Assembly: GCA_964291265.2 (NCBI GenBank)
Contig: OZ219747.1
Coordinates: forward strand, 1,184,001-1,248,000
DNA from: Alphaproteobacteria bacterium
GTDB lineage: Bacteria > Pseudomonadota > Alphaproteobacteria > SP197
DNA length: 64,000 nt
Direction: 5' to 3'
The notes below the pieces were generated by a model. That model was not told the DNA's origin and ran no database searches. It was given only the letters and a program-made list of their open reading frames with translations. How positions within the stretch are numbered: the first letter of the stretch is position 1; each line of letters begins with the position of its first letter. Position numbers and translations under genes: made by a program. This document shows positions 1 through 64,000 of this stretch, one piece after another.

Positions 1-806
1 GGCACCATGGCCGCGGCGCCGAGCGCCGCCATGTTTCCCCAAGCTGTTCCGGTCGAGGTGACGAAACTCGATGAGACGACAGGAACCGTCTTGAGACCGG
101 TTTGCGTAAGGGTAAGGACGAAGACGAACTCCGTCCACGAAAAGATGAAACACAGGACTGCCGTGGCGGCGATCCCGCCCTTGGCCATCGGCAGGACCAC
201 GCGGCGAAAGATCAGCCAGCGCGAGGCGCCATCGATGAGGGCGCTTTCGTCGATCTCCTTCGGGATGTCGTCAAAGAAGCTCTTCAGAAGAAGCACCGCG
301 AGCGGCAGATTCATGACGGCGTGAACAAGGATGACGCCGAGATAGGTATCGATCAGACCCACGTCTTTGTAGATGAAGAACAACGGGATGGCGACGGCCA
401 CCGGTGGCATCATGCGTGTGGACAGCACCCAGCCGACGAAGGCGTGGCGTCCCCTGAACTCCATGCGCGACAGCCCGTAGGCGGCAAGCGTCGCGATCAT
501 GATGGAGAGTGCCGTCGAGCCAAGGGCGATGATGATCGAATCCCAGAGTCGCGGCGCCATGTAGAAGTTCCCGCCGCCCGGGAGGACTTCCTGTTGGTGG
601 AGGAAACCCAGGGAGACGCCGAACACTTCCTCGAAGTTCCGCACCGTCGGCTCGAACACCCAGACGGTGGGCGGCAGGTTGAAGATTTCCTTGGCGTTCT
701 TGAACGCCGTCGTGATCCAGTAGTAGAGCGGAAACATGAAGATTCCCACCACGGACCAGGCGGCGATCATGCTGGCGCGGCGCCGGGTTTTCGACTGCAC
801 GATCAC
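1..806 (-). CDS. Carbohydrate ABC transporter permease (MalG-like), runs off the left edge of the window
   Basis: Translated by hand (absent from ORF track): GTG at 806 overlaps the upstream TGA; reads VIVQSKTRRR...FPLYYWITTAFK...IPKEIDESALIDGASRWLIFRRVVLPMAKGG (EAA loop). Confidence 0.9.
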   Translation of the reverse strand, partial: MIVQSKTRRRASMIAAWSVVGIFMFPLYYWITTAFKNAKEIFNLPPTVWVFEPTVRNFEEVFGVSLGFLHQQEVLPGGGNFYMAPRLWDSIIIALGSTALSIMIATLAAYGLSRMEFRGRHAFVGWVLSTRMMPPVAVAIPLFFIYKDVGLIDTYLGVILVHAVMNLPLAVLLLKSFFDDIPKEIDESALIDGASRWLIFRRVVLPMAKGGIAATAVLCFIFSWTEFVFVLTLTQTGLKTVPVVSSSFVTSTGTAWGNMAALGAAAMV

Positions 807-1732
807 CAGCGTACCTTCGAAACGTAGATGAACAGGTTGGCAACCACGAGGATGATCACCAGGCTCACGAGACTGATTGACGCGCCGTAGCCCCACTTGA
901 TGAAGCTGAACGTCTGTTGCCACGAGTAGAGACTCAACACGTAGGTTGACGTGCCCGGCCCACCCGACGTCATGACGAAGACATAGTCGAACATGCGGAA
1001 CACATCGATGCCGCGGATCAGAACGGCAACGGCGATGACCTTCGACATCAGGGGAAGGGTGATGCGCAAGAAGGTCTGCAGCGCGGATGCGCCATCAAGC
1101 ATGGCCGCCTCGTAGGGTTCCGGCGGCAGCGACCGCAACCCGGCAAGGAAGATCAGAACCATGAATGGTGTCCACTGCCAGACATCGGCCACCATGACGC
1201 CGATCAGCGCGGTCGATGCGGTCGCCAGGATCGGCGACTGGCCGTCGAGAATGCCAACAGCTTCCAGCACGTACGTGAAGACACCGAACTCCGGATCCTG
1301 GAGCAACAGGAACATCATCCCCGTGATGGCCGGCGGAACCACGAGGGTCAGTGTCAGCAGGGCGCGCAGCACCCCGTAGCCGGGTGCATCGCTGTCAAGC
1401 AGCAGTGCAATCAGCATCCCGAGCACGAGCTGAACCGACAAGACGATGGCGAAGTACACGAAGGTGACGCTGACCGAACTCCAGAACCGGGCATCTTCCA
1501 GCAAGGTTGCCCAGTTGCTCCAGCCGACGTACTCGAGCCGCCGCTTGAAGGGGGCATACTCGTGGAAACTCAGCCACACGTTGTAGAACAGCGGATAGAT
1601 CGTGAAGAGAATCAGCAGCGCCAGCAACGGCGCGATCCACGGCAGGGGGCGATCCAGAGACAACGAGCGCCGCAGTCCGGCCTGCACGAGGCCGAACCGA
1701 GGTTCACGAACATCGCCTGTCGCGCAGGTCAC
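803..1732 (-). CDS. Sugar ABC transporter permease (MalF-like)
   Basis: Hydrophobic helices; ADVWQWTPF motif; EAA loop YEAAMLDGAS. Confidence 0.92.
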   Translation of the reverse strand: MTCATGDVREPRFGLVQAGLRRSLSLDRPLPWIAPLLALLILFTIYPLFYNVWLSFHEYAPFKRRLEYVGWSNWATLLEDARFWSSVSVTFVYFAIVLSVQLVLGMLIALLLDSDAPGYGVLRALLTLTLVVPPAITGMMFLLLQDPEFGVFTYVLEAVGILDGQSPILATASTALIGVMVADVWQWTPFMVLIFLAGLRSLPPEPYEAAMLDGASALQTFLRITLPLMSKVIAVAVLIRGIDVFRMFDYVFVMTSGGPGTSTYVLSLYSWQQTFSFIKWGYGASISLVSLVIILVVANLFIYVSKVRW

Positions 1733-2448
1733 ACCACCTGTTTCCGTGCAGGTGCCTTGCGGGACGACCGCACCTTGCCGGTCCCCGGGTTTCCCTGGTC
1801 CTGAACTCCGTATCCCGCAAAGGCCGCGATGGTCTCATCGATTTCGGTGTCGCTCAGCAGGACCGGGCCGCCAATCTGGAGCGTGAAGTAGTACTGCTTC
1901 GCAATGGTCTCAAGCTCGACGGCCCGCCACATTGCCCTGGCAAGCGTGTCGCCGATCGTGATCATGCCGTGGTTCGCCAGGAGGCAGGCGGTACGGTCCT
2001 TCATGGCAGCGACTGCCAGCAGGGACAAGTCGTCGGTCCCGAAGCGCCTGTAATCCGCGCAGCGCACACTGTTTCCGCCAAAGGAGGCAATCATGTAGTG
2101 GCAGGCCGGGATTTCCTTGCGAGCGATGGCAAGGGTCGTGCAGTAGGTCGGGTGCGCATGCACCACGGCACCGGCATCGGGTCGCTCGCGCATGATCCTG
2201 TGGTGAAACGGCCACTCCGTCGATGGCTTGAGGGGACCCTCCCAGGCGCCGCTGTCGTCGTCGAGTCGCATCGAAGCCACCATGTCGGGCGTCATCACGT
2301 CGTAGGGTATCGCCGAAGGCGATATGAGCATGCGGTCACCGAACCGCACCGAGATGTTGCCGGATGTCCCCTGGTTGATTCCGCTCGCGTTCATTTCGCG
2401 GCAACGCTCCACCAGCGCCTGTCGCAGTTCTTTCTCCGATTTGGTCAT
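1729..2448 (-). CDS. fucA: Class II aldolase, L-fuculose-1-phosphate aldolase-like
   Basis: GTSGNIS, PSTEWPFH, VVHAHP and LLANHG Zn-binding motifs; ATG 2448 follows a GAGGA RBS. Confidence 0.8.
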   Translation of the reverse strand: MTKSEKELRQALVERCREMNASGINQGTSGNISVRFGDRMLISPSAIPYDVMTPDMVASMRLDDDSGAWEGPLKPSTEWPFHHRIMRERPDAGAVVHAHPTYCTTLAIARKEIPACHYMIASFGGNSVRCADYRRFGTDDLSLLAVAAMKDRTACLLANHGMITIGDTLARAMWRAVELETIAKQYYFTLQIGGPVLLSDTEIDETIAAFAGYGVQDQGNPGTGKVRSSRKAPARKQVV

Positions 2449-3281
2449 GACATCCTCTTCTCTGGGAATATGATGGGGGCCATCGCCTTGCGGGCATCCA
2501 GGATGACCGCGGCGAGTTCGACGAAGCCGGCGCCGCCGCGAGACGGCGCAACGAAAGCAGGCTCGGCTTCCAGGCACCCGGCAAAATCGCGGACATTGGC
2601 CACGCCACAGGCATTGGGGAAATGACGAAACATCGGTGCGTCATTGGGGCTGTCGCCGCAGAACATGATGCGGTCGCGGTCGGCGTCCATGTCGACGGCC
2701 AGGACCTCCGATCCGAAGCGGCGCGTCATGGACAGCTTGTCATGGTCTCCGAACCAGCCGTTCACATGGATCGACGATACCTTGGCGACGGCGCCGTTTT
2801 CCTCGAAAATTTCCTTGATCCGCGCGACGGCTTCCGGGGGGAGCCGTCGGACGTCTTCACAATAGTCGATTGCAAGGTCGGCCTCCCGATAGGGCTGGTC
2901 GGCCGCAACGGCCGCACCGGGAACTTCGGAAAGAACCTGACGGCGAATGCTCTCCAGGTGGTCGCGGTTCGACATCCTGCGCGTCTCGCAGACGGCATAG
3001 ACCCTCCTCATCGTCCGCGCGCCCCCGTCATAGGCGAAGTAGAGCGCCCCGTTTTCCCCGACAACGCCGTCAATGGGCCAGAAGCGGGCGATCATGTCGC
3101 ACCAGCCGGCCGGCCGACCCGTGACGAGTGCCACCGCCAGCCCCTCCTCGTGGAGGCTCTCCAGTGCTCCATAGGCATCCGCCGGAAGACGACCATCCGT
3201 GGTCAGGGTATCGTCGATGTCCGCGAGGACAACAGCGATCATGGCCGCGGTCTCGGGCGGCATGTCGGCGAGTGCGCGCAC
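2445..3281 (-). CDS. HAD-IIB family hydrolase/phosphatase
   Basis: DIDDTLT motif I, VTGR motif II, GDSPND motif IV; GTG start overlaps the upstream TAG. Confidence 0.85.
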   Translation of the reverse strand: MRALADMPPETAAMIAVVLADIDDTLTTDGRLPADAYGALESLHEEGLAVALVTGRPAGWCDMIARFWPIDGVVGENGALYFAYDGGARTMRRVYAVCETRRMSNRDHLESIRRQVLSEVPGAAVAADQPYREADLAIDYCEDVRRLPPEAVARIKEIFEENGAVAKVSSIHVNGWFGDHDKLSMTRRFGSEVLAVDMDADRDRIMFCGDSPNDAPMFRHFPNACGVANVRDFAGCLEAEPAFVAPSRGGAGFVELAAVILDARKAMAPIIFPEKRMS

Positions 3282-4684
3282 TACGCCGCCTCGGCCGCAA
3301 AGTCGTCGAGAAGACCTGCATCGCAGGCGATGTCGACGAACGAGAAACGGTTCCTCATCTCGTGTGCATGTCGAACGGCCTCCCGGTAGAACGCTGCATC
3401 CAGCCCGAGTTCCGCGGCGGTGGTCGCGCCGCCCGCCGCTGCCAGTCGCTCGCGCATCGTCTCCACGGGAACGGAGAACGCAAGACACTCACGACGCAGG
3501 GCAGGCCAGATGTCCTGCAGTTTCTCGTTCAGCACGGCGGCCTTTGGTGCGTCGAGCCCCTTCTTCGCGTACTCCACGGCGCATGACCCGGCGACGTCCC
3601 GACCCATGCGCCGCGCCATGTCGTCCTCGTCGAAACGCGTGGGCCGCAGCGTCGGCGCCGTCGGCTGTTCAAGCAGCCACTGCTGCAACCGCGCCATCGT
3701 GATGCTGGCGACGCCGACCTGTTCGCCGTGCAGCGTGCCGGGATGCCGCTCCCGGGCGAAGCAGTCGATGTAGTGTGATATCTGGTGTTCGCTCATCGAC
3801 CCGTGATTCGAGACGCCCGTGAAACCGATGCCGAGACCCGACAGGGTCAGGCCGCGAACCAGGTAGCCTGTCGCCTCGATCTCGCCGCGACTGATGGCAG
3901 CGGCGCGGGCGTTCATGTCCATGTCGTTCTCGGCCGAGATGACATAGGGTTCGTCCCGGTAGAACGTCCCCAGCAAGCGATGCGACATCCACCAGTCGAT
4001 CCTGGCCACCGAGGTGCACAGGCAATCCCCGAAACCTGCAGCGGCCATGCGGGACGGTGCCTTCGCCATGGTCTCGAGTTCGAGAAAGACGCCTTTCGGT
4101 GCATGGGCTCCGAGTGACGTCCTCGGTCCACATCGCTGCCGCATCGAGGCGGTGGACGATGTGTAACCGTCCATAGACGCAGCCGTCCCGAAAACCGAGC
4201 AACTCCGCCCGTCCTGCGCGGTGACGAACTTGCAGAGGTCATTGATCGTGCCGGAGCCGACGGCAACGAGATGGTCGGCGTGACGGACTCGGTCGGCCAG
4301 TGCCGCGGCGGTATCGAAGTCCGCATGCAATGTCTTCCCGAGAACCACCTCACTTGCCGCGAGGCCACCGGTCAGGCAGGCCTCATGCACACGTCGCCCA
4401 AGAATCTCCCAGGTGTTGGCGTCCGCAACGACCGCAACGGCCTTCGCCGCGTTGCCGAGAGCGCGCAGCAGCCCGGCCTCGACGCCCTGCAAGGTCTCGG
4501 CGATCACGATGTTCTCGATGGGACTCCGGGGGGCGTTCCTGCCGGTCGCCGGGTTCACCCAGCGACCGAGGTAGATGTCGTCGATCAGCGCAGTCCAGCC
4601 ACCGGTTGGACCGGGCCCGTCAGAACGGGAAGGAGCGGGCTTCACCTCAGGCGTCCCATCGCCGGGTTGTCTGACGATATGCAT
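3281..4684 (-). CDS. sn-glycerol-1-phosphate dehydrogenase-like (AraM/EgsA; dehydroquinate-synthase-like fold) polyol-phosphate dehydrogenase
   Basis: GSGTINDLCK, TAASMDGYTS, SMSEHQISH and LHGEQVG motifs; start approximate, and the N-terminal ~240 aa of the 710-aa ORF look spurious. Confidence 0.8.
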   Translation of the reverse strand: MHIVRQPGDGTPEVKPAPSRSDGPGPTGGWTALIDDIYLGRWVNPATGRNAPRSPIENIVIAETLQGVEAGLLRALGNAAKAVAVVADANTWEILGRRVHEACLTGGLAASEVVLGKTLHADFDTAAALADRVRHADHLVAVGSGTINDLCKFVTAQDGRSCSVFGTAASMDGYTSSTASMRQRCGPRTSLGAHAPKGVFLELETMAKAPSRMAAAGFGDCLCTSVARIDWWMSHRLLGTFYRDEPYVISAENDMDMNARAAAISRGEIEATGYLVRGLTLSGLGIGFTGVSNHGSMSEHQISHYIDCFARERHPGTLHGEQVGVASITMARLQQWLLEQPTAPTLRPTRFDEDDMARRMGRDVAGSCAVEYAKKGLDAPKAAVLNEKLQDIWPALRRECLAFSVPVETMRERLAAAGGATTAAELGLDAAFYREAVRHAHEMRNRFSFVDIACDAGLLDDFAAEAA

Positions 4685-4765
4685 GGGCGGAATCCCGCGT
4701 GTTGTCAATTGATGTCTTCCGATATCCCTTGACAATCGCATGCACGTGCGGAGTGTCTTCCCGTC

Positions 4766-5581
4766 ATGATGCCAGTGGCGACACAGGGGGACAGGCATGT
4801 CGCCGAGCCTCCAGGCGGCATTCATCGGTGGTGTGCCGATGCCCGAGCGACCCGGAATCATGTCGAGAAGACCGTGCGTGTGCTCCTGTCGCCGGCGATG
4901 GCAGGTGACGGTCAGCCGGAACAGGTTGCCGACCGTACGTCTGATTCCGACAAGCCCTCCGCGCTCCCTGACCTCGATGCGCCGCCGGCAACCGAGGAGG
5001 CGGTCATGTTGCGGCACCGATCCGGACCGGCCGCCCGGGTACCTGCACCTCATATGCGGCTCGACCTCGTGACCGGAGCGCGCGGAAACGGACGACACCA
5101 AGACTGCAGGCCTCGGGAAATGCCCTGGATGATGAAGACTCCTTGCGGAGCGTCCATCGCAGCCGCCGCCTGCCGCCATCACCGTGCGGTTGTCCTCACG
5201 AACCCGGATGTCCGTGGACCTCGGCCACCGTTGGCGGAACCGATCCGACGACGGCATGTCGAACATCCGGGCGTCCGTGAACTCGTGGTCCGCGACGTGG
5301 CCGAACTGACCCACGACGGACACCGGTCCGATGCCTTGAAGCCGGCTGGTTCGACCGTCGATCACGCCGGGGCAATGTGGCGCCGACGATCGAGAGGTGG
5401 CCGATGCGATCACGACATTGCCATGGCTTCCCGCGAGCTGCGTGCGGCGCTAACGCGCTTATGCGTCACGGGAGAAACCGCAAGGTGCAAGGCTGTCCGG
5501 GACACGCCAACAGGTGAGTACGCTGCCCTCCCGAGGAGCGATGCGGCGACGGCCCAACGCCTGCCGGGGCGAACGACATGA
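4766..5581 (+). pseudogene. Possible decayed HAD-IIA phosphatase remnant
   Basis: Stop overlaps the kinase start (ATGA); only faint motif echoes (KTVRVLLS, VVLTNPD..PR); no intact DxD. Confidence 0.25.
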
Positions 5582-7125
5582 GCAGAAGCAGCGACCTGGT
5601 GGTCGGTCTTGACAGTTCCACCCAATCGACCAAGGCCATTGCATGGACGCGCGAGGGCAAGGCGGTCGCCGAGGGACGGGCGCCGGTTCCGATGTCGACG
5701 CCGCGCCCCGGCTGGTTCGAACAGGATGTCGAAGACTGGTGGTCCTCGGCCTGTACGGCGTTGACGAAGATGACAGCGGCCATCGACCCCGGTCGCATTG
5801 CGGGTCTTGCGGTCTCCAACCAGAGAGAGACCGTGGCTCTGGTCGATTCCGCTTTGTGCGCGACGCGTCCGGCCATGGTATGGCTCGACGAACGCGCCCG
5901 AGACGAGGTGCGGCTGCTCACCGACGAGTTCGATGGTGATCGCCTGCATGCAATCACGGGCAAGCCGCCTGACGTGACACCGGTCGTCTACAGGTTGAGC
6001 TGGCTGCGTCGCCACGAGCCCGCAAGCCTCGACAGGGCCGCGAAAATTCTCGATGTCCACGGCTTTCTGACGGGCCGCCTGACCGGCCGGGCGGTGGCAA
6101 GCTGGACCAGTGCCGACCCGTTCGGCATCTTCGATATCAAAGCCAGGAGGTGGTCGGCGCCGATCCTGTCGCATCTGGAACTCGACGCAACGCGATTCCC
6201 CGGTCTCGAATCTCCGGGGGCGATGGTCGGCCGCGTTGGCAAGGAGGTGGTGGCACAGACAGGACTGACAGCCGGCACGCCCGTCTTCGCGGCAGGCGGC
6301 GACGGTCAGTGCGCGGGCCTGGGCGTCAATGCCGTGCGGAAAGGCGTCGTCTACCTCAATCTCGGGACCGCGATCATCACCGGCGCCTGGTCGGCGACGC
6401 CGCGCATCGGCCGGGCGTGGCGGACCATGACGTCTCCCGACGGCGAGGGTTACTTTCTGGAAGGCGTGCAACGGGCAGGAGCCTTCTTCATCGACTGGTT
6501 CGTCGACACCTTCGCCGAGGGTCGAGACGATCCCGGGGTGTTCGCCAGACTGGAGGAACGTGCCGCGTCGCTGCCGATCGGGTCGGACGGGGTCGTGGTG
6601 TGTTCGTATCTTTCGGGATGCATGGACCCGCATTGGGATCCCGATGCCCGTGCCGCCTTTCTCGGCCTCGCGCCCCGACATGGGCTGGCACATCTCTACC
6701 GTGCCAGTCTGGAAGCGCTGACGCTCGAAACAGCACGTTGCATTGCTGCCATGCGGTCCGACGGCCTGTCGCCGGAGCGTATTCTTGCTGTCGGAGGCGG
6801 CGCGAACAGCGATCTCTGGTCGCAGATGATCGCCGATGCGACTGGTCTTCCTCTGACAAGGAGCAGGAGCCTCGAAGCATCATCGCTTGGCGCCGCCATC
6901 ACCGCTGCAGTCGGTGCCGGGTGGTTCCCGGGCTTTGCCGAGGCCGCATCGGCCATGTCAGGGAACGGTGAGACGCGATTGCCGGACAGCAAGGTCAGAA
7001 CGAAGTGGATGTCCCTGCTGGAGCGGCAGGCGCGGGTCTATCCCGACGCAGCACGCAGCGGAATCGGCCTTCATCCAGCAGTGAGCGATGTGTTTCGAGA
7101 TCTCGAGAACGACGCAGGTTCGTGA
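5578..7125 (+). CDS. FGGY-family carbohydrate kinase (xylulokinase/pentulose kinase-like)
   Basis: VGLDSSTQSTK, SNQRET, GGDGQCAGLG and VGGGANS motifs. Confidence 0.9.
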   Translation: MSRSSDLVVGLDSSTQSTKAIAWTREGKAVAEGRAPVPMSTPRPGWFEQDVEDWWSSACTALTKMTAAIDPGRIAGLAVSNQRETVALVDSALCATRPAMVWLDERARDEVRLLTDEFDGDRLHAITGKPPDVTPVVYRLSWLRRHEPASLDRAAKILDVHGFLTGRLTGRAVASWTSADPFGIFDIKARRWSAPILSHLELDATRFPGLESPGAMVGRVGKEVVAQTGLTAGTPVFAAGGDGQCAGLGVNAVRKGVVYLNLGTAIITGAWSATPRIGRAWRTMTSPDGEGYFLEGVQRAGAFFIDWFVDTFAEGRDDPGVFARLEERAASLPIGSDGVVVCSYLSGCMDPHWDPDARAAFLGLAPRHGLAHLYRASLEALTLETARCIAAMRSDGLSPERILAVGGGANSDLWSQMIADATGLPLTRSRSLEASSLGAAITAAVGAGWFPGFAEAASAMSGNGETRLPDSKVRTKWMSLLERQARVYPDAARSGIGLHPAVSDVFRDLENDAGS

Positions 7126-7487
7126 TCGTTCATCTGCATCATGATTCGGGGCGCTTCGAAGCTTGATGCCACACCGCAAGTCGACCCGTGCCTCGGGAAT
7201 GTTCTGGAATGAGTGTCCCCGTATTCAGCGGGTTCACCAGGTCGTGGAGCGCCTGTTCACCGGAATCGCATGACCCGAAGTCGGCAAGGTGACCCACGGT
7301 GCGCCGTCGCTGGCACGCCCTTTGCGGATGTCGACGAACCGGAAGGAACGCCGGGCCCTGTGCGGCAGACTGGGCAAGCACGGGACCCCTGCTGCGCCTC
7401 GCTCGCAAGGTGATGGGAGGGATCGAAGAACGATACCACGCACGACGCCAGACAGGATCGCAAGGAATGGGCGTGGAATCGGCATGG

Positions 7488-7527
7488 TTGACAAGGTGCC
7501 TGCAATATATTCTGCTACAGAAATATT
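7488..7527 (+). promoter_or_regulatory. Putative promoter (-35 TTGACA) with an AT-rich imperfect palindrome, candidate operator
   Basis: TTGACA at 7488-7493; AATATATTCTG-cta-CAGAAATATT at 7504-7527, AT-rich in a GC-rich background, ~30 bp upstream of the regulator; -10 not clearly assigned. Confidence 0.45.
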
Positions 7528-7555
7528 TTTCGGGGATCGGGTTTCGGTGACGCGG

Positions 7556-8551
7556 ATGGAAACATCGCCTCGTGTACATCGCGAAAGCGAATACGTCGCT
7601 CGGGCCGCCTGGCTCCACTTCGTCGGCGGCCTGACGCAGAGCGAGGTCGCAAGGCGCCTGTCGATTTCCTCGAGCCGTGCACATCGTCATATCGCACGGG
7701 CGCAGGCCAGCGGCCTGGTGCGGGTCTTTGTCGATGCCAGGGCCGAATCCTGCATGGCGGTCGAGAGCACACTCATGAGGCGCTTCAACCTCGCACGATG
7801 CCATGTCGCGATGGAAGTCCCCGAGGAAGGGTCCCTGCCATTGGTGGCGCTCGGTGTCACGGGGGCGGACTTTCTCATGCAGGCGATCGCTTCTGATCGG
7901 CATCGCGTGATCGGTGTGGGCAATGGACGGACGATCGCCGCAGCGGTGAACGCGATGGTGCGGATGCATGCACCGGGAGTTCGCTTCGTGTCCATGCTCG
8001 GGGGGCTGACCAGGTCCTTTGCCGCCAACCCCTACGACGTCATTCACCGCCTGGCGCGAAAGACCGATGCCGAGGCCTACCTGATGCCCGCGCCGCTCTA
8101 TGCGGACACACCCGAGGACAAGCAGATGATGATGGCCCAGAGCGCCATCGCCACCACCATGGATCTCATGGCGCAGGCCAGCCTCATGGTGGTCGGCGTC
8201 GGAAATCTCGACCATGTCGCCGGCGCCACGCCGACGACCGCGGTTCGAGGAAAACGGGAAATCCACGAACTCCGTGGGGCGGGTGCACGGGCGGAGATCA
8301 TCGGACAGTTTCTCGACGCATCCGGCGCCATCATGAAGACCCGGCACGATGCCTGCGCCATGGCCCCTGCTCTCGAGACCCTGCGAGGACGGGACATCGT
8401 GGCCATGGCGGGAGGGGCCGGCAAGAGCGAGGCGGTGCTGGCGGCTCTCAGGAGCGGCCTGCTGACCGGATTGATCACCGACGAGGCGACCGCAAGACGC
8501 ATCGTCGATGATTCGCAGGCGGATGAACCGACTGCGGAACGGCAAGACTGA
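7556..8551 (+). CDS. Sugar-binding transcriptional regulator (SorC/EryD type)
   Basis: N-terminal HTH ARAAWLHFVGGLTQSEVARRL; GVGNGRT; AGGAGKSEAVLAALRSG...LITDE. Confidence 0.9.
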   Translation: METSPRVHRESEYVARAAWLHFVGGLTQSEVARRLSISSSRAHRHIARAQASGLVRVFVDARAESCMAVESTLMRRFNLARCHVAMEVPEEGSLPLVALGVTGADFLMQAIASDRHRVIGVGNGRTIAAAVNAMVRMHAPGVRFVSMLGGLTRSFAANPYDVIHRLARKTDAEAYLMPAPLYADTPEDKQMMMAQSAIATTMDLMAQASLMVVGVGNLDHVAGATPTTAVRGKREIHELRGAGARAEIIGQFLDASGAIMKTRHDACAMAPALETLRGRDIVAMAGGAGKSEAVLAALRSGLLTGLITDEATARRIVDDSQADEPTAERQD

Positions 8552-8569
8552 ACAACGGAGGAGAGATTC

Positions 8570-10009
8570 ATGCACGACAAGGAAAAGGACCTGATCAAGG
8601 CATTCCGGCGCGGCCAGATGGACCGCCGCGAGCTGGTCAGGGGTCTGGGAATGCTGGGCGTGACCGCCACCACGGCCGGCACACTGACGAACCTGGTTGA
8701 AACGCAAGCCCTGGCAGCCAATTTCGACTGGATGAAGCATGCGGGCAAGAGCATCAAGCTGTTGCTCAACAAGCATCCCTATACGGATGCGATGCTTGCC
8801 AACCTTGACAACTTCAAGTCCCTCACGGGGATGGAGGTCAGCTACGACATCTTTCCCGAAGATGTCTATTTCGACAAGGTGACGGCCGCACTGTCCTCGC
8901 GATCCAGCGAGTACGACGCCTTCATGACCGGGGCGTACATGACGTGGACATACGGTCCGGCGGGGTGGATTGTCGATCATAACGAATGGATCATGGACGA
9001 CTCCAGGACCAACCCGGATTACGGCTGGTCCGACATGATCGAGGGTGTGCGCAGATCCTGTGCCTGGAACGGACGGCCGGGGGGAGAACTCGGTTCGGAG
9101 GATGCACGGCAGTGGTGCATTCCCTGGGGCTATGAACAGAACAATCTCACCTACAATGCCGTCATGCTGGACAGCGTCGGCGTGGAAGTACCCACCGATC
9201 TTGACGAATTGCTGGACGCGGCAGCCAGGGCACAGGCCGGAATCGATGGCATCTATGGCATCGGTGTTCGTGGATCACGCAGCTGGGCGACGATCCACCC
9301 GGGCTTCCTCTCGGCCTACGCCAATCTTGGCGAGACAGACCTCAACATCTCTGACGACGGCAGGCTTTCGGCGGCCATGAACACAGGCACCTCGAAGGCG
9401 TTCCATGCCAAGTGGGTCAAGATGATCCAGGATTCCGGTGCCGCTGATTGGTCCACTCACACCTGGTATCAGGTGGGAACCGATCTCGGCGCCGGCAAGT
9501 CGGCGATGATCTATGACGCGGACATCCTCGGTTACTTCATGAACGGGGGAGACAACGCCATGGCGGGGCAATTGGCCTATGCTCCGTTTGCCGCGTCCGG
9601 CAATGGCGCACCGACGCCGAACATCTGGATCTGGTCACTCGCCATGTCGGCCTTCTCCAGGGACCTCGATGCGACATGGTACTTCATGCAGTGGGCGTCC
9701 GGTACCGAGCACGGGCTGTTCGGCGCACGGGAAATGGACTTTGTCAATCCAGTGCGGCAGTCGGTCTGGGATGATCCAATGTTCCGCGACCGCATTGCCC
9801 GGAGCTATCCGGGCTATGTCGAGATGCACGATGTCTCCGCGCCCGGTGCAGCGATCAAGTTCACGGCGCAACCGCTGTTCTTCGACCTGACGACCGAATG
9901 GGCGGCAACGCTGCAGAAGATGGTTGCCAACGAGGTGCCTGTTGACGAAGGCCTTGACCAACTGGCCGAGAGTGTCGACCGTCAACTGAAGGACGCCGGA
10001 CTGGGCTGA
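8570..10009 (+). CDS. Polyol/sugar ABC transporter substrate-binding protein (MptA-like), Tat-type signal
   Basis: MDRRELVRGL twin-arginine leader; strong GGAGGAG RBS; first gene of an ABC operon. Confidence 0.9.
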   Translation: MHDKEKDLIKAFRRGQMDRRELVRGLGMLGVTATTAGTLTNLVETQALAANFDWMKHAGKSIKLLLNKHPYTDAMLANLDNFKSLTGMEVSYDIFPEDVYFDKVTAALSSRSSEYDAFMTGAYMTWTYGPAGWIVDHNEWIMDDSRTNPDYGWSDMIEGVRRSCAWNGRPGGELGSEDARQWCIPWGYEQNNLTYNAVMLDSVGVEVPTDLDELLDAAARAQAGIDGIYGIGVRGSRSWATIHPGFLSAYANLGETDLNISDDGRLSAAMNTGTSKAFHAKWVKMIQDSGAADWSTHTWYQVGTDLGAGKSAMIYDADILGYFMNGGDNAMAGQLAYAPFAASGNGAPTPNIWIWSLAMSAFSRDLDATWYFMQWASGTEHGLFGAREMDFVNPVRQSVWDDPMFRDRIARSYPGYVEMHDVSAPGAAIKFTAQPLFFDLTTEWAATLQKMVANEVPVDEGLDQLAESVDRQLKDAGLG

Positions 10010-10036
10010 GGGCCCGACCGGCACGGCAGACAGTCA

Positions 10037-10063
10037 CCTCCCCCGGTGTCAGTCCGGGGGAGG
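10037..10063 (+). terminator. GC-rich stem-loop after the SBP gene (attenuator or mRNA stabiliser)
   Basis: CCTCCCCCGG-tgtcagt-CCGGGGGAGG inverted repeat; no U-tract. Confidence 0.5.
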
Positions 10064-10088
10064 CTGCTCCAGCGAACGAGCCAGGCAC

Positions 10089-11006
10089 ATCACTACAGCA
10101 CTGCCTCCGACAACGTATCGTGCACCGGTTTCGCGGCGGCTGCTCCCGTACCTGCTCAGCCTGCCGGCTCTGCTGGTCTGCATTGGTATCCTGATCCCCT
10201 TCGGAACTGCGGTCTGGTACTCGCTGCAGCGCTACCGGCTGTCCCAGCCCTGGAATCGGGGATTCAACTGGGGCGAAAACTACCTGAGTTTTCTCGGTGA
10301 CCCCGGTTTCTGGAACACGTTGAAGGTCAGCCTCGTCTACGCGGGGCTGACCGTGGTGCTGGAACTCCTGCTCGGCCTCGGCATCGCGTTGCTTCTCCAG
10401 CGCCGCACGCGATTCAACAATATCATCTCCGTCATGCTGCTGATGCCGCTGATGACGGCGCCGGCGCTGGCGGCTCTGATGTTCAAGCTGATGACCAACC
10501 CGAATTTCGGCATCCTCAGTCATGTCATGCGACTGCTCGGTTTCGCGGATTTTCGCTGGGGATCCGATCCGTCGACCGCGCTCTTCACGGTCCTGCTGGT
10601 TGACATCTGGGTTTACACGCCATTCATGATGATCCTTCTGCTGGCCGGCCTGCGCTCGTTGCCGACCCAGCCCTTCGAGGCCGCCGCCCTGGACGGTGTA
10701 CCGCGATGGCGCCAGTTCTGGCGCATCACCCTGCCGATGCTCATGCCCTACATGCTGACGGCCTCACTGTTCCGGCTGCTCGACTCCATCCAGCAGTTCG
10801 ACATCATCTATGCACTCACGCAAGGCGGGCCCGGCGACACGCTGATGGTCTTTCAGGTCGAGGCGTATCTGAACTTCTTTCAGTCCACGAACATCGGGCG
10901 CTCCGCAGCCTTGCTGGTGATCCTCTGGGCGATCACCTTCTTCCTCTCCAACCTGTTCATCAAGAACTGGCTGCGCCTCCGGGAGCGCACGCGAGCGGAA
11001 TTCTGA
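10089..11006 (+). CDS. Sugar ABC transporter permease (MptB-like); no canonical start codon
   Basis: Frame is open upstream of 10320 (RRLLPYLLSLPALLVCIGILIPF...); DIWVYTPF; FEAAALDG; only ATC (10089) or CTG at the expected start. Confidence 0.85.
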   Translation: MTTALPPTTYRAPVSRRLLPYLLSLPALLVCIGILIPFGTAVWYSLQRYRLSQPWNRGFNWGENYLSFLGDPGFWNTLKVSLVYAGLTVVLELLLGLGIALLLQRRTRFNNIISVMLLMPLMTAPALAALMFKLMTNPNFGILSHVMRLLGFADFRWGSDPSTALFTVLLVDIWVYTPFMMILLLAGLRSLPTQPFEAAALDGVPRWRQFWRITLPMLMPYMLTASLFRLLDSIQQFDIIYALTQGGPGDTLMVFQVEAYLNFFQSTNIGRSAALLVILWAITFFLSNLFIKNWLRLRERTRAEF

Positions 11007-11010
11007 AATC

Positions 11011-11868
11011 ATGCAGCACCAATCAACGCTTGAAGTCTGGTTGCGCTGCACGGCACTCGCGACGGTTGTGGTCTTCTTCATGTTCCCGATTGTCTGGATT
11101 CTCCTGATGAGTCTTCAGACCAACGAGACGATCCTGCGGTCGCCCCCATCGATGGTCTTCACTCCGACATTGGGAAACTACGAGGCGATTCTGGCGGGAC
11201 GTCTGGACTCCAATGTCGCCAGCATGGGTATCGAGTTCATGGGGAACCTGTGGAACTCCGTCATCCTCGCGGTCGGTTCGGTCGGACTCGCCTTGCTGCT
11301 CGGGGTGCCGGCGGCCTATGCCTTCGCCCGACACAAGTTTCGGGGATCGGAAGACATTGCCTTCACCCTGCTGAGTTTTAGGTTCGCGCCGCCCTTGCTC
11401 GTGCTCCTGCCGCTGACGACGTACTTTCAGGTTCTCGGAATCGCCAACACCTACGTCGGGTTGATCTGGATCTACCAGCTGATCTGCCTGCCATTGATCC
11501 TCTGGATCGTGCGCGGCTATTTCGAGGACATCCCGGTGGATGTGGAACATGCCTATCGTATTGCCGGCCATGGGTGGTTCGCGACATTCCGCAAGATCGC
11601 GCTGCCGCTGGCACGCCCGGGAATCGCGGCAGCCGGACTTCTCGCCTTCATCTTTGCCTGGAACAACTTCATCTTCGCGCTGGTGCTGGCGAGCGCGGAC
11701 AAGCAGCCGGTGACCGTTGGTGCACTTGCCTTCGTGACAGCAAGCGGCATACAGTATGGGCAGATCGCGGCCGCAGTGGTTCTCTCGATCGCACCGACGC
11801 TCGCCCTTGCGCTCTATGCGCAACGCTATCTGGTCGAGGGACTGTCCCTCGGAGCGGTGAAGGGGTGA
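11011..11868 (+). CDS. Carbohydrate ABC transporter permease (MptC-like)
   Basis: Hydrophobic helices; variant EAA loop VEHAYRIAG; ends LSLGAVKG. Confidence 0.92.
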   Translation: MQHQSTLEVWLRCTALATVVVFFMFPIVWILLMSLQTNETILRSPPSMVFTPTLGNYEAILAGRLDSNVASMGIEFMGNLWNSVILAVGSVGLALLLGVPAAYAFARHKFRGSEDIAFTLLSFRFAPPLLVLLPLTTYFQVLGIANTYVGLIWIYQLICLPLILWIVRGYFEDIPVDVEHAYRIAGHGWFATFRKIALPLARPGIAAAGLLAFIFAWNNFIFALVLASADKQPVTVGALAFVTASGIQYGQIAAAVVLSIAPTLALALYAQRYLVEGLSLGAVKG

Positions 11869-12968
11869 AAGGCGTGGAGGGCCTGTCCGTGGAGGGCCTT
11901 ACCAAGCGTTTCCGGAACGAACGCGTTCTCGACGATGTCTCGCTCGCGGTTCCCAAGGGAAGGACGCTTGTGCTGTTCGGCCCCTCCGGTGCCGGCAAGA
12001 CCGTGTTGCTGCGCTGCATCGCCGGCGCCATAGACCCCGACTCCGGTATCGTCCGGATTGACGGGGAAGACGTGACCCACATGCCACCCGAAACCCGCGG
12101 GATAGGCATGGCATTCCAGAATTTCGCACTCTTTCCTCATATGAGTGCGTTCGAGAACATCGCCAGCCCGCTGCGCGTGCGCCACCGCTCCCGTTCCGCG
12201 CTGGAAGAAGATGTGGAATCCGTGGCGAGACTGTTGAAGATCGACCATGTCCTCGAGCATCTGCCAAGGGAGCTGTCCAACGGCCAGAAGCAGCGAACCT
12301 CGCTCGCGCGGGCCCTTGCGGCCGAGCCGGGGTTGCTTCTGCTCGACGATCCCTTGCGCAATGTCGATGCCAAGCTCCGGTTCGAGATGCGGCTCGAGCT
12401 TCCGCGCCTGCTGGCCGGTCGCGGAGCGACGGTTGTTCACGTTACGCAGGATTACAGGGAAGCCATGGCACTCGGAGACCGGATCGCCGTGCTCGAGGAT
12501 GGACGAATCGCGCAGATCGGCTCCGCCACGGACATCTATTGCCGCCCGGCCAGCGTTGCCATTGCACGGCTTTTCGGCGACCCGGTCATGAACCTTCTCG
12601 AGGTCGTGCCGGCAACGGATTCCGACGGCGCGTTCGTTGAACTCTCTGATCGGCGCCTCCCGCTTGCACCGGAACTGGCGGAGACCGCGGGACGATCATG
12701 CATGATCGGCATCCGGCCCGAGGCCATTGGCATCGACTCGCTGGATGCTCCGGGAGCGATCCCGGTGACGATCGAGGCCGAAACCCCTCTGAACGAGAAG
12801 ACTGTCACCCTCGCGGTCACGAAACGCGGACGCGAACTGCTTGCCTCCCGCCCGGCTGGCACCGAAGCCCCGCGCGCGGGGCAGGTCGGATTCGTCGTCA
12901 AGGCGGACGCCGTGCATCTTTTCGACCGCGAGAGCGGGATGAGGATCAGTCCGGACGAGGCGGCATGA
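11865..12968 (+). CDS. ABC transporter ATP-binding protein (MptD-like)
   Basis: Walker A GPSGAGKT, signature LSNGQKQR, Walker B LLLDDP; GTGA overlap with the permease. Confidence 0.9.
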   Translation: MKGVEGLSVEGLTKRFRNERVLDDVSLAVPKGRTLVLFGPSGAGKTVLLRCIAGAIDPDSGIVRIDGEDVTHMPPETRGIGMAFQNFALFPHMSAFENIASPLRVRHRSRSALEEDVESVARLLKIDHVLEHLPRELSNGQKQRTSLARALAAEPGLLLLDDPLRNVDAKLRFEMRLELPRLLAGRGATVVHVTQDYREAMALGDRIAVLEDGRIAQIGSATDIYCRPASVAIARLFGDPVMNLLEVVPATDSDGAFVELSDRRLPLAPELAETAGRSCMIGIRPEAIGIDSLDAPGAIPVTIEAETPLNEKTVTLAVTKRGRELLASRPAGTEAPRAGQVGFVVKADAVHLFDRESGMRISPDEAA

Positions 12969-13844
12969 TGCTCTTGTCGAGCGGCGGTCTTGCGATTTTT
13001 CTGGAAGCATGTTCGGTGCCGGAGCATGGCCCACCGGACGTCGATGCACCGTCTGGCGGGAACGATGACGGCACGGTTGTGCCGTGTTCCCCCGTACCGC
13101 TTGCGGTCGTGGGAGGTGCGGCTGTCGGGATGGCCGAGGGAGGATCAGGCGATTGGGGAGAAGACGCGTTCGAGCACCTTGCCGCCGCCGCTGGCCCGCC
13201 CGGGGAACCCGACCTTGTCGAACTGGGACAGCACCGGAGCGAGGGTGTCGGTGGAGCGGGAGAGGGGACCTGCGTCGACGATCAACCCGGTGGCGAGCAC
13301 GATTCCGATGTCGGTCAGGCTGCGGGTGGGGGCGGGGTGGTCGAGAAGGTCCATCGGCTCGCTGTCGCGGTCCTTGAGACGGGCGCGACAGGCAGGCGTT
13401 CCGGCGGCCGGCACGGCGATACCGCCGACCGCGTCGAGTCCGACCCGTGTGTTCCCGGGCAATCGGGCCAACTCATCAACCAGGTCGTCGATCATGGTCG
13501 GTGTGGTCCCGGGTCTGCGGTCGATCGGGACGACGCCCGCCGCTTCGATGGCGGTGATCCCGTGGGGCTGCTCGGCGATGTTGATGGGGATGATGATGGC
13601 ATCATCCGATGGTGGGTCGACGCCCGGTCCCCGGCATATGCCGTCCTAGCCCTGCACAGTGATGATCCGCAGGGTTCGATCGGCACCCGAGGCGAGCTGC
13701 GGCGCTGGAGGTGCTGGCTCCCGGCCCATGTCGTGCGGCCGGCATGCAACCCGTCCCGGCGCCACCGAACCGGGACCACGGCGTACCGGGGTCACGGCAC
13801 CACGCACCACACACAGCCAAGGCTGTACCCGAAGGGCAGGATCT
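12969..13844 (-). mobile_element. Degenerate, internally deleted IS110-family element
   Basis: Minus-strand fragments in several frames resemble the IS110 transposase N-terminus (INIAEQPHGITAI, RVGLDAVGGIA) and C-terminus (LAPVLSQFDK...LERVF, HDRKR..G.RHNRAVI..ARRCIDVRWAMLR); flanked by a CATGA repeat at 12964-12968 and 13845-13849. Confidence 0.75.
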
Positions 13845-13845
13845 C

Positions 13846-14979
13846 ATGAGCGTGGCAATTCTTGATCTCGACCGCGTCAACAAGGTCTATCGCCCGTCAG
13901 GGCGCGCTCCCGTCCATGCGGTGCGGGACTTCTCGCTTTCTGTTCGGTTCGGCGAGGTCGTCGCGCTTCTCGGCTCTTCCGGCTGTGGCAAGACGTCGGT
14001 CTTGCGCATGATCGCAGGCTTCGAGGAGGTCACGAGCGGTTCGATACGTCTCAAGGACCGCAAGATCCACGGACTTGCGCCGTTTCGGCGCAATGTTGCC
14101 ATGGCCTTCGAGGGCTATTCCCTTTATCCGCCCATGACGGTGAACGAAAACATCGCGCTTGCCCTCAAGTCACAGGGCGTTGCAGCCCATGATCTTGCCG
14201 AGAGGATCCGTACGATCGCCCGGCTCCTGGACATCGAAGGCATCCTTGATCGCTACCCTTCCTCGATCTCGGCAGGACAGCAGCAGCGAGCGGGACTTGG
14301 CCGGGCCCTGATCCGGCAAGCCGACCTGCATCTCCTTGATGAGCCGATGGGGCAGCTGGAACCGCAGTTGCGCGCCGTGCTGCGGGGGAGAATCAAGCAC
14401 TACATCAAGGAACGGGAACTCGCCGCAATCCTCGTGACCCACGATCAGGCCGAAGCGAATGCGCTCGCTGACCGCATCGCGGTGATGGACGATGGTGTCC
14501 TGCAACAGTTCGACGCGCCGGAGGTGATCAAGGCAAGGCCGGACAATCTCTTTTCCGGCACCTTCATGGGCGAGCCGCCGATGAACGTCTTCGAAGCCGA
14601 AGCCGAAGCCGGACTGGACGGCGGTTTTCTCGACTTTCGTCTTCGTGACGGTGTTGTTCTGAGCTACCCGGAAGTCGCGTTTGAAACGGGCTTGCGCGAC
14701 AAACTGCTCCGTCGACGACGGGTGGTGATCGGTGTACGACCACATTCCGTGCGTCTGGGTGGGCAGGGACCGAAAGCGACCGTCTTTGCAAATCAGTGGC
14801 TGGGGGACCAGTCTCATGTCGCGGCACACTTTGCCGGCGGAAGCGTGATTTCGGTCGCCCATGACCGGGTCCCGTTCGGCACGGGAGCGGCCGTAGGCAT
14901 TGAGTTCCCGGTTGACGCGCTTCATGTCTTCGACGCGCGGGATGGTTCGGCGATCGGTCACGGGGGGACTCCGGCATGA
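13846..14979 (+). CDS. ABC transporter ATP-binding protein (MptE-like)
   Basis: Walker A GSSGCGKT, ISAGQQQR, LLDEP; ATG at 13846. Confidence 0.9.
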   Translation: MSVAILDLDRVNKVYRPSGRAPVHAVRDFSLSVRFGEVVALLGSSGCGKTSVLRMIAGFEEVTSGSIRLKDRKIHGLAPFRRNVAMAFEGYSLYPPMTVNENIALALKSQGVAAHDLAERIRTIARLLDIEGILDRYPSSISAGQQQRAGLGRALIRQADLHLLDEPMGQLEPQLRAVLRGRIKHYIKERELAAILVTHDQAEANALADRIAVMDDGVLQQFDAPEVIKARPDNLFSGTFMGEPPMNVFEAEAEAGLDGGFLDFRLRDGVVLSYPEVAFETGLRDKLLRRRRVVIGVRPHSVRLGGQGPKATVFANQWLGDQSHVAAHFAGGSVISVAHDRVPFGTGAAVGIEFPVDALHVFDARDGSAIGHGGTPA

Positions 14980-16535
14980 GTTCCGACCTGCTGATCGGAA
15001 TCGATGCAGGAACATCCGTGGTCAAGGCGTTGGCCTTCGACACGGATGGACGCCAGTTGGCCAGCGCGAGTCGCCCGAACAGCTATCGTGTATTGCAGAA
15101 CGGCGGCGTCGAGCAGAACATGTCTCGCACCTGGGACGATGCCATCGGTGTCGTCTCCGATCTGGCTGCGCAGGTCGAGAACCTGGCGGATCGCGTGGTT
15201 GCGTTGGCGGTCACGGGGCAGGGGGACGGCACCTGGCTGATCGACGCCGATGGCAAGCCTGTTCATGACGGTTGGCTCTGGCTTGATGCTCGTGCCGCGT
15301 CCGAGGCCGGTTCACTTGCGGCGTGTGAAGGCATCGACGTGGTTTATCGCCACACGGGGACCGGCGTGAACCTGTGCCAGATGCGTACGCACCTGCGATG
15401 GATGCAGCGCCATGACCCGGCCCTCCTGGAGAGGGCCGCGGCGGCGCTCCACTGCAAGGACTGGCTGTACTATCGCTTCACGGGAGTTCTCGTCAGCGAC
15501 CCGAGCGAAGGCGTGTTCACGTTCGGCGATATCCGCACCCGCGATTATTCGGAGGAGGTGATCGCGGCACTCGGCCTCTCGGCATTGCGCCGACTGTTGC
15601 CCCCCATTGTCGACGGATCTCGCGAAGCGCATCTGCTGACGGCAGAGGCGGCTCGGGTGACCGGGCTTCCGGAGGGCTTGCCCGTGGTGCTGGGATATGT
15701 CGACATCGCCTGCTCGGCGATGGGCTCCGGCCTCTACGATCCGGAGCTCCGTCCTGGTCTTTCCGTCCTCGGCTCGACCGGCGTGCATATGCGCTTTGTA
15801 CCGGATGCCGAATCGGTCGTGCTCAATGCGGAGCGAAGCGGCTACACGATCGTGCTGCCGGATGGCGCCTGCGCACAGATGCAGACCAACATGGTTGCGA
15901 CGATCAATCTCGACTGGTTGCTTGATGTCGGCTGCGAGTTGCTGGCATGCCAGGGGCTCACTAGGACGCGTCTGGACCTCCTTCATGGTATCGACGAGCA
16001 AGTGCTTGAGGCGAGACCCGGCGCCGCCATCTATCACCCCTACATCTCCAGTGCGGGGGAACGAGGCCCGTTCATGGAACCGCGGGCGAGGGCCTCCTTC
16101 ACCGGTCTGGAGCGGACTGTCGGCTGGATCGACCTGATCCGGGCGGTCTATGATGGCCTCGCGATGGCCGCGCGTGACTGCCATGTCGCGATGGGACCGG
16201 TCCCGGCAGAAATCCGACTGGCCGGTGGTGCTGCCCGCTCGTTCGCCATGCGCAAGATCCTGGCTGCTGCGCTCGGTACGCCCGTGCGACCCCTGCGGCA
16301 GGAGGAAACCGGTGCGGTGGGTGCCGTGATGCTCGCCGCCGTGCAGCAGGGGCATTTTTCTGACCTGACCGCGTGCTCCGAAGCATGGTTGAAGCCGCGT
16401 CTCGAGGATCCCGTGCAACCGGACCCTTGCCTGGTCTCGACCTACGACACGATGTTCGAGGCCTTTCTCGAGACCCGTCAGGCGATGTCGAACGTGTGGG
16501 CAGCCCAGACCCGAATGAGGAACGTGATGTCGTGA
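14976..16535 (+). CDS. eryA: Erythritol kinase-like FGGY kinase
   Basis: IGIDAGTSVVK, VTGQGDGTWL, WLWLDARA and YHPYIS.AGERGPF, typical of EryA; operon context with eryB. Confidence 0.78.
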   Translation: MSSDLLIGIDAGTSVVKALAFDTDGRQLASASRPNSYRVLQNGGVEQNMSRTWDDAIGVVSDLAAQVENLADRVVALAVTGQGDGTWLIDADGKPVHDGWLWLDARAASEAGSLAACEGIDVVYRHTGTGVNLCQMRTHLRWMQRHDPALLERAAAALHCKDWLYYRFTGVLVSDPSEGVFTFGDIRTRDYSEEVIAALGLSALRRLLPPIVDGSREAHLLTAEAARVTGLPEGLPVVLGYVDIACSAMGSGLYDPELRPGLSVLGSTGVHMRFVPDAESVVLNAERSGYTIVLPDGACAQMQTNMVATINLDWLLDVGCELLACQGLTRTRLDLLHGIDEQVLEARPGAAIYHPYISSAGERGPFMEPRARASFTGLERTVGWIDLIRAVYDGLAMAARDCHVAMGPVPAEIRLAGGAARSFAMRKILAAALGTPVRPLRQEETGAVGAVMLAAVQQGHFSDLTACSEAWLKPRLEDPVQPDPCLVSTYDTMFEAFLETRQAMSNVWAAQTRMRNVMS

Positions 16536-17567
16536 GCACGGAGGTCGCAATCATCGGTGACCGTTTCATGCTGTCCAGGGCGTTCGCGATTGCGATCAGA
16601 GAGGCATGTGGCGATGCGGTGATCTGCCGCACGCTGGGCCTGCAGTGGCCGGATGGGCTGATCGAGCACGGTCATGCCACGAAGGGACTACACGGTCTCG
16701 AGGAACACCCGGGATCGTCGGAGCAGGTTGTTGCCCATGCAGGTGCGGCTCCGATGCTCCTGGTTGATCTGGCGCCGCTGTCATCCGTGATGCTCGATGC
16801 GATGCCGAGTCTCCGGTGTGTCGCGGGGAGGCTCGGTGAATTTCGACCTCGAGGCGGCCCGTGCCCATGGCGTGACGGTGGTCGATGCGCCCGGCCACAA
16901 CGCCTCGGCGGTCGACGAATTCGCCATCGGTGCAATCCTGGCCGAAACCCGCAGCATCGCCCGTGGACGTGAGGTGCTTCGAGAGGGGGCGTATCGGGGT
17001 GATCCCTATCGATTCGACCTCGCAGGATTCGCGTTGTCCGAGATGATGGCCGGCGTCATCGGGCATGGCGCGGTCAGCAGGCGTGTCGTGCGTCTGCCGA
17101 GGGTGTTCGGATGGCGAATCCCTGTGCACACCCCTCACGCCGGGCTTGGTGCAAGGGGCGTGGCCGAAGGCGTGGCGGCACGCTCCTTCACAACCCTGCT
17201 GGCCGAGTCCGGCATTGTGACGTTCCATCGGCCGGTGACGGGGAAGACAACCGGATTGATTGGCAGCAAGGCGCTCGCGACGATGAAACCGGGTGCCACG
17301 ATCGTCGACACGGCGCACGGTCCCCTGATGGACCATGAGGCGCTGGCGAGCGGCCATCTTCGGGGTGCGATGCCGGAGACGTGTGCCGTTGAGCCGACGC
17401 CGCCGGACTGGCCGCTCCTCAAGTGGCCGAACGTGACACTGTCCCCGCACGTTGCGGGGACATCGCGAGGGACGGTTCGAACTAAAGCGATGATGGCCGC
17501 AGAAAAGGGGCGGCGCCGGCTGAAGGGCGGACCGCACGCTGCATCCCTGCCGAGCCATGTTCGATGA
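16532..17567 (+). pseudogene. D-isomer-specific 2-hydroxyacid dehydrogenase (RbtA-like), frameshifted and eroded
   Basis: N-terminus VAIIGDRFML in one frame and SRGGSVNFD...LSPHVAG in another (shift near 16820); GxGxxG degraded to GHGAVS; NTARG degraded to DTAHG. Confidence 0.8.
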
Positions 17568-19084
17568 GCGATATCGTCGACCTCCTCGTCATCGGTGGCG
17601 GCATCAACGGATGCGGCGTGGCGCGAGACGCAGCCGGGCGCGGCCTGTCCTTGGTTCTCTGCGAAAAGGGGGACCTTGCCGAAGGCACATCGTCGCGCTC
17701 GGGCAAATACATCCATGGCGGGCTGCGATACCTTGAGCATCACGAATACGGTCTGGTGCGCGAGGCGCTGATCGAGCGGGAGGTCGTCCTTGCGGCAGCG
17801 CCCCATATCGCCTGGCCGGTGCGGCTTGTTCTGCTTCACAGCCCCGAACAGCGGCCGCGATGGCTGATCCGTCTGGGTCTGTTTCTCTACGACAACCTCG
17901 GTGGCCGCAAGCGGGTGCCGAGGACCAGGTCGCTCGACCTGCGGCACACCCCCGAGGGAGCGCCGGTTCGTGACGAATTCACGAACGCCTTCGCCTACCA
18001 CGACGTCTGGTGCGACGATGCACGGCTGACTGTCCTCAACGCCATCGACGCTCATCGGCGCGGCGCGGAGATCCTGACCCGAACCGAATGCGTCGCCGCC
18101 GAGCGGACCGACCATCATTGGCGCATCACGCTCCGCGACCTGACGAGCGGCACCGAACGCACTGTTGCGGCTCGTGCGATCTTCAACGCTGCCGGCCCAT
18201 GGCTGGAGCAGGTCATGGCCAACGTCGTCCGTCTGAACTCCAGATACGGCATTCGCCTCGTCAAGGGCAGCCACCTGATCATGCGGAAATGGTGGAGCGG
18301 ACATCACGGCTATGTCCTGCAGGCAAGGGACCGCCGGATCATCTTCGTCAATCCGTGGTTTGACGATGTGGCACTGGTCGGGACGACAGACATACCGTAC
18401 AGCGGCCGCCCGGAGGATGTGGACACGGACGATGATGAAATCGACTATCTCCTGGACATCCTCAATCGGTACTTCATCAGAACGCTGACACACGCGGACA
18501 TCCTGGGTTGCTACTCCGGAGTCCGGGCGCTCTACGACGACGATTCGTCGAAAAGTGCCTCGACCGTCACCCGTGACTACACCTTCGAGATCAACGCCGT
18601 CGGCAACCAGGCTCCGATCATTTCCGCCTTTGGCGGCAAGATCACGACCTTCCGCAAACTCGCCGAACACGGAATGCGTCGGCTAAGGCCCTTCCTGCCC
18701 GAGATGGGGCCTGACTGGACGGAAACGGCACCGCTGCCGGGCGGCGACATTCCCGATGCCGATTTCTGCAGATGGTTCGACGAGTTTCGCGGCCGCTACC
18801 CGTGGCTGCCGGAACCGCTTGCGGATCACCTCGCACGCAATTTCGGCTCCGAGGCCGTGCAGCTGCTCGGGAAGTCCGACGGCATGACGGATCTTGGTTG
18901 CCACTTCGGAGGCCAGTGCTACCAGAGGGAGATCGACTGGCTCATCGACCACGAATGGGCTCGCACCGCGGAAGATGTGCTGTCCCGGCGAACCCGGCAC
19001 TCGCTGTTCCTTGATGATGCGCAGCAACAGGCGGTGGGGGCCTACTGCCGTCAGAGAAGCGGAAGCTCCAGGACGCGCGCCTGA
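17564..19084 (+). CDS. eryB: FAD-dependent erythritol-phosphate/glycerol-3-phosphate dehydrogenase
   Basis: IGGGING.GVARDAAGRG, GTSSRSGK.IHGGLRYLE, YSGVRALYDD, GGKITTFRKLAE. Confidence 0.8.
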   Translation: MSDIVDLLVIGGGINGCGVARDAAGRGLSLVLCEKGDLAEGTSSRSGKYIHGGLRYLEHHEYGLVREALIEREVVLAAAPHIAWPVRLVLLHSPEQRPRWLIRLGLFLYDNLGGRKRVPRTRSLDLRHTPEGAPVRDEFTNAFAYHDVWCDDARLTVLNAIDAHRRGAEILTRTECVAAERTDHHWRITLRDLTSGTERTVAARAIFNAAGPWLEQVMANVVRLNSRYGIRLVKGSHLIMRKWWSGHHGYVLQARDRRIIFVNPWFDDVALVGTTDIPYSGRPEDVDTDDDEIDYLLDILNRYFIRTLTHADILGCYSGVRALYDDDSSKSASTVTRDYTFEINAVGNQAPIISAFGGKITTFRKLAEHGMRRLRPFLPEMGPDWTETAPLPGGDIPDADFCRWFDEFRGRYPWLPEPLADHLARNFGSEAVQLLGKSDGMTDLGCHFGGQCYQREIDWLIDHEWARTAEDVLSRRTRHSLFLDDAQQQAVGAYCRQRSGSSRTRA

Positions 19085-19786
19085 TCCTCGCACCACCGTT
19101 GTGTTGACGACAGTTGCGTTGCTGTCGCAGGACCATGGGGGAGGGCATCCCCTGGCAGTCCCGGCCATGCGCCCGGCGCCGTGATGCATGACTCCCACTG
19201 CATGCCGGGACAACGGCTGGTCGCGGCAAGGACTGTGCAGAAGTGCGGTCCGGGCCGTCCGGGCGTGATGGGGAACAGGAAGCGGGTGCCGCTCCGCACG
19301 CAGTTGCAGCTGTTGCCAGTCCCCGTTCATCGTGAAGGTGGATCAGGTCATCCTCAGAGCGGCAGCGAGGGTGTCATGACGGGGCGATGGTGGCACCTCC
19401 CACATGGGACACTCCCATCACCACATGCCAAGCAAGATCCGCACAGGAGCAGCCGGACTTACAGGAAAACAGTGGACTTCCTGACGGGTATGATGACTGC
19501 CTCCTCAGGAGATCAGGTCAGGATATCCGAGCCTGACCCGACAGTGTCCGGTTGTGTTGCAAGGTCGTGGAGTGGCGCATGGGACCGGTGATTCGCGGCA
19601 TCCTCCACCACCTGCGGGAGCGCATTCCAGGGCCTGTCATTGGATGCCTGCATCCCGGACAGACCGCCAGCTCATGGTGCCGCCCCGGAAGATCCGGTTC
19701 TTGCCGGGTACCGTGATCAAGATTCAATGACATGGCACGCAGGTTCGATCTGCGCAGGATCCGGACAGAGCGTCAGGATCCTGATG

Positions 19787-20434
19787 TCATGACCCCTGAT
19801 CCTTGTGGGTGGCAATCCACTCCGCATAGACAAGCTGTGCGCTTGGCCGGGACATGACGGCATCGGCGATGCGCCTGACATTGGGGAATTCCGCCGTAGT
19901 TGGATGACCGAGTGACGGAACAAGCCAGGTGGTCAACATGAACAGGTAGATATCGACCGCACTGAACCGTTCGCCCAGGACCCACTCGTTGTCGCCTATC
20001 TGATCGTCGATCACTTTCCACGACTGGCGCAACCGCCTGATGCCCCGTCTTCGCGCACTCGATTTATCAGCGGGCGTGTCGACGAAACGGTCTGGATAAT
20101 AAAAGGTCTGGTAGGCCGTCTGCACGGTGTTGGAAAAATACACCAGCGTCTGAAGGTACCTTCCGCGCTCCGGCTCATCGAACCCGGGCGCCAGGTTTGC
20201 CTCGGGATGACGATCGCACAGGAACACCGTGATCGCGGCACACTCGTACATGCCGTTGTCGTCCCACAAGAGGACCGGTACCCAGCCATTGGGGTTGACC
20301 GCCAGCTGTTCCGGCGGACGCGGCTTGTTCATGTCTATCGTCGACTGGACCAGTTCGTAGGGCTTGCCGATTTCTTCCAGGATCACCCGAACTCCCATGG
20401 CGGCACTGCCCTGTGCATAGAAAAGCCTGTACAT
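19787..20434 (-). CDS. Glutathione S-transferase family protein
   Basis: VNPNGWVPVL, YECAAI, LGERFSAVDIYL motifs. Confidence 0.9.
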   Translation of the reverse strand: MYRLFYAQGSAAMGVRVILEEIGKPYELVQSTIDMNKPRPPEQLAVNPNGWVPVLLWDDNGMYECAAITVFLCDRHPEANLAPGFDEPERGRYLQTLVYFSNTVQTAYQTFYYPDRFVDTPADKSSARRRGIRRLRQSWKVIDDQIGDNEWVLGERFSAVDIYLFMLTTWLVPSLGHPTTAEFPNVRRIADAVMSRPSAQLVYAEWIATHKDQGS

Positions 20435-20509
20435 CTGGAACTCCCTTCCGTTCGTCCGGGGTTTGTCTCGGCAAGGTCACGTTCTCGTGCAGGACAACGC
20501 CGCGCATTC

Positions 20510-21475
20510 TCAGGAGGCGGACGGATGCCGGCGACCGGCCCTGTCCCGGGCGAGGTTGCGGAACAGCTCCTCCTCGCGCTCCCGCAGCAGCGCCGCGCCG
20601 TCGCGGACGCTCCAGTCGTACACGCCCCGCCCCGACGGCAGGCCGCGATGCCCAGCGTCAACCAGCTCGGTCACCGCCGAAGCGGGTCGGGAACCCGTCT
20701 TCAGGTGCGGCATGAGGTAGGCTCCGAATGCGTGCAGCGTATCGAGGCCTCCGATGTCGGCCGACTCGATGGGTCCGGTGATCGCCAGACGTCGCCCGAT
20801 GGACGCCTTGACCACCGTGTCGATCGCCTCGGCCGATGCTGCGCCGTCCGCCCAAAGTTCCCAGGCCTCGCGGAGTATCGCGTACTGAAGGCGGTTGCCG
20901 ATGAAGCCCGGAACCTCCTTGTCGACGATCACTGGCTCCTTTCCGGCTGCCCTAAGGACGTCGCAGAGCCATGGCGCCACGTCCGAGTCGCTCTCCGGCC
21001 CGGCGCAGACTTCGACGAGGGGAATGAGCTGCGGCGGATACCAGAAGTGGGCGGCGACCACGCGCCCGCGGTGCGTGACGTGCGACACGAGTTCACTGGC
21101 GGGCTGCCCGCTCCCGGAAGCGAGAACCGCCGGCGGGGCGCAGATTTCGTCCAGCCGCCCGTAGACCTCGTTCTGCACATCTCGATCGGCCGGAACCGCC
21201 TCGAGGACGAGTTGCACATCCGCCGCGTCCTCGAGTCTGGTCGAAGTGCGGATGCGCCCGAGGGCGGCGTTCACTTCGCCGGACGTGATGAGCCCCTGCG
21301 CTTTGAAAGCGGCGAGGCTTTTCGCGATCTTGCTTGTCGCTGCGGCGAGGCTCTCTTCGCGCCGGCCGATCATGACGACCCGGTGGCCCGCGACCGCGAA
21401 AACCTGGGCCATTCCGTGGCCCATGAGGCCATTGCCGACGACGGCAACGGTATCGAGCGTTACGGGGACCGTCAT
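20510..21475 (-). CDS. 3-hydroxyacyl-CoA dehydrogenase family protein
   Basis: VVGNGLMG Rossmann motif, HFWYPP.LIPLVEV, PGFIGNRLQ, GRGVYDW. Confidence 0.9.
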   Translation of the reverse strand: MTVPVTLDTVAVVGNGLMGHGMAQVFAVAGHRVVMIGRREESLAAATSKIAKSLAAFKAQGLITSGEVNAALGRIRTSTRLEDAADVQLVLEAVPADRDVQNEVYGRLDEICAPPAVLASGSGQPASELVSHVTHRGRVVAAHFWYPPQLIPLVEVCAGPESDSDVAPWLCDVLRAAGKEPVIVDKEVPGFIGNRLQYAILREAWELWADGAASAEAIDTVVKASIGRRLAITGPIESADIGGLDTLHAFGAYLMPHLKTGSRPASAVTELVDAGHRGLPSGRGVYDWSVRDGAALLREREEELFRNLARDRAGRRHPSAS

Positions 21476-21610
21476 GGGACTCTCCTTCGCACGCGCCTGT
21501 CACCGCACCGAGGCGGCAGGAGCGTCTGTGGAAGTATGTGGACAGTTCCACCGGATGCAAGCGCACTGTTCAGTGTTCAGGCGTCCTCCGCTGGCGTCAG
21601 TCAATCGCGC

Positions 21611-21921
21611 CAGGCAATCCGAATGGCCGGAGAGGGGCCACAACCTCCATGGGCATGGCATTGGACGGTTGGCGAGGAGGCGCGCTCCATGGCGCTGCCG
21701 GTATATGCATGCCTTCCTGGCTGAACTTGCCTTCAGCGCGACGGACTTCATGGCGATTGGTTGTCTCTGCTTGCGTCACACCAGATTTCGACTCAGCCAT
21801 CTTCCGGTCTGACCCGCGACAAGCCTGGGTCCGGGCCACGGACAAGTGCGGTTCGTGGCGAAACGGCGGCAGGGGATGGTCGTTGTCGAAGGAAGGCTCA
21901 GTTCCTCCATCCTCTGTCACG
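21611..21921 (+). repeat. Decayed direct copy of 25441-25845 (3' ends of the MFS gene and betC)
   Basis: TTCGACTCAGCCATCTTCCGGTCTGA occurs at both sites, with collinear flanking similarity on both sides. Confidence 0.85.
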
Positions 21922-23308
21922 AGCCGACAACGGCGCCTGCAAGGGAGATTCATCACTTCGAAATCGCCGCGCAGGGATGGTTCAGACCAGGATGTCCCAA
22001 GCGAGCCCGTTCGGGACGGGAGTGGCCTTGCCGGCCACCAGGGTCGTTTCTCCTGATGAAGCCGATGTCGACATGGGCAGCCGCCAGCACTGCCGTGCCT
22101 CCCGACCGATGTTGTCCTGCACGGACAGGACCTGGAGGCCCAGGAGCAGCGCGAGAGAACGCAAGGCAAAGCAGCACGACAACGCCCGCGTGGATGATGA
22201 CCCTGAGCGCGACGCAACCTCGGTGTCTCTGCACTCCTGCCTGACTCCCCGGCGCATCCACTGAGGGTCTCGCACTGTCGGGACGCGTGGAGCGCTTCAC
22301 AATCGAACGGTGGAACGGATCCCTGGCGGCTTTCCGGCAGGTCCGACGCCGGGCGGCTGCTGGGAAGCGCCGGGCACGCCGACCGGGCGGCGGGTCGAGT
22401 GTCGACGCTGCGAGGATCCCGCGGCTCCGGGCCGGGCAACCCGCCCGCCGGCTGTCGTCCGAGGCATCGCGCGGCCTGGTCCTCGGGGTGGCGCTGCTTG
22501 GCCAGACGGAACCGTGGGACATGCGTCAAGCAGGGGCCTGATCCACAACCGGGCCGCTGTGAGGATGCCCGACCGTTCCCGATGGGAGCCCGCAGGGTCG
22601 ACCCGAACCTCGGCGTTGCGTTCGTGTTCCGAGGCAGACCCTGCATGGGCTTGACCTGCCTGGAGTTGGACGATGCTGACGAGGGTTCGGAAGTGGGGCA
22701 GGGTTCGTGGGTCACGAAGATGCTCTTGGATGAAGCCCGCATCCACGTGGACGACGAAGTCGATGTGTCGGCCGGAGAATTTCAACTGGGTACCGCCGGC
22801 CGGCAAGGAGTTCCGGCAGGTGGCACGATACGTTCCGGAGAAGGAGGTTTCCGTGATCCTGACGTTCGACCCGCAGGCCGGGCGGGAGCAGCGGGGCGCC
22901 GCTCCGCCTTGATGTGCCCGATCATCGGTACGTGCAGGGAGTGAATTCGTTTGTCCACCCCCGTTTTGCCAGGGAGCGTTCCTCACGCGGCATCCAGTCG
23001 TTGAATGTCGTCACGTCGTTGTCATCGCATACCATCTCGATCTCGCGACCTCCGGGCATCATCCTGTTCCGAACGTCACGCTTGCGCATTTCTTCAAGCC
23101 CGGGGATGGAGTTCTCTGACGGACACGAACCACGATGACACTCTCCCTGATCCTTCGCGGGTGTCCATGTCCGGTCCGGTCCCGACGCGCAGCAGACGGT
23201 GGGTGGTTCTTGACCGGTCCCGACGGGTTCCGCACTGTATCGTCGCCGTCCGGAACCACGGCGTTTCGCGCAACAGGGCCACGATTTGCCAATGATGGAG
23301 ATCGGACC

Positions 23309-24316
23309 ATTCCAGGCACCTCTTCCACACTCGGGGCGGTCGATCTGTCACCACTGTTCGATGGCACCGAAGCCGATGCGGCCGAAACGGGAGTGGCCAT
23401 GTTGGCGGCCATGGAGACATCCGGCGGCTTTGTCGCGACAGGTCTGCCCGGCGCCGCGTCCCTCGATACCCGGATCGGCGACGTGCTCCGCTTCTTCGAA
23501 CTGCCCGAGACCGAACGGTTGGCCATCGCCACGCGACGGCACCGCGCTGACGCCGAACATTGCTACCGTGGCTACTTTCCGTTGCCCGAAGAGAGGGGCT
23601 GGGCCCACAACGAGATCTTCGATTTCGGACCCCATGAGCCGTCCCGTGCTCCGCAAGGTCATCCGGCAAGGCGATTCCTGGAAGAGACGAACCAGTGGCC
23701 GGCACGCGAGCCCCATGCGGGATGGCGCAACTCGGCCGAGAGGCTCTTTGACGATCTGCGCACACTTTCCGTTGCGGTCATGGCCGCGCTTGCCGGCGCG
23801 CTCAACGAGGATGCGGGGGCCGTGATGAGCCAGTTCGACGACGGCAACGGCACGCTCCGCATCCTGCACTATCCGCCACCAGCCGATGGCTGCGCCGCCG
23901 CGCACGGGGAGACCCTTCCAGAGAGGGTCGACGTCGCGGGACGACGCATCATCACCCACCGCCGCATCGATGCCTGTGTACTGTCGGTGCTCTGGCAGGA
24001 CCGGACCGGCGGTCTGCAGTACGAGAGCCGCGACGGTGCATGGCACGAGGTGCCCTCAGACAACGGGTGGCTTTCGATCCACGCAGGGCGCGCCATGGCC
24101 CTGATGACCCGCGGTCGTATCGCGGGTACGCCGCACAGGATCGTCGGTACGGGTCTGGACCGCTGTTCCCTGGGCTTCTTCCTGGAGCCGGGTTTTGCCG
24201 AGACGATTGCCATTGACGAGGACGAAAAGCCGTTCACCTATGCCGATCACATGAAGGATGACTTCGCCGATCTGGACGTCTACGCCGGCGTCATGGGAGA
24301 TGCGGTGGCGGCGTGA
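23309..24316 (+). CDS. Isopenicillin-N-synthase-like 2OG-Fe(II) oxygenase, possibly inactivated
   Basis: VDLSPL, YRGYF, TNQWP, LRILHYP, GGLQ, TPHRI, RCS; the HxD motif reads RID; probable start is ATT 8 nt after GGAG. Confidence 0.8.
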   Translation: MPGTSSTLGAVDLSPLFDGTEADAAETGVAMLAAMETSGGFVATGLPGAASLDTRIGDVLRFFELPETERLAIATRRHRADAEHCYRGYFPLPEERGWAHNEIFDFGPHEPSRAPQGHPARRFLEETNQWPAREPHAGWRNSAERLFDDLRTLSVAVMAALAGALNEDAGAVMSQFDDGNGTLRILHYPPPADGCAAAHGETLPERVDVAGRRIITHRRIDACVLSVLWQDRTGGLQYESRDGAWHEVPSDNGWLSIHAGRAMALMTRGRIAGTPHRIVGTGLDRCSLGFFLEPGFAETIAIDEDEKPFTYADHMKDDFADLDVYAGVMGDAVAA

Positions 24317-24428
24317 GGGAGCAATACGATGACCGTCCCGGTCCGCTTCGACCGCGCCGGACGCCTGGCCAGGTCTTCATGGCTCCTGTCTGTCAGGCAC
24401 CACCCTCGGCTCCTGAAGCGCGGATGTC

Positions 24429-25658
24429 ATGATCCGGCGCGCTGACAGCGTCGAGGTCCGCTACGGCTGGGTCATCCTCGCCGTGTCCCTGGCGATCGGG
24501 ACCATCGCCATGGGGGCACCCAACATCCTCTTTGTCAGCCTGAAGGACATTGCGTCCGACTTCGGGTGGCCCCGTGCGGGACCCTCCCTGGCGTATTCCC
24601 TGCTGATGATGGGCAGTGGAGTGGGTGGAATCGCCATGGGCCTGTGGATGGACAGGCGAAGCGTCATCGAGCCGGTCCTGTTCGGCTCCGTCATGATCGC
24701 TCTCGGCGCCATTGTCGCGAGCCATGCAGGCGGGCGATGGGATTTCTATGTCGCCAACGGACTGCTGATCGGTGCCTTTGGCGAAGCGGCAATGATCGCG
24801 CCGCTCATCGCCAATGCCACACGGTGGTTCGATCGGCGTCGGGGTCTCGCCGTGGCGATCATCGCGTCGGGCCAGGGCGTGGCCGGAGCCATATGGCCGC
24901 CGGTCATAAGGTATCTGAACGATTCCGTGGGGTGGCGGGAAGCTTACCTCTGTTTCGGGTTGTTTGCACTGGCAACACTTGTGCCGCTTGCCTTGTTCCT
25001 GAAACCGAAACCACCGATGGCGCCTGCCGAGGCGAGTCGGGGCTCCGGCATGGGTGAATACTCCGTGCTGGGATATTCTCCAGTGACGGTGCAGACCTTG
25101 TTGTGTCTGGCGGTCGTGGGTTGTTGTACGGCGATGGCGATGCCGATCGTGCATCTCATCAGCCATGCGACCGATACGGGGTTCTCGCGCTCTACCGGTG
25201 CCAGCATGTTGTCGGTGCTGTTCGCCGCATCGTTTTTCAGCCGCATCGGCTTCGGTTTGCTTGCCGACAGGATCGGGGCGGTCAGATCAATGCTGATCGC
25301 TTCGGGTGCCCAGGCGGTCATGTTGTTGGCCTTCGCTTTCGTGACTACCGAATTCGGTCTGTACCTTGCCGCATTCATGTTCGGCATCGGCTTTGCCGGA
25401 ATCATGCCCAACTACGCCTTGATGATCAGACATTGGTTTCCAGGCAATCAGATTGGCTGGAGAGTGGGCACAACCTATCTGTTCGGGGCCATAGGCATGG
25501 CGTTGGGCGGTTGGCTGGGAGGTGCACTCCATGATGTCACCGGTACATACATGCATGCCTTTCTTGTCGGATTTGGCTTCAACGCGGTGAACTTCATGGT
25601 GATCGGTTACCTCTGTCTGCGTCAGACCAGGCTTCGACTCAGCCATCTTCCGGTCTGA
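24429..25658 (+). CDS. MFS transporter (MCT/OFA-like)
   Basis: YGWVI N-terminus, WFDRRRGLA, GLLADRIG; about 12 hydrophobic segments. Confidence 0.92.
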   Translation: MIRRADSVEVRYGWVILAVSLAIGTIAMGAPNILFVSLKDIASDFGWPRAGPSLAYSLLMMGSGVGGIAMGLWMDRRSVIEPVLFGSVMIALGAIVASHAGGRWDFYVANGLLIGAFGEAAMIAPLIANATRWFDRRRGLAVAIIASGQGVAGAIWPPVIRYLNDSVGWREAYLCFGLFALATLVPLALFLKPKPPMAPAEASRGSGMGEYSVLGYSPVTVQTLLCLAVVGCCTAMAMPIVHLISHATDTGFSRSTGASMLSVLFAASFFSRIGFGLLADRIGAVRSMLIASGAQAVMLLAFAFVTTEFGLYLAAFMFGIGFAGIMPNYALMIRHWFPGNQIGWRVGTTYLFGAIGMALGGWLGGALHDVTGTYMHAFLVGFGFNAVNFMVIGYLCLRQTRLRLSHLPV

Positions 25659-25807
25659 TTGCGGTTTCAGGCTGGATACCCGGCGGTGCGCACGTTCCGG
25701 GAAGGCGGTCTGGCCTGCTGCCCGGTCGCTGTTGACGGACCCGATCAGTCTTTGCCGAGCCCGGGGCAAGTGTGGTCCGCGCCGAAGGAGCGGCAGGGGA
25801 AGGTGAG

Positions 25808-27340
25808 TTATCGAAGGAGGGCGTGCGCCTCCGTCCTCTGCCACGCCTCGCGATAGCTGCGCTGGTATGCGAGGAAGGGATCGCTGGTGACCGCGTAGTC
25901 CCACGCCGGAGGCCGGCCGCGCCTGTTGGCTTCGAAGATCGTCGCGCGGCGCCGGACGCTCTCCTCCACGATTCCCGGCAAGCCGGTCACATCCCACTGC
26001 TTGAGGATCTCCTGCTTGAGGTCCTCCCGCAATGGCGCATGGGCGGCGTCCTGCGCCAGATCGACACGCTCTTCGGGATCCCGGGCAAGGTCGAACAGCA
26101 AGGGGGCCGTTGTCTCGCAATGAACGAACTTGTGGTGACCGCGCCTGATCATGAACCACGGCGCCGGCACGCCCTCGCCGCAGTACTCCGCCAGCACGTC
26201 GCGCGGAGCGAGTGCGCCGTTTCCGTAGAGAACATGTGCGAGACTCCTGCCGTCAACCGGACATGCGATGCCGTTTGCCTCATCGTTGACGGCGAGGTCC
26301 AGCAGCGTCGGGAGCACATCGACGAGCGAGACGGGTGTCCGCACCCGCCTCGCCGCAAATGCGGCGGGACAGTGGAATATGAGAGGCACCCGTTCGGCCC
26401 ACTCGAAGAAGGTGCGCAACCCCCAGAGACCGCGCTCCCCCAGCATGTTTCCGTGGTCGGCGGTGATGACGACGATGGTGTCGGTGTCGAGACGGGAGGA
26501 CTCGAGCGCACCGAGAATCTGTCCGATCCTGTCGTCGATGTGACTGAGCATCGCGTAGTAGGCGTGACGGGCCCGGCGAACATGGACATCGGTCACGCCG
26601 GCCTGACCCATGCCGCCGTATTCATGGAGATGACGGCTCAGTTCATCGTGGGCGTCGACCGGGGTCGGAGCCACCGCCGGCATGGGGATTTCCCCGTCGT
26701 CGTAGCGGTCCCAGTACTCGGCTGGTGAAGCGAAGGGAGGATGGGGCTGGATGAACGAGACGGTCATCAGGAAGGGCCGGTTGTCGTCTTCGCGTGCCAG
26801 CTGGTAGATCCTGTTGACGGAGGTGAAGGTCACCTCGTCGTCAAAATCGACTCCCAGGCAGCGCACGCAGGGGCCTGCATCGATGACCTCGTCGAGATTC
26901 GGGTAGTCGGGAAATCCCTCGTCTGCCCAGCGTGCGCCTCCAGGCGGCGGCCCCCAACCAAAGTCCGACGGCACCACGTCGGTCGTCAGCCGCTCCTCGA
27001 AGCCGTGCAGCTGGTCGGGGCCGACGAAGTGCATCTTGCCGGAGAGAATGGTCCGGTAGTCCGCCAGACGCAGGTAGTGGGCAAGGGTGGGAATACTGGC
27101 CGGGAGCTCGCTGCCGTTGTCGAAGACACCCAACTTCGAGGGCAGGAGCCCCGTCAGCAATGACGCGCGGGATGGTCCGCACAACGGAGCGTTGCAGTAC
27201 GCGTTCTCGAAGACGACGCCCTCTTCGCCGAGCCGCTTCATGTGAGGCGCCCTGATCGTGCCGTCGCCGTACATCGGCAGTGCCAGGGCGCTCATGAAGT
27301 CGGCCATGATGATCACGATGTTGGGTTGGGTCCTGGTCAT
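25808..27340 (-). CDS. betC: Choline-sulfatase
   Basis: Sulfatase motif CGPSR; PTLAHYLR..YRT.LSGKMHFVGPDQLHGFEERLTTD, characteristic of BetC. Confidence 0.82.
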   Translation of the reverse strand: MTRTQPNIVIIMADFMSALALPMYGDGTIRAPHMKRLGEEGVVFENAYCNAPLCGPSRASLLTGLLPSKLGVFDNGSELPASIPTLAHYLRLADYRTILSGKMHFVGPDQLHGFEERLTTDVVPSDFGWGPPPGGARWADEGFPDYPNLDEVIDAGPCVRCLGVDFDDEVTFTSVNRIYQLAREDDNRPFLMTVSFIQPHPPFASPAEYWDRYDDGEIPMPAVAPTPVDAHDELSRHLHEYGGMGQAGVTDVHVRRARHAYYAMLSHIDDRIGQILGALESSRLDTDTIVVITADHGNMLGERGLWGLRTFFEWAERVPLIFHCPAAFAARRVRTPVSLVDVLPTLLDLAVNDEANGIACPVDGRSLAHVLYGNGALAPRDVLAEYCGEGVPAPWFMIRRGHHKFVHCETTAPLLFDLARDPEERVDLAQDAAHAPLREDLKQEILKQWDVTGLPGIVEESVRRRATIFEANRRGRPPAWDYAVTSDPFLAYQRSYREAWQRTEAHALLR

Positions 27341-27899
27341 GATGTCTCCCTCACTTCCTGCCAAGGCAATGTATCGTGCCACCGGGATCGCGGGTACGGA
27401 ACGCCTCACGGATGCTTCGGTGTCATCCCGCGCTCCGCAGGGCGAAGTCGTCAGGAATGACGACAAGGCGGCCGTGGTCCTCGAGGCGCGTCGGCGCGGT
27501 GCGGCCTCCATTCAGTTCCCCACCTCCGTGGCACGAAGACGCCGCCACCGGAGGAGCCAGACGGAATGGTGCGGGTACTCCGTGCAAACTCCAGTCTCTC
27601 CCATCTCGACGGTTCGGTCATTGCCCTCCTCCAGAGGCACCGCCGGTGGGCCATGAAGAGGATCTGCGCGCCCGAGATGGTTCCCTGCACTATCCCTGGC
27701 ATGGCAAGCGGTTCCGTCACGGTCGTATCCCGGAGTGTTCCGGTCATGGCAACCGTGGCATTCGTGGAGCCAACCGGGCAAACTGGATCCTGTCGAGAAA
27801 CAAGGGGGTCGGCATCTTGATGGCGAGGCATGTGGATGAAGATGGCACCAGCTCGGAGCCCGCGCCTCGCAATTGGTCGACCACAACGCCCGATGGCGT

Positions 27900-28062
27900 G
27901 GAGAGTCCTGGCACGACTGCCGGCTCTCAATTCGACACGCCATCACGGGAAATCGATGGCGAGACACTTGTCCACGGGATGGGGCATCTCGTCGCCGGCT
28001 GGCGGGAGCAGCGGACCGCAGGATCGCTGATGGATGTCGTCATCGGGAGCGTGCCGGTGTGA
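27900..28062 (+). pseudogene. Possible remnant of a type I R-M HsdM C-terminus
   Basis: EIDGETLVHGMGHLVAGWREQRTAGSLMD resembles the HsdM tail as I recall it (EDDGEPFEEKM.RL.AQWREQ.AE...LD); stop overlaps the HEPN start. Confidence 0.4.
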
Positions 28063-28484
28063 ACATCGACACCTTCTTCCTGCGTCGGTGTATCTCTTCG
28101 CTCGAACGCGGGATCCAGGAAATCGAACGGCATGAGGGCGGCGATGATGTGCTGCATGACCTCTACCGCGCCGCCTGCGTCAAGGAGTTTGAACTCGTGC
28201 TCGAACAGAGCGGCAAGCTCCTGCGCAAGCGGCTTGGTGCGTACTTCGCCAGCAACCGTCAGGCGGACCGCCTGAGCTTCAAGGATCTGTTTCGTCATGC
28301 TGCCCGGCATGATCTGATCGACTGCGAGACTGTCGGGAGATGGCTGGGCTATCGCGACAGTCGAAATGGCACGGTGCACGGCTACGGTGAAGACTTCGCC
28401 GAAGCCACGTTGAAACTGCTGCCGACGTTCGTTGACGACGCAAGGGCGCTCGCCGACATGATTGAAGAGGCGAACAGTGACTGA
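28059..28484 (+). CDS. HEPN-domain toxin / nucleotidyltransferase substrate-binding protein (HI0074 family)
   Basis: ACVKEFELVLEQSGKLL; RX4HXY motif RNGTVHGY. Confidence 0.88.
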   Translation: MNIDTFFLRRCISSLERGIQEIERHEGGDDVLHDLYRAACVKEFELVLEQSGKLLRKRLGAYFASNRQADRLSFKDLFRHAARHDLIDCETVGRWLGYRDSRNGTVHGYGEDFAEATLKLLPTFVDDARALADMIEEANSD

Positions 28485-28830
28485 TCGTCTGCATCTGTCG
28501 AGGCGACACCGACACATTCTGGAAAGTCTGATCCGGGAACACCTGCCGGACATTGACGTGTGGGTCTACGGAAGCAGGGTGACCGGGCGCAGCCATGACG
28601 GCAGCGATCTCGATCTGGTGCTCCGGGGGCCGGGACTCAAGGAGATACCGGACAGTCAATTGATCAGTTTCGCGCAAGCGGTGCACGATTCCACGATTCC
28701 GTTTCTCGTCGAGGCGCGGGACTGGGCGCGATTGCCGGAGCGGTTTCACGCGGAGATCGAGCGGGATTATCACGTATTCGTTGTCCCAGGGCATGACGCG
28801 GACATGGGGCCCCAAGCCGTAACCGATTGA
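28477..28830 (+). CDS. Minimal nucleotidyltransferase (MNT) antitoxin
   Basis: GSX10DXD motif: YGSRVTGRSHDGSDLDL; overlaps the HEPN gene. Confidence 0.88.
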   Translation: MTDRLHLSRRHRHILESLIREHLPDIDVWVYGSRVTGRSHDGSDLDLVLRGPGLKEIPDSQLISFAQAVHDSTIPFLVEARDWARLPERFHAEIERDYHVFVVPGHDADMGPQAVTD

Positions 28831-29065
28831 ACGGGGAAGAAGTCCGGCCCTGCTTGCTGCGGTAGGCGACGGATTGCGAGTCAGGCGGGGCTCGCCTCGA
28901 CATCCGTGGCGACGTCGACTGCGGCCCAGGATCCGCACCATGGCGTCGATGGCGTGATCGACCGAACCGTCATTGACCAGGGCCTCCACATCATCCCCCT
29001 CGCCATGTCCGGCTGTCAGCTTCAGTGTTCCACAAGGGTCACGTGAAGGCGAGGTTCCGGGTCCG

Positions 29066-29377
29066 TCAGCGCAGGCGCCAGACGATGAGAGCGGCGAACA
29101 TGAGAACCGCAACGGGCCAGTGCCAGAAGGCCATCCCGCCCTCGAGGCAGGCCAGCACCAGCATGGAACCGATGGGGAGAAAGAAGCACCCTGCCGGCGT
29201 GGCCCAGATGAGCAGCCAGTCGTTGGCAAACTCCGCCAGGAAGCGGATGACACCGGGCGCTCTCTCCGGCACCGGCACCCGGGGGTTGAGAAACAGCATC
29301 CAGATGCTCACGGCCACCACGCCGAGGGACATCAGGAAAAGCTGCAGCCGGTCGCCCTCCATGCCGGCGATGGACAT
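29066..29377 (-). CDS. Small hypothetical membrane protein
   Basis: Three hydrophobic stretches; GAGG RBS; lies directly downstream of the SDR gene. Confidence 0.55.
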   Translation of the reverse strand: MSIAGMEGDRLQLFLMSLGVVAVSIWMLFLNPRVPVPERAPGVIRFLAEFANDWLLIWATPAGCFFLPIGSMLVLACLEGGMAFWHWPVAVLMFAALIVWRLR

Positions 29378-29398
29378 GACCTCGCCCGTGAAGAACAC

Positions 29399-30220
29399 TC
29401 AGGCGTCCACCGGTTTGCCGGTTCCCGAACCCGACATCATGCCGGCACCGGCCTTCTCCAGCATCGTCATGGAGGGATAGTCCAGGATCATCAGGCCGCC
29501 GTCGACGATGAGTGTCTGTCCGGTGACAAAACTCGCTTCGTCACTGGCAAGGAAAAGGACCGCCGCGGCGATCTCGGCCGGTGTTCCCATGCGTCCCAGG
29601 GCCGATGGCGGAAGAAACCAACCGCCGCCGCCCGAAGGCGGCTCCTCGGCGTCGCGCTCGGTGGTGATCCAGCCGGGCGAGACACCATTGCAGCGCACGC
29701 CGAGGCGGGCCCCTTCCGCCGCAAAACTCCGCACCAGCGCTTCCACCCCTGCCTTCGCAATCGCGTACGTCCCCCAGTTTCCATGCCAGGTCGCCGTCGA
29801 ACTGATGCACACGATGCTGCCGCGTCGGCGCGCGAGATGCGGCAGGGCATGCGAACTGACGAACCAGGGGGCATCAAGATTGGGACCACGCAGCTTCTGC
29901 CAGCGCACCCCGGGAGGATCGCTGTCCTCGACTCCGGCGCGCCGGCCGCCGACACCGGCGTTGTTGACGACGACATCGATGCCGCCGAAACGGTCCGCCA
30001 CCTCCGCGATCATGGCAGCACTCGCGTCTTCCGAGGAGAGTTCGCACGACCAGAAGCCGGTCTCGGCGCCCGCTGCCTCGAGCTCGCCCACAACGCGCTT
30101 TCCCCTATCGCGGTTGCGCCCGACAACGGCGACCCGTGCCCCCTCGGCGGCGAATCTCTTCGCGATTCCCCTGCCAATTCCCGAATTGCCTCCGGTGATC
30201 AGCGCCACCTTGTCTTTCAT
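29399..30220 (-). CDS. SDR family oxidoreductase
   Basis: TGGNSGIG, NNAG, YAIAK, NGVSPG motifs; AAGGAG RBS before ATG 30220. Confidence 0.93.
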   Translation of the reverse strand: MKDKVALITGGNSGIGRGIAKRFAAEGARVAVVGRNRDRGKRVVGELEAAGAETGFWSCELSSEDASAAMIAEVADRFGGIDVVVNNAGVGGRRAGVEDSDPPGVRWQKLRGPNLDAPWFVSSHALPHLARRRGSIVCISSTATWHGNWGTYAIAKAGVEALVRSFAAEGARLGVRCNGVSPGWITTERDAEEPPSGGGGWFLPPSALGRMGTPAEIAAAVLFLASDEASFVTGQTLIVDGGLMILDYPSMTMLEKAGAGMMSGSGTGKPVDA

Positions 30221-30234
30221 GTGCGGTATCTCCT

Positions 30235-31587
30235 TCACGTGTTGAGGACGGCGACGTCCATCGGTTGGGCCACCCCTTCGACATCGCACGCGGTGACAAC
30301 TTCCAGCGAACCCCCGGTCCACCCCTGCTGCTGCGCCAGATCGAGGGCGGCGCCGGTCACGACGAGTGACGAACCCTGAATCTTGCAGTGCTTTTCGAGC
30401 TTGGCGGCAAGATTGACCGCCTCGCCGATCACCGTGTACTCGAGACGGGTGTCGTCACCGACGGTGCCAAAGATGACGGTGCCCGTGGCGAGGCCCATGC
30501 CCCATGCCAGGAGGCGCTGACCGCGCGATTGCCGGCGCTGGTTCCAGGCGTTCATCTGGCGATCGATGTCGAGTGCCGCGACGATGGCGTCGGCCGCGAA
30601 ACTCCCGCTTGGCGCCGTGGCGCCAAAGGTGATCATGACTCCATCGCCCATGAACTTGTCGATGGCGCCACCATGAGTTCGGGCCGTCGACACGACGAGA
30701 TGCTGATAGCGCGACAGCATGGACAGTGTCTGACCCGGGCCGAGGCGGCCGGAGAGCGCGGTGAATCCCCTCAAGTCCACAAACAGGATCGCGGCATCGC
30801 GCAGCACGCCCTCTCCAGCCGCCAAGACATCTTCGGAATGGGTGATCCGGTCGGCGACTTCCGGAGCGAAGAAGCGGGTGAGATCCTTCGCCGCCTCGCT
30901 GACCGCCACCGAGCGGACGAGCTGCTTGTGCGCCCGGGTCAGCGCGATGACGAGAGTGCCGGTCACAAGGATGAAGGTCAGGATCTTGTCGACCTCGCCG
31001 CCAATCAGGATATCGCTGGTGTAGAGGTAGTGGACGTAGTCGCGCGTGATCTCGCTGGGAACCGGCGCCACGTAGAGCGCATAGACGAGCAGGATCAGCC
31101 ATCCGGTGATCGCCGTGGCGCCCGCCATGAGAACGTAGCGCGGATCAAAGCGCAGGGTGCGCAGCGCGATCAGGACGAAGAGGTAGAGCATGGTCGGCAC
31201 CTGGAGCGAAAAACCCGGGGGCTGGGCGTACTGCAGGTGGAAGCTCCAGATAGTCACCAGCAACACGGTGATGTCGACCACGATCGATGTGACGATGATC
31301 CAGTTGGGCAGGCGCCTGGCATGTGCGAGAACGAGTCGCATCACCGTGAAGAGGAAATAGGTGCCGAGCGCCCACGGCACCGGCTGGAGCATGGTGTCTT
31401 CGGGGAATGTCTTGGGCGAGAACGTGTAGAGCACGGCGAAGAGGATGATGCCGATCATCTGCACCCAGCCGATCAGCACCTCGCTGTCTGCCTGGTCGCG
31501 GGCTATCTGGTTCCTGACACGCTCGGGCAGGTGACCGGTGACCGGTTCGCCAAAGAGCAGGACCCGGAGTCTGGCGGCAGTGGTCAT
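30235..31587 (-). CDS. Membrane-bound class III adenylate/guanylate cyclase
   Basis: About 6 TM helices, then LFVDLRGFT, DKFMGDG and EYTVIGEAVNLAAKLE. Confidence 0.92.
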   Translation of the reverse strand: MTTAARLRVLLFGEPVTGHLPERVRNQIARDQADSEVLIGWVQMIGIILFAVLYTFSPKTFPEDTMLQPVPWALGTYFLFTVMRLVLAHARRLPNWIIVTSIVVDITVLLVTIWSFHLQYAQPPGFSLQVPTMLYLFVLIALRTLRFDPRYVLMAGATAITGWLILLVYALYVAPVPSEITRDYVHYLYTSDILIGGEVDKILTFILVTGTLVIALTRAHKQLVRSVAVSEAAKDLTRFFAPEVADRITHSEDVLAAGEGVLRDAAILFVDLRGFTALSGRLGPGQTLSMLSRYQHLVVSTARTHGGAIDKFMGDGVMITFGATAPSGSFAADAIVAALDIDRQMNAWNQRRQSRGQRLLAWGMGLATGTVIFGTVGDDTRLEYTVIGEAVNLAAKLEKHCKIQGSSLVVTGAALDLAQQQGWTGGSLEVVTACDVEGVAQPMDVAVLNT

Positions 31588-32423
31588 CACGGCCGGGTCA
31601 TCCAAAGGCTGGTTTCGAGAGCGCCCGGGAGAAGCGGGAGGTCTGTGAGAACACCCGTGAGGAGACGATCCGGATGCTGTCGGGTCATGTAGTGGCTGGC
31701 AAAGAGTGGTGTCCAGGATCCTCCGGTCAGCATCGGTGCCACCACCAGCTGTTCATTGTAGCCGCGCCAGTCCCAGGAGCGGGGATAGTCGAAGGGGAGG
31801 AAGATGTCGTGGACATGAACGATGACCCCGACCGGAAGGCCGGGCACGATCCGGTTGAAGAGCTCGTCCACGTCGCTTCCCGGCATGGCGACATGGCTCG
31901 AATCGATGAACAGCATGTCGCCCTTGCCCAGATCTGTCACGACGGCGGGGTCGGCGTCGTGAAGCATGGTCTTCATCCATGAGACGCCGCGGGCGGGAAG
32001 GGGGGCCCGCGGTTCGGGGTCGATGGCGACAAGACGGGTGTTCGTGGCGCCGTCGGCTATGGCGCGGACCATGAAACGAGTGCTGTGTCCGGAACCGATT
32101 TCGACGATGCGCGAGGGTTTCCACATGCGCACCATGGCATAGAGAACGGCGGCGTCCAGCCGCGGAAACCAGTCCTGGTTCCAGCGTGGTCCGGGAGCCG
32201 GCGCGTCGTGGCCGATGGCCTTCAGATCATCACGGAACTGTTCGAGACCGGTGATGATGTCAAGAAAGGACTCGAGGTGTGAGGCAAACAGCCGGTCGAC
32301 CGCCTGGTAGCCGGCGGCGGCAGGGAAGGCTCGGGCATGCCGGCACGGAATGAAGTACCCCTGACGGTCCAGTCCCGTCACTGTCGCAAGCGCCATTCCC
32401 AGGCGCCGGGCGTATCCGGTCAA
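31587..32423 (-). CDS. Class I SAM-dependent methyltransferase (Methyltransf_24-like)
   Basis: IVEIGSGHST, LFIDSSH, HVHDIFLP.DYP, YNEQ. Confidence 0.88.
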   Translation of the reverse strand: MTGYARRLGMALATVTGLDRQGYFIPCRHARAFPAAAGYQAVDRLFASHLESFLDIITGLEQFRDDLKAIGHDAPAPGPRWNQDWFPRLDAAVLYAMVRMWKPSRIVEIGSGHSTRFMVRAIADGATNTRLVAIDPEPRAPLPARGVSWMKTMLHDADPAVVTDLGKGDMLFIDSSHVAMPGSDVDELFNRIVPGLPVGVIVHVHDIFLPFDYPRSWDWRGYNEQLVVAPMLTGGSWTPLFASHYMTRQHPDRLLTGVLTDLPLLPGALETSLWMTRP

Positions 32424-33250
32424 GGGATGAGAACCAGACCTTCGCGTGCAACCACGGATCCAGGGCGCCGCTCTTCGATCTCGGCGGCGATCGCATCCAT
32501 GCGGTCATCGTCATGCGAGGGGTCGTGATGGAAGGCAACGAAGGTCTTCACCGAGGCGGCTTCGGCGAGTCGCACGCCTTCCTGCCACGTCGAGTGGCCC
32601 CAGTTCTCGAACGCCGGAAACTCCTCGTCGGTGTAGGATGAATCGTAGATCATCAGGTCGCAGCCGGCGATCAGTTCGAGAATGTTCCGGTCGAGCGTTC
32701 CCGCCACGTGCTCGGTGTCGGTGACATAGCTGAGCGACCTGCCGCCATGATCGACGCGATAGCCACAGGCGCCGTTGGGATGGTTGAGAGGTGCGGTCAT
32801 GATCTTCAACCCCGCGTGGGGTCGAAGGCAGTCTCCGGCGCGGAAGGTCTTCCACGTGATGGTGGCCCGAAGCGAGTCCCCGGTGACCGGTGTTTGCGGA
32901 TCTTCCAGGAAATGGCGCACCACGTTCTCGAGAACCCGGGGTTCTTCAATGTGGCCGGCCCACACCGTCAGGCGAGTCTCGGGATGATTGAGGGGGCTGA
33001 AGAGGGCGATGCCGCAAACGTGGTCGAGGTGGGTATGCGTGAGGAAGAGGTCCGCATCGACAGGTCCCTCACCGAGTGAATCGGAGAGCGAACCAAGTCC
33101 GGTTCCGGCATCGAAGATGAGCAGCCTGTTGGCGCAACGGACCTCGAGGCAGGACGTGTTGCCGCCGTAGCGCCGTGTCCCGGGGTCGCAGCAGGGGATG
33201 CTGCCGCGAACTCCACGGAACCTGACCAGGAACTCAAGGGCCGATGGCAT
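32420..33250 (-). CDS. MBL-fold metallo-hydrolase (putative cyclic-nucleotide phosphodiesterase)
   Basis: GVRGSIP, YGGNTSC, DAGTG, THTHLDH, HP, TDTEH, WGHS, FHHDP. Confidence 0.88.
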   Translation of the reverse strand: MPSALEFLVRFRGVRGSIPCCDPGTRRYGGNTSCLEVRCANRLLIFDAGTGLGSLSDSLGEGPVDADLFLTHTHLDHVCGIALFSPLNHPETRLTVWAGHIEEPRVLENVVRHFLEDPQTPVTGDSLRATITWKTFRAGDCLRPHAGLKIMTAPLNHPNGACGYRVDHGGRSLSYVTDTEHVAGTLDRNILELIAGCDLMIYDSSYTDEEFPAFENWGHSTWQEGVRLAEAASVKTFVAFHHDPSHDDDRMDAIAAEIEERRPGSVVAREGLVLIP

Positions 33251-33340
33251 GGCTGCCTCACGTGGGTATGGACGGTCATTTCATGGTCCCTGCCAAGGAT
33301 ATATGGTCATGGTCCCCTTGACCACGCCGGGAGAAACGGG

Positions 33341-33898
33341 ATGGACCGGAACCGGGAGACAGTCCTGCGGCTGATCCGCGAACTCGCCGTGATGAGCGGC
33401 GGCGATTTCGAACTTGCGTCCGGCGAGCGGTCTGCCGTCTACATCGATCTTCGCCGGGTGACGATGCATCCTCTCGGCGCCAGTGCCATCGCACACATGA
33501 TTCACGATCGCCTGGCCGATGCCGGCGTTGATTCCGTGGGAGGCATGGCGACGGCTGCCATACCCGTTGTCACGGCGGTGGTCTGCGAGAGCCAGCGGCG
33601 AAGTGTTCCCGTGAAGGGGTTCTACGTGCGTGACAAGACAAAGGCCCGCGGTACGCAGCGTCGTATCGAGGGTCTTCTCGAAGGGGGAGACAGCGTGGCC
33701 CTCCTCGAGGACACGATGACGACGGGACAATCGACCATGGCCGCCGTCGAGGCGGTTCGCGAGGCGGGAGGACGGGTGGTGCGCGTGATCACGGTGGTCG
33801 ACCGTCTCAGGGGCGGTGCGGCACTGTTTGCGGATTCGGGCATTGCATTCGAGGCCCTCTTCACGCTCGACGGGATCACGGACGACACGTGTCCATGA
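33341..33898 (+). CDS. pyrE: Orotate phosphoribosyltransferase
   Basis: GDFELASG.RS.VYID, VRDKTKARG, PRPP motif LLEDTMTTG. Confidence 0.9.
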   Translation: MDRNRETVLRLIRELAVMSGGDFELASGERSAVYIDLRRVTMHPLGASAIAHMIHDRLADAGVDSVGGMATAAIPVVTAVVCESQRRSVPVKGFYVRDKTKARGTQRRIEGLLEGGDSVALLEDTMTTGQSTMAAVEAVREAGGRVVRVITVVDRLRGGAALFADSGIAFEALFTLDGITDDTCP

Positions 33899-35100
33899 GT
33901 TCCCCCGGGAGAAGTGACTGGGGAGGTATCTGGTTCGGTCTGGCGGTGTCCAGCTTCGCGGCATTCCAGATGCTGAAACTGCCCCCGTCGCTGCCCTTGT
34001 TCATCGAGGCCTACGACTACGGACGCGTCATCGCCGGCGCTCTCGTCTCGGTCTATGCCCTTGCCGGGATCTTCTTCTCGCTTACCGCCGGCACCCTGAC
34101 CGGGCGGTACCCTCTTCACGTGCTTGCAGGATCGCTCGGCCTTTTCTTCCTTGGCAATGCGATCACCCTCTTCTTTCCGGATCTTGCCTGGCTCAATCTC
34201 GTGGCGCGCACGATCGAGGGTCTCGCCTACACCGTGTTCGCCATCGCCGGTGCCGCCATTGCCAATCGTTCGGCGGCACCATCAGACCTCTCCCTGGTGG
34301 CCGGAATTGTCGCTGTCTGGGTGCCTATAGGCCAGATTCTGGCTCTTGTGACCGGCTATCTCTTCTTCGATTCCCTGGGCTGGCAACCCCTGTGGTGGCT
34401 GTCGCTCTTCCTCACCATGGCCCTCGGCCTGTGGCTCCTTGCGCGTCGGGCGGGCGTGGAAAGGGCTCTTCGCGTCGAAGTCCGCGGCGCAGGGACAGCC
34501 CAGCTTCGCCAGCGGTTCTCCCTGTGGCTGGCGGCAGGTGTCTTTGCTGCCTGGGCCGGTCAGTACATCGCCTTCATGACCTGGTTGCCGGACTATGTGG
34601 TCGGACACTTCGATGTGGGTGCCGACGAGGCTGCCGCCATCAACGCCGTCTCCGTGGCGGGCGTTCTGGCAAGCTGCCTGGCGACGGGATGGCTGCTGCG
34701 CCGGGGAGTGTCCTTCGGTCTTCTCTTGACCGGAGCCACCCTCATCCAGGCCATTGTCTGGTTTGTCGGCCCGCATCTTGACAGCCTCACCGGGCTCGTT
34801 GCCATCACGGTCTATGGTATCGTCGCCGGCGCGCCACCCACCTGCATGTTCGCCGTTCCTGCCCGTCTCCTTGGCGGGGATCGTGCCGGGCCTTCCGCCT
34901 TTGCGCCCCTGATGACCGGACGCAGCCTGGGCGTTCTCCTGGCCCCCATTGTGGCCGGTGGGCTCGTCGACACCGAAGGCTGGACGGTCTTCGCCTCGAT
35001 CTATGGACTCCTCACGTTCGCTTCGGCTGTTGCCGGTGGCCTGATGGCCGCTCTTGTGACGCGACAAGCCTGGCAGGGATCTCAGGTTCTCAGGCGATAG
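33895..35100 (+). CDS. MFS transporter
   Basis: About 12 hydrophobic segments; ATGA overlap with pyrE. Confidence 0.85.
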   Translation: MSSPGRSDWGGIWFGLAVSSFAAFQMLKLPPSLPLFIEAYDYGRVIAGALVSVYALAGIFFSLTAGTLTGRYPLHVLAGSLGLFFLGNAITLFFPDLAWLNLVARTIEGLAYTVFAIAGAAIANRSAAPSDLSLVAGIVAVWVPIGQILALVTGYLFFDSLGWQPLWWLSLFLTMALGLWLLARRAGVERALRVEVRGAGTAQLRQRFSLWLAAGVFAAWAGQYIAFMTWLPDYVVGHFDVGADEAAAINAVSVAGVLASCLATGWLLRRGVSFGLLLTGATLIQAIVWFVGPHLDSLTGLVAITVYGIVAGAPPTCMFAVPARLLGGDRAGPSAFAPLMTGRSLGVLLAPIVAGGLVDTEGWTVFASIYGLLTFASAVAGGLMAALVTRQAWQGSQVLRR

Positions 35101-35738
35101 CCGCCCGGCACATTGAGAAGAATGCGGGCCCGTGAGCGATCTTCCCCGAGTTTGCGGCGCAATCGCCAGATATGGGTCTCAAGGGTGTGTGTCCTGATGC
35201 GTGTGTCGTGTCCCCAGACCCTTCCGAGAAGGGTGCTGCGATCGACCGGACGTTCCCCGGCGAGGAGCAGTTCGACGAGAATCAGCGACTCCTTCTCGGT
35301 GAGGCGGTTCGAGGTGCCGCTTGACCGGTGCTCCAGCAATCGTGTGTCGGGATGGAAGGTGAAGGGCCCGACCTTCATCGGCGCCGGCAGGGCCTGCACC
35401 GGGCGCTCGAGCAGTTTCCTCACCTGTGCGATCAACGTGCCAAGCCGGAACGGTTTGCAGATCCCGTCGCCAGGGATTCCGGATCCGATGCGGATGAGCG
35501 GCAGGGTTGCGTGCATGCGTGCGAGTGTCTGCCGAAGGAGCTCGGCACAGTCGTCCGCGAGGTCGTCATCGGCAATGACAACCGCGAAGGGGTCAGTTCC
35601 GAGATGTTCGAGGGCGTCTCTCGATCCCGAACAGACGACCGGCGTCGTGCCGTGGTTCACCCCCAGCTGTTCTGCGATGGCTTCGCCAAGGGCAGCGTCG
35701 GCTGTCACGACAAGGATCGCTTTGCCTGCTACGTTCAT
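35082..35738 (-). CDS. OmpR-family response regulator with an atypical receiver domain
   Basis: KPF motif; winged-helix RLTEKE...THTLETHIWRLRRKL...GGY. Confidence 0.88.
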   Translation of the reverse strand: MNVAGKAILVVTADAALGEAIAEQLGVNHGTTPVVCSGSRDALEHLGTDPFAVVIADDDLADDCAELLRQTLARMHATLPLIRIGSGIPGDGICKPFRLGTLIAQVRKLLERPVQALPAPMKVGPFTFHPDTRLLEHRSSGTSNRLTEKESLILVELLLAGERPVDRSTLLGRVWGHDTRIRTHTLETHIWRLRRKLGEDRSRARILLNVPGGYRLRT

Positions 35739-35764
35739 GGCGCTGCCACAGGGACATTGCCGGC

Positions 35765-36268
35765 GTGACTGATATCGTGGTGTACGGGAAGGGAATTGCG
35801 CGCTTTGGCAACCACGCATGCCGCTGTGCGCTCGGCCCTGCCGGTATCGTCGATCGAAAGGTGGAGGGTGACGGTGGCACCCCGGCCGGCGTATGGCCCC
35901 TCAAGAGAGTGCTCTTCAGGCCTGACAGGGAGGCATGGCCGGAGTGCCTTCTTCCGGTCTCGGCCATCACGCCGACGGACGGGTGGTGCGACGACCCCCG
36001 GCACGACGACTACAACAGGCTTGTATCCCTGCCCTTTGCAGGGGGGCACGAGATCATGTGGCGCAGTGACCATCTCTACGACCTCGTCATCATCGTCGGA
36101 TTCAATGACGATCCGCCGGTTCCCGGCGCCGGCAGCGCCGTCTTCGTGCACCTTGCATCGGCTGATCTGGCGCCGACTGCAGGATGCGTGGCCTTTGCAC
36201 GCGAAGATCTCCTGGCGATTCTTCCGGGACTCGATCAGACGAGTGCTCTCGTCGTCCGTCATGCGTAG
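35765..36268 (+). CDS. L,D-transpeptidase (YkuD-like) family protein
   Basis: K.EGDGGTP.G, GWCDDP, GSAVFVH...PTAGCVA. Confidence 0.88.
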   Translation: MTDIVVYGKGIARFGNHACRCALGPAGIVDRKVEGDGGTPAGVWPLKRVLFRPDREAWPECLLPVSAITPTDGWCDDPRHDDYNRLVSLPFAGGHEIMWRSDHLYDLVIIVGFNDDPPVPGAGSAVFVHLASADLAPTAGCVAFAREDLLAILPGLDQTSALVVRHA

Positions 36269-36600
36269 CCGTGGACTTCCCGCCGGTTGACGGGTTCGAC
36301 GACCATCACCGCCCTGGCGAATTCGGCGCGGTCGACCATCCACGTGCCATCGGGCAGCCAGATGCCGTCGCCGGGCTCAAGGTCGAACGTGTCCTCACGG
36401 GTCTCGAGACCGAGAGTGCACGCGAGGATGTGCATGGACTCGTCGCAGGGAACCGTCCACTCCATGTCGCTGTTCTCGAGGAGGCCGAACGATCGGCTTT
36501 CCTTTGCCGAGACGTCACGCGAGACGGTGAAGGTCACCGGAGGGCCGCCAGTCTGGCTGAAGACACGTTCGGATGGCCGGACACGGCGGATGGCTGGCAT
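36259..36600 (-). CDS. EutQ-like cupin, possibly eroded
   Basis: MEWTVPCDE...LEPGDGIWLPDG cupin pattern; CAAGAGG RBS. Confidence 0.6.
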   Translation of the reverse strand: MPAIRRVRPSERVFSQTGGPPVTFTVSRDVSAKESRSFGLLENSDMEWTVPCDESMHILACTLGLETREDTFDLEPGDGIWLPDGTWMVDRAEFARAVMVVEPVNRREVHGYA

Positions 36601-36619
36601 GATGGCTACCTCTTGTCTG

Positions 36620-37540
36620 GCAGGTTCGAAAGGTGAGGTCGGTGGATCCCTTCGCCACTTCGCCCTCGGTTGCCGGACCGGCCACGGCCTCGATGGCGTG
36701 GCTGCGCAGGTCGATCTCCCGGCGTGAACGCTGCGGCAGATCGCAGCGTTGAGGCTCGAGCAGACGAAGGGGGTCGTCGCCGTTGACAAAACCGAGACAG
36801 AGGCCGCCAAAGTCGTAGCCGATGAGGCGGGCGAGCCCCTCGTCATAGGTCCGGGCGATGTCCGGAGGGTTGGCGAGATACTGGTTCTCTTCCTGGCGCA
36901 GCCAGCTCCAGCCGTACCGCAGGGCAAGGCCGGCCCTGACAACACCGGAACGATTGGCGCCGCCGCCATGCCAGGCGCCGTCCATGTAGAGCAGCACCGA
37001 TCCGGCCGGCATCTCGACGGGGATCACCTCCTCGATTCTCGCAAGGCGATCATGGTCCCACCGGTGGCCGTCCGGAACGACGCCCGTTCCGCCGTTGGCG
37101 GCGGTGAAGTCGGCGAGGGCCCACATGGTGAAGATGACCATGAGGGAGAGGGGTGGCGCACCGGGTAGATGCTGCCGTCACGGTGCAGTCCCCGGGCACC
37201 GGCCCCGGGTTCGAGGTGCATGATACCGGAGGAATTGAGCTGCCAGTTCGGCATGCAGGGCGTGAACATCCTCTCGACGAGATCCATGACGACAGGCGCC
37301 AGCGAAGAGTTCGCGCGCCGCCGGCGATCGGGCGAGGACGCTGCCCAGCCGTCTGGTGCGGCGCCCCGGAAACTCGCCGTCTCCCAGGAGAGCGGCGGCA
37401 ATGTAGGGCGCCAGTTCCCCGAGGGCCTGTTCCGTTTCGCCCAGAGCGAGGTCGCGCACCACCAGACAGCCGTTCTCCCGGAAGACCTCGTGGAGGAGAT
37501 CCATCGGCGCGGAGGGCTCGAAATCGGCAAGGGACGTCAT
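36620..37540 (-). pseudogene. Phytanoyl-CoA dioxygenase family pseudogene (at least 2 frameshifts)
   Basis: Three consecutive frames: ENGCLVVRD; LEPGAGARGLHRD; MWALADFTAANGGT...EMPAGS...WHGGGAN...WLRQEENQYL; 3' end approximate. Confidence 0.82.
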
Positions 37541-37999
37541 GGTGCACACCCGCACGGACGTCGAACCTGCCCGGCCCCACCCGATATCGCGCCGGACCGC
37601 ATCGTCACCCTCGGGGACCCGACGCGGGCCCATGTCGACAGGACCATGTTCCGGCACAAGAAGGGGATTGTCGATGTGCATGACGCTCCTATGCATCGGC
37701 CTGACGCGGGGGACCGGTGTCCATCATTCGCATGGCGGGATTCCTTGCCACATCATCCCTGCAGTGTAGGGCATCGTCGTGCGGCCGCGCCATGACAATC
37801 CTCGGACGTCGTCAGCAGGATCCGGGTCCCGGGGTTCCGTCTTCTGCGCGGGGAATGGGTGGTCCGGACGATGCCTCCGGTTGACCGGAACTGACGTCGC
37901 TTCGCCCGATCGTCGCAGAGATCAATCAACTCCGGGCCATGACCGAGGGAGCCTGCACCCGGATCCCCGGGGGAATCGGGTGCAGACTCGTTGTTGATG

Positions 38000-39856
38000 T
38001 CAGCCGATGAGGCCGTCGTCGGTGCGCCGGACCGCGATGATGGCCGAGCGTGGCACCGAGACTCCGCCGGCCGGGAAGTGGGAACCTCCGTCCTCGCCTG
38101 GATGCTGGACGCCGACGAACAGTGTCCGCCTGTCGGGAGACCACGCGATCCCCGTGATCTCGGCCTCCCGGGGGCCGACCAGGAAGCGCCGGATTTCACC
38201 GGTCTCGGTGTCGCCCGCCAGCATCTGGTTGTTGCCGTGGCCCTCGAAGTCTTCGCTGTTCGAGTGGTTGCCGTCCGTCTGGATCCACAGCAGTCCCTGG
38301 CGGTCGAACATCATGCCGTCGGGCGAATTGAACATGTTGCCCGCGTCGATGTTGTCGGAGCCTGCATGGGCATCCGTGTGGACCGCCGGATTTCCGGCCA
38401 GGGCATAGAGGTCCCAGGAAAACGTCGGCGAGGCATGGTCTTCGCCGTCCGGACGTCAGCGAAGGATCTGTCCGTAGAGATTCGCTTCGCGCGGATTGGG
38501 CCCGCCGACCGGGGTCGCATCACCGCCGGCATTCGGCTTGATGCCACGGTTCTTGTTGTTGGTCAGCGCGACGTAGCTCTCCACCCGGTTCGGATTGGAG
38601 GCAACCCACTCGGGACGGTCCATGGTCGTGGCGCCGAGGATCGATCCCGCCATCCTCGTGTTGACGGCAATCTCCTCCGCACTCATGCCGGTGGCATCCG
38701 GTGTCAACGCCATCCACTCGCCGGACTGGTCGTCGGAGAACCGGGCGACGTAGAGCGTGCCGGAGTCCAGCAGCTGGGAATTGTCTCCACCGAGCGAATA
38801 GTGGCCTTCGGAGACGAACCGGTAGAGGAACTCGCCGCGTTCGTCATCACCCATGTAGACGACCACGCGCCCGTCGGACGCCAGGACGACATCGGCGTTC
38901 TCGTGCTTGAACCGGCCAAGGGCGGTGCGCTTCTTCGGTGTGGAGGCGGGATCGAGGGGATCGATTTCCACAATGTAGCCGACCCGGTTCGACTCGTTGG
39001 GATGACGCGAGATGTCGAACCTCTGGTCAACCTTCGCCCAGCCATAGCCCCAGTCCTCGAGCTTGACGCCATAGCGCTGCATCGATGCCGTGGGTTCGTA
39101 GTCCGGATCGGAGGACGAGAAGTAGCCGTTGAAGTTCTCTTCGCAGGCAAGGTACGTGCCCCAGGGGGTCTCGCCGTTGCCGCAGTTGTTCCAGGTTCCC
39201 GTGGTCCGTGTGCCGCTCGGGTCGGCGGCGGTCTTCACAAGGTTCGAACCGGCGGCAGGACCGGTCAGTTCCATTGTGGTGTCGGGCGTGATTCGTCTGT
39301 TGAAGGCGCTGTCCCTGACCACCTTCCAGCGGTTGCCGTCGGGTGCGATTTCGAACACCGACACGCCGTGGGCCATCATTCCCTTGCGGATGTCGTCGTT
39401 GCCGGCAGCCTCGTTGTCCGGGCGGTTGCCCCAGAGGATGTCCCGGTTGGTGTATTCGTTGTTGACGGCCATGACGGTGCCACCGGCCGAGTGAAACACG
39501 GCCATGCCGTCGTTGTTGTCACCGAAGGCCCGCGCCTGGCTCTCGGCGGTGCCGCGCGTCGCGTCGTCGAATTCGGGCACATCGGACCACAGAGGATCAC
39601 CCCAGCGGATGAGTGTGTACCACTCGAATCCCTCGGGAACGGTGATGGAATCGTGGGTGTCCGCAGGGATCTGGTCAAATCCGAAGCGGTCCGTTCCGGC
39701 GAACGCCCTGGTCGTGAGCGAGGTTGTCTCCATGACGAAGGTGCCGAGGCCGAACGTCATCACACCGAGAATCCCGCGGCGGCTGATCGCTGTTTCGATC
39801 ACCTGGTCGAGTTCGGTTGTCTGGGTAGGCGTCGAGTGGGTCATGCTGTCGGTCAT
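38000..39856 (-). pseudogene. phoX: PhoX-family (DUF839) alkaline phosphatase with one in-frame TGA at 38456-38458
   Basis: Tat SRRG, NNEY, NNCG.G.TPWGTYLACEEN, GRFKHE, MDRPEW; after the stop the same frame gives FNSPDG, IQTDG, VQHPG. Confidence 0.88.
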
Positions 39857-40112
39857 TGCTGCATCCTGATGTTTGAGGCTGTCGGGCGGGAGTGCTGCCC
39901 GAGATCGCATGTTCCCTACCGGCGGATCATTTCAGAAATGCAACGGATTCGCAGCCGATGCATGGGAAATGCCTGTCGGTCCACACCGGCTCAAGGCCCG
40001 GGGGATTCCTCCCACAGCAATTCCACTGCCTTGTCGACGCCGCAGGTAGACGACTTTCCGTGCAGGAGGCAAGGAGGTGCGCAGGCAATCCGGCAAGGTC
40101 AAGGAGCAGTTC

Positions 40113-42812
40113 ATGCAGGCAACGGAGCGCGCACCACGGTTCACGGGCTGGCTTTCCACCGACGAAGAGGAAGTGAAGAGGCGATGGTGGCGCGGCCGCA
40201 TCGACATCGTCACCGTGGAACCTCGCGGAGACGGAATCTTCACCGACTATGACGTCACCTCGTCGAGTGGCTCAACCTACCGGGTGGAACTGAGGAGCCT
40301 CGGCGAGCGGATCAACACCTGCAACTGCGCTGATTTCCGCACCAACCGCCTCGGGACATGCAAGCACATCGAAGGCGTCCTTCACCATGTGGGACAGGCG
40401 CAGGGACACAATCCGAGGATCGAGGTCTTTGTCGACGAGCGCGAGGCGCGATCGCTGGCATGTGTGGTTCCCGAGGGCGTGTCGACCTCTTTCGCCGATG
40501 AGGTGCGGCGCCTGTGCAACGACGGTTCCCTGGAGGCACTCCGTGCGCTCGAGGATCTGGCAGAAGGGAACGGCAGCGCACTGAGGATTTCGGAAAGGGT
40601 CGCGGGCTGGCTTGAGGACGGGGAGCGCAAGAGGCGCAGACAACTCGACCGCTCGGACTTCGAGAAACGGCTGGCGAGCGGGGAGGCGGCCTTCGACATG
40701 CTCAAGGTGCGGCTCTACGACTATCAGGTCGCCGGAGCGCTCCACCTCGCCTTTACCGAGCGGGCGCTTCTGGCCGATGAAATGGGCCTCGGCAAGACAG
40801 TCCAGGCCATTGCCGCTGCGACCCTGCTTCGGCAGTTGCGCGGCATCTCTCGGGTTCTCGTCGTCTCGCCGGCGTCGCTCAAGGGCGAGTGGGACGACCA
40901 GATCGCCAAGTTCACGGATCTATCGGCAACGATCGTCAGGGGAAATCTCACGGAGCGCTGCAGGGCCTATCGTTCGGGAGCCTTCTTCACTCTTGCCAAC
41001 TATGAACAGATCCGCTCCGACTGGGAGACGATCGGCGAGTGCCTTGCGCCGGACGTGGTTGTGCTCGACGAGGCCCAGCGGATCAAGAACTGGCAGACAA
41101 GGACGGCGGATGCCGTCAAGAAACTGAGGAGCCGCTACGCCTTCGTGCTGACGGGGACGCCGATCGAAAACAGGATTGATGAACTCTATTCGCTCGTGCA
41201 GTTCCTTGATCCCGACCTTCTCGGTCCACTGTTCCGTTTCAACCGCGAGCACTATGTCCTCGATGATCGCGGTCGGCCCACCGGCTTCCAGAATCTCGAC
41301 AAGCTCTCCGAGAAGGTAGCGACAATCATGTTGCGCCGCCGCAAGGATGACGTCGAGGACCAGCTCCCTCCGCGTACCAGCAAGACCCTTCTGGTGCCGA
41401 TGACCGACGATCAGTGGCGTGTGCATGACGACTACCGCAACCTCGTTGCGAGACTCGCTCACATAGCCAAGAGACGACCACTGAGCCCTGACGAATTCAA
41501 GAGGATGCAGGGCTATCTCGCGTGCATGCGCATGAGCTGCGATACCCTCTACATCCTTGACGATGATCACGATGAATGTCCGAAGCTCGAGGAGATCGAG
41601 AAGATCCTGGACGACCTTCTCGAAGAGTCGACATCCAAGGTGGTGGTCTTTTCTGAATGGGTAAGGATGCTCGATCTGGTTCGTGCTCATGCGAGCGAAC
41701 GGGGAATCGAACATGCCCTTCACACGGGAAGCGTGTCACAGGAAAGGCGCCGCGCGGAGATCCAGCGTTTCCGCCAGGATCCGGCATGCAGGATCCTCCT
41801 GACATCCGATTCGGGAGGGGTGGGCCTCAATCTCCAGGTTGCCGACAGCGTCATCAACATCGACCAGCCCTGGAACCCGGCGCGGCTTGAACAGCGCATC
41901 GCCCGAGTGTGGCGCAAGCACCAGACGCGCACGGTCCGAGTCTACAACCTCGTCGCCGAAAACACGATCGAGCACAACATGCTCGGCGTTCTTGCCAACA
42001 AGCAGGCGCTGGCGGACGGCGTTCTTGATGGTCGTGGCGACCTCTCAGCCATCACGATGCCGGGCGGACGCAAGGCCTTCATCGAACGTGTCAACTCGGT
42101 CCTCGGAATGGCCGGCGGGGACGCATCGCCGGCGAGGCAGGAGGAAGCGAAGCCGCAGAAGACACTCTTCGAGTGCCTGCGTGACCGGCTGCTTTCCCGG
42201 CATGGCGACGCGGTGCAGGGAATCTTCGGCCGCAAGGACGGGTCCAGTTTCCTCGCTGTTCTCGATCTCGCAACAGACGACATCACGGCGCTGGAGCAGG
42301 AGTGCAGCCAGTGGAAGGAACTCGGCGGAGCGGACATCAGGATGATCGATCCCGCGACTCGGGAACAGATGGAGAATCTTGCGAAGACCGGTCTCATCGC
42401 GGTTGATCCGGAGTACATGGAGCAGGCCTGGCCGGATGACGAGACCAGGGAACTCAACCAGCGACGCGTGCGCTGGTCGCAGGCACGGAACCTGATCGAA
42501 CCTGCCGGGCGCAAACTGAAGGCGGCGAGGCTCCTTGCCGGTGGAGGGCTCCTCGACGAGGCGCGCCCGCCGGCTGTCGACTCCATGATGCTGGCAACCC
42601 GTGCGCTCGCCGTCCTCGACAATGCCGCCGAACCCGCCGATGCCGACGAGGCCTATGCCTTCCTCGTGCTGCGGCAGATCGAGGCGGATACGCTGGATCC
42701 GTCGCGACTCGCCATGGAGATGCTGGGTGGGGCTGAACTCGATGACGAAAGCCTGATTGCCGTCGGCACATTCACCGACAAGGTCACGAGCATGATCGGG
42801 GACGCGCCATGA
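40113..42812 (+). CDS. SWIM zinc finger + SNF2-family helicase/ATPase
   Basis: CNCADF..NRLGTCKH; DEMGLGKT; DEAQRIKN; LTGTPIEN; GGVGLNLQ; WNPARLEQRIAR; AAGGAG RBS. Confidence 0.93.
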   Translation: MQATERAPRFTGWLSTDEEEVKRRWWRGRIDIVTVEPRGDGIFTDYDVTSSSGSTYRVELRSLGERINTCNCADFRTNRLGTCKHIEGVLHHVGQAQGHNPRIEVFVDEREARSLACVVPEGVSTSFADEVRRLCNDGSLEALRALEDLAEGNGSALRISERVAGWLEDGERKRRRQLDRSDFEKRLASGEAAFDMLKVRLYDYQVAGALHLAFTERALLADEMGLGKTVQAIAAATLLRQLRGISRVLVVSPASLKGEWDDQIAKFTDLSATIVRGNLTERCRAYRSGAFFTLANYEQIRSDWETIGECLAPDVVVLDEAQRIKNWQTRTADAVKKLRSRYAFVLTGTPIENRIDELYSLVQFLDPDLLGPLFRFNREHYVLDDRGRPTGFQNLDKLSEKVATIMLRRRKDDVEDQLPPRTSKTLLVPMTDDQWRVHDDYRNLVARLAHIAKRRPLSPDEFKRMQGYLACMRMSCDTLYILDDDHDECPKLEEIEKILDDLLEESTSKVVVFSEWVRMLDLVRAHASERGIEHALHTGSVSQERRRAEIQRFRQDPACRILLTSDSGGVGLNLQVADSVINIDQPWNPARLEQRIARVWRKHQTRTVRVYNLVAENTIEHNMLGVLANKQALADGVLDGRGDLSAITMPGGRKAFIERVNSVLGMAGGDASPARQEEAKPQKTLFECLRDRLLSRHGDAVQGIFGRKDGSSFLAVLDLATDDITALEQECSQWKELGGADIRMIDPATREQMENLAKTGLIAVDPEYMEQAWPDDETRELNQRRVRWSQARNLIEPAGRKLKAARLLAGGGLLDEARPPAVDSMMLATRALAVLDNAAEPADADEAYAFLVLRQIEADTLDPSRLAMEMLGGAELDDESLIAVGTFTDKVTSMIGDAP

Positions 42813-42957
42813 CCAGGGACCTGACATGATCGGCGAGGCCCGCCGGACAGCACGAATCCGTCGGAACACCGTACGGTTCCGCAATGACGTGGTCCGTTGA
42901 AGTGAGATCGGGAATCAGTCAGTCTAGGGACGAAACCCCAACACTGGAGGACGGATC

Positions 42958-43959
42958 GTGACACTGTTCAGACTTGCAACAAGCGCGTTGGCTGCAATGG
43001 TCCTGATCGGGACCGGCTTCGGCGTCCCTGACAGGGCGGGCGCGCAGGACAAGACGTTCATCTCGATTGGAACGGGTGGCCCGACCGGTGTCTACTTCGT
43101 GGTCGGCAACTCCGTTTGCCGCATGGTCCACAAGGAAGCTGCCGAGGGTCGGTCGTCAGGCCGCCAGCACGGCATTCGCTGTGCCGCGCCTTCCACAGGT
43201 GGTTCCACCTACAACATCGGCCAGATCTGTCAGGGCGAGCTCGAGTTCGGCGTTGCCCAGTCCGACTGGCAGTTCCACGCCGTCAATGGCAGCTCCGACA
43301 AGGTCACCAACTGTCCCGGTCTCCGCGCGGTTTTCTCTGTGCACGGCGAGCCCTTCCACCTCATCGCCGGCGCGGGGACCGACATCGGCTCCTTCACCGA
43401 CACGATGGGCGTGCGCATGAACATTGGCAATCCCGGCTCGGGCCAGCGCGGCACGACGGAGGTGCTGATGGAAGGCTACGGCATGACCACCGACGACTTT
43501 GCAGCGGCAACGGAATTGACCTCGACAGAACAGTCCCAGGCTCTCTGTGACGGCAAGATCGATGCCTATGGCTACACCGTCGGTGTCCCCAACGCAGGCG
43601 TGTCCGTGGCAACCGACGGATGCGATGCCTACATCGTCGATCTCACCGGCGAGGTCGAGCGGCAGTTGGTGGCCGACAATCCCTACTATGCCTTCACCAC
43701 CATTCCGGCTGGGACATACAAGACCACGACCGACGACGTGACGACCTTCGGTGTCATGGCGACCTTCGTCAGCCACGAGAACGTGCCGGATGAGGTGGTC
43801 TACGAGGTCACCCGTGCCGTGATGGAGAACCTGGACGACTTCAGGTCCCTGCATCCTGCGTTCAGGAATCTCGATCCCGCTGACATGATCAAGAACGGGT
43901 TGTCGGCCCCGGTCCACCCGGGAGCGGCGAAGTACTACGCGGAACAGGGCTGGATGTAA
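42958..43959 (+). CDS. TAXI-family TRAP transporter solute-binding subunit
   Basis: Signal peptide; IGTGGPTGVY, STGGS.YN, GNPGSG, HPGAAKYY. Confidence 0.93.
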   Translation: MTLFRLATSALAAMVLIGTGFGVPDRAGAQDKTFISIGTGGPTGVYFVVGNSVCRMVHKEAAEGRSSGRQHGIRCAAPSTGGSTYNIGQICQGELEFGVAQSDWQFHAVNGSSDKVTNCPGLRAVFSVHGEPFHLIAGAGTDIGSFTDTMGVRMNIGNPGSGQRGTTEVLMEGYGMTTDDFAAATELTSTEQSQALCDGKIDAYGYTVGVPNAGVSVATDGCDAYIVDLTGEVERQLVADNPYYAFTTIPAGTYKTTTDDVTTFGVMATFVSHENVPDEVVYEVTRAVMENLDDFRSLHPAFRNLDPADMIKNGLSAPVHPGAAKYYAEQGWM

Positions 43960-43972
43960 TCCTCGCGTCCGA

Positions 43973-44006
43973 AACGGCCGGCACCGCTCATCGGGTGCCG
44001 GCCGTT
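43973..44006 (+). terminator. Intergenic stem-loop between the TAXI SBP and permease genes
   Basis: AACGGCCGGCACC-gctcatcg-GGTGCCGGCCGTT, perfect 13-bp stem. Confidence 0.6.
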
Positions 44007-44017
44007 CGCTGGCAGGT

Positions 44018-46390
44018 ATGCTCGTGACGCAGAGCGGGCCGGTGCCGGAGCCGTCTGGAGCTGCAGGGAATCCGGAGACATTCGAGCACCAGGGACGTCG
44101 GCAGGGGCCGCGCGCGGCGCAGACCGTCGGCCTCCTCTGCTTCTTCTGGTCCGTCTATCAGCTGTGGATCGCCTCACCCTTTCCCTTCATGCTGGACTTC
44201 GCCGTCATCGGCGATGTGCCGGCACGAGGACTCCATCTCTCGTTCGCGTTGCTGCTCTGTTTCCTGATCTATCCGGTGTCGCGGCGCTGGAGGGAGCGCG
44301 GACTGCCGCCCTGGGATATCGCCCTGGCGGTCACCGGCCTGGTCGTCGCCTCCTATCTCTTCTTCGGTTGGCACGGTCTCGTTTCCCGCCATGGCCTGCT
44401 CTATGTCTGGAACGGCATTCCGATCGAGGCCATTCTCGGTGGCGTCGGCATCCTGCTCCTGCTGGACGCCACGCGCCGCGCGATCGGAATCCCGCTGGTC
44501 ATCGTCTGCAGCATGTTCCTGGTCTACTCGATCTTCGGCCAGTCGATGCCCGACATCATCTCGCACAAGGGACTCAGCCTGACGAGGCTGATTGGATATC
44601 AGTGGCTGACAGGTGAAGCCGTCTTCGGCATTCCCATCAGCGTTTCGGTCGGTTTCGTCTTCCTGTTCGTGTTGTTTGGCGCCTTGCTCGACAAGGCCGG
44701 CGCGGGACAGTACTTCCTCGCCCTTTCCTTCGCCATGGTCGGACGTTTCAGCGGAGGCCCCGCCAAGGCGGCGATCCTGGCGTCGGGCATGACGGGCATG
44801 ATTTCAGGTTCGTCGATCGCCAATGTGGTGACCACGGGCACGTTCACGATTCCCGTCATGAGACGGATCGGAATGCCCGCAGTGAAGGCCGGCGCCATCG
44901 AGGTCGCTGCGTCGACCAACGGCCAGATCATGCCCCCGATCATGGGAGCTGCCGCCTTCATCATCGCCGAGTTCATCGGCATCTCCTATTTCGACGTGGT
45001 CGTGGCGGCAGCGATTCCGGCGGTCCTCAGCTATGTCGCGCTGCTCTACATCTCCCATCTCGAGGCGGCGAAACTCGGTCTGAAGAGACTTCCTCCAGCG
45101 GAGATTCCGCCGCTGGGCGCGACCTTCCGCGCCGGCGTCCATCACCTGGTTCCCATCGTCATTCTCGTCTACCTGCTCATGGTGGAGCGGTGGAGCGCAC
45201 ACAGCGCCGTCTTCTATTCGATTCTCTCGGTCATGGTGATCATCGTTGCGCGCCGGATCGTCGCGTCGGCTCGCGGGCACGGCCAGCCACTCGTGGAAGC
45301 GGTCCGTGACGGCCTTACCGAGATCTACCTCGGCATGGTTGCCGGAGCGCGCAACATGGTCGGGATCGCCATCGCCGTGGCAGCCGCCGGCATCATCGTC
45401 GGCGCCGTGTCATCGACCGGCCTCAACAACGCCATGGTCGGCGTCGTCGAGGCGATCGCCGGAGGCAACATCTACATCCTGCTGGGGTTGACCGCCGTCC
45501 TCTGCATCATCCTCGGCATGGGGCTCCCGACGACCGCCAACTACCTGGTCGTCGCCTCCCTCCTGGCCGGCGTACTGGTGGAGCTCGGCGGCGCGGCGGG
45601 ACTCGTTCTGCCGCTCATCGCCGTTCACCTCTACGTCTTCTACTACGGTCTGCTGGCGGACTCGACACCACCCGTCTGCCTTGCCGCCTTCGCCGCCTCG
45701 GCGATCTCCAGGGCCGATCCCCTGAAGACCGGAGTGCAGTCATTCCTCTACGACATTCGCACGGCGATACTCCCGCTGGTATTCCTGTTCAACACGGAAC
45801 TGCTGCTCATCGGCGTCGAGAGCATCTGGCATGGCGCCCTTGTGACGGTGATGTCGTTGCTCGCGATCCTCGCCTTCAGTTCCCTTACTCAGGGCTGGAT
45901 GTTCGTCAGGGTGCGCTGGCACGAATCGATCCTGCTCGCTCTCGCCTGCTTCATGCTGTTTCGCCCCGGTTTCTTCATGGACCAGCTGGCGCCGCCGTTC
46001 GAGCCCGTCGCATTCGAGTCCTTCGTCTCGGGCGAGTTCGCGCCCGAGCCCGGCCGCCAGGTCCGCCTGCACGTGACGCGTGCGACGGACTATGGCGAAC
46101 GGTTCAAGCTGTTCGTGCTGGAGACGCCGGCCGAACAGGCGGTGACACCGTCAGAAACCTTCGGTGTCCACCTGGCGAGGGAGGATGAGCGCACGTTCAT
46201 CGTGACCGACCTTGCCTGGAACGGCATGGCGGAACAGGCAGGAATGGCCTGGGGCGACTACGTGACAGGGGTCGACATGGAACAGCGTCAACTGCCTCCC
46301 AAGGAGCTCGTCTACCCCGTCGGCCTGTTGCTGCTGGGCCTGGTCCTCGCATCGCAATTCCTGCGCGGCAGGCGCGCTGCTTCTCTCTGA
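44018..46390 (+). CDS. TRAP transporter fused (4TM/12TM) permease
   Basis: GGPAKAA, SGSSIANVVTTG, GQIMPPIMGAAAF, GMGLPTTANY, TPPV. Confidence 0.93.
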   Translation: MLVTQSGPVPEPSGAAGNPETFEHQGRRQGPRAAQTVGLLCFFWSVYQLWIASPFPFMLDFAVIGDVPARGLHLSFALLLCFLIYPVSRRWRERGLPPWDIALAVTGLVVASYLFFGWHGLVSRHGLLYVWNGIPIEAILGGVGILLLLDATRRAIGIPLVIVCSMFLVYSIFGQSMPDIISHKGLSLTRLIGYQWLTGEAVFGIPISVSVGFVFLFVLFGALLDKAGAGQYFLALSFAMVGRFSGGPAKAAILASGMTGMISGSSIANVVTTGTFTIPVMRRIGMPAVKAGAIEVAASTNGQIMPPIMGAAAFIIAEFIGISYFDVVVAAAIPAVLSYVALLYISHLEAAKLGLKRLPPAEIPPLGATFRAGVHHLVPIVILVYLLMVERWSAHSAVFYSILSVMVIIVARRIVASARGHGQPLVEAVRDGLTEIYLGMVAGARNMVGIAIAVAAAGIIVGAVSSTGLNNAMVGVVEAIAGGNIYILLGLTAVLCIILGMGLPTTANYLVVASLLAGVLVELGGAAGLVLPLIAVHLYVFYYGLLADSTPPVCLAAFAASAISRADPLKTGVQSFLYDIRTAILPLVFLFNTELLLIGVESIWHGALVTVMSLLAILAFSSLTQGWMFVRVRWHESILLALACFMLFRPGFFMDQLAPPFEPVAFESFVSGEFAPEPGRQVRLHVTRATDYGERFKLFVLETPAEQAVTPSETFGVHLAREDERTFIVTDLAWNGMAEQAGMAWGDYVTGVDMEQRQLPPKELVYPVGLLLLGLVLASQFLRGRRAASL

Positions 46391-47010
46391 AAGAACCGCA
46401 GGACCGTCGGTCGCGACAGTACGCCATCATGTCCGGGCACGGGGCGCCTTCACGAACACCGGCGTGCGGTTGCTCAAGACGCCCGCCGGGGAGGGGCGAC
46501 CGGAACGGCTCCACCATGAGCGAGGTTGAGCGGCGGGAACGGTGATGCAAACAACCGGTAGCGATCGTGCGATGATCGCCGGCACAGCTGCATGTTGGCG
46601 CAAGTGTTCGATCAAGGGGTACGACGATGAGGATGACGCTGGCAACCAGGCACCGTCCCGGGTCTCGCCCGCATTCGCCCGGTTCCATCATGCCCCTGTC
46701 ACTGCGCGACCGAACGCTTGTCATTCGGCGAAGGAGCGGGAAGGAACAGGGACGATCATTGTCGCCGAAGCCGTGTCGGACCACTGACCGCTGGCCGGGG
46801 ATGTGGCCATCGTCTCCCGTTGTTGACGTGCCGGATGGACGGAGGAGGCCTGCCGCATCCGCCTTGAGTTGCCGGGAGCGGCATGACGTCGAGACAGTGG
46901 ATGTGCACGAGCCAGGGTGCCGCAAGGCCCGTGTGGTCGAGGGCATGATTGATCGCACCTGCGAGGTGACGTAGTGTCACGCCATCCGCATTGGTCGACA
47001 TGAAGAACTC

Positions 47011-47244
47011 ATGAACCTGCAAGTCACCGCCCGGTTGCCGGCCTGGATCGGGGCGGCCTTGGACGGGACCGCCACGGAGCTCAGGTGCAGCCGGGCAGAT
47101 GTCAAGCGTCTTGCCATCGCGAACTATCTCGAGGACTTTGACGATCTGTCTGTCGCCATCGCCAGGTTCCACGCCCCCGACGATGCGGTCCTGGACCGGG
47201 AGCGGGTCCACCGTCAACTTCTCGATGCGGAGCAAGGAAAGTGA
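47011..47244 (+). CDS. Ribbon-helix-helix (RelB/CopG-like) antitoxin, eroded
   Basis: QVTARLP...SRADV.RLAI.NYLEDFDDL...VLD pattern, upstream of a RelE-like remnant. Confidence 0.65.
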   Translation: MNLQVTARLPAWIGAALDGTATELRCSRADVKRLAIANYLEDFDDLSVAIARFHAPDDAVLDRERVHRQLLDAEQGK

Positions 47245-47468
47245 GGTCAGGGGACTCAGGCGCGTTGTCATTCCGCATCGTGGCGGCGATCGATCGACCG
47301 GCGGAGACTCCTCTTCCCGGAGCGTCACTGAAGGGCGACTTCGGGAGATTGCGCCGGTTCATTGTTGGTAGCTGTCGCATCCTGTACGAACTGCGCGACG
47401 ACGAACTCGTCCGGCCGGTTGTCCGAGTCGCCCATCGGGGCGACAGCTGTCGGTGGAGGCCGGGTTGA
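47205..47468 (+). pseudogene. RelE/ParE-family toxin pseudogene
   Basis: RIVAAIDR...SLKGDFGRLRRFIVGSCRILYE...VVRVAHR; N-terminus frameshifted; start approximate. Confidence 0.7.
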
Positions 47469-47727
47469 GCTCTGGCAGCCGACGATCTGTGGGGAAGTCA
47501 CTGCCGATCAGGCAGGCAGGGAACATGAGGATGGTCTTGTGCTGGCGCCACCAAAGGACGGTGCTGTCGCTTGGCTCGGCAGGCATGGCCAACCCTGGAG
47601 GACATCGGCTTCAGGGACGGACAGCGCATCTTCAACCGATCGACCACGTTCGAGTTCCATGGCCGAACGTGCTTGCTGTGCTTGAATCGTGGACCTGTGG
47701 CAAGGCCGGGACTGCAGGGTTGTCCGC

Positions 47728-49014
47728 ATGAACCCGAGACTCTTTCCGAAGCCGCCGCCAGCTGAACCCCTGCCGCTGGAGATATGGCTGGATCAGGCGG
47801 ATCGATCCGAGGTCGGCCGTGAGCCGTTCTTTCGGGGCCGTGACGAGGAGTTCGATGTGTTCCGCAGGGCGGTCAACAGTCTCGATGCAGGACGAATAGG
47901 TGGCGGTACGATGGTCTTCCAGGGCGCACCGGGTGCCGGGAAGTCTGCGTTGATGGAAGAGTGTCTGGAAGCCGTCCGACGTCATTCCACTCCAGAACGC
48001 CCCTGGGTGGCCGTGACGATGAATCCCGATTCCCTTCGGTCTCCTGTCGATGTCATCGAGGTATTGGTCGATGCGGCCAATGGAGAAAGCGTGCGCTTGC
48101 GGGAGGTGGCATCCGGTTCCGTCACCGTCACGGTTCTGGATCAGTTGATTGACCTGGGCAACAGGTTGTACCGGGAGCTGTCGGAGCGCGGTGGCGGAGC
48201 GTTCGGCCTGTCCTTGGGGGGGCGAAAGGATGCAGGAGTGACGGCCGGCAGGGTGTTTCGGAACGCTGCCCCACTCCTCGAGAAGTTCCATGTGGTGGTC
48301 TGTGTCGACGAAGCCCAGAACATGCCGGTCTCGGACCCGACCCGTGGAGTTCTCGACTGTCTGCATCGAGACCCTCAGGGGATTCCCCTTGTGGCGGCCT
48401 TCTTCGGCTTGGGCGACACCCAGGACGTGCTGAGCCAGTGCGGCCTGTCGAGGTTCGCCAGGGGGCGGATTGTCAACCTCGCCCCTTTGTCGGCCGATGA
48501 TGCGGCCTGCGCCATTCGGGATATGCTTGCAACCTACGGCTTCATGGGAACGTCGGAAGTCCGGTCGGCATGGGTCGACAATCTGGCGAAACTGTCCCAG
48601 GGGTGGCCGCAGCACATCAACAGCGTGTCCGTTGCAGCGAGTCGCATCATTCGGGAGAACGGTTGCCGGCTCGACTCGGCGAATCTGGATGCGGCCATGG
48701 CTGCTGGCGAGGAACACATGAACGAGTACTATGCAGGACGGCTTTCCGCGGGGTCGCAGGACCCCGGATTCTACAAGCGGCTTGCCTTGGTGGCCGAATC
48801 GAGGCCCGATGGGGTCTTGCCGCGCGCGGAACTGAGGCGTCTGGCCTCGATCTTGCAGGAAGAGTTACAAGGCAGTTTCGACGACTTGCTGACCAATGCC
48901 CTGCACGCCGGTCTGCTGGCGCCCATCAGGGATCTTCCCTACCACTATCATATTCCGATACCGTCCCTCAGCGACTACCTGCGGGCATTGCCGGTGGAAC
49001 CGGCGCAGGTTTGA
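47728..49014 (+). CDS. AAA/P-loop ATPase of unknown function
   Basis: FRGRDEE, Walker A GAPGAGKS, Walker B VCVDEAQ, SQGWPQH (GxP-like). Confidence 0.85.
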   Translation: MNPRLFPKPPPAEPLPLEIWLDQADRSEVGREPFFRGRDEEFDVFRRAVNSLDAGRIGGGTMVFQGAPGAGKSALMEECLEAVRRHSTPERPWVAVTMNPDSLRSPVDVIEVLVDAANGESVRLREVASGSVTVTVLDQLIDLGNRLYRELSERGGGAFGLSLGGRKDAGVTAGRVFRNAAPLLEKFHVVVCVDEAQNMPVSDPTRGVLDCLHRDPQGIPLVAAFFGLGDTQDVLSQCGLSRFARGRIVNLAPLSADDAACAIRDMLATYGFMGTSEVRSAWVDNLAKLSQGWPQHINSVSVAASRIIRENGCRLDSANLDAAMAAGEEHMNEYYAGRLSAGSQDPGFYKRLALVAESRPDGVLPRAELRRLASILQEELQGSFDDLLTNALHAGLLAPIRDLPYHYHIPIPSLSDYLRALPVEPAQV

Positions 49015-49385
49015 CGGGATGTCTGTGCCGGTGTCCGGGTCGCCCATCGTTGGCGGCTGACCGTCCCGGCGTCCTGATCGAAGACACTGGACCTGCCACG
49101 GGAGTGTCGGTCCCGTTGCGCCCTGTCGAAGTCGCCACGGGACAATTCAGACCCTGATCCTTGTCGCGAAGCGCGGCACGGGGACGGGCTTCCGGGCCGC
49201 TCCACTCTTTCGGTTCCCTGGCAGGAGGCGTGATTCCCGGCAACACGACCCTGGCGAAGTCCCCGCGCGGAACACGTCGATGTTCCTGATGGCCGGGAAC
49301 CCTGGCTTCGCCGGTCGCGAACCGGCACGAGGATGCAGGGATGCGCTTGCGCTCTCTCATGTCTCATGCATGATTGACGCACGCT

Positions 49386-50975
49386 TCAAGGAACGATGCT
49401 GGCCCGGATGAGGTCGACCGCCTTCTCGCCTGCCATGATCGTGGGCGCGTTGAGATTGCCGCTGGTGATGGACGGAAAGATCGAACTGTCGACCACCCTC
49501 AGGCCGGAAAGGCCGCGGACCCGGCATTCGGGATCGACCACGGCAAGGTCGTCCGTTCCCATCCTGCACGTGGAACAGGGGTGGTAGCCGGTTTCGGCCT
49601 TGTGTCGTATCACTTCGTCGATGTCGGCGTCGCTCCGGGCGCCGTCCCAGGCGTCCGCTTCCCGTGTCCGGTAGGGGGCGAGGGCCGGCTGCATGGCGAT
49701 GTCGCGCGCCTGGCGGACGCACATCCTCAGATCTTCGAGGTCTGACGGCTCGCTCAGGAAGCGGAAATCAACGGCCGGCCGGATGGCGGGATCGGCAGAC
49801 CTGAGTCTCACCTCGCCACGACTGCGTTCCCGCAAGGTACCGACACATATGGTGAATCCGCCGGTATCGGACGGGATGTCGTGGTCACGGAGGAAGAACG
49901 GAAAGAAGTGATACTGGATGTCCGGGTGAGGCATGTCGTCGCGGGTCTTCGTGAAGGCGCCGGTGAAGACGGCGTTTGTGGCGCAGATGCCGCTCCGGTT
50001 CAGGAACCACCGGGCCCCGGCCATGGCCTTGGAGACCGGGCCGGCGTAGCGGTTGAGCGCATGGCGAACGGGTCCTTGGAACGGGATGTGAAGTTCGACG
50101 TGCTCCTGGAGATTCTGTCCGACACCGGGCAGGTCGTGACGCACGACGATTCCGAAGTCACGCAGGTGGAAGGCCGGACCGATGCCCGACAGCATCAGGA
50201 TGTGAGGCGAGCCGAACGGACCAGCCGACAGGACGACCTCCCGGGAGCAGTGCACGATCTCGATGTCTCGGCCCCGCCCAATCCTGACGCCGGTGGCGCG
50301 GTCCCCGTCGATCTCGATTCCGACAACCTCGGCATGGGTTCTGATATCGAGGTTGGGACGATGACGTGCGGGTTCGAGATAGGCGCTGGCCGTGCTGACG
50401 CGCCTGCCGTCGGCTATCGATGCATCGAACCGGCCCATGCCTTCCTGGTTCTCGCCGTTGAAGTCGTCGCTGCGGCGAAACCCCGCCTCGAGACCCGCCT
50501 CGACGAAGGCATCGCTCATCGGCAGGCGAAATGACAGGGGTCCTGTGTGCACCGGACCGCTTCCACCACGAAAGTCCGTTTCGCCGCCGGCGTGTGTCTC
50601 GAGCCTCTTGAAGAAAGGCAGCACCTGGCAAAACGACCAGCCTGTGGCGCCTTCGTCCTCCCAGCGATCGAAGTCCATCGGGTGACCCCTCAGGAACGCC
50701 ATGCCGTTGATGGCAGACGAGCCACCAAGTCCCTTGCCGCGGGGCTGGAAGATCCGCCGTCCCGCCAAGTTGTCCTGGGGTTCGGACCACCAGGCCCAGT
50801 TGTAGGGTCCCCCGGTCCAGTTGAGATAGTAGCCGAGTGGCATGTCGATTGACCAGTGCCGCGCCCTTCCGCCGGCCTCGAGCAGCAGCACCCGGACCTG
50901 CGGATCCTCGCTGAGGCGTGCTGCGATCACACTGCCCGACGATCCGGCTCCGACAACGATGTAATCCGGCGTCAT
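49386..50975 (-). CDS. GMC oxidoreductase (choline dehydrogenase-like)
   Basis: VGAGSSG, RGKGLGGSSAINGM, GVGQNLQEH, YHPCSTCRMG, GNLNAPTIM. Confidence 0.9.
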   Translation of the reverse strand: MTPDYIVVGAGSSGSVIAARLSEDPQVRVLLLEAGGRARHWSIDMPLGYYLNWTGGPYNWAWWSEPQDNLAGRRIFQPRGKGLGGSSAINGMAFLRGHPMDFDRWEDEGATGWSFCQVLPFFKRLETHAGGETDFRGGSGPVHTGPLSFRLPMSDAFVEAGLEAGFRRSDDFNGENQEGMGRFDASIADGRRVSTASAYLEPARHRPNLDIRTHAEVVGIEIDGDRATGVRIGRGRDIEIVHCSREVVLSAGPFGSPHILMLSGIGPAFHLRDFGIVVRHDLPGVGQNLQEHVELHIPFQGPVRHALNRYAGPVSKAMAGARWFLNRSGICATNAVFTGAFTKTRDDMPHPDIQYHFFPFFLRDHDIPSDTGGFTICVGTLRERSRGEVRLRSADPAIRPAVDFRFLSEPSDLEDLRMCVRQARDIAMQPALAPYRTREADAWDGARSDADIDEVIRHKAETGYHPCSTCRMGTDDLAVVDPECRVRGLSGLRVVDSSIFPSITSGNLNAPTIMAGEKAVDLIRASIVP

Positions 50976-51269
50976 GGCCCATACCAAGCGGCAAGTCGTG
51001 AAGGGAACAGCCCCCTGCACGAAGTCTGGCTTCGGGAGGCTCCTGCTCCGCGGACCATTCTGTCCTCTCCTGAAGACACGTGATGGATCATGTCAGCCCC
51101 TTGTGTACCGGATTTCAACTGTCGGCGGCGATTTAGAACGGCGGGATATTGGCGGAGAACCGCTCTTTTGGGCGCTGATCGTGTGAGTGGGTGACCACGA
51201 CAGGAGAACGTGCGGCATTGGACGAAGGTCCGCCCGGTCTTTGTTTTCTGCCTATTGTTGGATCCCATT

Positions 51270-51601
51270 GGTCTTGCATTGACGTTGACGATGTCGTTCC
51301 GGTCGGCGTTTTCTGGCGTTCGGCGTTTGTGGAACGTGATGTGGGAGGGGAGCTTCAGGCTTTTGCGCGTGGTTTCGTTCTGGCGTTTTCCGGCCTCGTC
51401 GTGGTTCGTCGGGCGGGACGATCTCGAGGCTGGAGAGCTGACGGTTTCTGTTGCGCTGGGCGAAGAGGCTGCGTGCGTTGCGGTTGCGGCGGCGCAGGGT
51501 GCGGCAGGCGTCGAGTGTTTTCGGGCGGATGCTGCGACCTGTGAGCCAGTCCGGCGGCGGATCGGGCGTTGCTGCGGCTCAGCGGCTGCGGCAGTCTCGT
51601 G
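51270..51601 (-). repeat. Decayed, internally deleted copy of the TOPRIM gene (matches ~54510-54640 and ~54890-55082)
   Basis: GTGGGAGGGGAGCTTCA, TCCGGCCTCGTCGTGGT and GTGAGCCAGTCCGG are shared in collinear order. Confidence 0.85.
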
Positions 51602-51902
51602 ATGTGGTGTCGTTTGGACGGCCCGGGGGTTTCCCGGGGAGGCTGAGAGGCGCGTCGGGGTGAGACGTTCTCATTCCTGGATGGTAACGCGTGACCGCGT
51701 TCAAGGGTCTTGCGAGATTACGTGTCCCTTCCGTAGCCGCGTGGCGGTTCGATGTCCTCGAGAGCCTCGATGTCGGCATCGGCGACGATCTGCAGGCGTT
51801 CTCCGTAAGGCGTGTCACGGAGTAACTGCCCAGGTCTGATTTTGCCGAGTCCTGACGGGAGGTGGATTGATGGCTCCGGTCTGATGACGCCGAGGAGGGA
51901 TG

Positions 51903-53444
51903 TCAGAAGCGCAGTTTCGGGATCAGCTGTATGGGATCGGGGTGGGCCAGTGTTTCGAGGACATTCCAGCCCTGTTTTCGGGCGATGGAGATGACGGATC
52001 GCAGCTTGGCGAAGTCCCATGCGCCCTGCATGGATCGGAAGCCGCCCGAGATTTTCTGGCGCAGCTTGCTCATGCGGAAGTCTTGCTCGGCCTGGTTGTT
52101 GGAGAACGGGACTTGCGGGTTGGTGAGGAAGCGCAGGCAGCCGTCCTTGTGCTTCTGAAGGCGAAGCGCGAGGTTGTGGCCGATGCGGCGTTTTCGTCGT
52201 CCGCGCTTTCCGGGCTGGAGCGGCGGCCTCTGTTCGTGGGAAGCGATGGCCTGCTCGAGGATCCTGTCCCAGGCTTGCGAGATGCGGGCGAGGAGTGAAG
52301 CGGGGATGTCGCGGTCGTTCTTGCGGGCGAAGCGGGCGGCTCTGTTGGCACGGATGAGGAGCCTGTGCATGGCGGTGGCCCAGTCTTCCTTCTCGATCTC
52401 GATCAGAGCCTGGAGTTCGCGCAGGTGATGGGCGTTGCAGGCACCGTGGCGCACGCCCTCGAGAGTGAAGTAAGTGGCCAAGTCGTCATGGATGACGATG
52501 CCGTTGAGCGTCTCGTCGATGTGTTTGCGGCCGGTGGCGATGCGCAGGATGGTGAGCAAGGGGGTGCACAGCACATGGAGCCAGTGGGTCTGGCCGTTGA
52601 TGCGGATGCCGGTCTCGTCGAGGTGTTTGACCGGTGCTTGGGTGCGGATGATCTGCGCGACATGATCGAGGAAGCTCTCGAAGCGCCGGGCGGTGCGCCT
52701 GCCCATGGCGGCGATGGTGGCGGTTGAGATCCTGACGGCGAAGAGGTCGCTCATGACCTCGGCGACGCGCTTCTCGGGAATGAACTGGGCGTGCAACAGG
52801 TAGGTCACCCAGGCGGTGATGCGCGGCCCGTACTGGACCGGGGCGCTCACGCCGTGCGGGAAGGCGGCTGTTGTCACAGCGCCGCAGGCGGCGCAGAGAC
52901 AGCGATGGGCGCGATGTTCGGTGACCTCGAGGGGCTGCGGCTCGGGCATGTCGAAGACCTGCCGACAGACGGGTTCTGCGTGACGGTCATCATCCGACAG
53001 CGGTGCGCCGCAGCCCTTACAGGCAGACGGAGCATGATCGACGACATGGTCCGGGTTCTCGGCCTGCTTCAGGGTGACTCCCTCGTGGCCGCGCTGACCG
53101 CCACTGGGCCTGTCGGACTTGCCGCGCTGGCTCCGGGTGCGCTTCTGTCGGTTTCCGCTCTTCTTCTTCGGACCGTCGCTGGCCGGTGGCTTGGAGCTGG
53201 TGGAGCTGTCGAGCGCGGCGCTGCGCTCGAGTGCGTCAATCCGTTCGCGCAAGCCGGTGTTCTCCCGCTCCAGCGCCTCGATCTCCCCGACCAGCGCCTC
53301 ACTCAGGCGCAACATCCCCTGGCCCCAATCCCGGAGGGCCTTGACGGCAGTCACGGCGAAGGAGTGTGGACTGAACAGGTCCTGAAGGCCCACGAAGGCC
53401 TCGTCATGGGCGGCGATGTCCTCGCGCCAGCGCGAGACGGTCAC
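51903..53444 (-). CDS. IS66 family transposase (TnpC-like; no tnpA/tnpB helper genes seen)
   Basis: DSSTSSKPPASD, GGQRGHEG, CKGC...CAAC, HLDETG, CNAHHLREL, PFSNNQAEQDFR, KISGGFRS; GTG 53444 overlaps the MTase stop. Confidence 0.92.
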   Translation of the reverse strand: MTVSRWREDIAAHDEAFVGLQDLFSPHSFAVTAVKALRDWGQGMLRLSEALVGEIEALERENTGLRERIDALERSAALDSSTSSKPPASDGPKKKSGNRQKRTRSQRGKSDRPSGGQRGHEGVTLKQAENPDHVVDHAPSACKGCGAPLSDDDRHAEPVCRQVFDMPEPQPLEVTEHRAHRCLCAACGAVTTAAFPHGVSAPVQYGPRITAWVTYLLHAQFIPEKRVAEVMSDLFAVRISTATIAAMGRRTARRFESFLDHVAQIIRTQAPVKHLDETGIRINGQTHWLHVLCTPLLTILRIATGRKHIDETLNGIVIHDDLATYFTLEGVRHGACNAHHLRELQALIEIEKEDWATAMHRLLIRANRAARFARKNDRDIPASLLARISQAWDRILEQAIASHEQRPPLQPGKRGRRKRRIGHNLALRLQKHKDGCLRFLTNPQVPFSNNQAEQDFRMSKLRQKISGGFRSMQGAWDFAKLRSVISIARKQGWNVLETLAHPDPIQLIPKLRF

Positions 53445-54110
53445 GAACCCTCCCCGGCCTCGACGGCCATGATCGCCGCCAGCACGGCCAGACGTTCCCC
53501 CGGCGGCATGGCCTCGTAGCGCCGCCCCCAGTTGGCCGCCTTGCGCTTGATGCACTGGCGGGCGGTGAAGTTCCGCCCCGCGTAGCGCGACCAGTGCACC
53601 CGGTCGGGAGCAAAGTTGAACCATACCACCTCGGTCCGCACCTGGGCCTGGGTCGTCACCTGCAGCGCCACCCGGCGCCAGCCCGCCAGAAGATCGTCAT
53701 AGAGCGCTTCACGGGTGGCCCGAGACCATCACCTGGCAGGGCAGGCCCTTGAGCAGTTCAAGGAGCGCAACATGGTCCGCCTCCTCGTACTCGAAGCGGT
53801 AGCGCCGCGACGAACGCCGCGTCGCGTGCAGATAGGGCGGATCGCTGTAGACCAGCTCCGGACCCAGAAACGGGAACGAAGCCAGGAAGGAGTGAGCACA
53901 GTCGTGCACCAACTCCACCGGATAAGCGCACTCAAAGGCCTCAAGCGCACGCTCATCACGGTCAATCCCGATCGAGCGCTCCGACGCAGCCTTGCGCTTC
54001 ATCAGCGCTCCGCCCCCCAGATGGCTCTCGATATAGACAGAGTGCGGCGGCATCAGCGCAATCAGCGCCTGGCACAAACCCGGCGTCGCCTTCGATCCGA
54101 AGTACCCCAA
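53441..54110 (-). pseudogene. D12-class N6-adenine DNA methyltransferase (Dam-like), broken near 53709
   Basis: YFGSK, YIESHLGGG, YSDPPY, VMVSG; after CCG-TGA-A the next frame continues ALYDDLLAGWRR...RTEVVWFNF. Confidence 0.85.
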
Positions 54111-54138
54111 CGGCCGCCCCCCTCATGACAGAGGGCAA

Positions 54139-54167
54139 CTCATAGGCTCACCGGCCTAGTAAGTCAA
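54139..54167 (-). promoter_or_regulatory. Sigma70-like promoter inside the IS66 end, facing the MTase-transposase pair
   Basis: TTGACT-17 bp-TATGAG on the minus strand, ~30 bp upstream of the MTase TTG start. Confidence 0.55.
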
Positions 54168-54484
54168 GACGCGCAGAATCAACAAAGCGACGACACCAAA
54201 ACCGCACCCAACGCAACCAACGTCAACACAGACTCAGACCTGGCGGGGTACCTGGGCAGTTACGTCACGGAGGCTTTCGGGGATGCTGTCGAGGTGGTCA
54301 CGCCATTCGTCCTGCAGGGCGCGCAGTTCGGCCACGGCGTCGTTCCAGCGTTGCGGTCGCGAGCGCCGGTCACGGTGCTTTGGGGTGTGGACGGGAGGGA
54401 TGCCGGCCTTGCGCCGTTCCCGGTATCGCCGCTGCTTTTCGGCGGGCGTGAGGGGCATGAGTGGTCTCCTTGTGACGGACGTGG

Positions 54485-55378
54485 TCATGATCTCGCTTGT
54501 GGTTCTTTGGTCCTGGCGTTGACGACGTCGTTCCAGTCGGCGTTTTCCGGCGGTCTGCGTCTGTGGAACGAGACGTGGGAGGGGAGCTTCATCTTTTTGC
54601 GCAGGGTTTCGGCCTGTCGCTCTCCGGCCTCGTCGTGGTCCTGGGCGAGGACGATGGTCCTGACGTTGGGCAGGCTGCTTGCGGCGAGGCTGATCTGTTC
54701 GTGCTGTCTTCGCGAGGGTGCCCCGGCGGTGGAGAGGAAGGCGTGGCTGGGGGGACATTGGTCGATCTGGGCCAGGCTGAGGGCGTCGACGGCGCTTTCG
54801 GTGATGACGAGGGCCTCGAGGTCCGCGGCGGTTCCGGCGCGGACGGCGAACAGGCTTCGGGTTCCACCGGTGGCGAAGCGTTTCGGTCCGTCGGGGGGAC
54901 CGATCTCGAAGCCGGTGAGCTTTCGCTTCCTGTTGCGATGGGCGAAGAGGACGCGTCCGTTGTGGTCGCGGCGGACCAGGGGGCGGCAGGTGTCGAGGGT
55001 CTCCGGGAGGATGCCGCGCCCGGTGAGCCAGTCCGGGGCCGCATCGGGCGTTGCCGCGGCCCAGAGGCTGCGGAAGTCGCGTGGCGCGGCGTCGGGTGCT
55101 GCGAAGCGGGTGCAGATGTCGGCGAAGGCCAGTCCGCGGTTGAGCATGAAGTCGATGACGGTTCCGTTGTCTTCATCGTTCTGGGTGTTGAAGTAGACCC
55201 AGTGTCCGTTGTTGAGGCACTTCGTGACGAGCTTCGGCAGGCCGGGTGCGCACAGGACGGGGTTGGCGCGTGTCGAGGCCTGTTCGTCGCGGACGTATCC
55301 CCAGTCGGCGGCGATGCGTTCGAACGGCATGCGCTTGACGGCGTCGAAGTCGACGCGGCGGGGTTTATCGGGTTTCAC
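54485..55378 (-). CDS. TOPRIM-domain (DUF3991-like/primase-like) protein
   Basis: GTVIDF N-terminal motif; LVITESAVDALS (catalytic E) and LAQDHDEAG (DxD); start overlaps the istB 3' end. Confidence 0.82.
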   Translation of the reverse strand: MKPDKPRRVDFDAVKRMPFERIAADWGYVRDEQASTRANPVLCAPGLPKLVTKCLNNGHWVYFNTQNDEDNGTVIDFMLNRGLAFADICTRFAAPDAAPRDFRSLWAAATPDAAPDWLTGRGILPETLDTCRPLVRRDHNGRVLFAHRNRKRKLTGFEIGPPDGPKRFATGGTRSLFAVRAGTAADLEALVITESAVDALSLAQIDQCPPSHAFLSTAGAPSRRQHEQISLAASSLPNVRTIVLAQDHDEAGERQAETLRKKMKLPSHVSFHRRRPPENADWNDVVNARTKEPQARS

Positions 55379-56066
55379 GCCTGAGCCGCCAGGAGTCGCT
55401 GTCGATGGAGATGAGGGTTGCGTCGTGCATGAGCCGGTCGACGGTGCCGGCGATGCCGGAGGCGCTGGGGAAGACGCGGTCCCACTGGGCGAAGGCGAGG
55501 CTTGTCGTGACCATGGTCGAGCGGCGCTGATAGCGCCGCGAGACGATGGCGTAGAGGATGTCGGCATGGTGGCTTTCGAGGGTCACGTAGCCGATTTCGT
55601 CGAGGATGAGCAGGCGGGGCCTGGCGAGGATCGCGAGGCGGCGGCGCAGCTCGCTGCGCGAGACGGTCTCGGCGAGTGCCTCGAGCAGTTCCGGCGCCTT
55701 CTCGAAGCGGACGGTGTGGCCGTGCAGCAGGGCCTGGTGCGCCACGTTGGCGGCGATCATGGTCTTTCCGGTGCCCTGCCCGCCGACGAGCACGGCGTTG
55801 TCCGCACGGTCGACGAAGCCGAGGCCGAGGAGCGCTTCGACATGAGCCCGGCTGATGTCGCGCGGCCATGTCCAGTCGAAGTCCGCCAGGGGCTTGAAGG
55901 CGGGCAGCCGCGCCGCGGCGCGGCGGCGCTCGTGGCTGCGGGCCCTGCGGGCCTGTTCCTCGCCGCTGACCACCTCCTCGATCCATGCGGTCCCGGCGAC
56001 CTCGTCCCAGCGTTCGACGAGCCCGTGGAGGCCGAGCGCCCGGGCACGCTCCCTGAGCTCGCTCAT
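55365..56066 (-). CDS. istB: IS21-family helper ATPase
   Basis: DFDWTWP, Walker A GGQGTGKT, Walker B LLILDEIGY, VDRLMH, SWR; ATGA overlap with istA. Confidence 0.9.
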   Translation of the reverse strand: MSELRERARALGLHGLVERWDEVAGTAWIEEVVSGEEQARRARSHERRRAAARLPAFKPLADFDWTWPRDISRAHVEALLGLGFVDRADNAVLVGGQGTGKTMIAANVAHQALLHGHTVRFEKAPELLEALAETVSRSELRRRLAILARPRLLILDEIGYVTLESHHADILYAIVSRRYQRRSTMVTTSLAFAQWDRVFPSASGIAGTVDRLMHDATLISIDSDSWRLRRETR

Positions 56067-57556
56067 GTCTTGTTCCTGGCGCTGGCTTCGGGCCTGTCGT
56101 AGGCGTCGAGAGCGGTCCCCCGCGGCGTCGTGCCACGGCCGCCGCGGCCGTCGTCGGCGATGCTGAGGGGCGGCAGGCCCTGCTCCCGGCGGCGCTCTTC
56201 GATGATGACGCGCACGGTTTCGGGGTGGCACGAGCCGCGCTCCAGCGCCGTGGCGACAGCCCGGTCGAGAGCGTCGGCGCCGTGCGCGTTGAGAAGCGTC
56301 TCCAGCATCCGGGCGCAGGAGGCCACGTTGCGCCCGTTGGTCCCGGCGCGCGCCAGCATCTCCTCGGCCCGCGGCACGGTGCGCAGGACCCGGTCGCGGA
56401 CGCTCATGGAGCGGGCCCGCCGCTTGCCCGCGGCGATCGCCCTGGCATGCTCCGGATCGGTGACGGCCTGCTTCCTGTCGTAGGAGCGTCGGTGGCGCGC
56501 GACCTCGTCGGCGCCGTCGAGGATGCGAACCTCGTCGCGGTCGGCGACCAGCGTCAGCAGGGCCTTGGAGAAGCTACCCGGAACGCTGTAGTCGTTGGTG
56601 TCGAAGCGGGCGTGGCAGGTCTTGTCGATGCGCACCGGGCGGACCTCGTGATGCGGGAAGGGATCGGCGGGAAGGACGATCAGGTGCTCCCTCTCCCGGG
56701 CGAAGGCGTCCCGCACCAGGAGACTGTCGTCGTCCGGCCAGGGCCGCTCCGCGGCGGCGCCGAAGCACCACTCCCGAACCGCGGCGTTGAGCTCGCCGAG
56801 CGGGACCGTGATGTCGCGCCCGGCGAAGAACCCGGTGCGCGCGAAGCGCACACGGCGTTCCACGCGGCCCTTCTCCTGCGGGCTCCTGGGCCAGGCGGCG
56901 CTCGGTTCGAAGGCATAGTGGGCCGCGAGGCCGAGCAGCATCGGATGATAGGTGACCGCCTTGCCGCGGCGCGTCACCACGGCACTCTTCAGGTTGTCGT
57001 ACAGAAGCCTCCGCGGCACACCCCCGAATGCCGCGAAAGCCTCGACATGGCCTTGCAGGAAGCTGGCCATCCGCGCGTCGTGGAACAGGCTCAGGACAGT
57101 CTGGCGCGAGTAGCTGAGGGTGACGAGAAGCCCCATGAGCCTGCGCTCCGCCCGGCCAATGCGGACCTTCCCGAACTCGGCCCAGTCAACCTGCGCCTGC
57201 TCGCCCGGAAGGAAGCTCAGCCGCAGCGACGGCTCGGGCCTCTTCACCGGCCTCAGCCCGAGGCGGCGCAGGTCGTGACGGAAGTGATCCTCGCCGCCGC
57301 GGTAGCCCAGGGCCACGACCTGTCGCCAGAGCGTGCTGGCCGGAAGGTCCGGCGACGCCTCAAGACGCTCCCCGAGGAAGGCAACGAAGGGGTCGATGAG
57401 CTTGGCCCGCGGCCGCCGCTCCTGCCCCGACGCCTTGAGCGCCCGCGTCACCGTGCCGTGGTGCACGCCGAGATGCCGGGCAATCGTCCCCACAGCCCAG
57501 CCCTCGGCCCGCGACAGCCGCACGATCGTCGCCCGCGTGTCCTCGTCGATCGCCAT
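56063..57556 (-). CDS. istA: IS21-family DDE transposase
   Basis: HTH TIARHLGVHHGTV, PGEQAQVDW, LSYSR, LYDNLKSAV, EKGRVER, FDTNDYSVP. Confidence 0.92.
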   Translation of the reverse strand: MAIDEDTRATIVRLSRAEGWAVGTIARHLGVHHGTVTRALKASGQERRPRAKLIDPFVAFLGERLEASPDLPASTLWRQVVALGYRGGEDHFRHDLRRLGLRPVKRPEPSLRLSFLPGEQAQVDWAEFGKVRIGRAERRLMGLLVTLSYSRQTVLSLFHDARMASFLQGHVEAFAAFGGVPRRLLYDNLKSAVVTRRGKAVTYHPMLLGLAAHYAFEPSAAWPRSPQEKGRVERRVRFARTGFFAGRDITVPLGELNAAVREWCFGAAAERPWPDDDSLLVRDAFAREREHLIVLPADPFPHHEVRPVRIDKTCHARFDTNDYSVPGSFSKALLTLVADRDEVRILDGADEVARHRRSYDRKQAVTDPEHARAIAAGKRRARSMSVRDRVLRTVPRAEEMLARAGTNGRNVASCARMLETLLNAHGADALDRAVATALERGSCHPETVRVIIEERRREQGLPPLSIADDGRGGRGTTPRGTALDAYDRPEASARNKT

Positions 57557-57588
57557 GAACTCCCTCCCTTTGGTTCCTCAACGCCGCA

Positions 57589-58065
57589 TCACAGGTCCCT
57601 CAGCACCACATGCGTCACGACCCGTCCGCACCGGGCGCACCGAAGCGGCGATTCGCGCCGCTCTCGCGCCTTCACAACCGCAGGTAGGGAGGTCGGCAGC
57701 AGTCGGGAAGGGTGGTCCGTAACGATTTCTTCAGAACCGGCGTCTCCAGACACCGCCGGAACGTCGCCAAGCAGCACCACAGCAGACGTCTGCGTGTCCA
57801 TGATCTCGGCAACCATCGCCGCCCTGGCCTTCAACGCACGCGCCTCCTCCGCCTTGCGGAGCCGGTAACGCCGCTGGCGGTGACGGCCCGTCTCACGGCC
57901 CTTCAGCGTGCTCTGGTAGCGACGACGCGACGCGCGGCGCCGCTCGATCCGGGACCGCTCCCTGCACTCCTTGGAGCAATACACATGCCCCCGGTCACAC
58001 GACCGGCAGAGAACAACCTGCCGCTGACACCGCCTGCAGTTGAACAGTCGTCCTGTCGTGCACAC
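57589..58065 (-). CDS. Cys-rich Zn-finger/basic hypothetical protein upstream of istA
   Basis: CRRC..VVLCRSCDRGHVYCSKEC, Arg-rich helix, C-terminal CARCG; start approximate. Confidence 0.75.
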   Translation of the reverse strand: MCTTGRLFNCRRCQRQVVLCRSCDRGHVYCSKECRERSRIERRRASRRRYQSTLKGRETGRHRQRRYRLRKAEEARALKARAAMVAEIMDTQTSAVVLLGDVPAVSGDAGSEEIVTDHPSRLLPTSLPAVVKARERRESPLRCARCGRVVTHVVLRDL

Positions 58066-58383
58066 CGTCCGTCTCGAGAGCGGGGGTGGACCCGGACGCA
58101 AAATGGCTCGACAATACACGGGAGTTCGGTCCCCCGTGACCGGCTCGTCCGGGTGCTGCGCCGGGGGGCGTCACAACTCCGCCCGGCATCGCATCGCTCT
58201 TTCTCTTGATGCCGATCTAGCATCCACCCGGGGCGGCGGCAAAGACGCCGCCCCGGGACCGGACAACGCGACCCGCCCACAGGGAAGACAAACAATCCCG
58301 CGAGTGCCTCGGAACCGGAACCCTCCCGGCAACCGTCACCAAGACCGAAGCAGAGGTCGACGGAACCCGAACCGGACCAAAAC

Positions 58384-58500
58384 GACAATAGGAAAAGACG
58401 GCGGCGCTCGGGGAGACAACCAGCCGAACACTCAAACCACGACAACAGGACGTGACAATAGGACCTGACAACAGGGAAGAAACACGACCCTGACAAAGCG
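58384..58500. repeat. Subterminal short direct repeats GACAAYAGG
   Basis: Copies at 58384, 58441, 58454 and 58467 (last three have a 13-bp period); weaker copies at 58415 and 58492. Confidence 0.7.
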
Positions 58501-59488
58501 CGGCAAATCGCCGAAATCCCGCCGTTCTATGCAGCCATCAACATTTCAACCATGCATCGCAATTCGATGGCGGATCGGCACAGGCCCGGTCCAAGCTACT
58601 TCTCGCGTTCCGGAAGGAAACCCAATGGTCTCGTCAACTCATGGTGTTGGTGGGAATTCCGGGGCGTGTTGCCGTGTGACGGCCCGATCGGCATCAATGC
58701 CAGACGTCCGCGTCAGCGGTCGGCATGTGGGAGACATGCAGGTGGCGCACCTTGATCGCATGAAGTCGTGGCCCTGAGCCTACGGATGACGTCATCAATC
58801 TGCTCCTGACACTCTGCTAGACAGAGCTCTGGACGCCGGCCAGGCCCCTCGCCGATTCCTGCATCGCCCTGGTGTCTCTGGCCGCCGTTCATCGCCGGGA
58901 TGACAACTGTTTCGGTCTGTCGGCGCGGGATTTCCGCCGCATTGCGACGAATGACCGGGATGTCATCCGGAGTCACCATTCCGGCGACCATGACCGCACC
59001 GGTCTCCAACAGGGTCTCAACCTGATCCTGTCCTTTGATCGTCCTAGCGAACTGGTCATACAAGGCCGGTGAACCCGGATCCATCGGGCCAACTCGCTGT
59101 TCATTCTTGGGCGGATCGCCGCCCGACGAGATGGAACGGGCCAGTCAACTGGGCGAAGTCCGTCAGGGCCACGTTGCTGCGGTCGCATTCCAGCGTTCCC
59201 GCGCCCGCAGCCATGGCATGCATGTTGCCGACACAGGCGTGACGGACCGTCACGCCATGGCTGGCGGGTGGCGCGATGATCTCGATCCGGAAATGCCTGA
59301 AGCCTGTTGTCAAGGCAGCGGGACGCGCCATCGCGCTCTTCGTGGTCGATGACAGGATCCATGCCACGGATTGCTGCCGTTCCCACATGCCTGTCAGGTC
59401 AGGGCTCTTCTTTTGTCCGGTTTCGTCCGATGAAGGGGCGTTGTAGGTAGATCTGGAGGTCCATTCGGGACAGGATTTCGTTGTCGAT

Positions 59489-59755
59489 ATGCCGGTTCCG
59501 ACATCGAGAAGGTGCCACCCACTTCAAGAACGGCCTCTGACCCGGTTATCCACCGCCGATCGCGACAACAGAATTGTCCTGCCTGTCAGGTTGACAGTTG
59601 GGCATGTCGAAGGAGACATCGTCGAATGCCCGCTTCATCAGTCACGCTTTTACATCCCCACCGGCCGTGTGCTCAGTTCACCCGCCACCTGGGGCATTCG
59701 TACCTTCGAGACAAGGGTTGATGCGGGAGGAATCCCGGTTCGTGTGCCAACCTAA
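59489..59755 (+). pseudogene. Rieske-type ferredoxin remnant
   Basis: VEGDIVECPLHQSRF.IPTG is retained; the first CxH ligand box is missing. Confidence 0.7.
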
Positions 59756-59997
59756 CGCCGCGTGTGAATGACCTCACTGGCCGTGGCCTCCCCCAGCAAT
59801 CGAACCACTGTGTCGCCGCCGCTCACCCCGGGTGATCGGAAAGGGTGCGCAGCGCTTTCTACAAGTCCGCAGGCGCCGCGCCAGAGGCCGGTCTCGACGG
59901 TGCCTCGCGTGCACGCCTCATTCGGAACAGCAAATCGCCGTCTGTCCTGTCGGATGATTCTGATATGGTTGCCAACGTCAGGCAGGAGGAGTGAACC

Positions 59998-60951
59998 ATG
60001 ATTCTCGATGACAAGCTGCGCTCGGGCGATCCGATCGTTCTCGATGGGGCCACGGGCACGGAAATTGCCCGGCTGGGAGGCGCCATGAACAGTGCCGCCT
60101 GGTGCGGCGCCGCCAACAAGACCCACCCCGACATCGTCAGAGGGGTTCACGAGGCCTACATCGAGGCGGGATGCGACGTGGTGATCACCAACACCTTCGG
60201 TACCTGCCGTCATGTGCTCGCCGGGGCGGGACTGGCAGACGAGACCGTCGCCATCAACCGGCGGGCTGTCGAACTGGCGCGTGAAGCCGTCGAGTCCGTG
60301 GGACCATCGAAGCCTGTTGCCGTGGCCGGATCCATGTCGACCATGTATGCTTGGAAGGAGGGTACCGTCCATGCGGATCCCGCCTATCTGCCGGACCGGG
60401 AGACGGAAGCCGGCAACTTCGTCGAGATGGCCGAGACACTCGCCGCCGCCGGCGTGGATGTCCTTGTCCTGGAAATGATGCTGGATACCCACAGTGCGGG
60501 CCGTTGCGTCGAGGCTGCCGTCGCCACGGGGCTGCCGGTCTGGGTGGGGATCAGTTGCATCGACGATGATGACGGCAACCTTGTGGGCTGGGACGACATC
60601 CAGTCCAGAGAGAAGGCGAGGCCGCCGGGCCTCGCAGAGATCATCGACGCCCTCATGGACAAGGGCGGCGATGTCTACGGGATCATGCATTCCACGGCGG
60701 ATGTCACCGGTCCTGCACTCGAGTGCCTGGCCCGCCGCTGGCAGGGACCGGTCATGGCCTATCCGGAAACCCTCCAGACCTTTGACCGGCGAACGCATCG
60801 CACCACTGAATCCCTGACGCCGGACGAGTTTGCCCGGTCCTGTCTGGCGTGGCTCGACAGCGGTGTCAGCATCATAGGCGGCTGTTGTGGCACCACGATC
60901 GATCACATCCGTGCGCTGGTCCGCCATATGAAGGCCAGGGCCTCAGGATAG
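59998..60951 (+). CDS. Homocysteine S-methyltransferase family protein
   Basis: VLDGATGTE, H.AYIEAG.DVVITNTF, VAGSM, IIGGCCGT; AGGAGGAG RBS. Confidence 0.92.
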   Translation: MILDDKLRSGDPIVLDGATGTEIARLGGAMNSAAWCGAANKTHPDIVRGVHEAYIEAGCDVVITNTFGTCRHVLAGAGLADETVAINRRAVELAREAVESVGPSKPVAVAGSMSTMYAWKEGTVHADPAYLPDRETEAGNFVEMAETLAAAGVDVLVLEMMLDTHSAGRCVEAAVATGLPVWVGISCIDDDDGNLVGWDDIQSREKARPPGLAEIIDALMDKGGDVYGIMHSTADVTGPALECLARRWQGPVMAYPETLQTFDRRTHRTTESLTPDEFARSCLAWLDSGVSIIGGCCGTTIDHIRALVRHMKARASG

Positions 60952-61437
60952 ACTTGCCGGGTCTGATGCACCGCTGCCGTCCGATCCACTTCGTCGGACC
61001 ATCACAGGGCAATGGACAGTCGTTCTGATGAGTTCCTGGCTCCGGCCCTCGCTCACGGCACCAACCGGTTGATCCTCGAACGTCTTCCGGCCCTTGGCGT
61101 GAACCAGGCGTGGCTGGTCGCGGGATGTCTCTTCGGCCCAGTCTGGAACGGACCAGCGGTCGGGGGCCGGCATTCGCGACTACGACATCTTCTACCGGGA
61201 TCCCGACACGTCCCGGAAAGCCGAGGATGCCGCGATTCGACGAGCCGACGACCTCCTTGCCGATCCCTGCATCGTGCACCAGGTACGCAACCAAGCCCGC
61301 GTTCCCCTCCGGTTCGGGCAGCGTTTCGGCCAGCCCTGGCCCGGAGTGCCGATAGCATCGGCCGGTTCGTCGCTTGTTGCACCTGCGTCGGAATGCGCCC
61401 GCGGGATGACGAGGACGTCGACTTCCACGCCCCCGGG

Positions 61438-63855
61438 CTGCCCATTGCCCACAAATTCCGTCTGGCTAGCTGATGTGTTGCCGCACGGCGCTGTCGTCCC
61501 CGGCATCGACACTGTGACCAAGCATCCACGCCGTGAACGACAGCGCAGCCTGACCGTTCCAGGTGATCTCCGCGCCGGGCGGGCCGTCCTTGCTGCGGTT
61601 CAGGTATCCGCCCATCGTCGCCACGAGGCGGAATGCCGCTGAGAGATCCTCGGGCGGCGGCAGCTTGCGGACATGCGCGAAGTCTTTCAGCAGTGCCAGT
61701 TCGATGTCGGTGAATGCGGTCCTTGCCGGAAGCTCCGGTTCCGTTCGCGCCAGGTGGGTGAGAGCGGCGATGCGCCAGGCAATCACCGCGTTGATGGCCA
61801 CGGCCCGTTCGATGCGTCCCCCGGTACGATGCGCGATCGTCTCCACCTTGCAGCCCGACTTGAGGATCCTGTGCCAGTCCTCGATCCGCCACCTCAACCC
61901 GTAGAGCCGCACCACCTCGCGGGCCTGGTGCAGGCTCGTGACAGGCAGGGTCGTGAGCAGGGTCCACGACACCGGTTGTGACCCGTCGTCGGGCCTGTCC
62001 ACCTCCCCGGCATGGATCGCGGTCAGCACCACCGGCTCCGCTCCGAAGCGCGCCCTTGTGTGCGCAGGCGGCGGGATCTCGAGTGTCAGCCAGCGCAGGC
62101 TCACCTGCGCCTGGCGCCTCGCTCGCCCGACGGAGGCCTTCTGCGCCCCTGTCGAACGTCGCTCCGACAATCGCTCCACCGTGAGGGAGAACTGTCCGCC
62201 TTCCGGCGCCGTGCGCACACGCTCGAACAGCTTGGGCCGGCCGCGGCCGAAGCTGCGGTCATGGCGCGCCCGCACCAGCAGCGCCAGACGGCGGCAGCCC
62301 GCCGCACGGTGTTCGTGGAGCACATCGAACGCGTCCCCTTCGCGGTCCATCACCGCCACGGCCTTCACCCCGTCCAGTTCCTTCGTCGCCGCGATGCTGT
62401 GGCGAAGGCCGCGCAGCCACCGCCCGGTCTTGCGCTCCTCCACCGGACGATCCCGGTCGTCCCCGCCGTCCGGGGCGTCGAACTCAAGGTTGACAACGCC
62501 GAGGGGAACCCCGTCGCCGCTCACGGCAAAGGTCGTGTGCAGGTGCAGGCCCGACGTCCCCGAAGACCCCGTGTTGCAGCCGATCATCCCCAGGCCTTCG
62601 CAACCCTGGCGGGTCGCGAAGTTGAGGTCCGTGCCGTCCTGCACCAGAAGCGACAGCGCCTGGCCCTGCATCCGCCGCAGGGTCCGTTCGCGATGCCCCC
62701 CGATGATGGTGGACGCACAGACCGCGTCGTAGTCCGGATGCTCGATCATCCTGTCGTATCCCTTCACCGTCGCTCCGCAGCCAGCCGCCGCAGCGAAGAA
62801 TGTCTTCGTCGGTGACCGGGCCTGAACCTCGGCACTGCGCACAAGCCGCTGCGTCAGGCGGGCGTCTCCTGAGGGCGCGGCGCCGAATTCGTTCTCTGCC
62901 CAAGCCGCGCTGTCAAGGCCGTCCCCGGGCGCCAGGACGCGCCGCGCCTCCAGGCAGGTGTCCCAGTCCGAGGCCAGAGGCAGCAGAAGGATGCGCTTCG
63001 CCGGTTCCGCCACGCCGTCACGAAGCCGGCGCCCGGTGGTCTCACCGACACAGCGCCAGCCGGCCGCCAGGAAGCAACTGCCCCGATACTCCGGCGCGAC
63101 AAAGGTCAAGGGCCAGAACCGGACGGATGCCATAGGCCGCCGCAAAGTCACCACCTAAGCGCCGGGCCGCCATGCCCAGGACCCGCGACGCAAGATAACG
63201 TACACAGACGGATGGACGGATCAGGAATCGCGCCAGACCGATCACCTCGTCGAGATGCCGCTCGCGGCTCGCATCGTCCCAACCAAGCCAGGCATCCCGC
63301 GCCGCCAGGACCCGCGTCGCCGGAGCAAACAGGAACCCGCCGAGCCAGCCATGCGACGATCCGATCAGGTAGCGCAGCTGACGGCCGACGTGAAGACGGG
63401 CGCTGCGCGAATGCTCCGACGCCATCAGCTCGTTGAAGATCAGCCGAAGCTCCGATCCCTCGACCCGGACAAGCTCAAGGCTCTCGACCGCACCGGCGCT
63501 CGCCGGAAGACCCACAGGCTCGGCAACCGCCACCTCCCTGCGAGCCACGGCACCCCGGCCGCCGCCACGGCGGGGCGAAGGAAGAACGATCCTGCCCGCC
63601 CGCTCAAGACGGCGAAGGGCAACAAAGGCAACTCGTGACCTGCGGTCGCCCGCGAAAGTCAACAAAGCCGAAAGCGTCGCATACCCTGCGGCCGATCTCG
63701 GCACGTGAGACCTCCGGCTGCGCCAGAATCCGCGACAACTTCGCCATGCCTTGTGGCGAGGAAAGCGCGCTGGGAATCGAAACAGGGTCGTCCATGCGCC
63801 CGACCATAGCGCGAAGGAATCAGCGAGTCGAGCGCGAAATGTGTCAGATGGGCAG
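61438..63855 (-). mobile_element. IS4-family (Tn5/IS50-like) element, 2418 bp
   Basis: Imperfect IRs CTGCCCATTGCCCACAAAT / CTGCCCATCTGACACATTT; 8-bp TSD CCCCCGGG (61430-61437 and 63856-63863). Confidence 0.88.
61466..63795 (-). pseudogene. DUF4338-fused IS4 transposase with two apparent single-base frameshifts (~63625, ~63110)
   Basis: GRQLRYLI, RDAWLGW, RFLIRP...LASRVL, G.CF.AAGW..VGET.GR; then VQDGT, VMDREGD, Y.LRWRIEDWHRILKSG, GGYLNR..DGPPG. Confidence 0.85.
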
Positions 63856-64000
63856 CCCCCGGGAGACTCCACGATGTCTTCTCCGGAATCATGCGCCCCG
63901 ACCCGGACAACCCCACTCTCCATCCCTTGCGCACGAAGTGCCAGAGCTACATGGCACGCCGGCCATGGCTGACCATGGTCGACGAGAACCTCGCCAGGTG

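Follow-up and report, generated by a model that had tools for sequence, protein, structure and literature searches.

The window, a stretch of 64,000 nt in which positions are counted from its first letter, contains an IS21-family element that runs from 51120 to 58543 and has TGT...ACA ends. Its terminal inverted repeats occupy 51120..51170 (gene-distal, beginning TGT, conserved in 8 aligned elements) and 58493..58543 (gene-proximal, with the plus strand ending ACA), and a 7-bp target-site duplication, TTTCAAC, flanks it at 51113..51119 and 58544..58550. An empty-site allele is found as a joint in a contig of run X2, which skips 7431 bases, that is, the 7424 of the element plus 7. An earlier reading, made from the sequence only, had set each end 14 bp too far in, had doubted that the ends read TG...CA and had seen no target duplication, and all three points are corrected by these boundaries. 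In the same genome 33 copies can be cleanly delimited, and 28 of these have target duplications: 22 are of 5 bp, the length reported for many IS21 members (PMC11208146), four of 6 bp and two of 7 bp. The genome also has 10 unpaired left ends, which are short remnants.

The element has five open reading frames, all on the minus strand. The IS21 DDE transposase gene istA (56063..57556, minus strand) passes the NCBIfam IS21 transposase model NF033546 (223 bits, cut-off 160); its D124, D187 and E233 are present in 98-100% of 120 homologues, and E233 is likewise the catalytic glutamate of IS5376 IstA (PMC10122671). Directly downstream, with an ATGA overlap, istB (55365..56066, minus strand) encodes the AAA+ helper ATPase, with a Walker A motif GGQGTGKT at residue 95 and a Walker B motif LILDE at 153. 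It passes Pfam IstB_IS21 PF01695 (172 bits, cut-off 24) and falls just below the cut-off of NF038214 (192 bits against 200). The next gene overlaps istB by 17 bp counting the stop codon, or 14 without it, and encodes a 298-residue DUF3991-Toprim_2 protein with a predicted T7/DnaG-type primase catalytic fold (54485..55381, minus strand). These overlaps, together with an ATGA between toprim and the small gene behind it, bear out what had been read from the sequence.

Upstream of istA lies a Cys-rich, Arg-rich Zn-finger-like gene (57589..58065, minus strand) with eight Cys that are invariant in 10 elements; its start is most likely the conserved GTG at 58065, not 58119. It belongs to a large unnamed family, of 3238 clusters at 50%, that is present too in sister elements without a TOPRIM gene, and the protein-atlas clusters of the Zn-finger and small proteins are unnamed only. 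Searching plasmids with these two proteins by tblastn gave no match, but an HMM does find the Zn-finger gene at plasmid loci, so the tblastn blanks are a matter of sensitivity. The Zn-finger profile matched 2 of 400 genomes of the phylum, and IstB at E 1e-60 matched 1 of 400 genomes of the class. Just upstream of the Zn-finger start is a conserved structured non-coding leader (58077..58200, minus strand) that is predicted to form a three-way junction. It has no match in Rfam at E 1, and its structure is predicted from the alignment only; the leader of this copy folded alone does no better than shuffles (z -0.26).

The sequence-only reading described a five-gene unit. Five co-oriented ORFs are indeed present, but the conserved unit comprises four genes, Zn-finger, istA, istB and DUF3991-TOPRIM, and is found in 13 other assemblies. 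The istA-istB-TOPRIM linkage is shared by other copies. The fifth ORF varies, and a five-gene core was rejected: of 51 related loci, the small gene was detected at three, and in the L002, L034 and L087 elements about 150-170 bp separate the toprim stop from the end. The small basic protein of the earlier reading corresponds to codons 1-76 (54264..54488, minus strand) of a variable passenger gene of 106 aa in uninterrupted copies, the 3' part of which (51718..51821, minus strand) is severed by an IS66-family insertion; the protein matches no Pfam or NCBIfam family above its cut-off. The nested IS66 element (51822..54263, minus strand, 2442 bp, 8-bp duplication GTCACGGA) accounts for 2.44 kb of the span first proposed for the transposon and was absent from that account. 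It is multicopy on its own, lies outside the four-gene unit, and contains a transposase gene (51903-53312), a 76-aa ORF (53441-53671) and a Dam-like methyltransferase ORF (53709-54110). Closer to the gene-distal end is a second copy of toprim (51280..51612, minus strand) that has decayed and suffered an internal deletion; its two segments are 85% and 81% identical to the gene, and the catalytic middle is missing.

Like IS21 and IS5376, the element has a DDE transposase and an AAA+ helper in one operon and TG...CA inverted ends with short target duplications. It differs in what lies between those ends, which is two ORFs in IS21 and IS5376 (PMC10122671) and four conserved ORFs here: the canonical plan is extended upstream by a Zn-finger gene with its structured leader and downstream by a gene for a primase-fold protein, for a total of 4.0-5.3 kb. 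We therefore class the element as an IS21 variant, not a canonical member.

The model of the TOPRIM protein (pLDDT 92.8) has the RNA-polymerase domain fold of primases, a beta subdomain plus TOPRIM. Its best structural match is the T7 primase 1nui (Z 15.5, rmsd 3.5, with 180 residues aligned between model residues 97-293 and 1nui_B). The DnaG-type matches score Z 11.6-13.4 and topoisomerases lower still (Z at most 10.8); by Foldseek the model matches 2au3 at E 6e-8. Toprim_2 passes its Pfam cut-off in this copy (50 bits against 22), whereas DUF3991, at E 6e-4, lies below its own; across 59 family members, Toprim_2 and DUF3991 are matched in 59 and 54 at E 0.1. The glutamate and DxD that had been read as intact are E195, D248 and D250. 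Aligned with the T7 gp4 primase domain, E195, D199, D248, D250, K167 and R175 fall on E157, D161, D207, D209, K128 and K137, so that the positions of T7 K128 and K137 are basic here, and D282 would correspond to T7 D237, outside the aligned stretch. The acidic metal-binding set of a primase (E, D, DxD, D) is thus complete in this copy, which also has R122 and N284. Among 31 proteins of at least 50% identity, E195, D248, D250, D282, N284, R122 and R175 are present in all and a basic residue at 167 in 30. A primase dead by loss of its catalytic residues is not what this clade shows, with the four acidic residues E195, D248, D250 and D282 in 31 of 31.

Other features separate the protein from T7 primase and DnaG. 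It lacks conserved zinc ligands, and neither a helicase nor a helicase-binding domain is present. No Cys of the N-terminal domain is conserved among the 31 proteins, 11 of which have none there at all, zf-CHC2 matches 0 of 59 members at E 0.1, and residues 1-95 reach a pLDDT of only 43 in a single-sequence model. The position of T7 K122, which has been called essential (PMC9198812), is a glutamate across the family. The position of T7 R124 is G, A, S or T in 31 of 31 close relatives (G here) and K in 27 of 27 proteins of the conjugative outgroup, and residue 199 is D in 16 and N in 15 of the 31. In the available text of the literature naming DUF3991 we found no biochemical test of the family.

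These changes could instead point to a domesticated DNA-binding accessory that no longer primes, one that would bind single-stranded or forked DNA and steer or regulate IstB and IstA, for example toward other mobile elements. The loss of the basic residue at the R124 position, the D199N change and the missing zinc site are consistent with such a role, as is the distribution of copies: 16 of 33 lie within repeats of at least three copies, compared with 59 of 300 random sites (Fisher p=0.0006), and five are inserted in their own family. That enrichment, however, can arise when insertions in genes are selected against. With a fork selector of the TnsE type one would expect a replichore orientation bias, which was rejected here (16 of 33 copies are co-oriented with the leading strand), and a role in binding alone sits poorly with the invariant acidic residues. 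We consider this reading rather unlikely, but a selector or regulator would be the first such accessory in IS21, since none is reported in the available text of PMC10293859.

The toprim gene is closely tied to the transposition genes. In its own genome toprim sequence follows istB in 38 of 38 matches (two of them cut by nested insertions), and likewise in 41 of 41 matches in five other genomes that were picked because they hold the gene; in the 33 clean copies it is full-length throughout, and one of these copies has a stop. It lies within the true ends in every element that we delimited, both in this genome and in six related elements. Median dN/dS over 45 pairs from 10 elements is 0.44 for toprim and 0.37 for istA and istB, values obtained by simple counting that are rough in GC-rich DNA. 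The co-phylogeny check proposed earlier came out in favor of linkage, with toprim sharing 6 of 7 splits with IstA, as many as IstA shares with IstB, at moderate supports. Constraint on toprim thus appears similar to that on istA, and the trees largely congruent. Among the same 38 istB matches, no non-autonomous derivative without toprim was seen.

Such constraint bears on the simplest account, in which toprim was trapped once between the ends and is carried without function. The region does gain and lose DNA readily, as the decayed duplicate, a tandem 346-bp repeat and the variable small gene attest. Against this, dN/dS is well below 1 and near that of istA across elements whose IstA proteins are 49-82% identical, the active-site residues are invariant, the duplicate has decayed and the main copy has not, and other transposons have made separate captures. 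The dN/dS and tree results make a passive hitch-hiker unlikely, and in view of all these points we give the idea very little credence.

Retention does not make the gene obligatory. All 10 sister elements with the Zn-finger-istA-istB backbone (IstA 41-47% identical) are without a TOPRIM gene, so that the backbone can do without one, and the earlier suggestion that TOPRIM is core machinery finds no support in the sense of a required part. In seven of the 10, a small acidic ORF fills the toprim slot. Sisters on proteobacterial plasmids (such as NC_006823.1, NC_014911.1 and NZ_AP023183.1) share the backbone and its order, with IstA 42-46% and IstB 44-49% identical and the upstream Zn-finger gene mostly unannotated; they differ in the fourth slot, which is an acidic ORF of 60-75 aa and not a TOPRIM gene. 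IS5376 IstA and IstB, moreover, perform integration in vitro (PMC10122671). The toprim gene is likely a captured and retained accessory.

Its relatives indicate a source. Of the nine long loci scanned for the nearest toprim outgroup, seven have it next to type IV secretion, topoisomerase and integrase or plasmid replication genes, and on plasmids the DUF3991-TOPRIM module is fused to or adjoins relaxases or transfer genes. Conjugative DUF3991-Toprim_2 proteins, including those fused to MobV and other relaxases, have the same domain layout and acidic motifs and are 27-38% identical to the element's protein. They differ in retaining D199 and K161, both changed in the element's clade, and their genes sit with relaxases, type IV secretion, topoisomerase and tyrosine integrase genes, not with IstAB; a partial IstB match occurs at 1 of 80 such loci. 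These comparisons make a conjugative element the likely source of the captured toprim.

A conjugative origin could also mean that the gene serves the element outside transposition, as a selected cargo whose primase makes incoming single-stranded DNA double-stranded during conjugation or transformation, as on the donor elements, and so helps the IS to establish. The association of its relatives with relaxases and type IV secretion genes, the up-regulation of a DUF3991 gene alongside tra genes in a rhizobial plasmid mutant (in the available text of PMC13055273), the transposition of sister elements without TOPRIM and the patchy spread of near-identical clade members across families would all suit this role. 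Yet the element has no transfer origin or relaxase, and toprim overlaps istB and comes last behind the ATPase gene in three element types, an arrangement that fits co-expression with the transposition proteins. We regard the establishment role as improbable.

The sequence-only reading had also raised replication of a circular intermediate. In such a scheme the excised circle would be a mini-replicon, copied by the element's primase with IstB as initiator or loader. IstB does bear a weak resemblance to DnaC/DnaI loaders, the same genome has an element of another type whose primase is paired with an AAA_25 ATPase, and a conserved structured leader exists. That leader, however, is found also in one TOPRIM-less sister, and the element encodes no helicase or replication initiator. 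No end-to-end circle or tandem junction was found in the assembly or in contig joints of runs X1-X3, where contigs drop rare forms. Read-word depth over the element in run X1, which is no true copy number, is about 2000 compared with about 60 in the flanks, roughly as expected from 33-38 chromosomal copies. The proposal is left unsupported, and we think it most doubtful.

We hypothesize, with a probability of about 0.5, that this multicopy IS21-family element carries a DUF3991-TOPRIM gene, likely of conjugative origin, whose product is a likely non-essential accessory primase that primes DNA synthesis on single-stranded transposition intermediates. The captured gene would have taken the place of the small acidic ORF that is fourth in the subfamily, and its overlap with istB would couple its translation to that of istAB. 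The protein would then synthesize an RNA primer on the transposon strand that is displaced during copy-out, or in gaps, and such priming may raise the transposition yield where host priming is limiting. The IS21 transposition route is itself only proposed (PMC11208146), and the priming of replication in copy-out transposition is not settled. An apparently intact primase in a transposition operon, with natural sisters that are without it, makes a ready paired test. No IS21 element with a toprim or primase gene was found described in the available text of the literature, which included PMC8649781 and PMC13055273.

Accessory priming may extend beyond this clade. A second, distant IS21 lineage (3476 bp, three copies) has a convergent toprim within its ends. 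Two transposons with ExeA-type ATPases carry a DUF3991-TOPRIM gene in last position: a 4007-bp Zn-finger/rve/AAA_22/toprim element with 15 matches in genome G005, and a 5161-bp element that additionally has an AAA_25 ATPase. These are compact DDE-plus-ATPase transposons too, but differ in their rve/Mu-C transposase, AAA_22 ATPase and toprim. The AU test rejects a single origin for the IS21-linked and ExeA-linked toprims (p=0.004, both clades at 99-100% bootstrap), and the second IS21 lineage and both ExeA-type elements appear to carry separately derived primases. It is quite possible, and we advance it tentatively, that DDE-plus-ATPase transposons, spanning at least two IS21 lineages and ExeA/Tn6049-like elements, repeatedly recruited conjugative primases as dedicated enzymes for priming the replication that their transposition involves, and so form a self-priming class. 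If so, the present clade would be a catalytically intact (predicted) IS21 example for testing the proposed copy-out step. That unrelated transposons captured members of one plasmid primase family separately suggests a selective pressure that recurs, of which we found no description in the literature. Tn6049 of Cupriavidus metallidurans, likened here by description, has a GspA-like ATPase, and the available text on it mentions no primase (PMC2864759). A viral link amounts to six weak loci (E 5e-8 to 5e-5).

All five open reading frames proposed in the sequence-only reading are present on the minus strand. IstA and IstB score over the cut-offs of the NCBIfam IS21 and Pfam IstB_IS21 models, respectively, and the fourth protein has a Toprim_2 match over threshold and a sub-threshold DUF3991 match. 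End-to-end alignment and flank reading relocate the element ends to 51120 and 58543, where they read TGT...ACA, and TTTCAAC flanks the element at both ends. The earlier caveats, that the ends do not clearly read TG...CA and that no target-site duplication was found, are thereby overturned. In a contig of read run X2, 51111 is joined to 58543 and the 7431 bases skipped correspond to the element plus one duplication copy, so the insertion site is polymorphic. The element inserted ~100 bp upstream of a GMC oxidoreductase gene (49386-51020, minus strand); a homocysteine S-methyltransferase gene (59998-60951, plus strand) lies on its other side.

Within its own genome the element is present in many copies and has moved recently. 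There, 46 left ends and 39 right ends yield 36 pairings, of which c3, c30 and c34 were excluded as nested mis-pairs. The resulting 33 copies, 32 of 4971-5347 bp plus the window copy, all encode IstA, IstB and the TOPRIM protein at full length and 99-100% identity, with a stop present in one toprim gene; 5-7 bp duplications flank 28 of them. Toprim sequence follows istB at 38 of 38 matches, two of which are cut by nested insertions. Other repeats enclose 16 of the 33 copies, compared to 59 of 300 random sites (p=0.0006), and 5 copies have inserted into members of the element's own family, which suggests little or no target immunity.

The unit recurs elsewhere. With the TOPRIM protein as query, 51 loci were retrieved, and istB sequence is directly upstream in 41, across 10 assemblies; the remaining 10 contain pieces of toprim and no istB sequence. 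The same-genus genomes G004, G009 and G016 extend the four-gene set, and relatives delimited by copy comparison (~4046-4640 bp) enclose the toprim gene within related TGT...ACA ends. Toprim sequence follows all 41 istB matches in five of these other genomes, which shows retention within genomes only, since the five were picked for holding toprim. The small gene, found in 3 of the 51 loci, has no space in three element types. Thus, four genes of the supposed five-gene unit are conserved, and the fifth is not. The element shares the IstA transposase, the IstB ATPase, the inverted ends and the short target-site duplications of the IS21 family but departs from its two-ORF layout, and sequence comparison identifies it as a real, well-delimited variant of that family that has kept a gene for a primase-fold protein. 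The variant is apparently not previously described: searches confined to the literature found no description of istAB arranged with a primase-fold gene.

The suggestion that TOPRIM is core machinery is not supported by comparison with sister elements. Ten loci (8 plasmid records inspected out of 31, plus two genome loci), with IstA 41-47% identical, carry the Zn-finger gene and istAB with no TOPRIM match, although in one the Zn-finger gene is displaced by another IS. These loci mark the TOPRIM gene as an accessory that the sister elements do not require. In 7 of the 10, a 60-75 aa acidic ORF overlaps istB in its place; in L224-L230 this ORF is unnamed and overlaps the istB stop, and the upstream Zn-finger gene is mostly unannotated. 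At a further locus, L222, the toprim gene is limited to its first 88 residues. The Zn-finger family comprises 3238 clusters at 50% identity, and only ~50 proteins (90% clustering) are at least 50% identical to the TOPRIM protein.

Selection acts on the TOPRIM gene. Nei-Gojobori counting over 10 elements (45 pairs), which is rough in GC-rich DNA, gives median dN/dS values of 0.44 (toprim), 0.37 (both istA and istB) and 0.59 (Zn-finger gene, 36 pairs). With moderate supports, the IstA and TOPRIM trees have 6 of 7 splits in common, as many as IstA and IstB; IstB and TOPRIM share 5 of 7. That the gene is a hitch-hiker strikes us as very improbable.

Its nearest outside relatives are 30-40% identical (best 80 of 265 stretches), and one of these 80 loci, many of which are short, has a partial IstB match. 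Scanning of 9 long loci showed genes for type IV secretion, topoisomerase, integrase or plasmid replication at 7, and six of nine plasmid regions inspected have the TOPRIM module fused to, or next to, a relaxase or transfer gene. The IS21-linked TOPRIM proteins form one clade (100/99) adjoining conjugative proteins. From this unrooted tree we infer that the gene was captured from a conjugative element. A role for the protein in helping after horizontal transfer is conceivable, if rather unlikely.

The TOPRIM protein looks like a primase, with caveats. Its predicted model (pLDDT 92.8) best matches T7 primase (Z 15.5, rmsd 3.5, 180 aligned), followed by Aquifex DnaG, Twinkle and other DnaG cores, with topoisomerases lower. 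Profile alignment to T7 gp4 equates E195 with E157, D199 with D161, D248 with D207, D250 with D209, K167 with K128, and R175 with K137. None of E195, D248, D250, D282 and N284 varies among 31 proteins at least 50% identical (genomic context known for part), in agreement with the earlier remark that the TOPRIM E and DxD residues are intact; the clade keeps most of its catalytic positions. However, D199, whose T7 counterpart D161 is reportedly required, is replaced by N in 15 of the 31, and the basic residue at the T7 R124 position is lost throughout the clade. The position of T7 K122 is E across the whole family, whereas K122 itself is described as essential in T7 primase (PMC9198812). A search of the N-terminal domain for conserved zinc ligands found none.

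IstA and IstB of IS5376 have carried out integration in vitro (PMC10122671), and a copy-out/paste-in route has been proposed for IS21 (PMC11208146). Such a route would require copying of the displaced transposon strand, and the simplest use of a co-translated primase would be to prime synthesis on it. We hypothesize, with a probability of roughly 0.5, that the TOPRIM protein does so. The eroded D199 and R124 positions and the enrichment of copies within other repeats would also fit a non-catalytic targeting or regulatory factor, but the 33 copies show no replichore orientation bias (16/33), and we consider this role doubtful. Compared to strand priming, a self-replicating circle seems a far-fetched use: the abutted-end junction by which circles were to be recognized was not found in the assembly or in contigs of runs X1-X3.

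Upstream of the Zn-finger gene is a conserved structured leader (58077-58200, minus strand). Across 11 sequences, 37 pairs are predicted, 10 of which change on both sides, and 95% of the cells are paired. Its score is reached by 0 of 500 shuffles, the structure being derived from the same 11-sequence alignment. Several C-G to U-G changes favor RNA; there is no match in Rfam. The leader, also present in the TOPRIM-less locus L221, is a candidate for a cis-regulatory RNA, and the Arg-rich Zn-finger protein may bind it.

Other transposons also hold TOPRIM genes. A 4007-bp element (L072:2947-6953) encodes a Zn-finger-like ORF, an rve/Mu-C transposase, an AAA_22 ATPase and toprim; it gives 15 matches in G005, and four further same-genus genomes contain relatives. 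In some copies (L081) its toprim frame appears to be without a normal start or to carry a frameshift. A 5161-bp multicopy transposon of the own genome (L232:2043-7203, equivalent to G000:C2:3192043-3197203; also in L278) has the order Cys-rich ORF, rve transposase, AAA_22 ATPase, AAA_25 and DUF3991-TOPRIM, with six transposase-toprim pairs; its RecA-like AAA_25, a possible helicase, and TOPRIM may together form a helicase-primase pair. In a distant 3476-bp IS21 element (L299:4056-7531; IstA 30%), present in three copies 99.9% identical and with related layouts in L082, L287 and L301, a convergent toprim lies inside the ends and belongs to a second clade, that of the ExeA-type 4007- and 5161-bp elements. 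The acidic residues are kept in the toprims of these other transposon types (4 of 4 rows checked). A single clade of IS21-linked and ExeA-linked TOPRIM proteins is rejected (AU p=0.004, 25-row quick tree). These comparisons indicate that capture occurred more than once, and that the element belongs to a recurring pattern, in which primase-fold genes are kept in IS21 and ExeA-type transposons.

Toprim and small-gene sequence is duplicated, in decayed form, at the far end of all copies; in the window this includes a partial toprim duplicate at 51280-51612. An extra 346-bp tandem duplication is present in most copies and absent from the window copy and two others. In the window, the small gene is split by a nested IS66 (51822-54263; 2442 bp, 8-bp duplication). 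This IS66 carries a 76-aa ORF and a short ORF of 133 aa that resembles Dam-like adenine methyltransferases through weak D12/dam matches. The own genome has ~7 near-identical copies of it, plus a second family that is 62% identical.

Follow-up and report, generated by a model that had tools for sequence, protein, structure and literature searches.

In the window analysed here, a stretch of 64,000 nucleotides from an alphaproteobacterial genome (assembly GCA_964291265.2, contig OZ219747.1), an IS66-family insertion sequence carries a methylase-like gene related to upf31 upstream of its transposase gene. The element lies within another transposon. The following features were recognised in the window.

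51120..58543, minus strand: IS21-like transposon, the host element, multicopy in the genome, with a 7-bp direct repeat on its flanks
51814..51821, unstranded: target-site duplication, left copy, 8 bp
51822..54263, 2,442 bp: IS66-family insertion sequence, full element, both genes on the minus strand
51822..51835, unstranded: right terminal inverted repeat, 14 bp, downstream of the transposase gene
51903..53444, minus strand: IS66-family transposase gene of the single-ORF (ISBst12-like) type, 513 aa from a GTG start, frame intact
53441..53707, minus strand: 3' part of the Upf31-like gene, 88 out-of-frame codons that include the helical C-terminal domain, with a stop codon overlapping the start codon of the transposase gene in GTGA
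53449..53453, minus strand: GGAGG, putative ribosome-binding site of the transposase gene as judged from its sequence, inside the 3' end of the methylase-like gene
53709..54110, minus strand: 5' part (133 codons from a TTG start) of the Upf31-like methylase-fold gene, encoding the SAM-binding motif and DPPY; ended early by a net +1 frameshift
54117..54124, minus strand: G-rich stretch, putative ribosome-binding site of the Upf31-like gene from its sequence
54139..54167, minus strand: predicted sigma-70 promoter, with -35 TTGACT (54162-54167), a 17-nt spacer and a weak -10 TATGAG (54139-54144); geometry conserved in relatives
54142..54159, minus strand: predicted operator, a TAG-N10-CTA spaced palindrome between -35 and -10, predicted from conservation in relatives, with binding suggested by Upf31
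54250..54263, unstranded: left terminal inverted repeat, 14 bp
54264..54271, unstranded: target-site duplication, right copy, 8 bp

The first-pass annotation had described perfect 14-bp inverted repeats and an 8-bp target-site duplication, and both were confirmed: the two repeats match at 14/14 positions, and the direct repeat is present on either side of the element. The terminal repeats begin with GTAA, which together with the 8-bp duplication is a feature of the IS66 family, and the chance expectation for such a set of inverted and direct repeats is approximately 5e-6 in 5 kb. The element-free junction is present at 37 sites of the genome, as counted from BLAST matches spanning the junction; the number from a motif count was 71, other repeats having the junction sequence as well. 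Position 51813 is joined directly to 54264 in contigs of three of four sequencing runs from one study, and the source sample may be among them. The IS21-like host transposon contains istA, istB, a Toprim/DUF3991 gene and a small ORF starting at 54458, which is interrupted by the IS66 insertion. The element in the window is a true insertion and was recently mobile. Its copy is identical over 2,442 bp to copy C2:611342 and the target duplications of the two are different, indicating that a copy with the broken gene moved recently. Supply in trans from intact copies may have contributed to this movement.

The transposase has a DUF6444 N-terminus, a zinc finger and a DDE core, and it scored 280 bits against NF033517 (cut-off, 180 bits) and 136 bits against PF03050. 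No tnpA or tnpB match was found among the three scanned proteins, and the cassette (promoter, operator and methylase-like gene) and the transposase gene leave no room for them in the element, which is not a classical three-ORF IS66 element. A tnpC-type transposase without tnpA/tnpB places it in the ISBst12 group as defined in the accessible text of PMC12898284, in which it is a variant, since a second gene lies upstream of the transposase gene. Like ISDge4 (same text) and ISGst1 (NC_010420), it has one IS66 DDE transposase, no tnpA/tnpB, GTAACT-type ends and an 8-bp duplication. It differs from this group in being approximately 0.9 kb longer and in having two ORFs, because of the cassette. The transposase is 37% identical to an ISGst1-family transposase and 48 to 53% identical to those of cassette-less sister elements with an identical 14-bp repeat.

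The methylase-like gene and its product

The Upf31-like gene of the window's copy starts at 54110 and reaches a TGA (53709-53711) after codon 133, and the last 88 codons are in another frame. The methylase had been described as joined to the transposase by a GTGA overlap. The overlap is present at 53441-53444, and so is the DPPY motif, but the gene is frameshifted, and the overlap therefore cannot couple a full-length product to the transposase in this copy. Eight near-full copies of the element family were found in the genome, five with the same net +1 change and three with an intact gene of 222 codons; a fourth, partial copy also has an intact methylase-like sequence. The transposase is intact in three copies, all with a broken methylase-like gene, and the three copies in which the methylase-like gene is intact all have a damaged or interrupted transposase. 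Perfect duplications flank 4/5 broken-gene copies compared with 0/3 intact-gene copies, a difference that is not significant (P = 0.07) and is drawn from copies that are not independent. One intact-gene copy has a duplication matching at 7 of 8 positions.

An assembly artefact is an unlikely source of the frameshift, as the same change is found in five copies differing by 0 to 35 bases over 1.6 kb. Contigs of two sequencing runs cover the place of the frameshift both with and without the one-base difference. A programmed frameshift fusing the methylase-like gene to the transposase was also rejected: neither this family nor a second family of the same genome has an X-XXY-YYZ slippery site towards the 3' end of the gene, and relatives show many different junction offsets between the two genes. 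The second family (2,456 bp) has different repeats and the same layout of methylase-like gene and transposase, with 62% identity between the methylase-like proteins of the two families and 33% between the transposases. In this family, 12/15 left ends have a partner right end together with a perfect 8-bp duplication, and eight full-length copies have both genes intact.

All protein analyses used the natural intact allele from another copy in the same genome, which has 2,752 homologue clusters. This allele and Upf31 of pBP136Km share 44% identity over 98% of the length (E = 8e-52), with both domains covered; the full-length homology to the Upf31 family is a property of the intact allele, the window's own allele being truncated. 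Upf31 (upf31.0) of the IncP-1beta plasmids pBP136 and R751 is described as an autorepressor in the accessible text of Elg et al. 2025 (PMC11997246). According to the same text, it lowered the activity of a 68-bp promoter fragment from 4.76 to 0.09 XylE units, approximately 50-fold, and the repression was lost without the C-terminal domain or when Y180, F185 or W198 was mutated. No GATC or other methylation by Upf31 is reported there from digestion or SMRT sequencing, and no kinetic signal was obtained in methylase-free E. coli. The intact allele resembles Upf31 in size (approximately 222 aa), in its methylase-fold N-terminal and helical C-terminal domains and in the three aromatic residues, which align with its Y176, F181 and W194. 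All three of these positions lie downstream of the frameshift in the window.

The predicted structure of the intact allele is a Rossmann methylase fold (pLDDT 79), with the SAM-binding motif I and DPPY motif IV in alpha order. It matched E. coli Dam (TMq 0.56) and DpnM, and RNA and small-molecule methylases about equally well. The first-pass label of a Dam-like methyltransferase with DPPY was correct as to the motif, but the likeness to Dam is weak, with 24 to 26 bits against TIGR00571 (cut-off, 115 bits). The protein shares motif order, DPPY and fold with the Dam/D12-class alpha N6-adenine methyltransferases (E. coli Dam, DpnM), and differs in scoring far below the family cut-offs and in having approximately 40 residues between motif II and DPPY (median 41 aa in the 90/150 representatives in which both motifs were found). 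In Dam, roughly 130 residues separate the acidic motif II from DPPY. The DPPY region lies at residue 85-90, compared with profile position approximately 175-180 in the Dam family, and the target-recognition domain located between motifs III and IV in Dam/D12 enzymes, an insert of approximately 90 residues in Dam, is absent. DPPY was kept in 120/120 close homologues and 140/150 distant ones; the patterns with which the related loci were retrieved include DPPY. A sequence search of the PDB returned two chance TPR-like matches and DpnM (E = 0.0024), and the homodimer prediction scored 0.29 (mark, 0.42). Because motif II itself matches the pattern, a count of operator-like peptides over whole proteins was set aside.

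Promoter and operator

The upstream regions analysed came from 156 related loci, 76 of them in 16 assemblies and 80 in metagenomes, which were the best matches of larger sets. TTGAC-N18-TA was present in 99/103 non-redundant upstream regions, 92 of which also had TAG-N10-CTA between the boxes; the palindrome was absent from 11/103. The 10-nt centre is unconserved among related promoters, whereas each half-site holds a conserved A on each strand. The left half-site in the window has a C where 92/92 relatives carry A or G. A generic promoter scan returned 0 sites at the element, missing the promoter because of its weak -10 (TATGAG), and a terminator scan of the element was likewise empty. Support for the promoter that the first-pass annotation had placed in the element comes from the conservation in relatives.

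This layout is shared by the upf31 promoter, in which a 4+N10+4 palindrome lies between TTGACA and the -10. The half-sites differ, being ATCG in Upf31 (ATCG-N10-CGAT, perfect in pAKD17 and with one mismatch in pBP136Km) and (A/G)TAG in the cassette of the element. Around two upf31 genes, five and seven ATCG palindromes with the N10 spacing were counted, compared with 0-1 for spacers of 8, 9, 11 or 12. Around four of six other plasmid or phage homologues, the ATAG sites with N10 numbered 3, 3, 5 and 1, with none at the other two and again 0-1 for spacers of 8, 9, 11 or 12. These counts indicate that the N10 palindrome travels with the gene in the absence of any transposase in the same unit. The two systems differ further in that upf31 belongs to the plasmid backbone, whereas the cassette gene lies inside an insertion sequence upstream of the transposase, and in that no KorB partner was seen near the element's gene. 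A term search of the accessible text of PMC11997246 gave 0 matches to transposase or insertion sequence.

The conserved A on each strand of each half-site could also be the target of an active N6-adenine methylase of very narrow specificity, acting on the adenines in the half-sites of its own operator. Hemimethylation after replication might then, for example, switch the promoter, as the element's own version of the Dam control of IS10. Such an enzyme would agree with the invariance of the SAM-binding motif and DPPY in all close homologues and with the fold match to Dam and DpnM. Default SMRT motif calling could overlook an 8-bp site that is rare and split by a 10-nt gap. However, RNA and small-molecule methylases match the fold about as well, and the methylase-free E. 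coli carrying Upf31 gave no kinetic signal. The C-terminal mutations that abolish repression by Upf31 also lie away from the catalytic motifs, as far as they are described in the accessible text of PMC11997246. A narrow methylase of this kind appears rather unlikely.

At the genome level, 28/48 TAG-N10-CTA sites are promoters of insertion sequences, and the other 20 are within the 4-30 seen for other spacings. The ideas of methylome reshaping and restriction protection put forward in the first-pass annotation are unsupported, the palindromes outside these promoters being background. An orphan methylase carried as a passenger, protecting the element or the host DNA from restriction or spreading methylation over the host genome, would be consistent with the presence of homologues on conjugative plasmids and in P2-like phages, both frequent carriers of protective methylases, and the methylase-like gene is dispensable for transposition. 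Passenger cargo is nevertheless improbable: the only conserved DNA site lies in the gene's own promoter, Dam's target-recognition insert is missing, the tested relative Upf31 does not methylate according to the accessible text of PMC11997246, and the gene has a fixed position upstream of unrelated transposases, whose orientation it shares.

Distribution of the cassette among insertion sequences

A downstream ORF of at least 120 aa was present at 145/156 related loci. Most of these ORFs (130/145) cluster with IS66 transposases in three lineages (five tested, all over the cut-off), five are IS701-like (four tested, two over and two just under the cut-off) and ten are interrupted, misframed or unclassified. 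Three single-ORF IS66 lineages, a classical IS66 element, IS701-type elements and an IS4-like element have the cassette inside their ends. The IS701-type elements are present in several copies, with the cassette within the repeats and with 5-bp duplications, and the IS4-like element, on one 2,136-bp contig, has 16-bp repeats and a GTGA junction with the cassette gene. A genome of the same genus contains a 3,631-bp classical IS66 element with the cassette before tnpC, and with tnpA and tnpB on the other strand; four copies were read, two of them with 8-bp duplications. Newly formed junctions with unrelated transposases repeatedly show start-stop overlaps. In a 60-row tree from related loci, one starred clade (100/99) combines the window's protein with those of IS66 type B and IS701 partners, and the plasmid rows are long branches. 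This sharing of the cassette across families fits DNA-level control better than a transposase-specific partner.

The methylase-like gene was absent at 8/8 loci of more distant transposases (38 to 53% identity). At three of these loci (L214, L219 and L226, in two genomes), the 14-bp repeat is identical and 8-bp duplications are present, a finding that the first-pass annotation had itself named as counting against its reading. The first-pass annotation had also seen the methylase as standing in place of tnpA/tnpB. The transposase belongs to a single-ORF group whose members lack tnpA/tnpB anyway, and the classical IS66 element of the same-genus genome has the cassette as well as both genes. The cassette is an add-on to the element and not a replacement, because it precedes other lineages, including a classical IS66 element with tnpA/tnpB, and because sisters with the same repeats are without it.

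The dN/dS ratio of the methylase-like gene was 0.09 to 0.24 in 13/14 pairs (one saturated), compared with 0.10 to 0.34 for the transposases. These ratios point to purifying selection on the cassette gene, which is a stable, selected part of the element rather than chance cargo.

Within IS66, the element has the ISBst12-like organisation (accessible text of PMC12898284), and it is formally a transporter insertion sequence as defined in the accessible text of PMC9330008, having an extra gene inside the terminal repeats that is unneeded for transposition; both cassette-less sisters and broken-gene copies carry duplications. It differs from transporter insertion sequences in the position of the extra gene, ahead of the transposase gene and in the same orientation, in the conserved operator that accompanies the gene and in the recurrence of the gene in unrelated families; these features argue for regulation and not cargo. 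Methyltransferase passengers occur in transporter insertion sequences of the IS1595 family. Methylases inside transposons are noted for viral Mariner elements in the accessible text of PMC3627910. A literature search found no paper describing insertion sequences with a Upf31-like gene, ISfinder and subscription reviews being outside its reach. The window contributes a decaying lineage that is still mobile, its gene broken and its half-site altered. Its analysis further contributes the cassette-less sisters with the same ends, the classical IS66 element in which tnpA/tnpB persist next to the cassette, and the agreement with the geometry of the upf31 promoter.

Regulation of the element

Self-regulation is the most likely role of the methylase-like gene. 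The best explanation, to which we give a probability of roughly 55%, is that the cassette is a portable self-repressor of transposase transcription and that its intact product binds the palindrome in its own promoter. By analogy with Upf31, binding between -35 and -10 would repress both the gene itself and the transposase gene behind it, and the C-terminal domain would be required for repression. The gene layout suggests one transcript for both genes. A trans-acting repressor would permit a burst of transposase on entering a naive cell and would damp it with rising copy number. Because of the frameshift, the window's copy lacks the C-terminal domain and would make no repressor of its own; its transposase has its own predicted ribosome-binding site and stays mobile.

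Dam methylation controls IS10 and IS50. The first-pass annotation had suggested self-regulation on this model, of which the self-regulation is retained, in line with the selection on the gene, but not the Dam control. GATC is absent from the ends and the promoter of the window's element (none in its first 166 or last approximately 100 bases), the protein lacks Dam's target-recognition insert, and no methylation by Upf31 is reported in the accessible text of PMC11997246. As proposed here, the product would be a trans-acting element product repressing the transposase promoter. Element-encoded repressors of transposase expression include Tn3 TnpR and IS1 InsA, which have an unrelated fold, whereas here a methylase-fold protein is encoded on a cassette shared between families.

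The portable promoter and start signals might instead be the main reason for the capture of the cassette, with the gene kept only as regulator of that promoter and the transposase little affected. Intact-gene and broken-gene elements both multiply, the former reaching many copies in other genomes; the transposase has its own predicted ribosome-binding site, and cassette-less sisters transpose. However, purifying selection on the protein is at least equal to that on the transposase in most pairs, and the start-stop overlaps recur at new junctions. Capture for the promoter has little probability.

Several observations stand against the self-repressor reading as well. The retention of DPPY in close and distant homologues would not be needed in a pure repressor. 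The half-site recognised by Upf31 is a different one, and the identity to Upf31 is only 44%. There was no clear burst after gene loss, the broken allele being present in five copies compared with the 12 perfect-duplication insertions of the intact second family. The -10 box is weak in the window's lineage, and the methylase-like protein of the second family keeps only one of the three aromatic residues essential in Upf31.

A bolder form of the self-repressor reading, put forward tentatively, is that the methylase-fold family is a plug-in control module. One cassette would be swapped among IS66, IS701 and IS4-like elements, read a 4+N10+4 palindrome and possibly methylate it, so that unrelated elements in one cell would have a shared copy-number-sensing, perhaps epigenetic, brake. 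The window's lineage, with its broken gene and altered half-site, would be an escape mutant. Self-limitation of insertion sequences is understood for few families and hardly at all for IS66. If true, a repressor cassette shared by unrelated families would be a new layer of control, with cross-talk between elements in one genome. It would also offer a simple system for asking whether a methylase fold acts as a sequence-specific transcription factor and why the catalytic motif persists. The operator of Upf31 is predicted to be ATCG-N10-CGAT, and thousands of proteins annotated as DNA adenine methylase, among the homologue clusters counted above, may be regulators. In a sample of the phylum, a distant match was found, besides the source genome, in 2/400 genomes.

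Cassettes in other elements

The genome that carries the window (G000) contains a second IS66 family with the cassette of promoter, palindrome and Upf31-like gene, as well as short derivatives of the window's own family. In a same-genus genome (G005), the cassette occurs in a classical IS66 element.

G000:C2:763542-765997 (L002) and further copies: second cassette-bearing IS66 family, mostly intact
G000:C2:517829-517960: short non-autonomous derivative of the window's IS66 family, 132 bp, both termini present
G000:C2:1456114-1456457: short non-autonomous derivative of that family, 344 bp, again with both termini
L181-L184 (G005): classical IS66, 3,631 bp; cassette and tnpC on one strand, tnpA/tnpB on the opposite strand

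L002 and other copies of the second family have a GTAG-N10-CTAC site, and this family is a possible source of cross-repression. In L181-L184, a relative of the small ORF interrupted by the window's element sits between cassette/tnpC and tnpA/tnpB.

At another related locus (L148:164-2768), a large ORF with no NCBIfam match and no credible Pfam match follows the cassette, and apparent inverted repeats enclose this arrangement. This ORF possibly encodes an unclassified transposase.

Palindrome arrays and protein inserts

L166 (a Lichenicola plasmid), L161 and L163 carry tandem ATAG-N10-CTAT arrays, which lie ahead of the Upf31-like gene, within it or at a distance from it. The arrays suggest a small plasmid regulon, to which the unexplained repeats of IncP-1beta plasmids can be likened.

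Distant homologues (P0189, P0206, P0229, P0237, P0253 and others) have unconserved inserts at the position of Dam's recognition domain. At the protein level, these resemble translated ATCG-N10-CGAT repeats, with 10 matches in 8 of 19 inserts, compared with 1 to 3 for other spacings in the same frame. A second frame showed no comparable excess.

The IS21-like host transposon

Window 51120-58543: IS21-like transposon, about 5 kb without the insert; istA, istB, Toprim/DUF3991 gene and small ORFs

This transposon is accompanied by a 7-bp direct repeat, and its two ends are present in 40 and 47 copies across the genome. Internally it contains duplicated fragments of the Toprim gene: 51280-51612 is 81 to 85% identical to 54514-54639 and 54885-55094.
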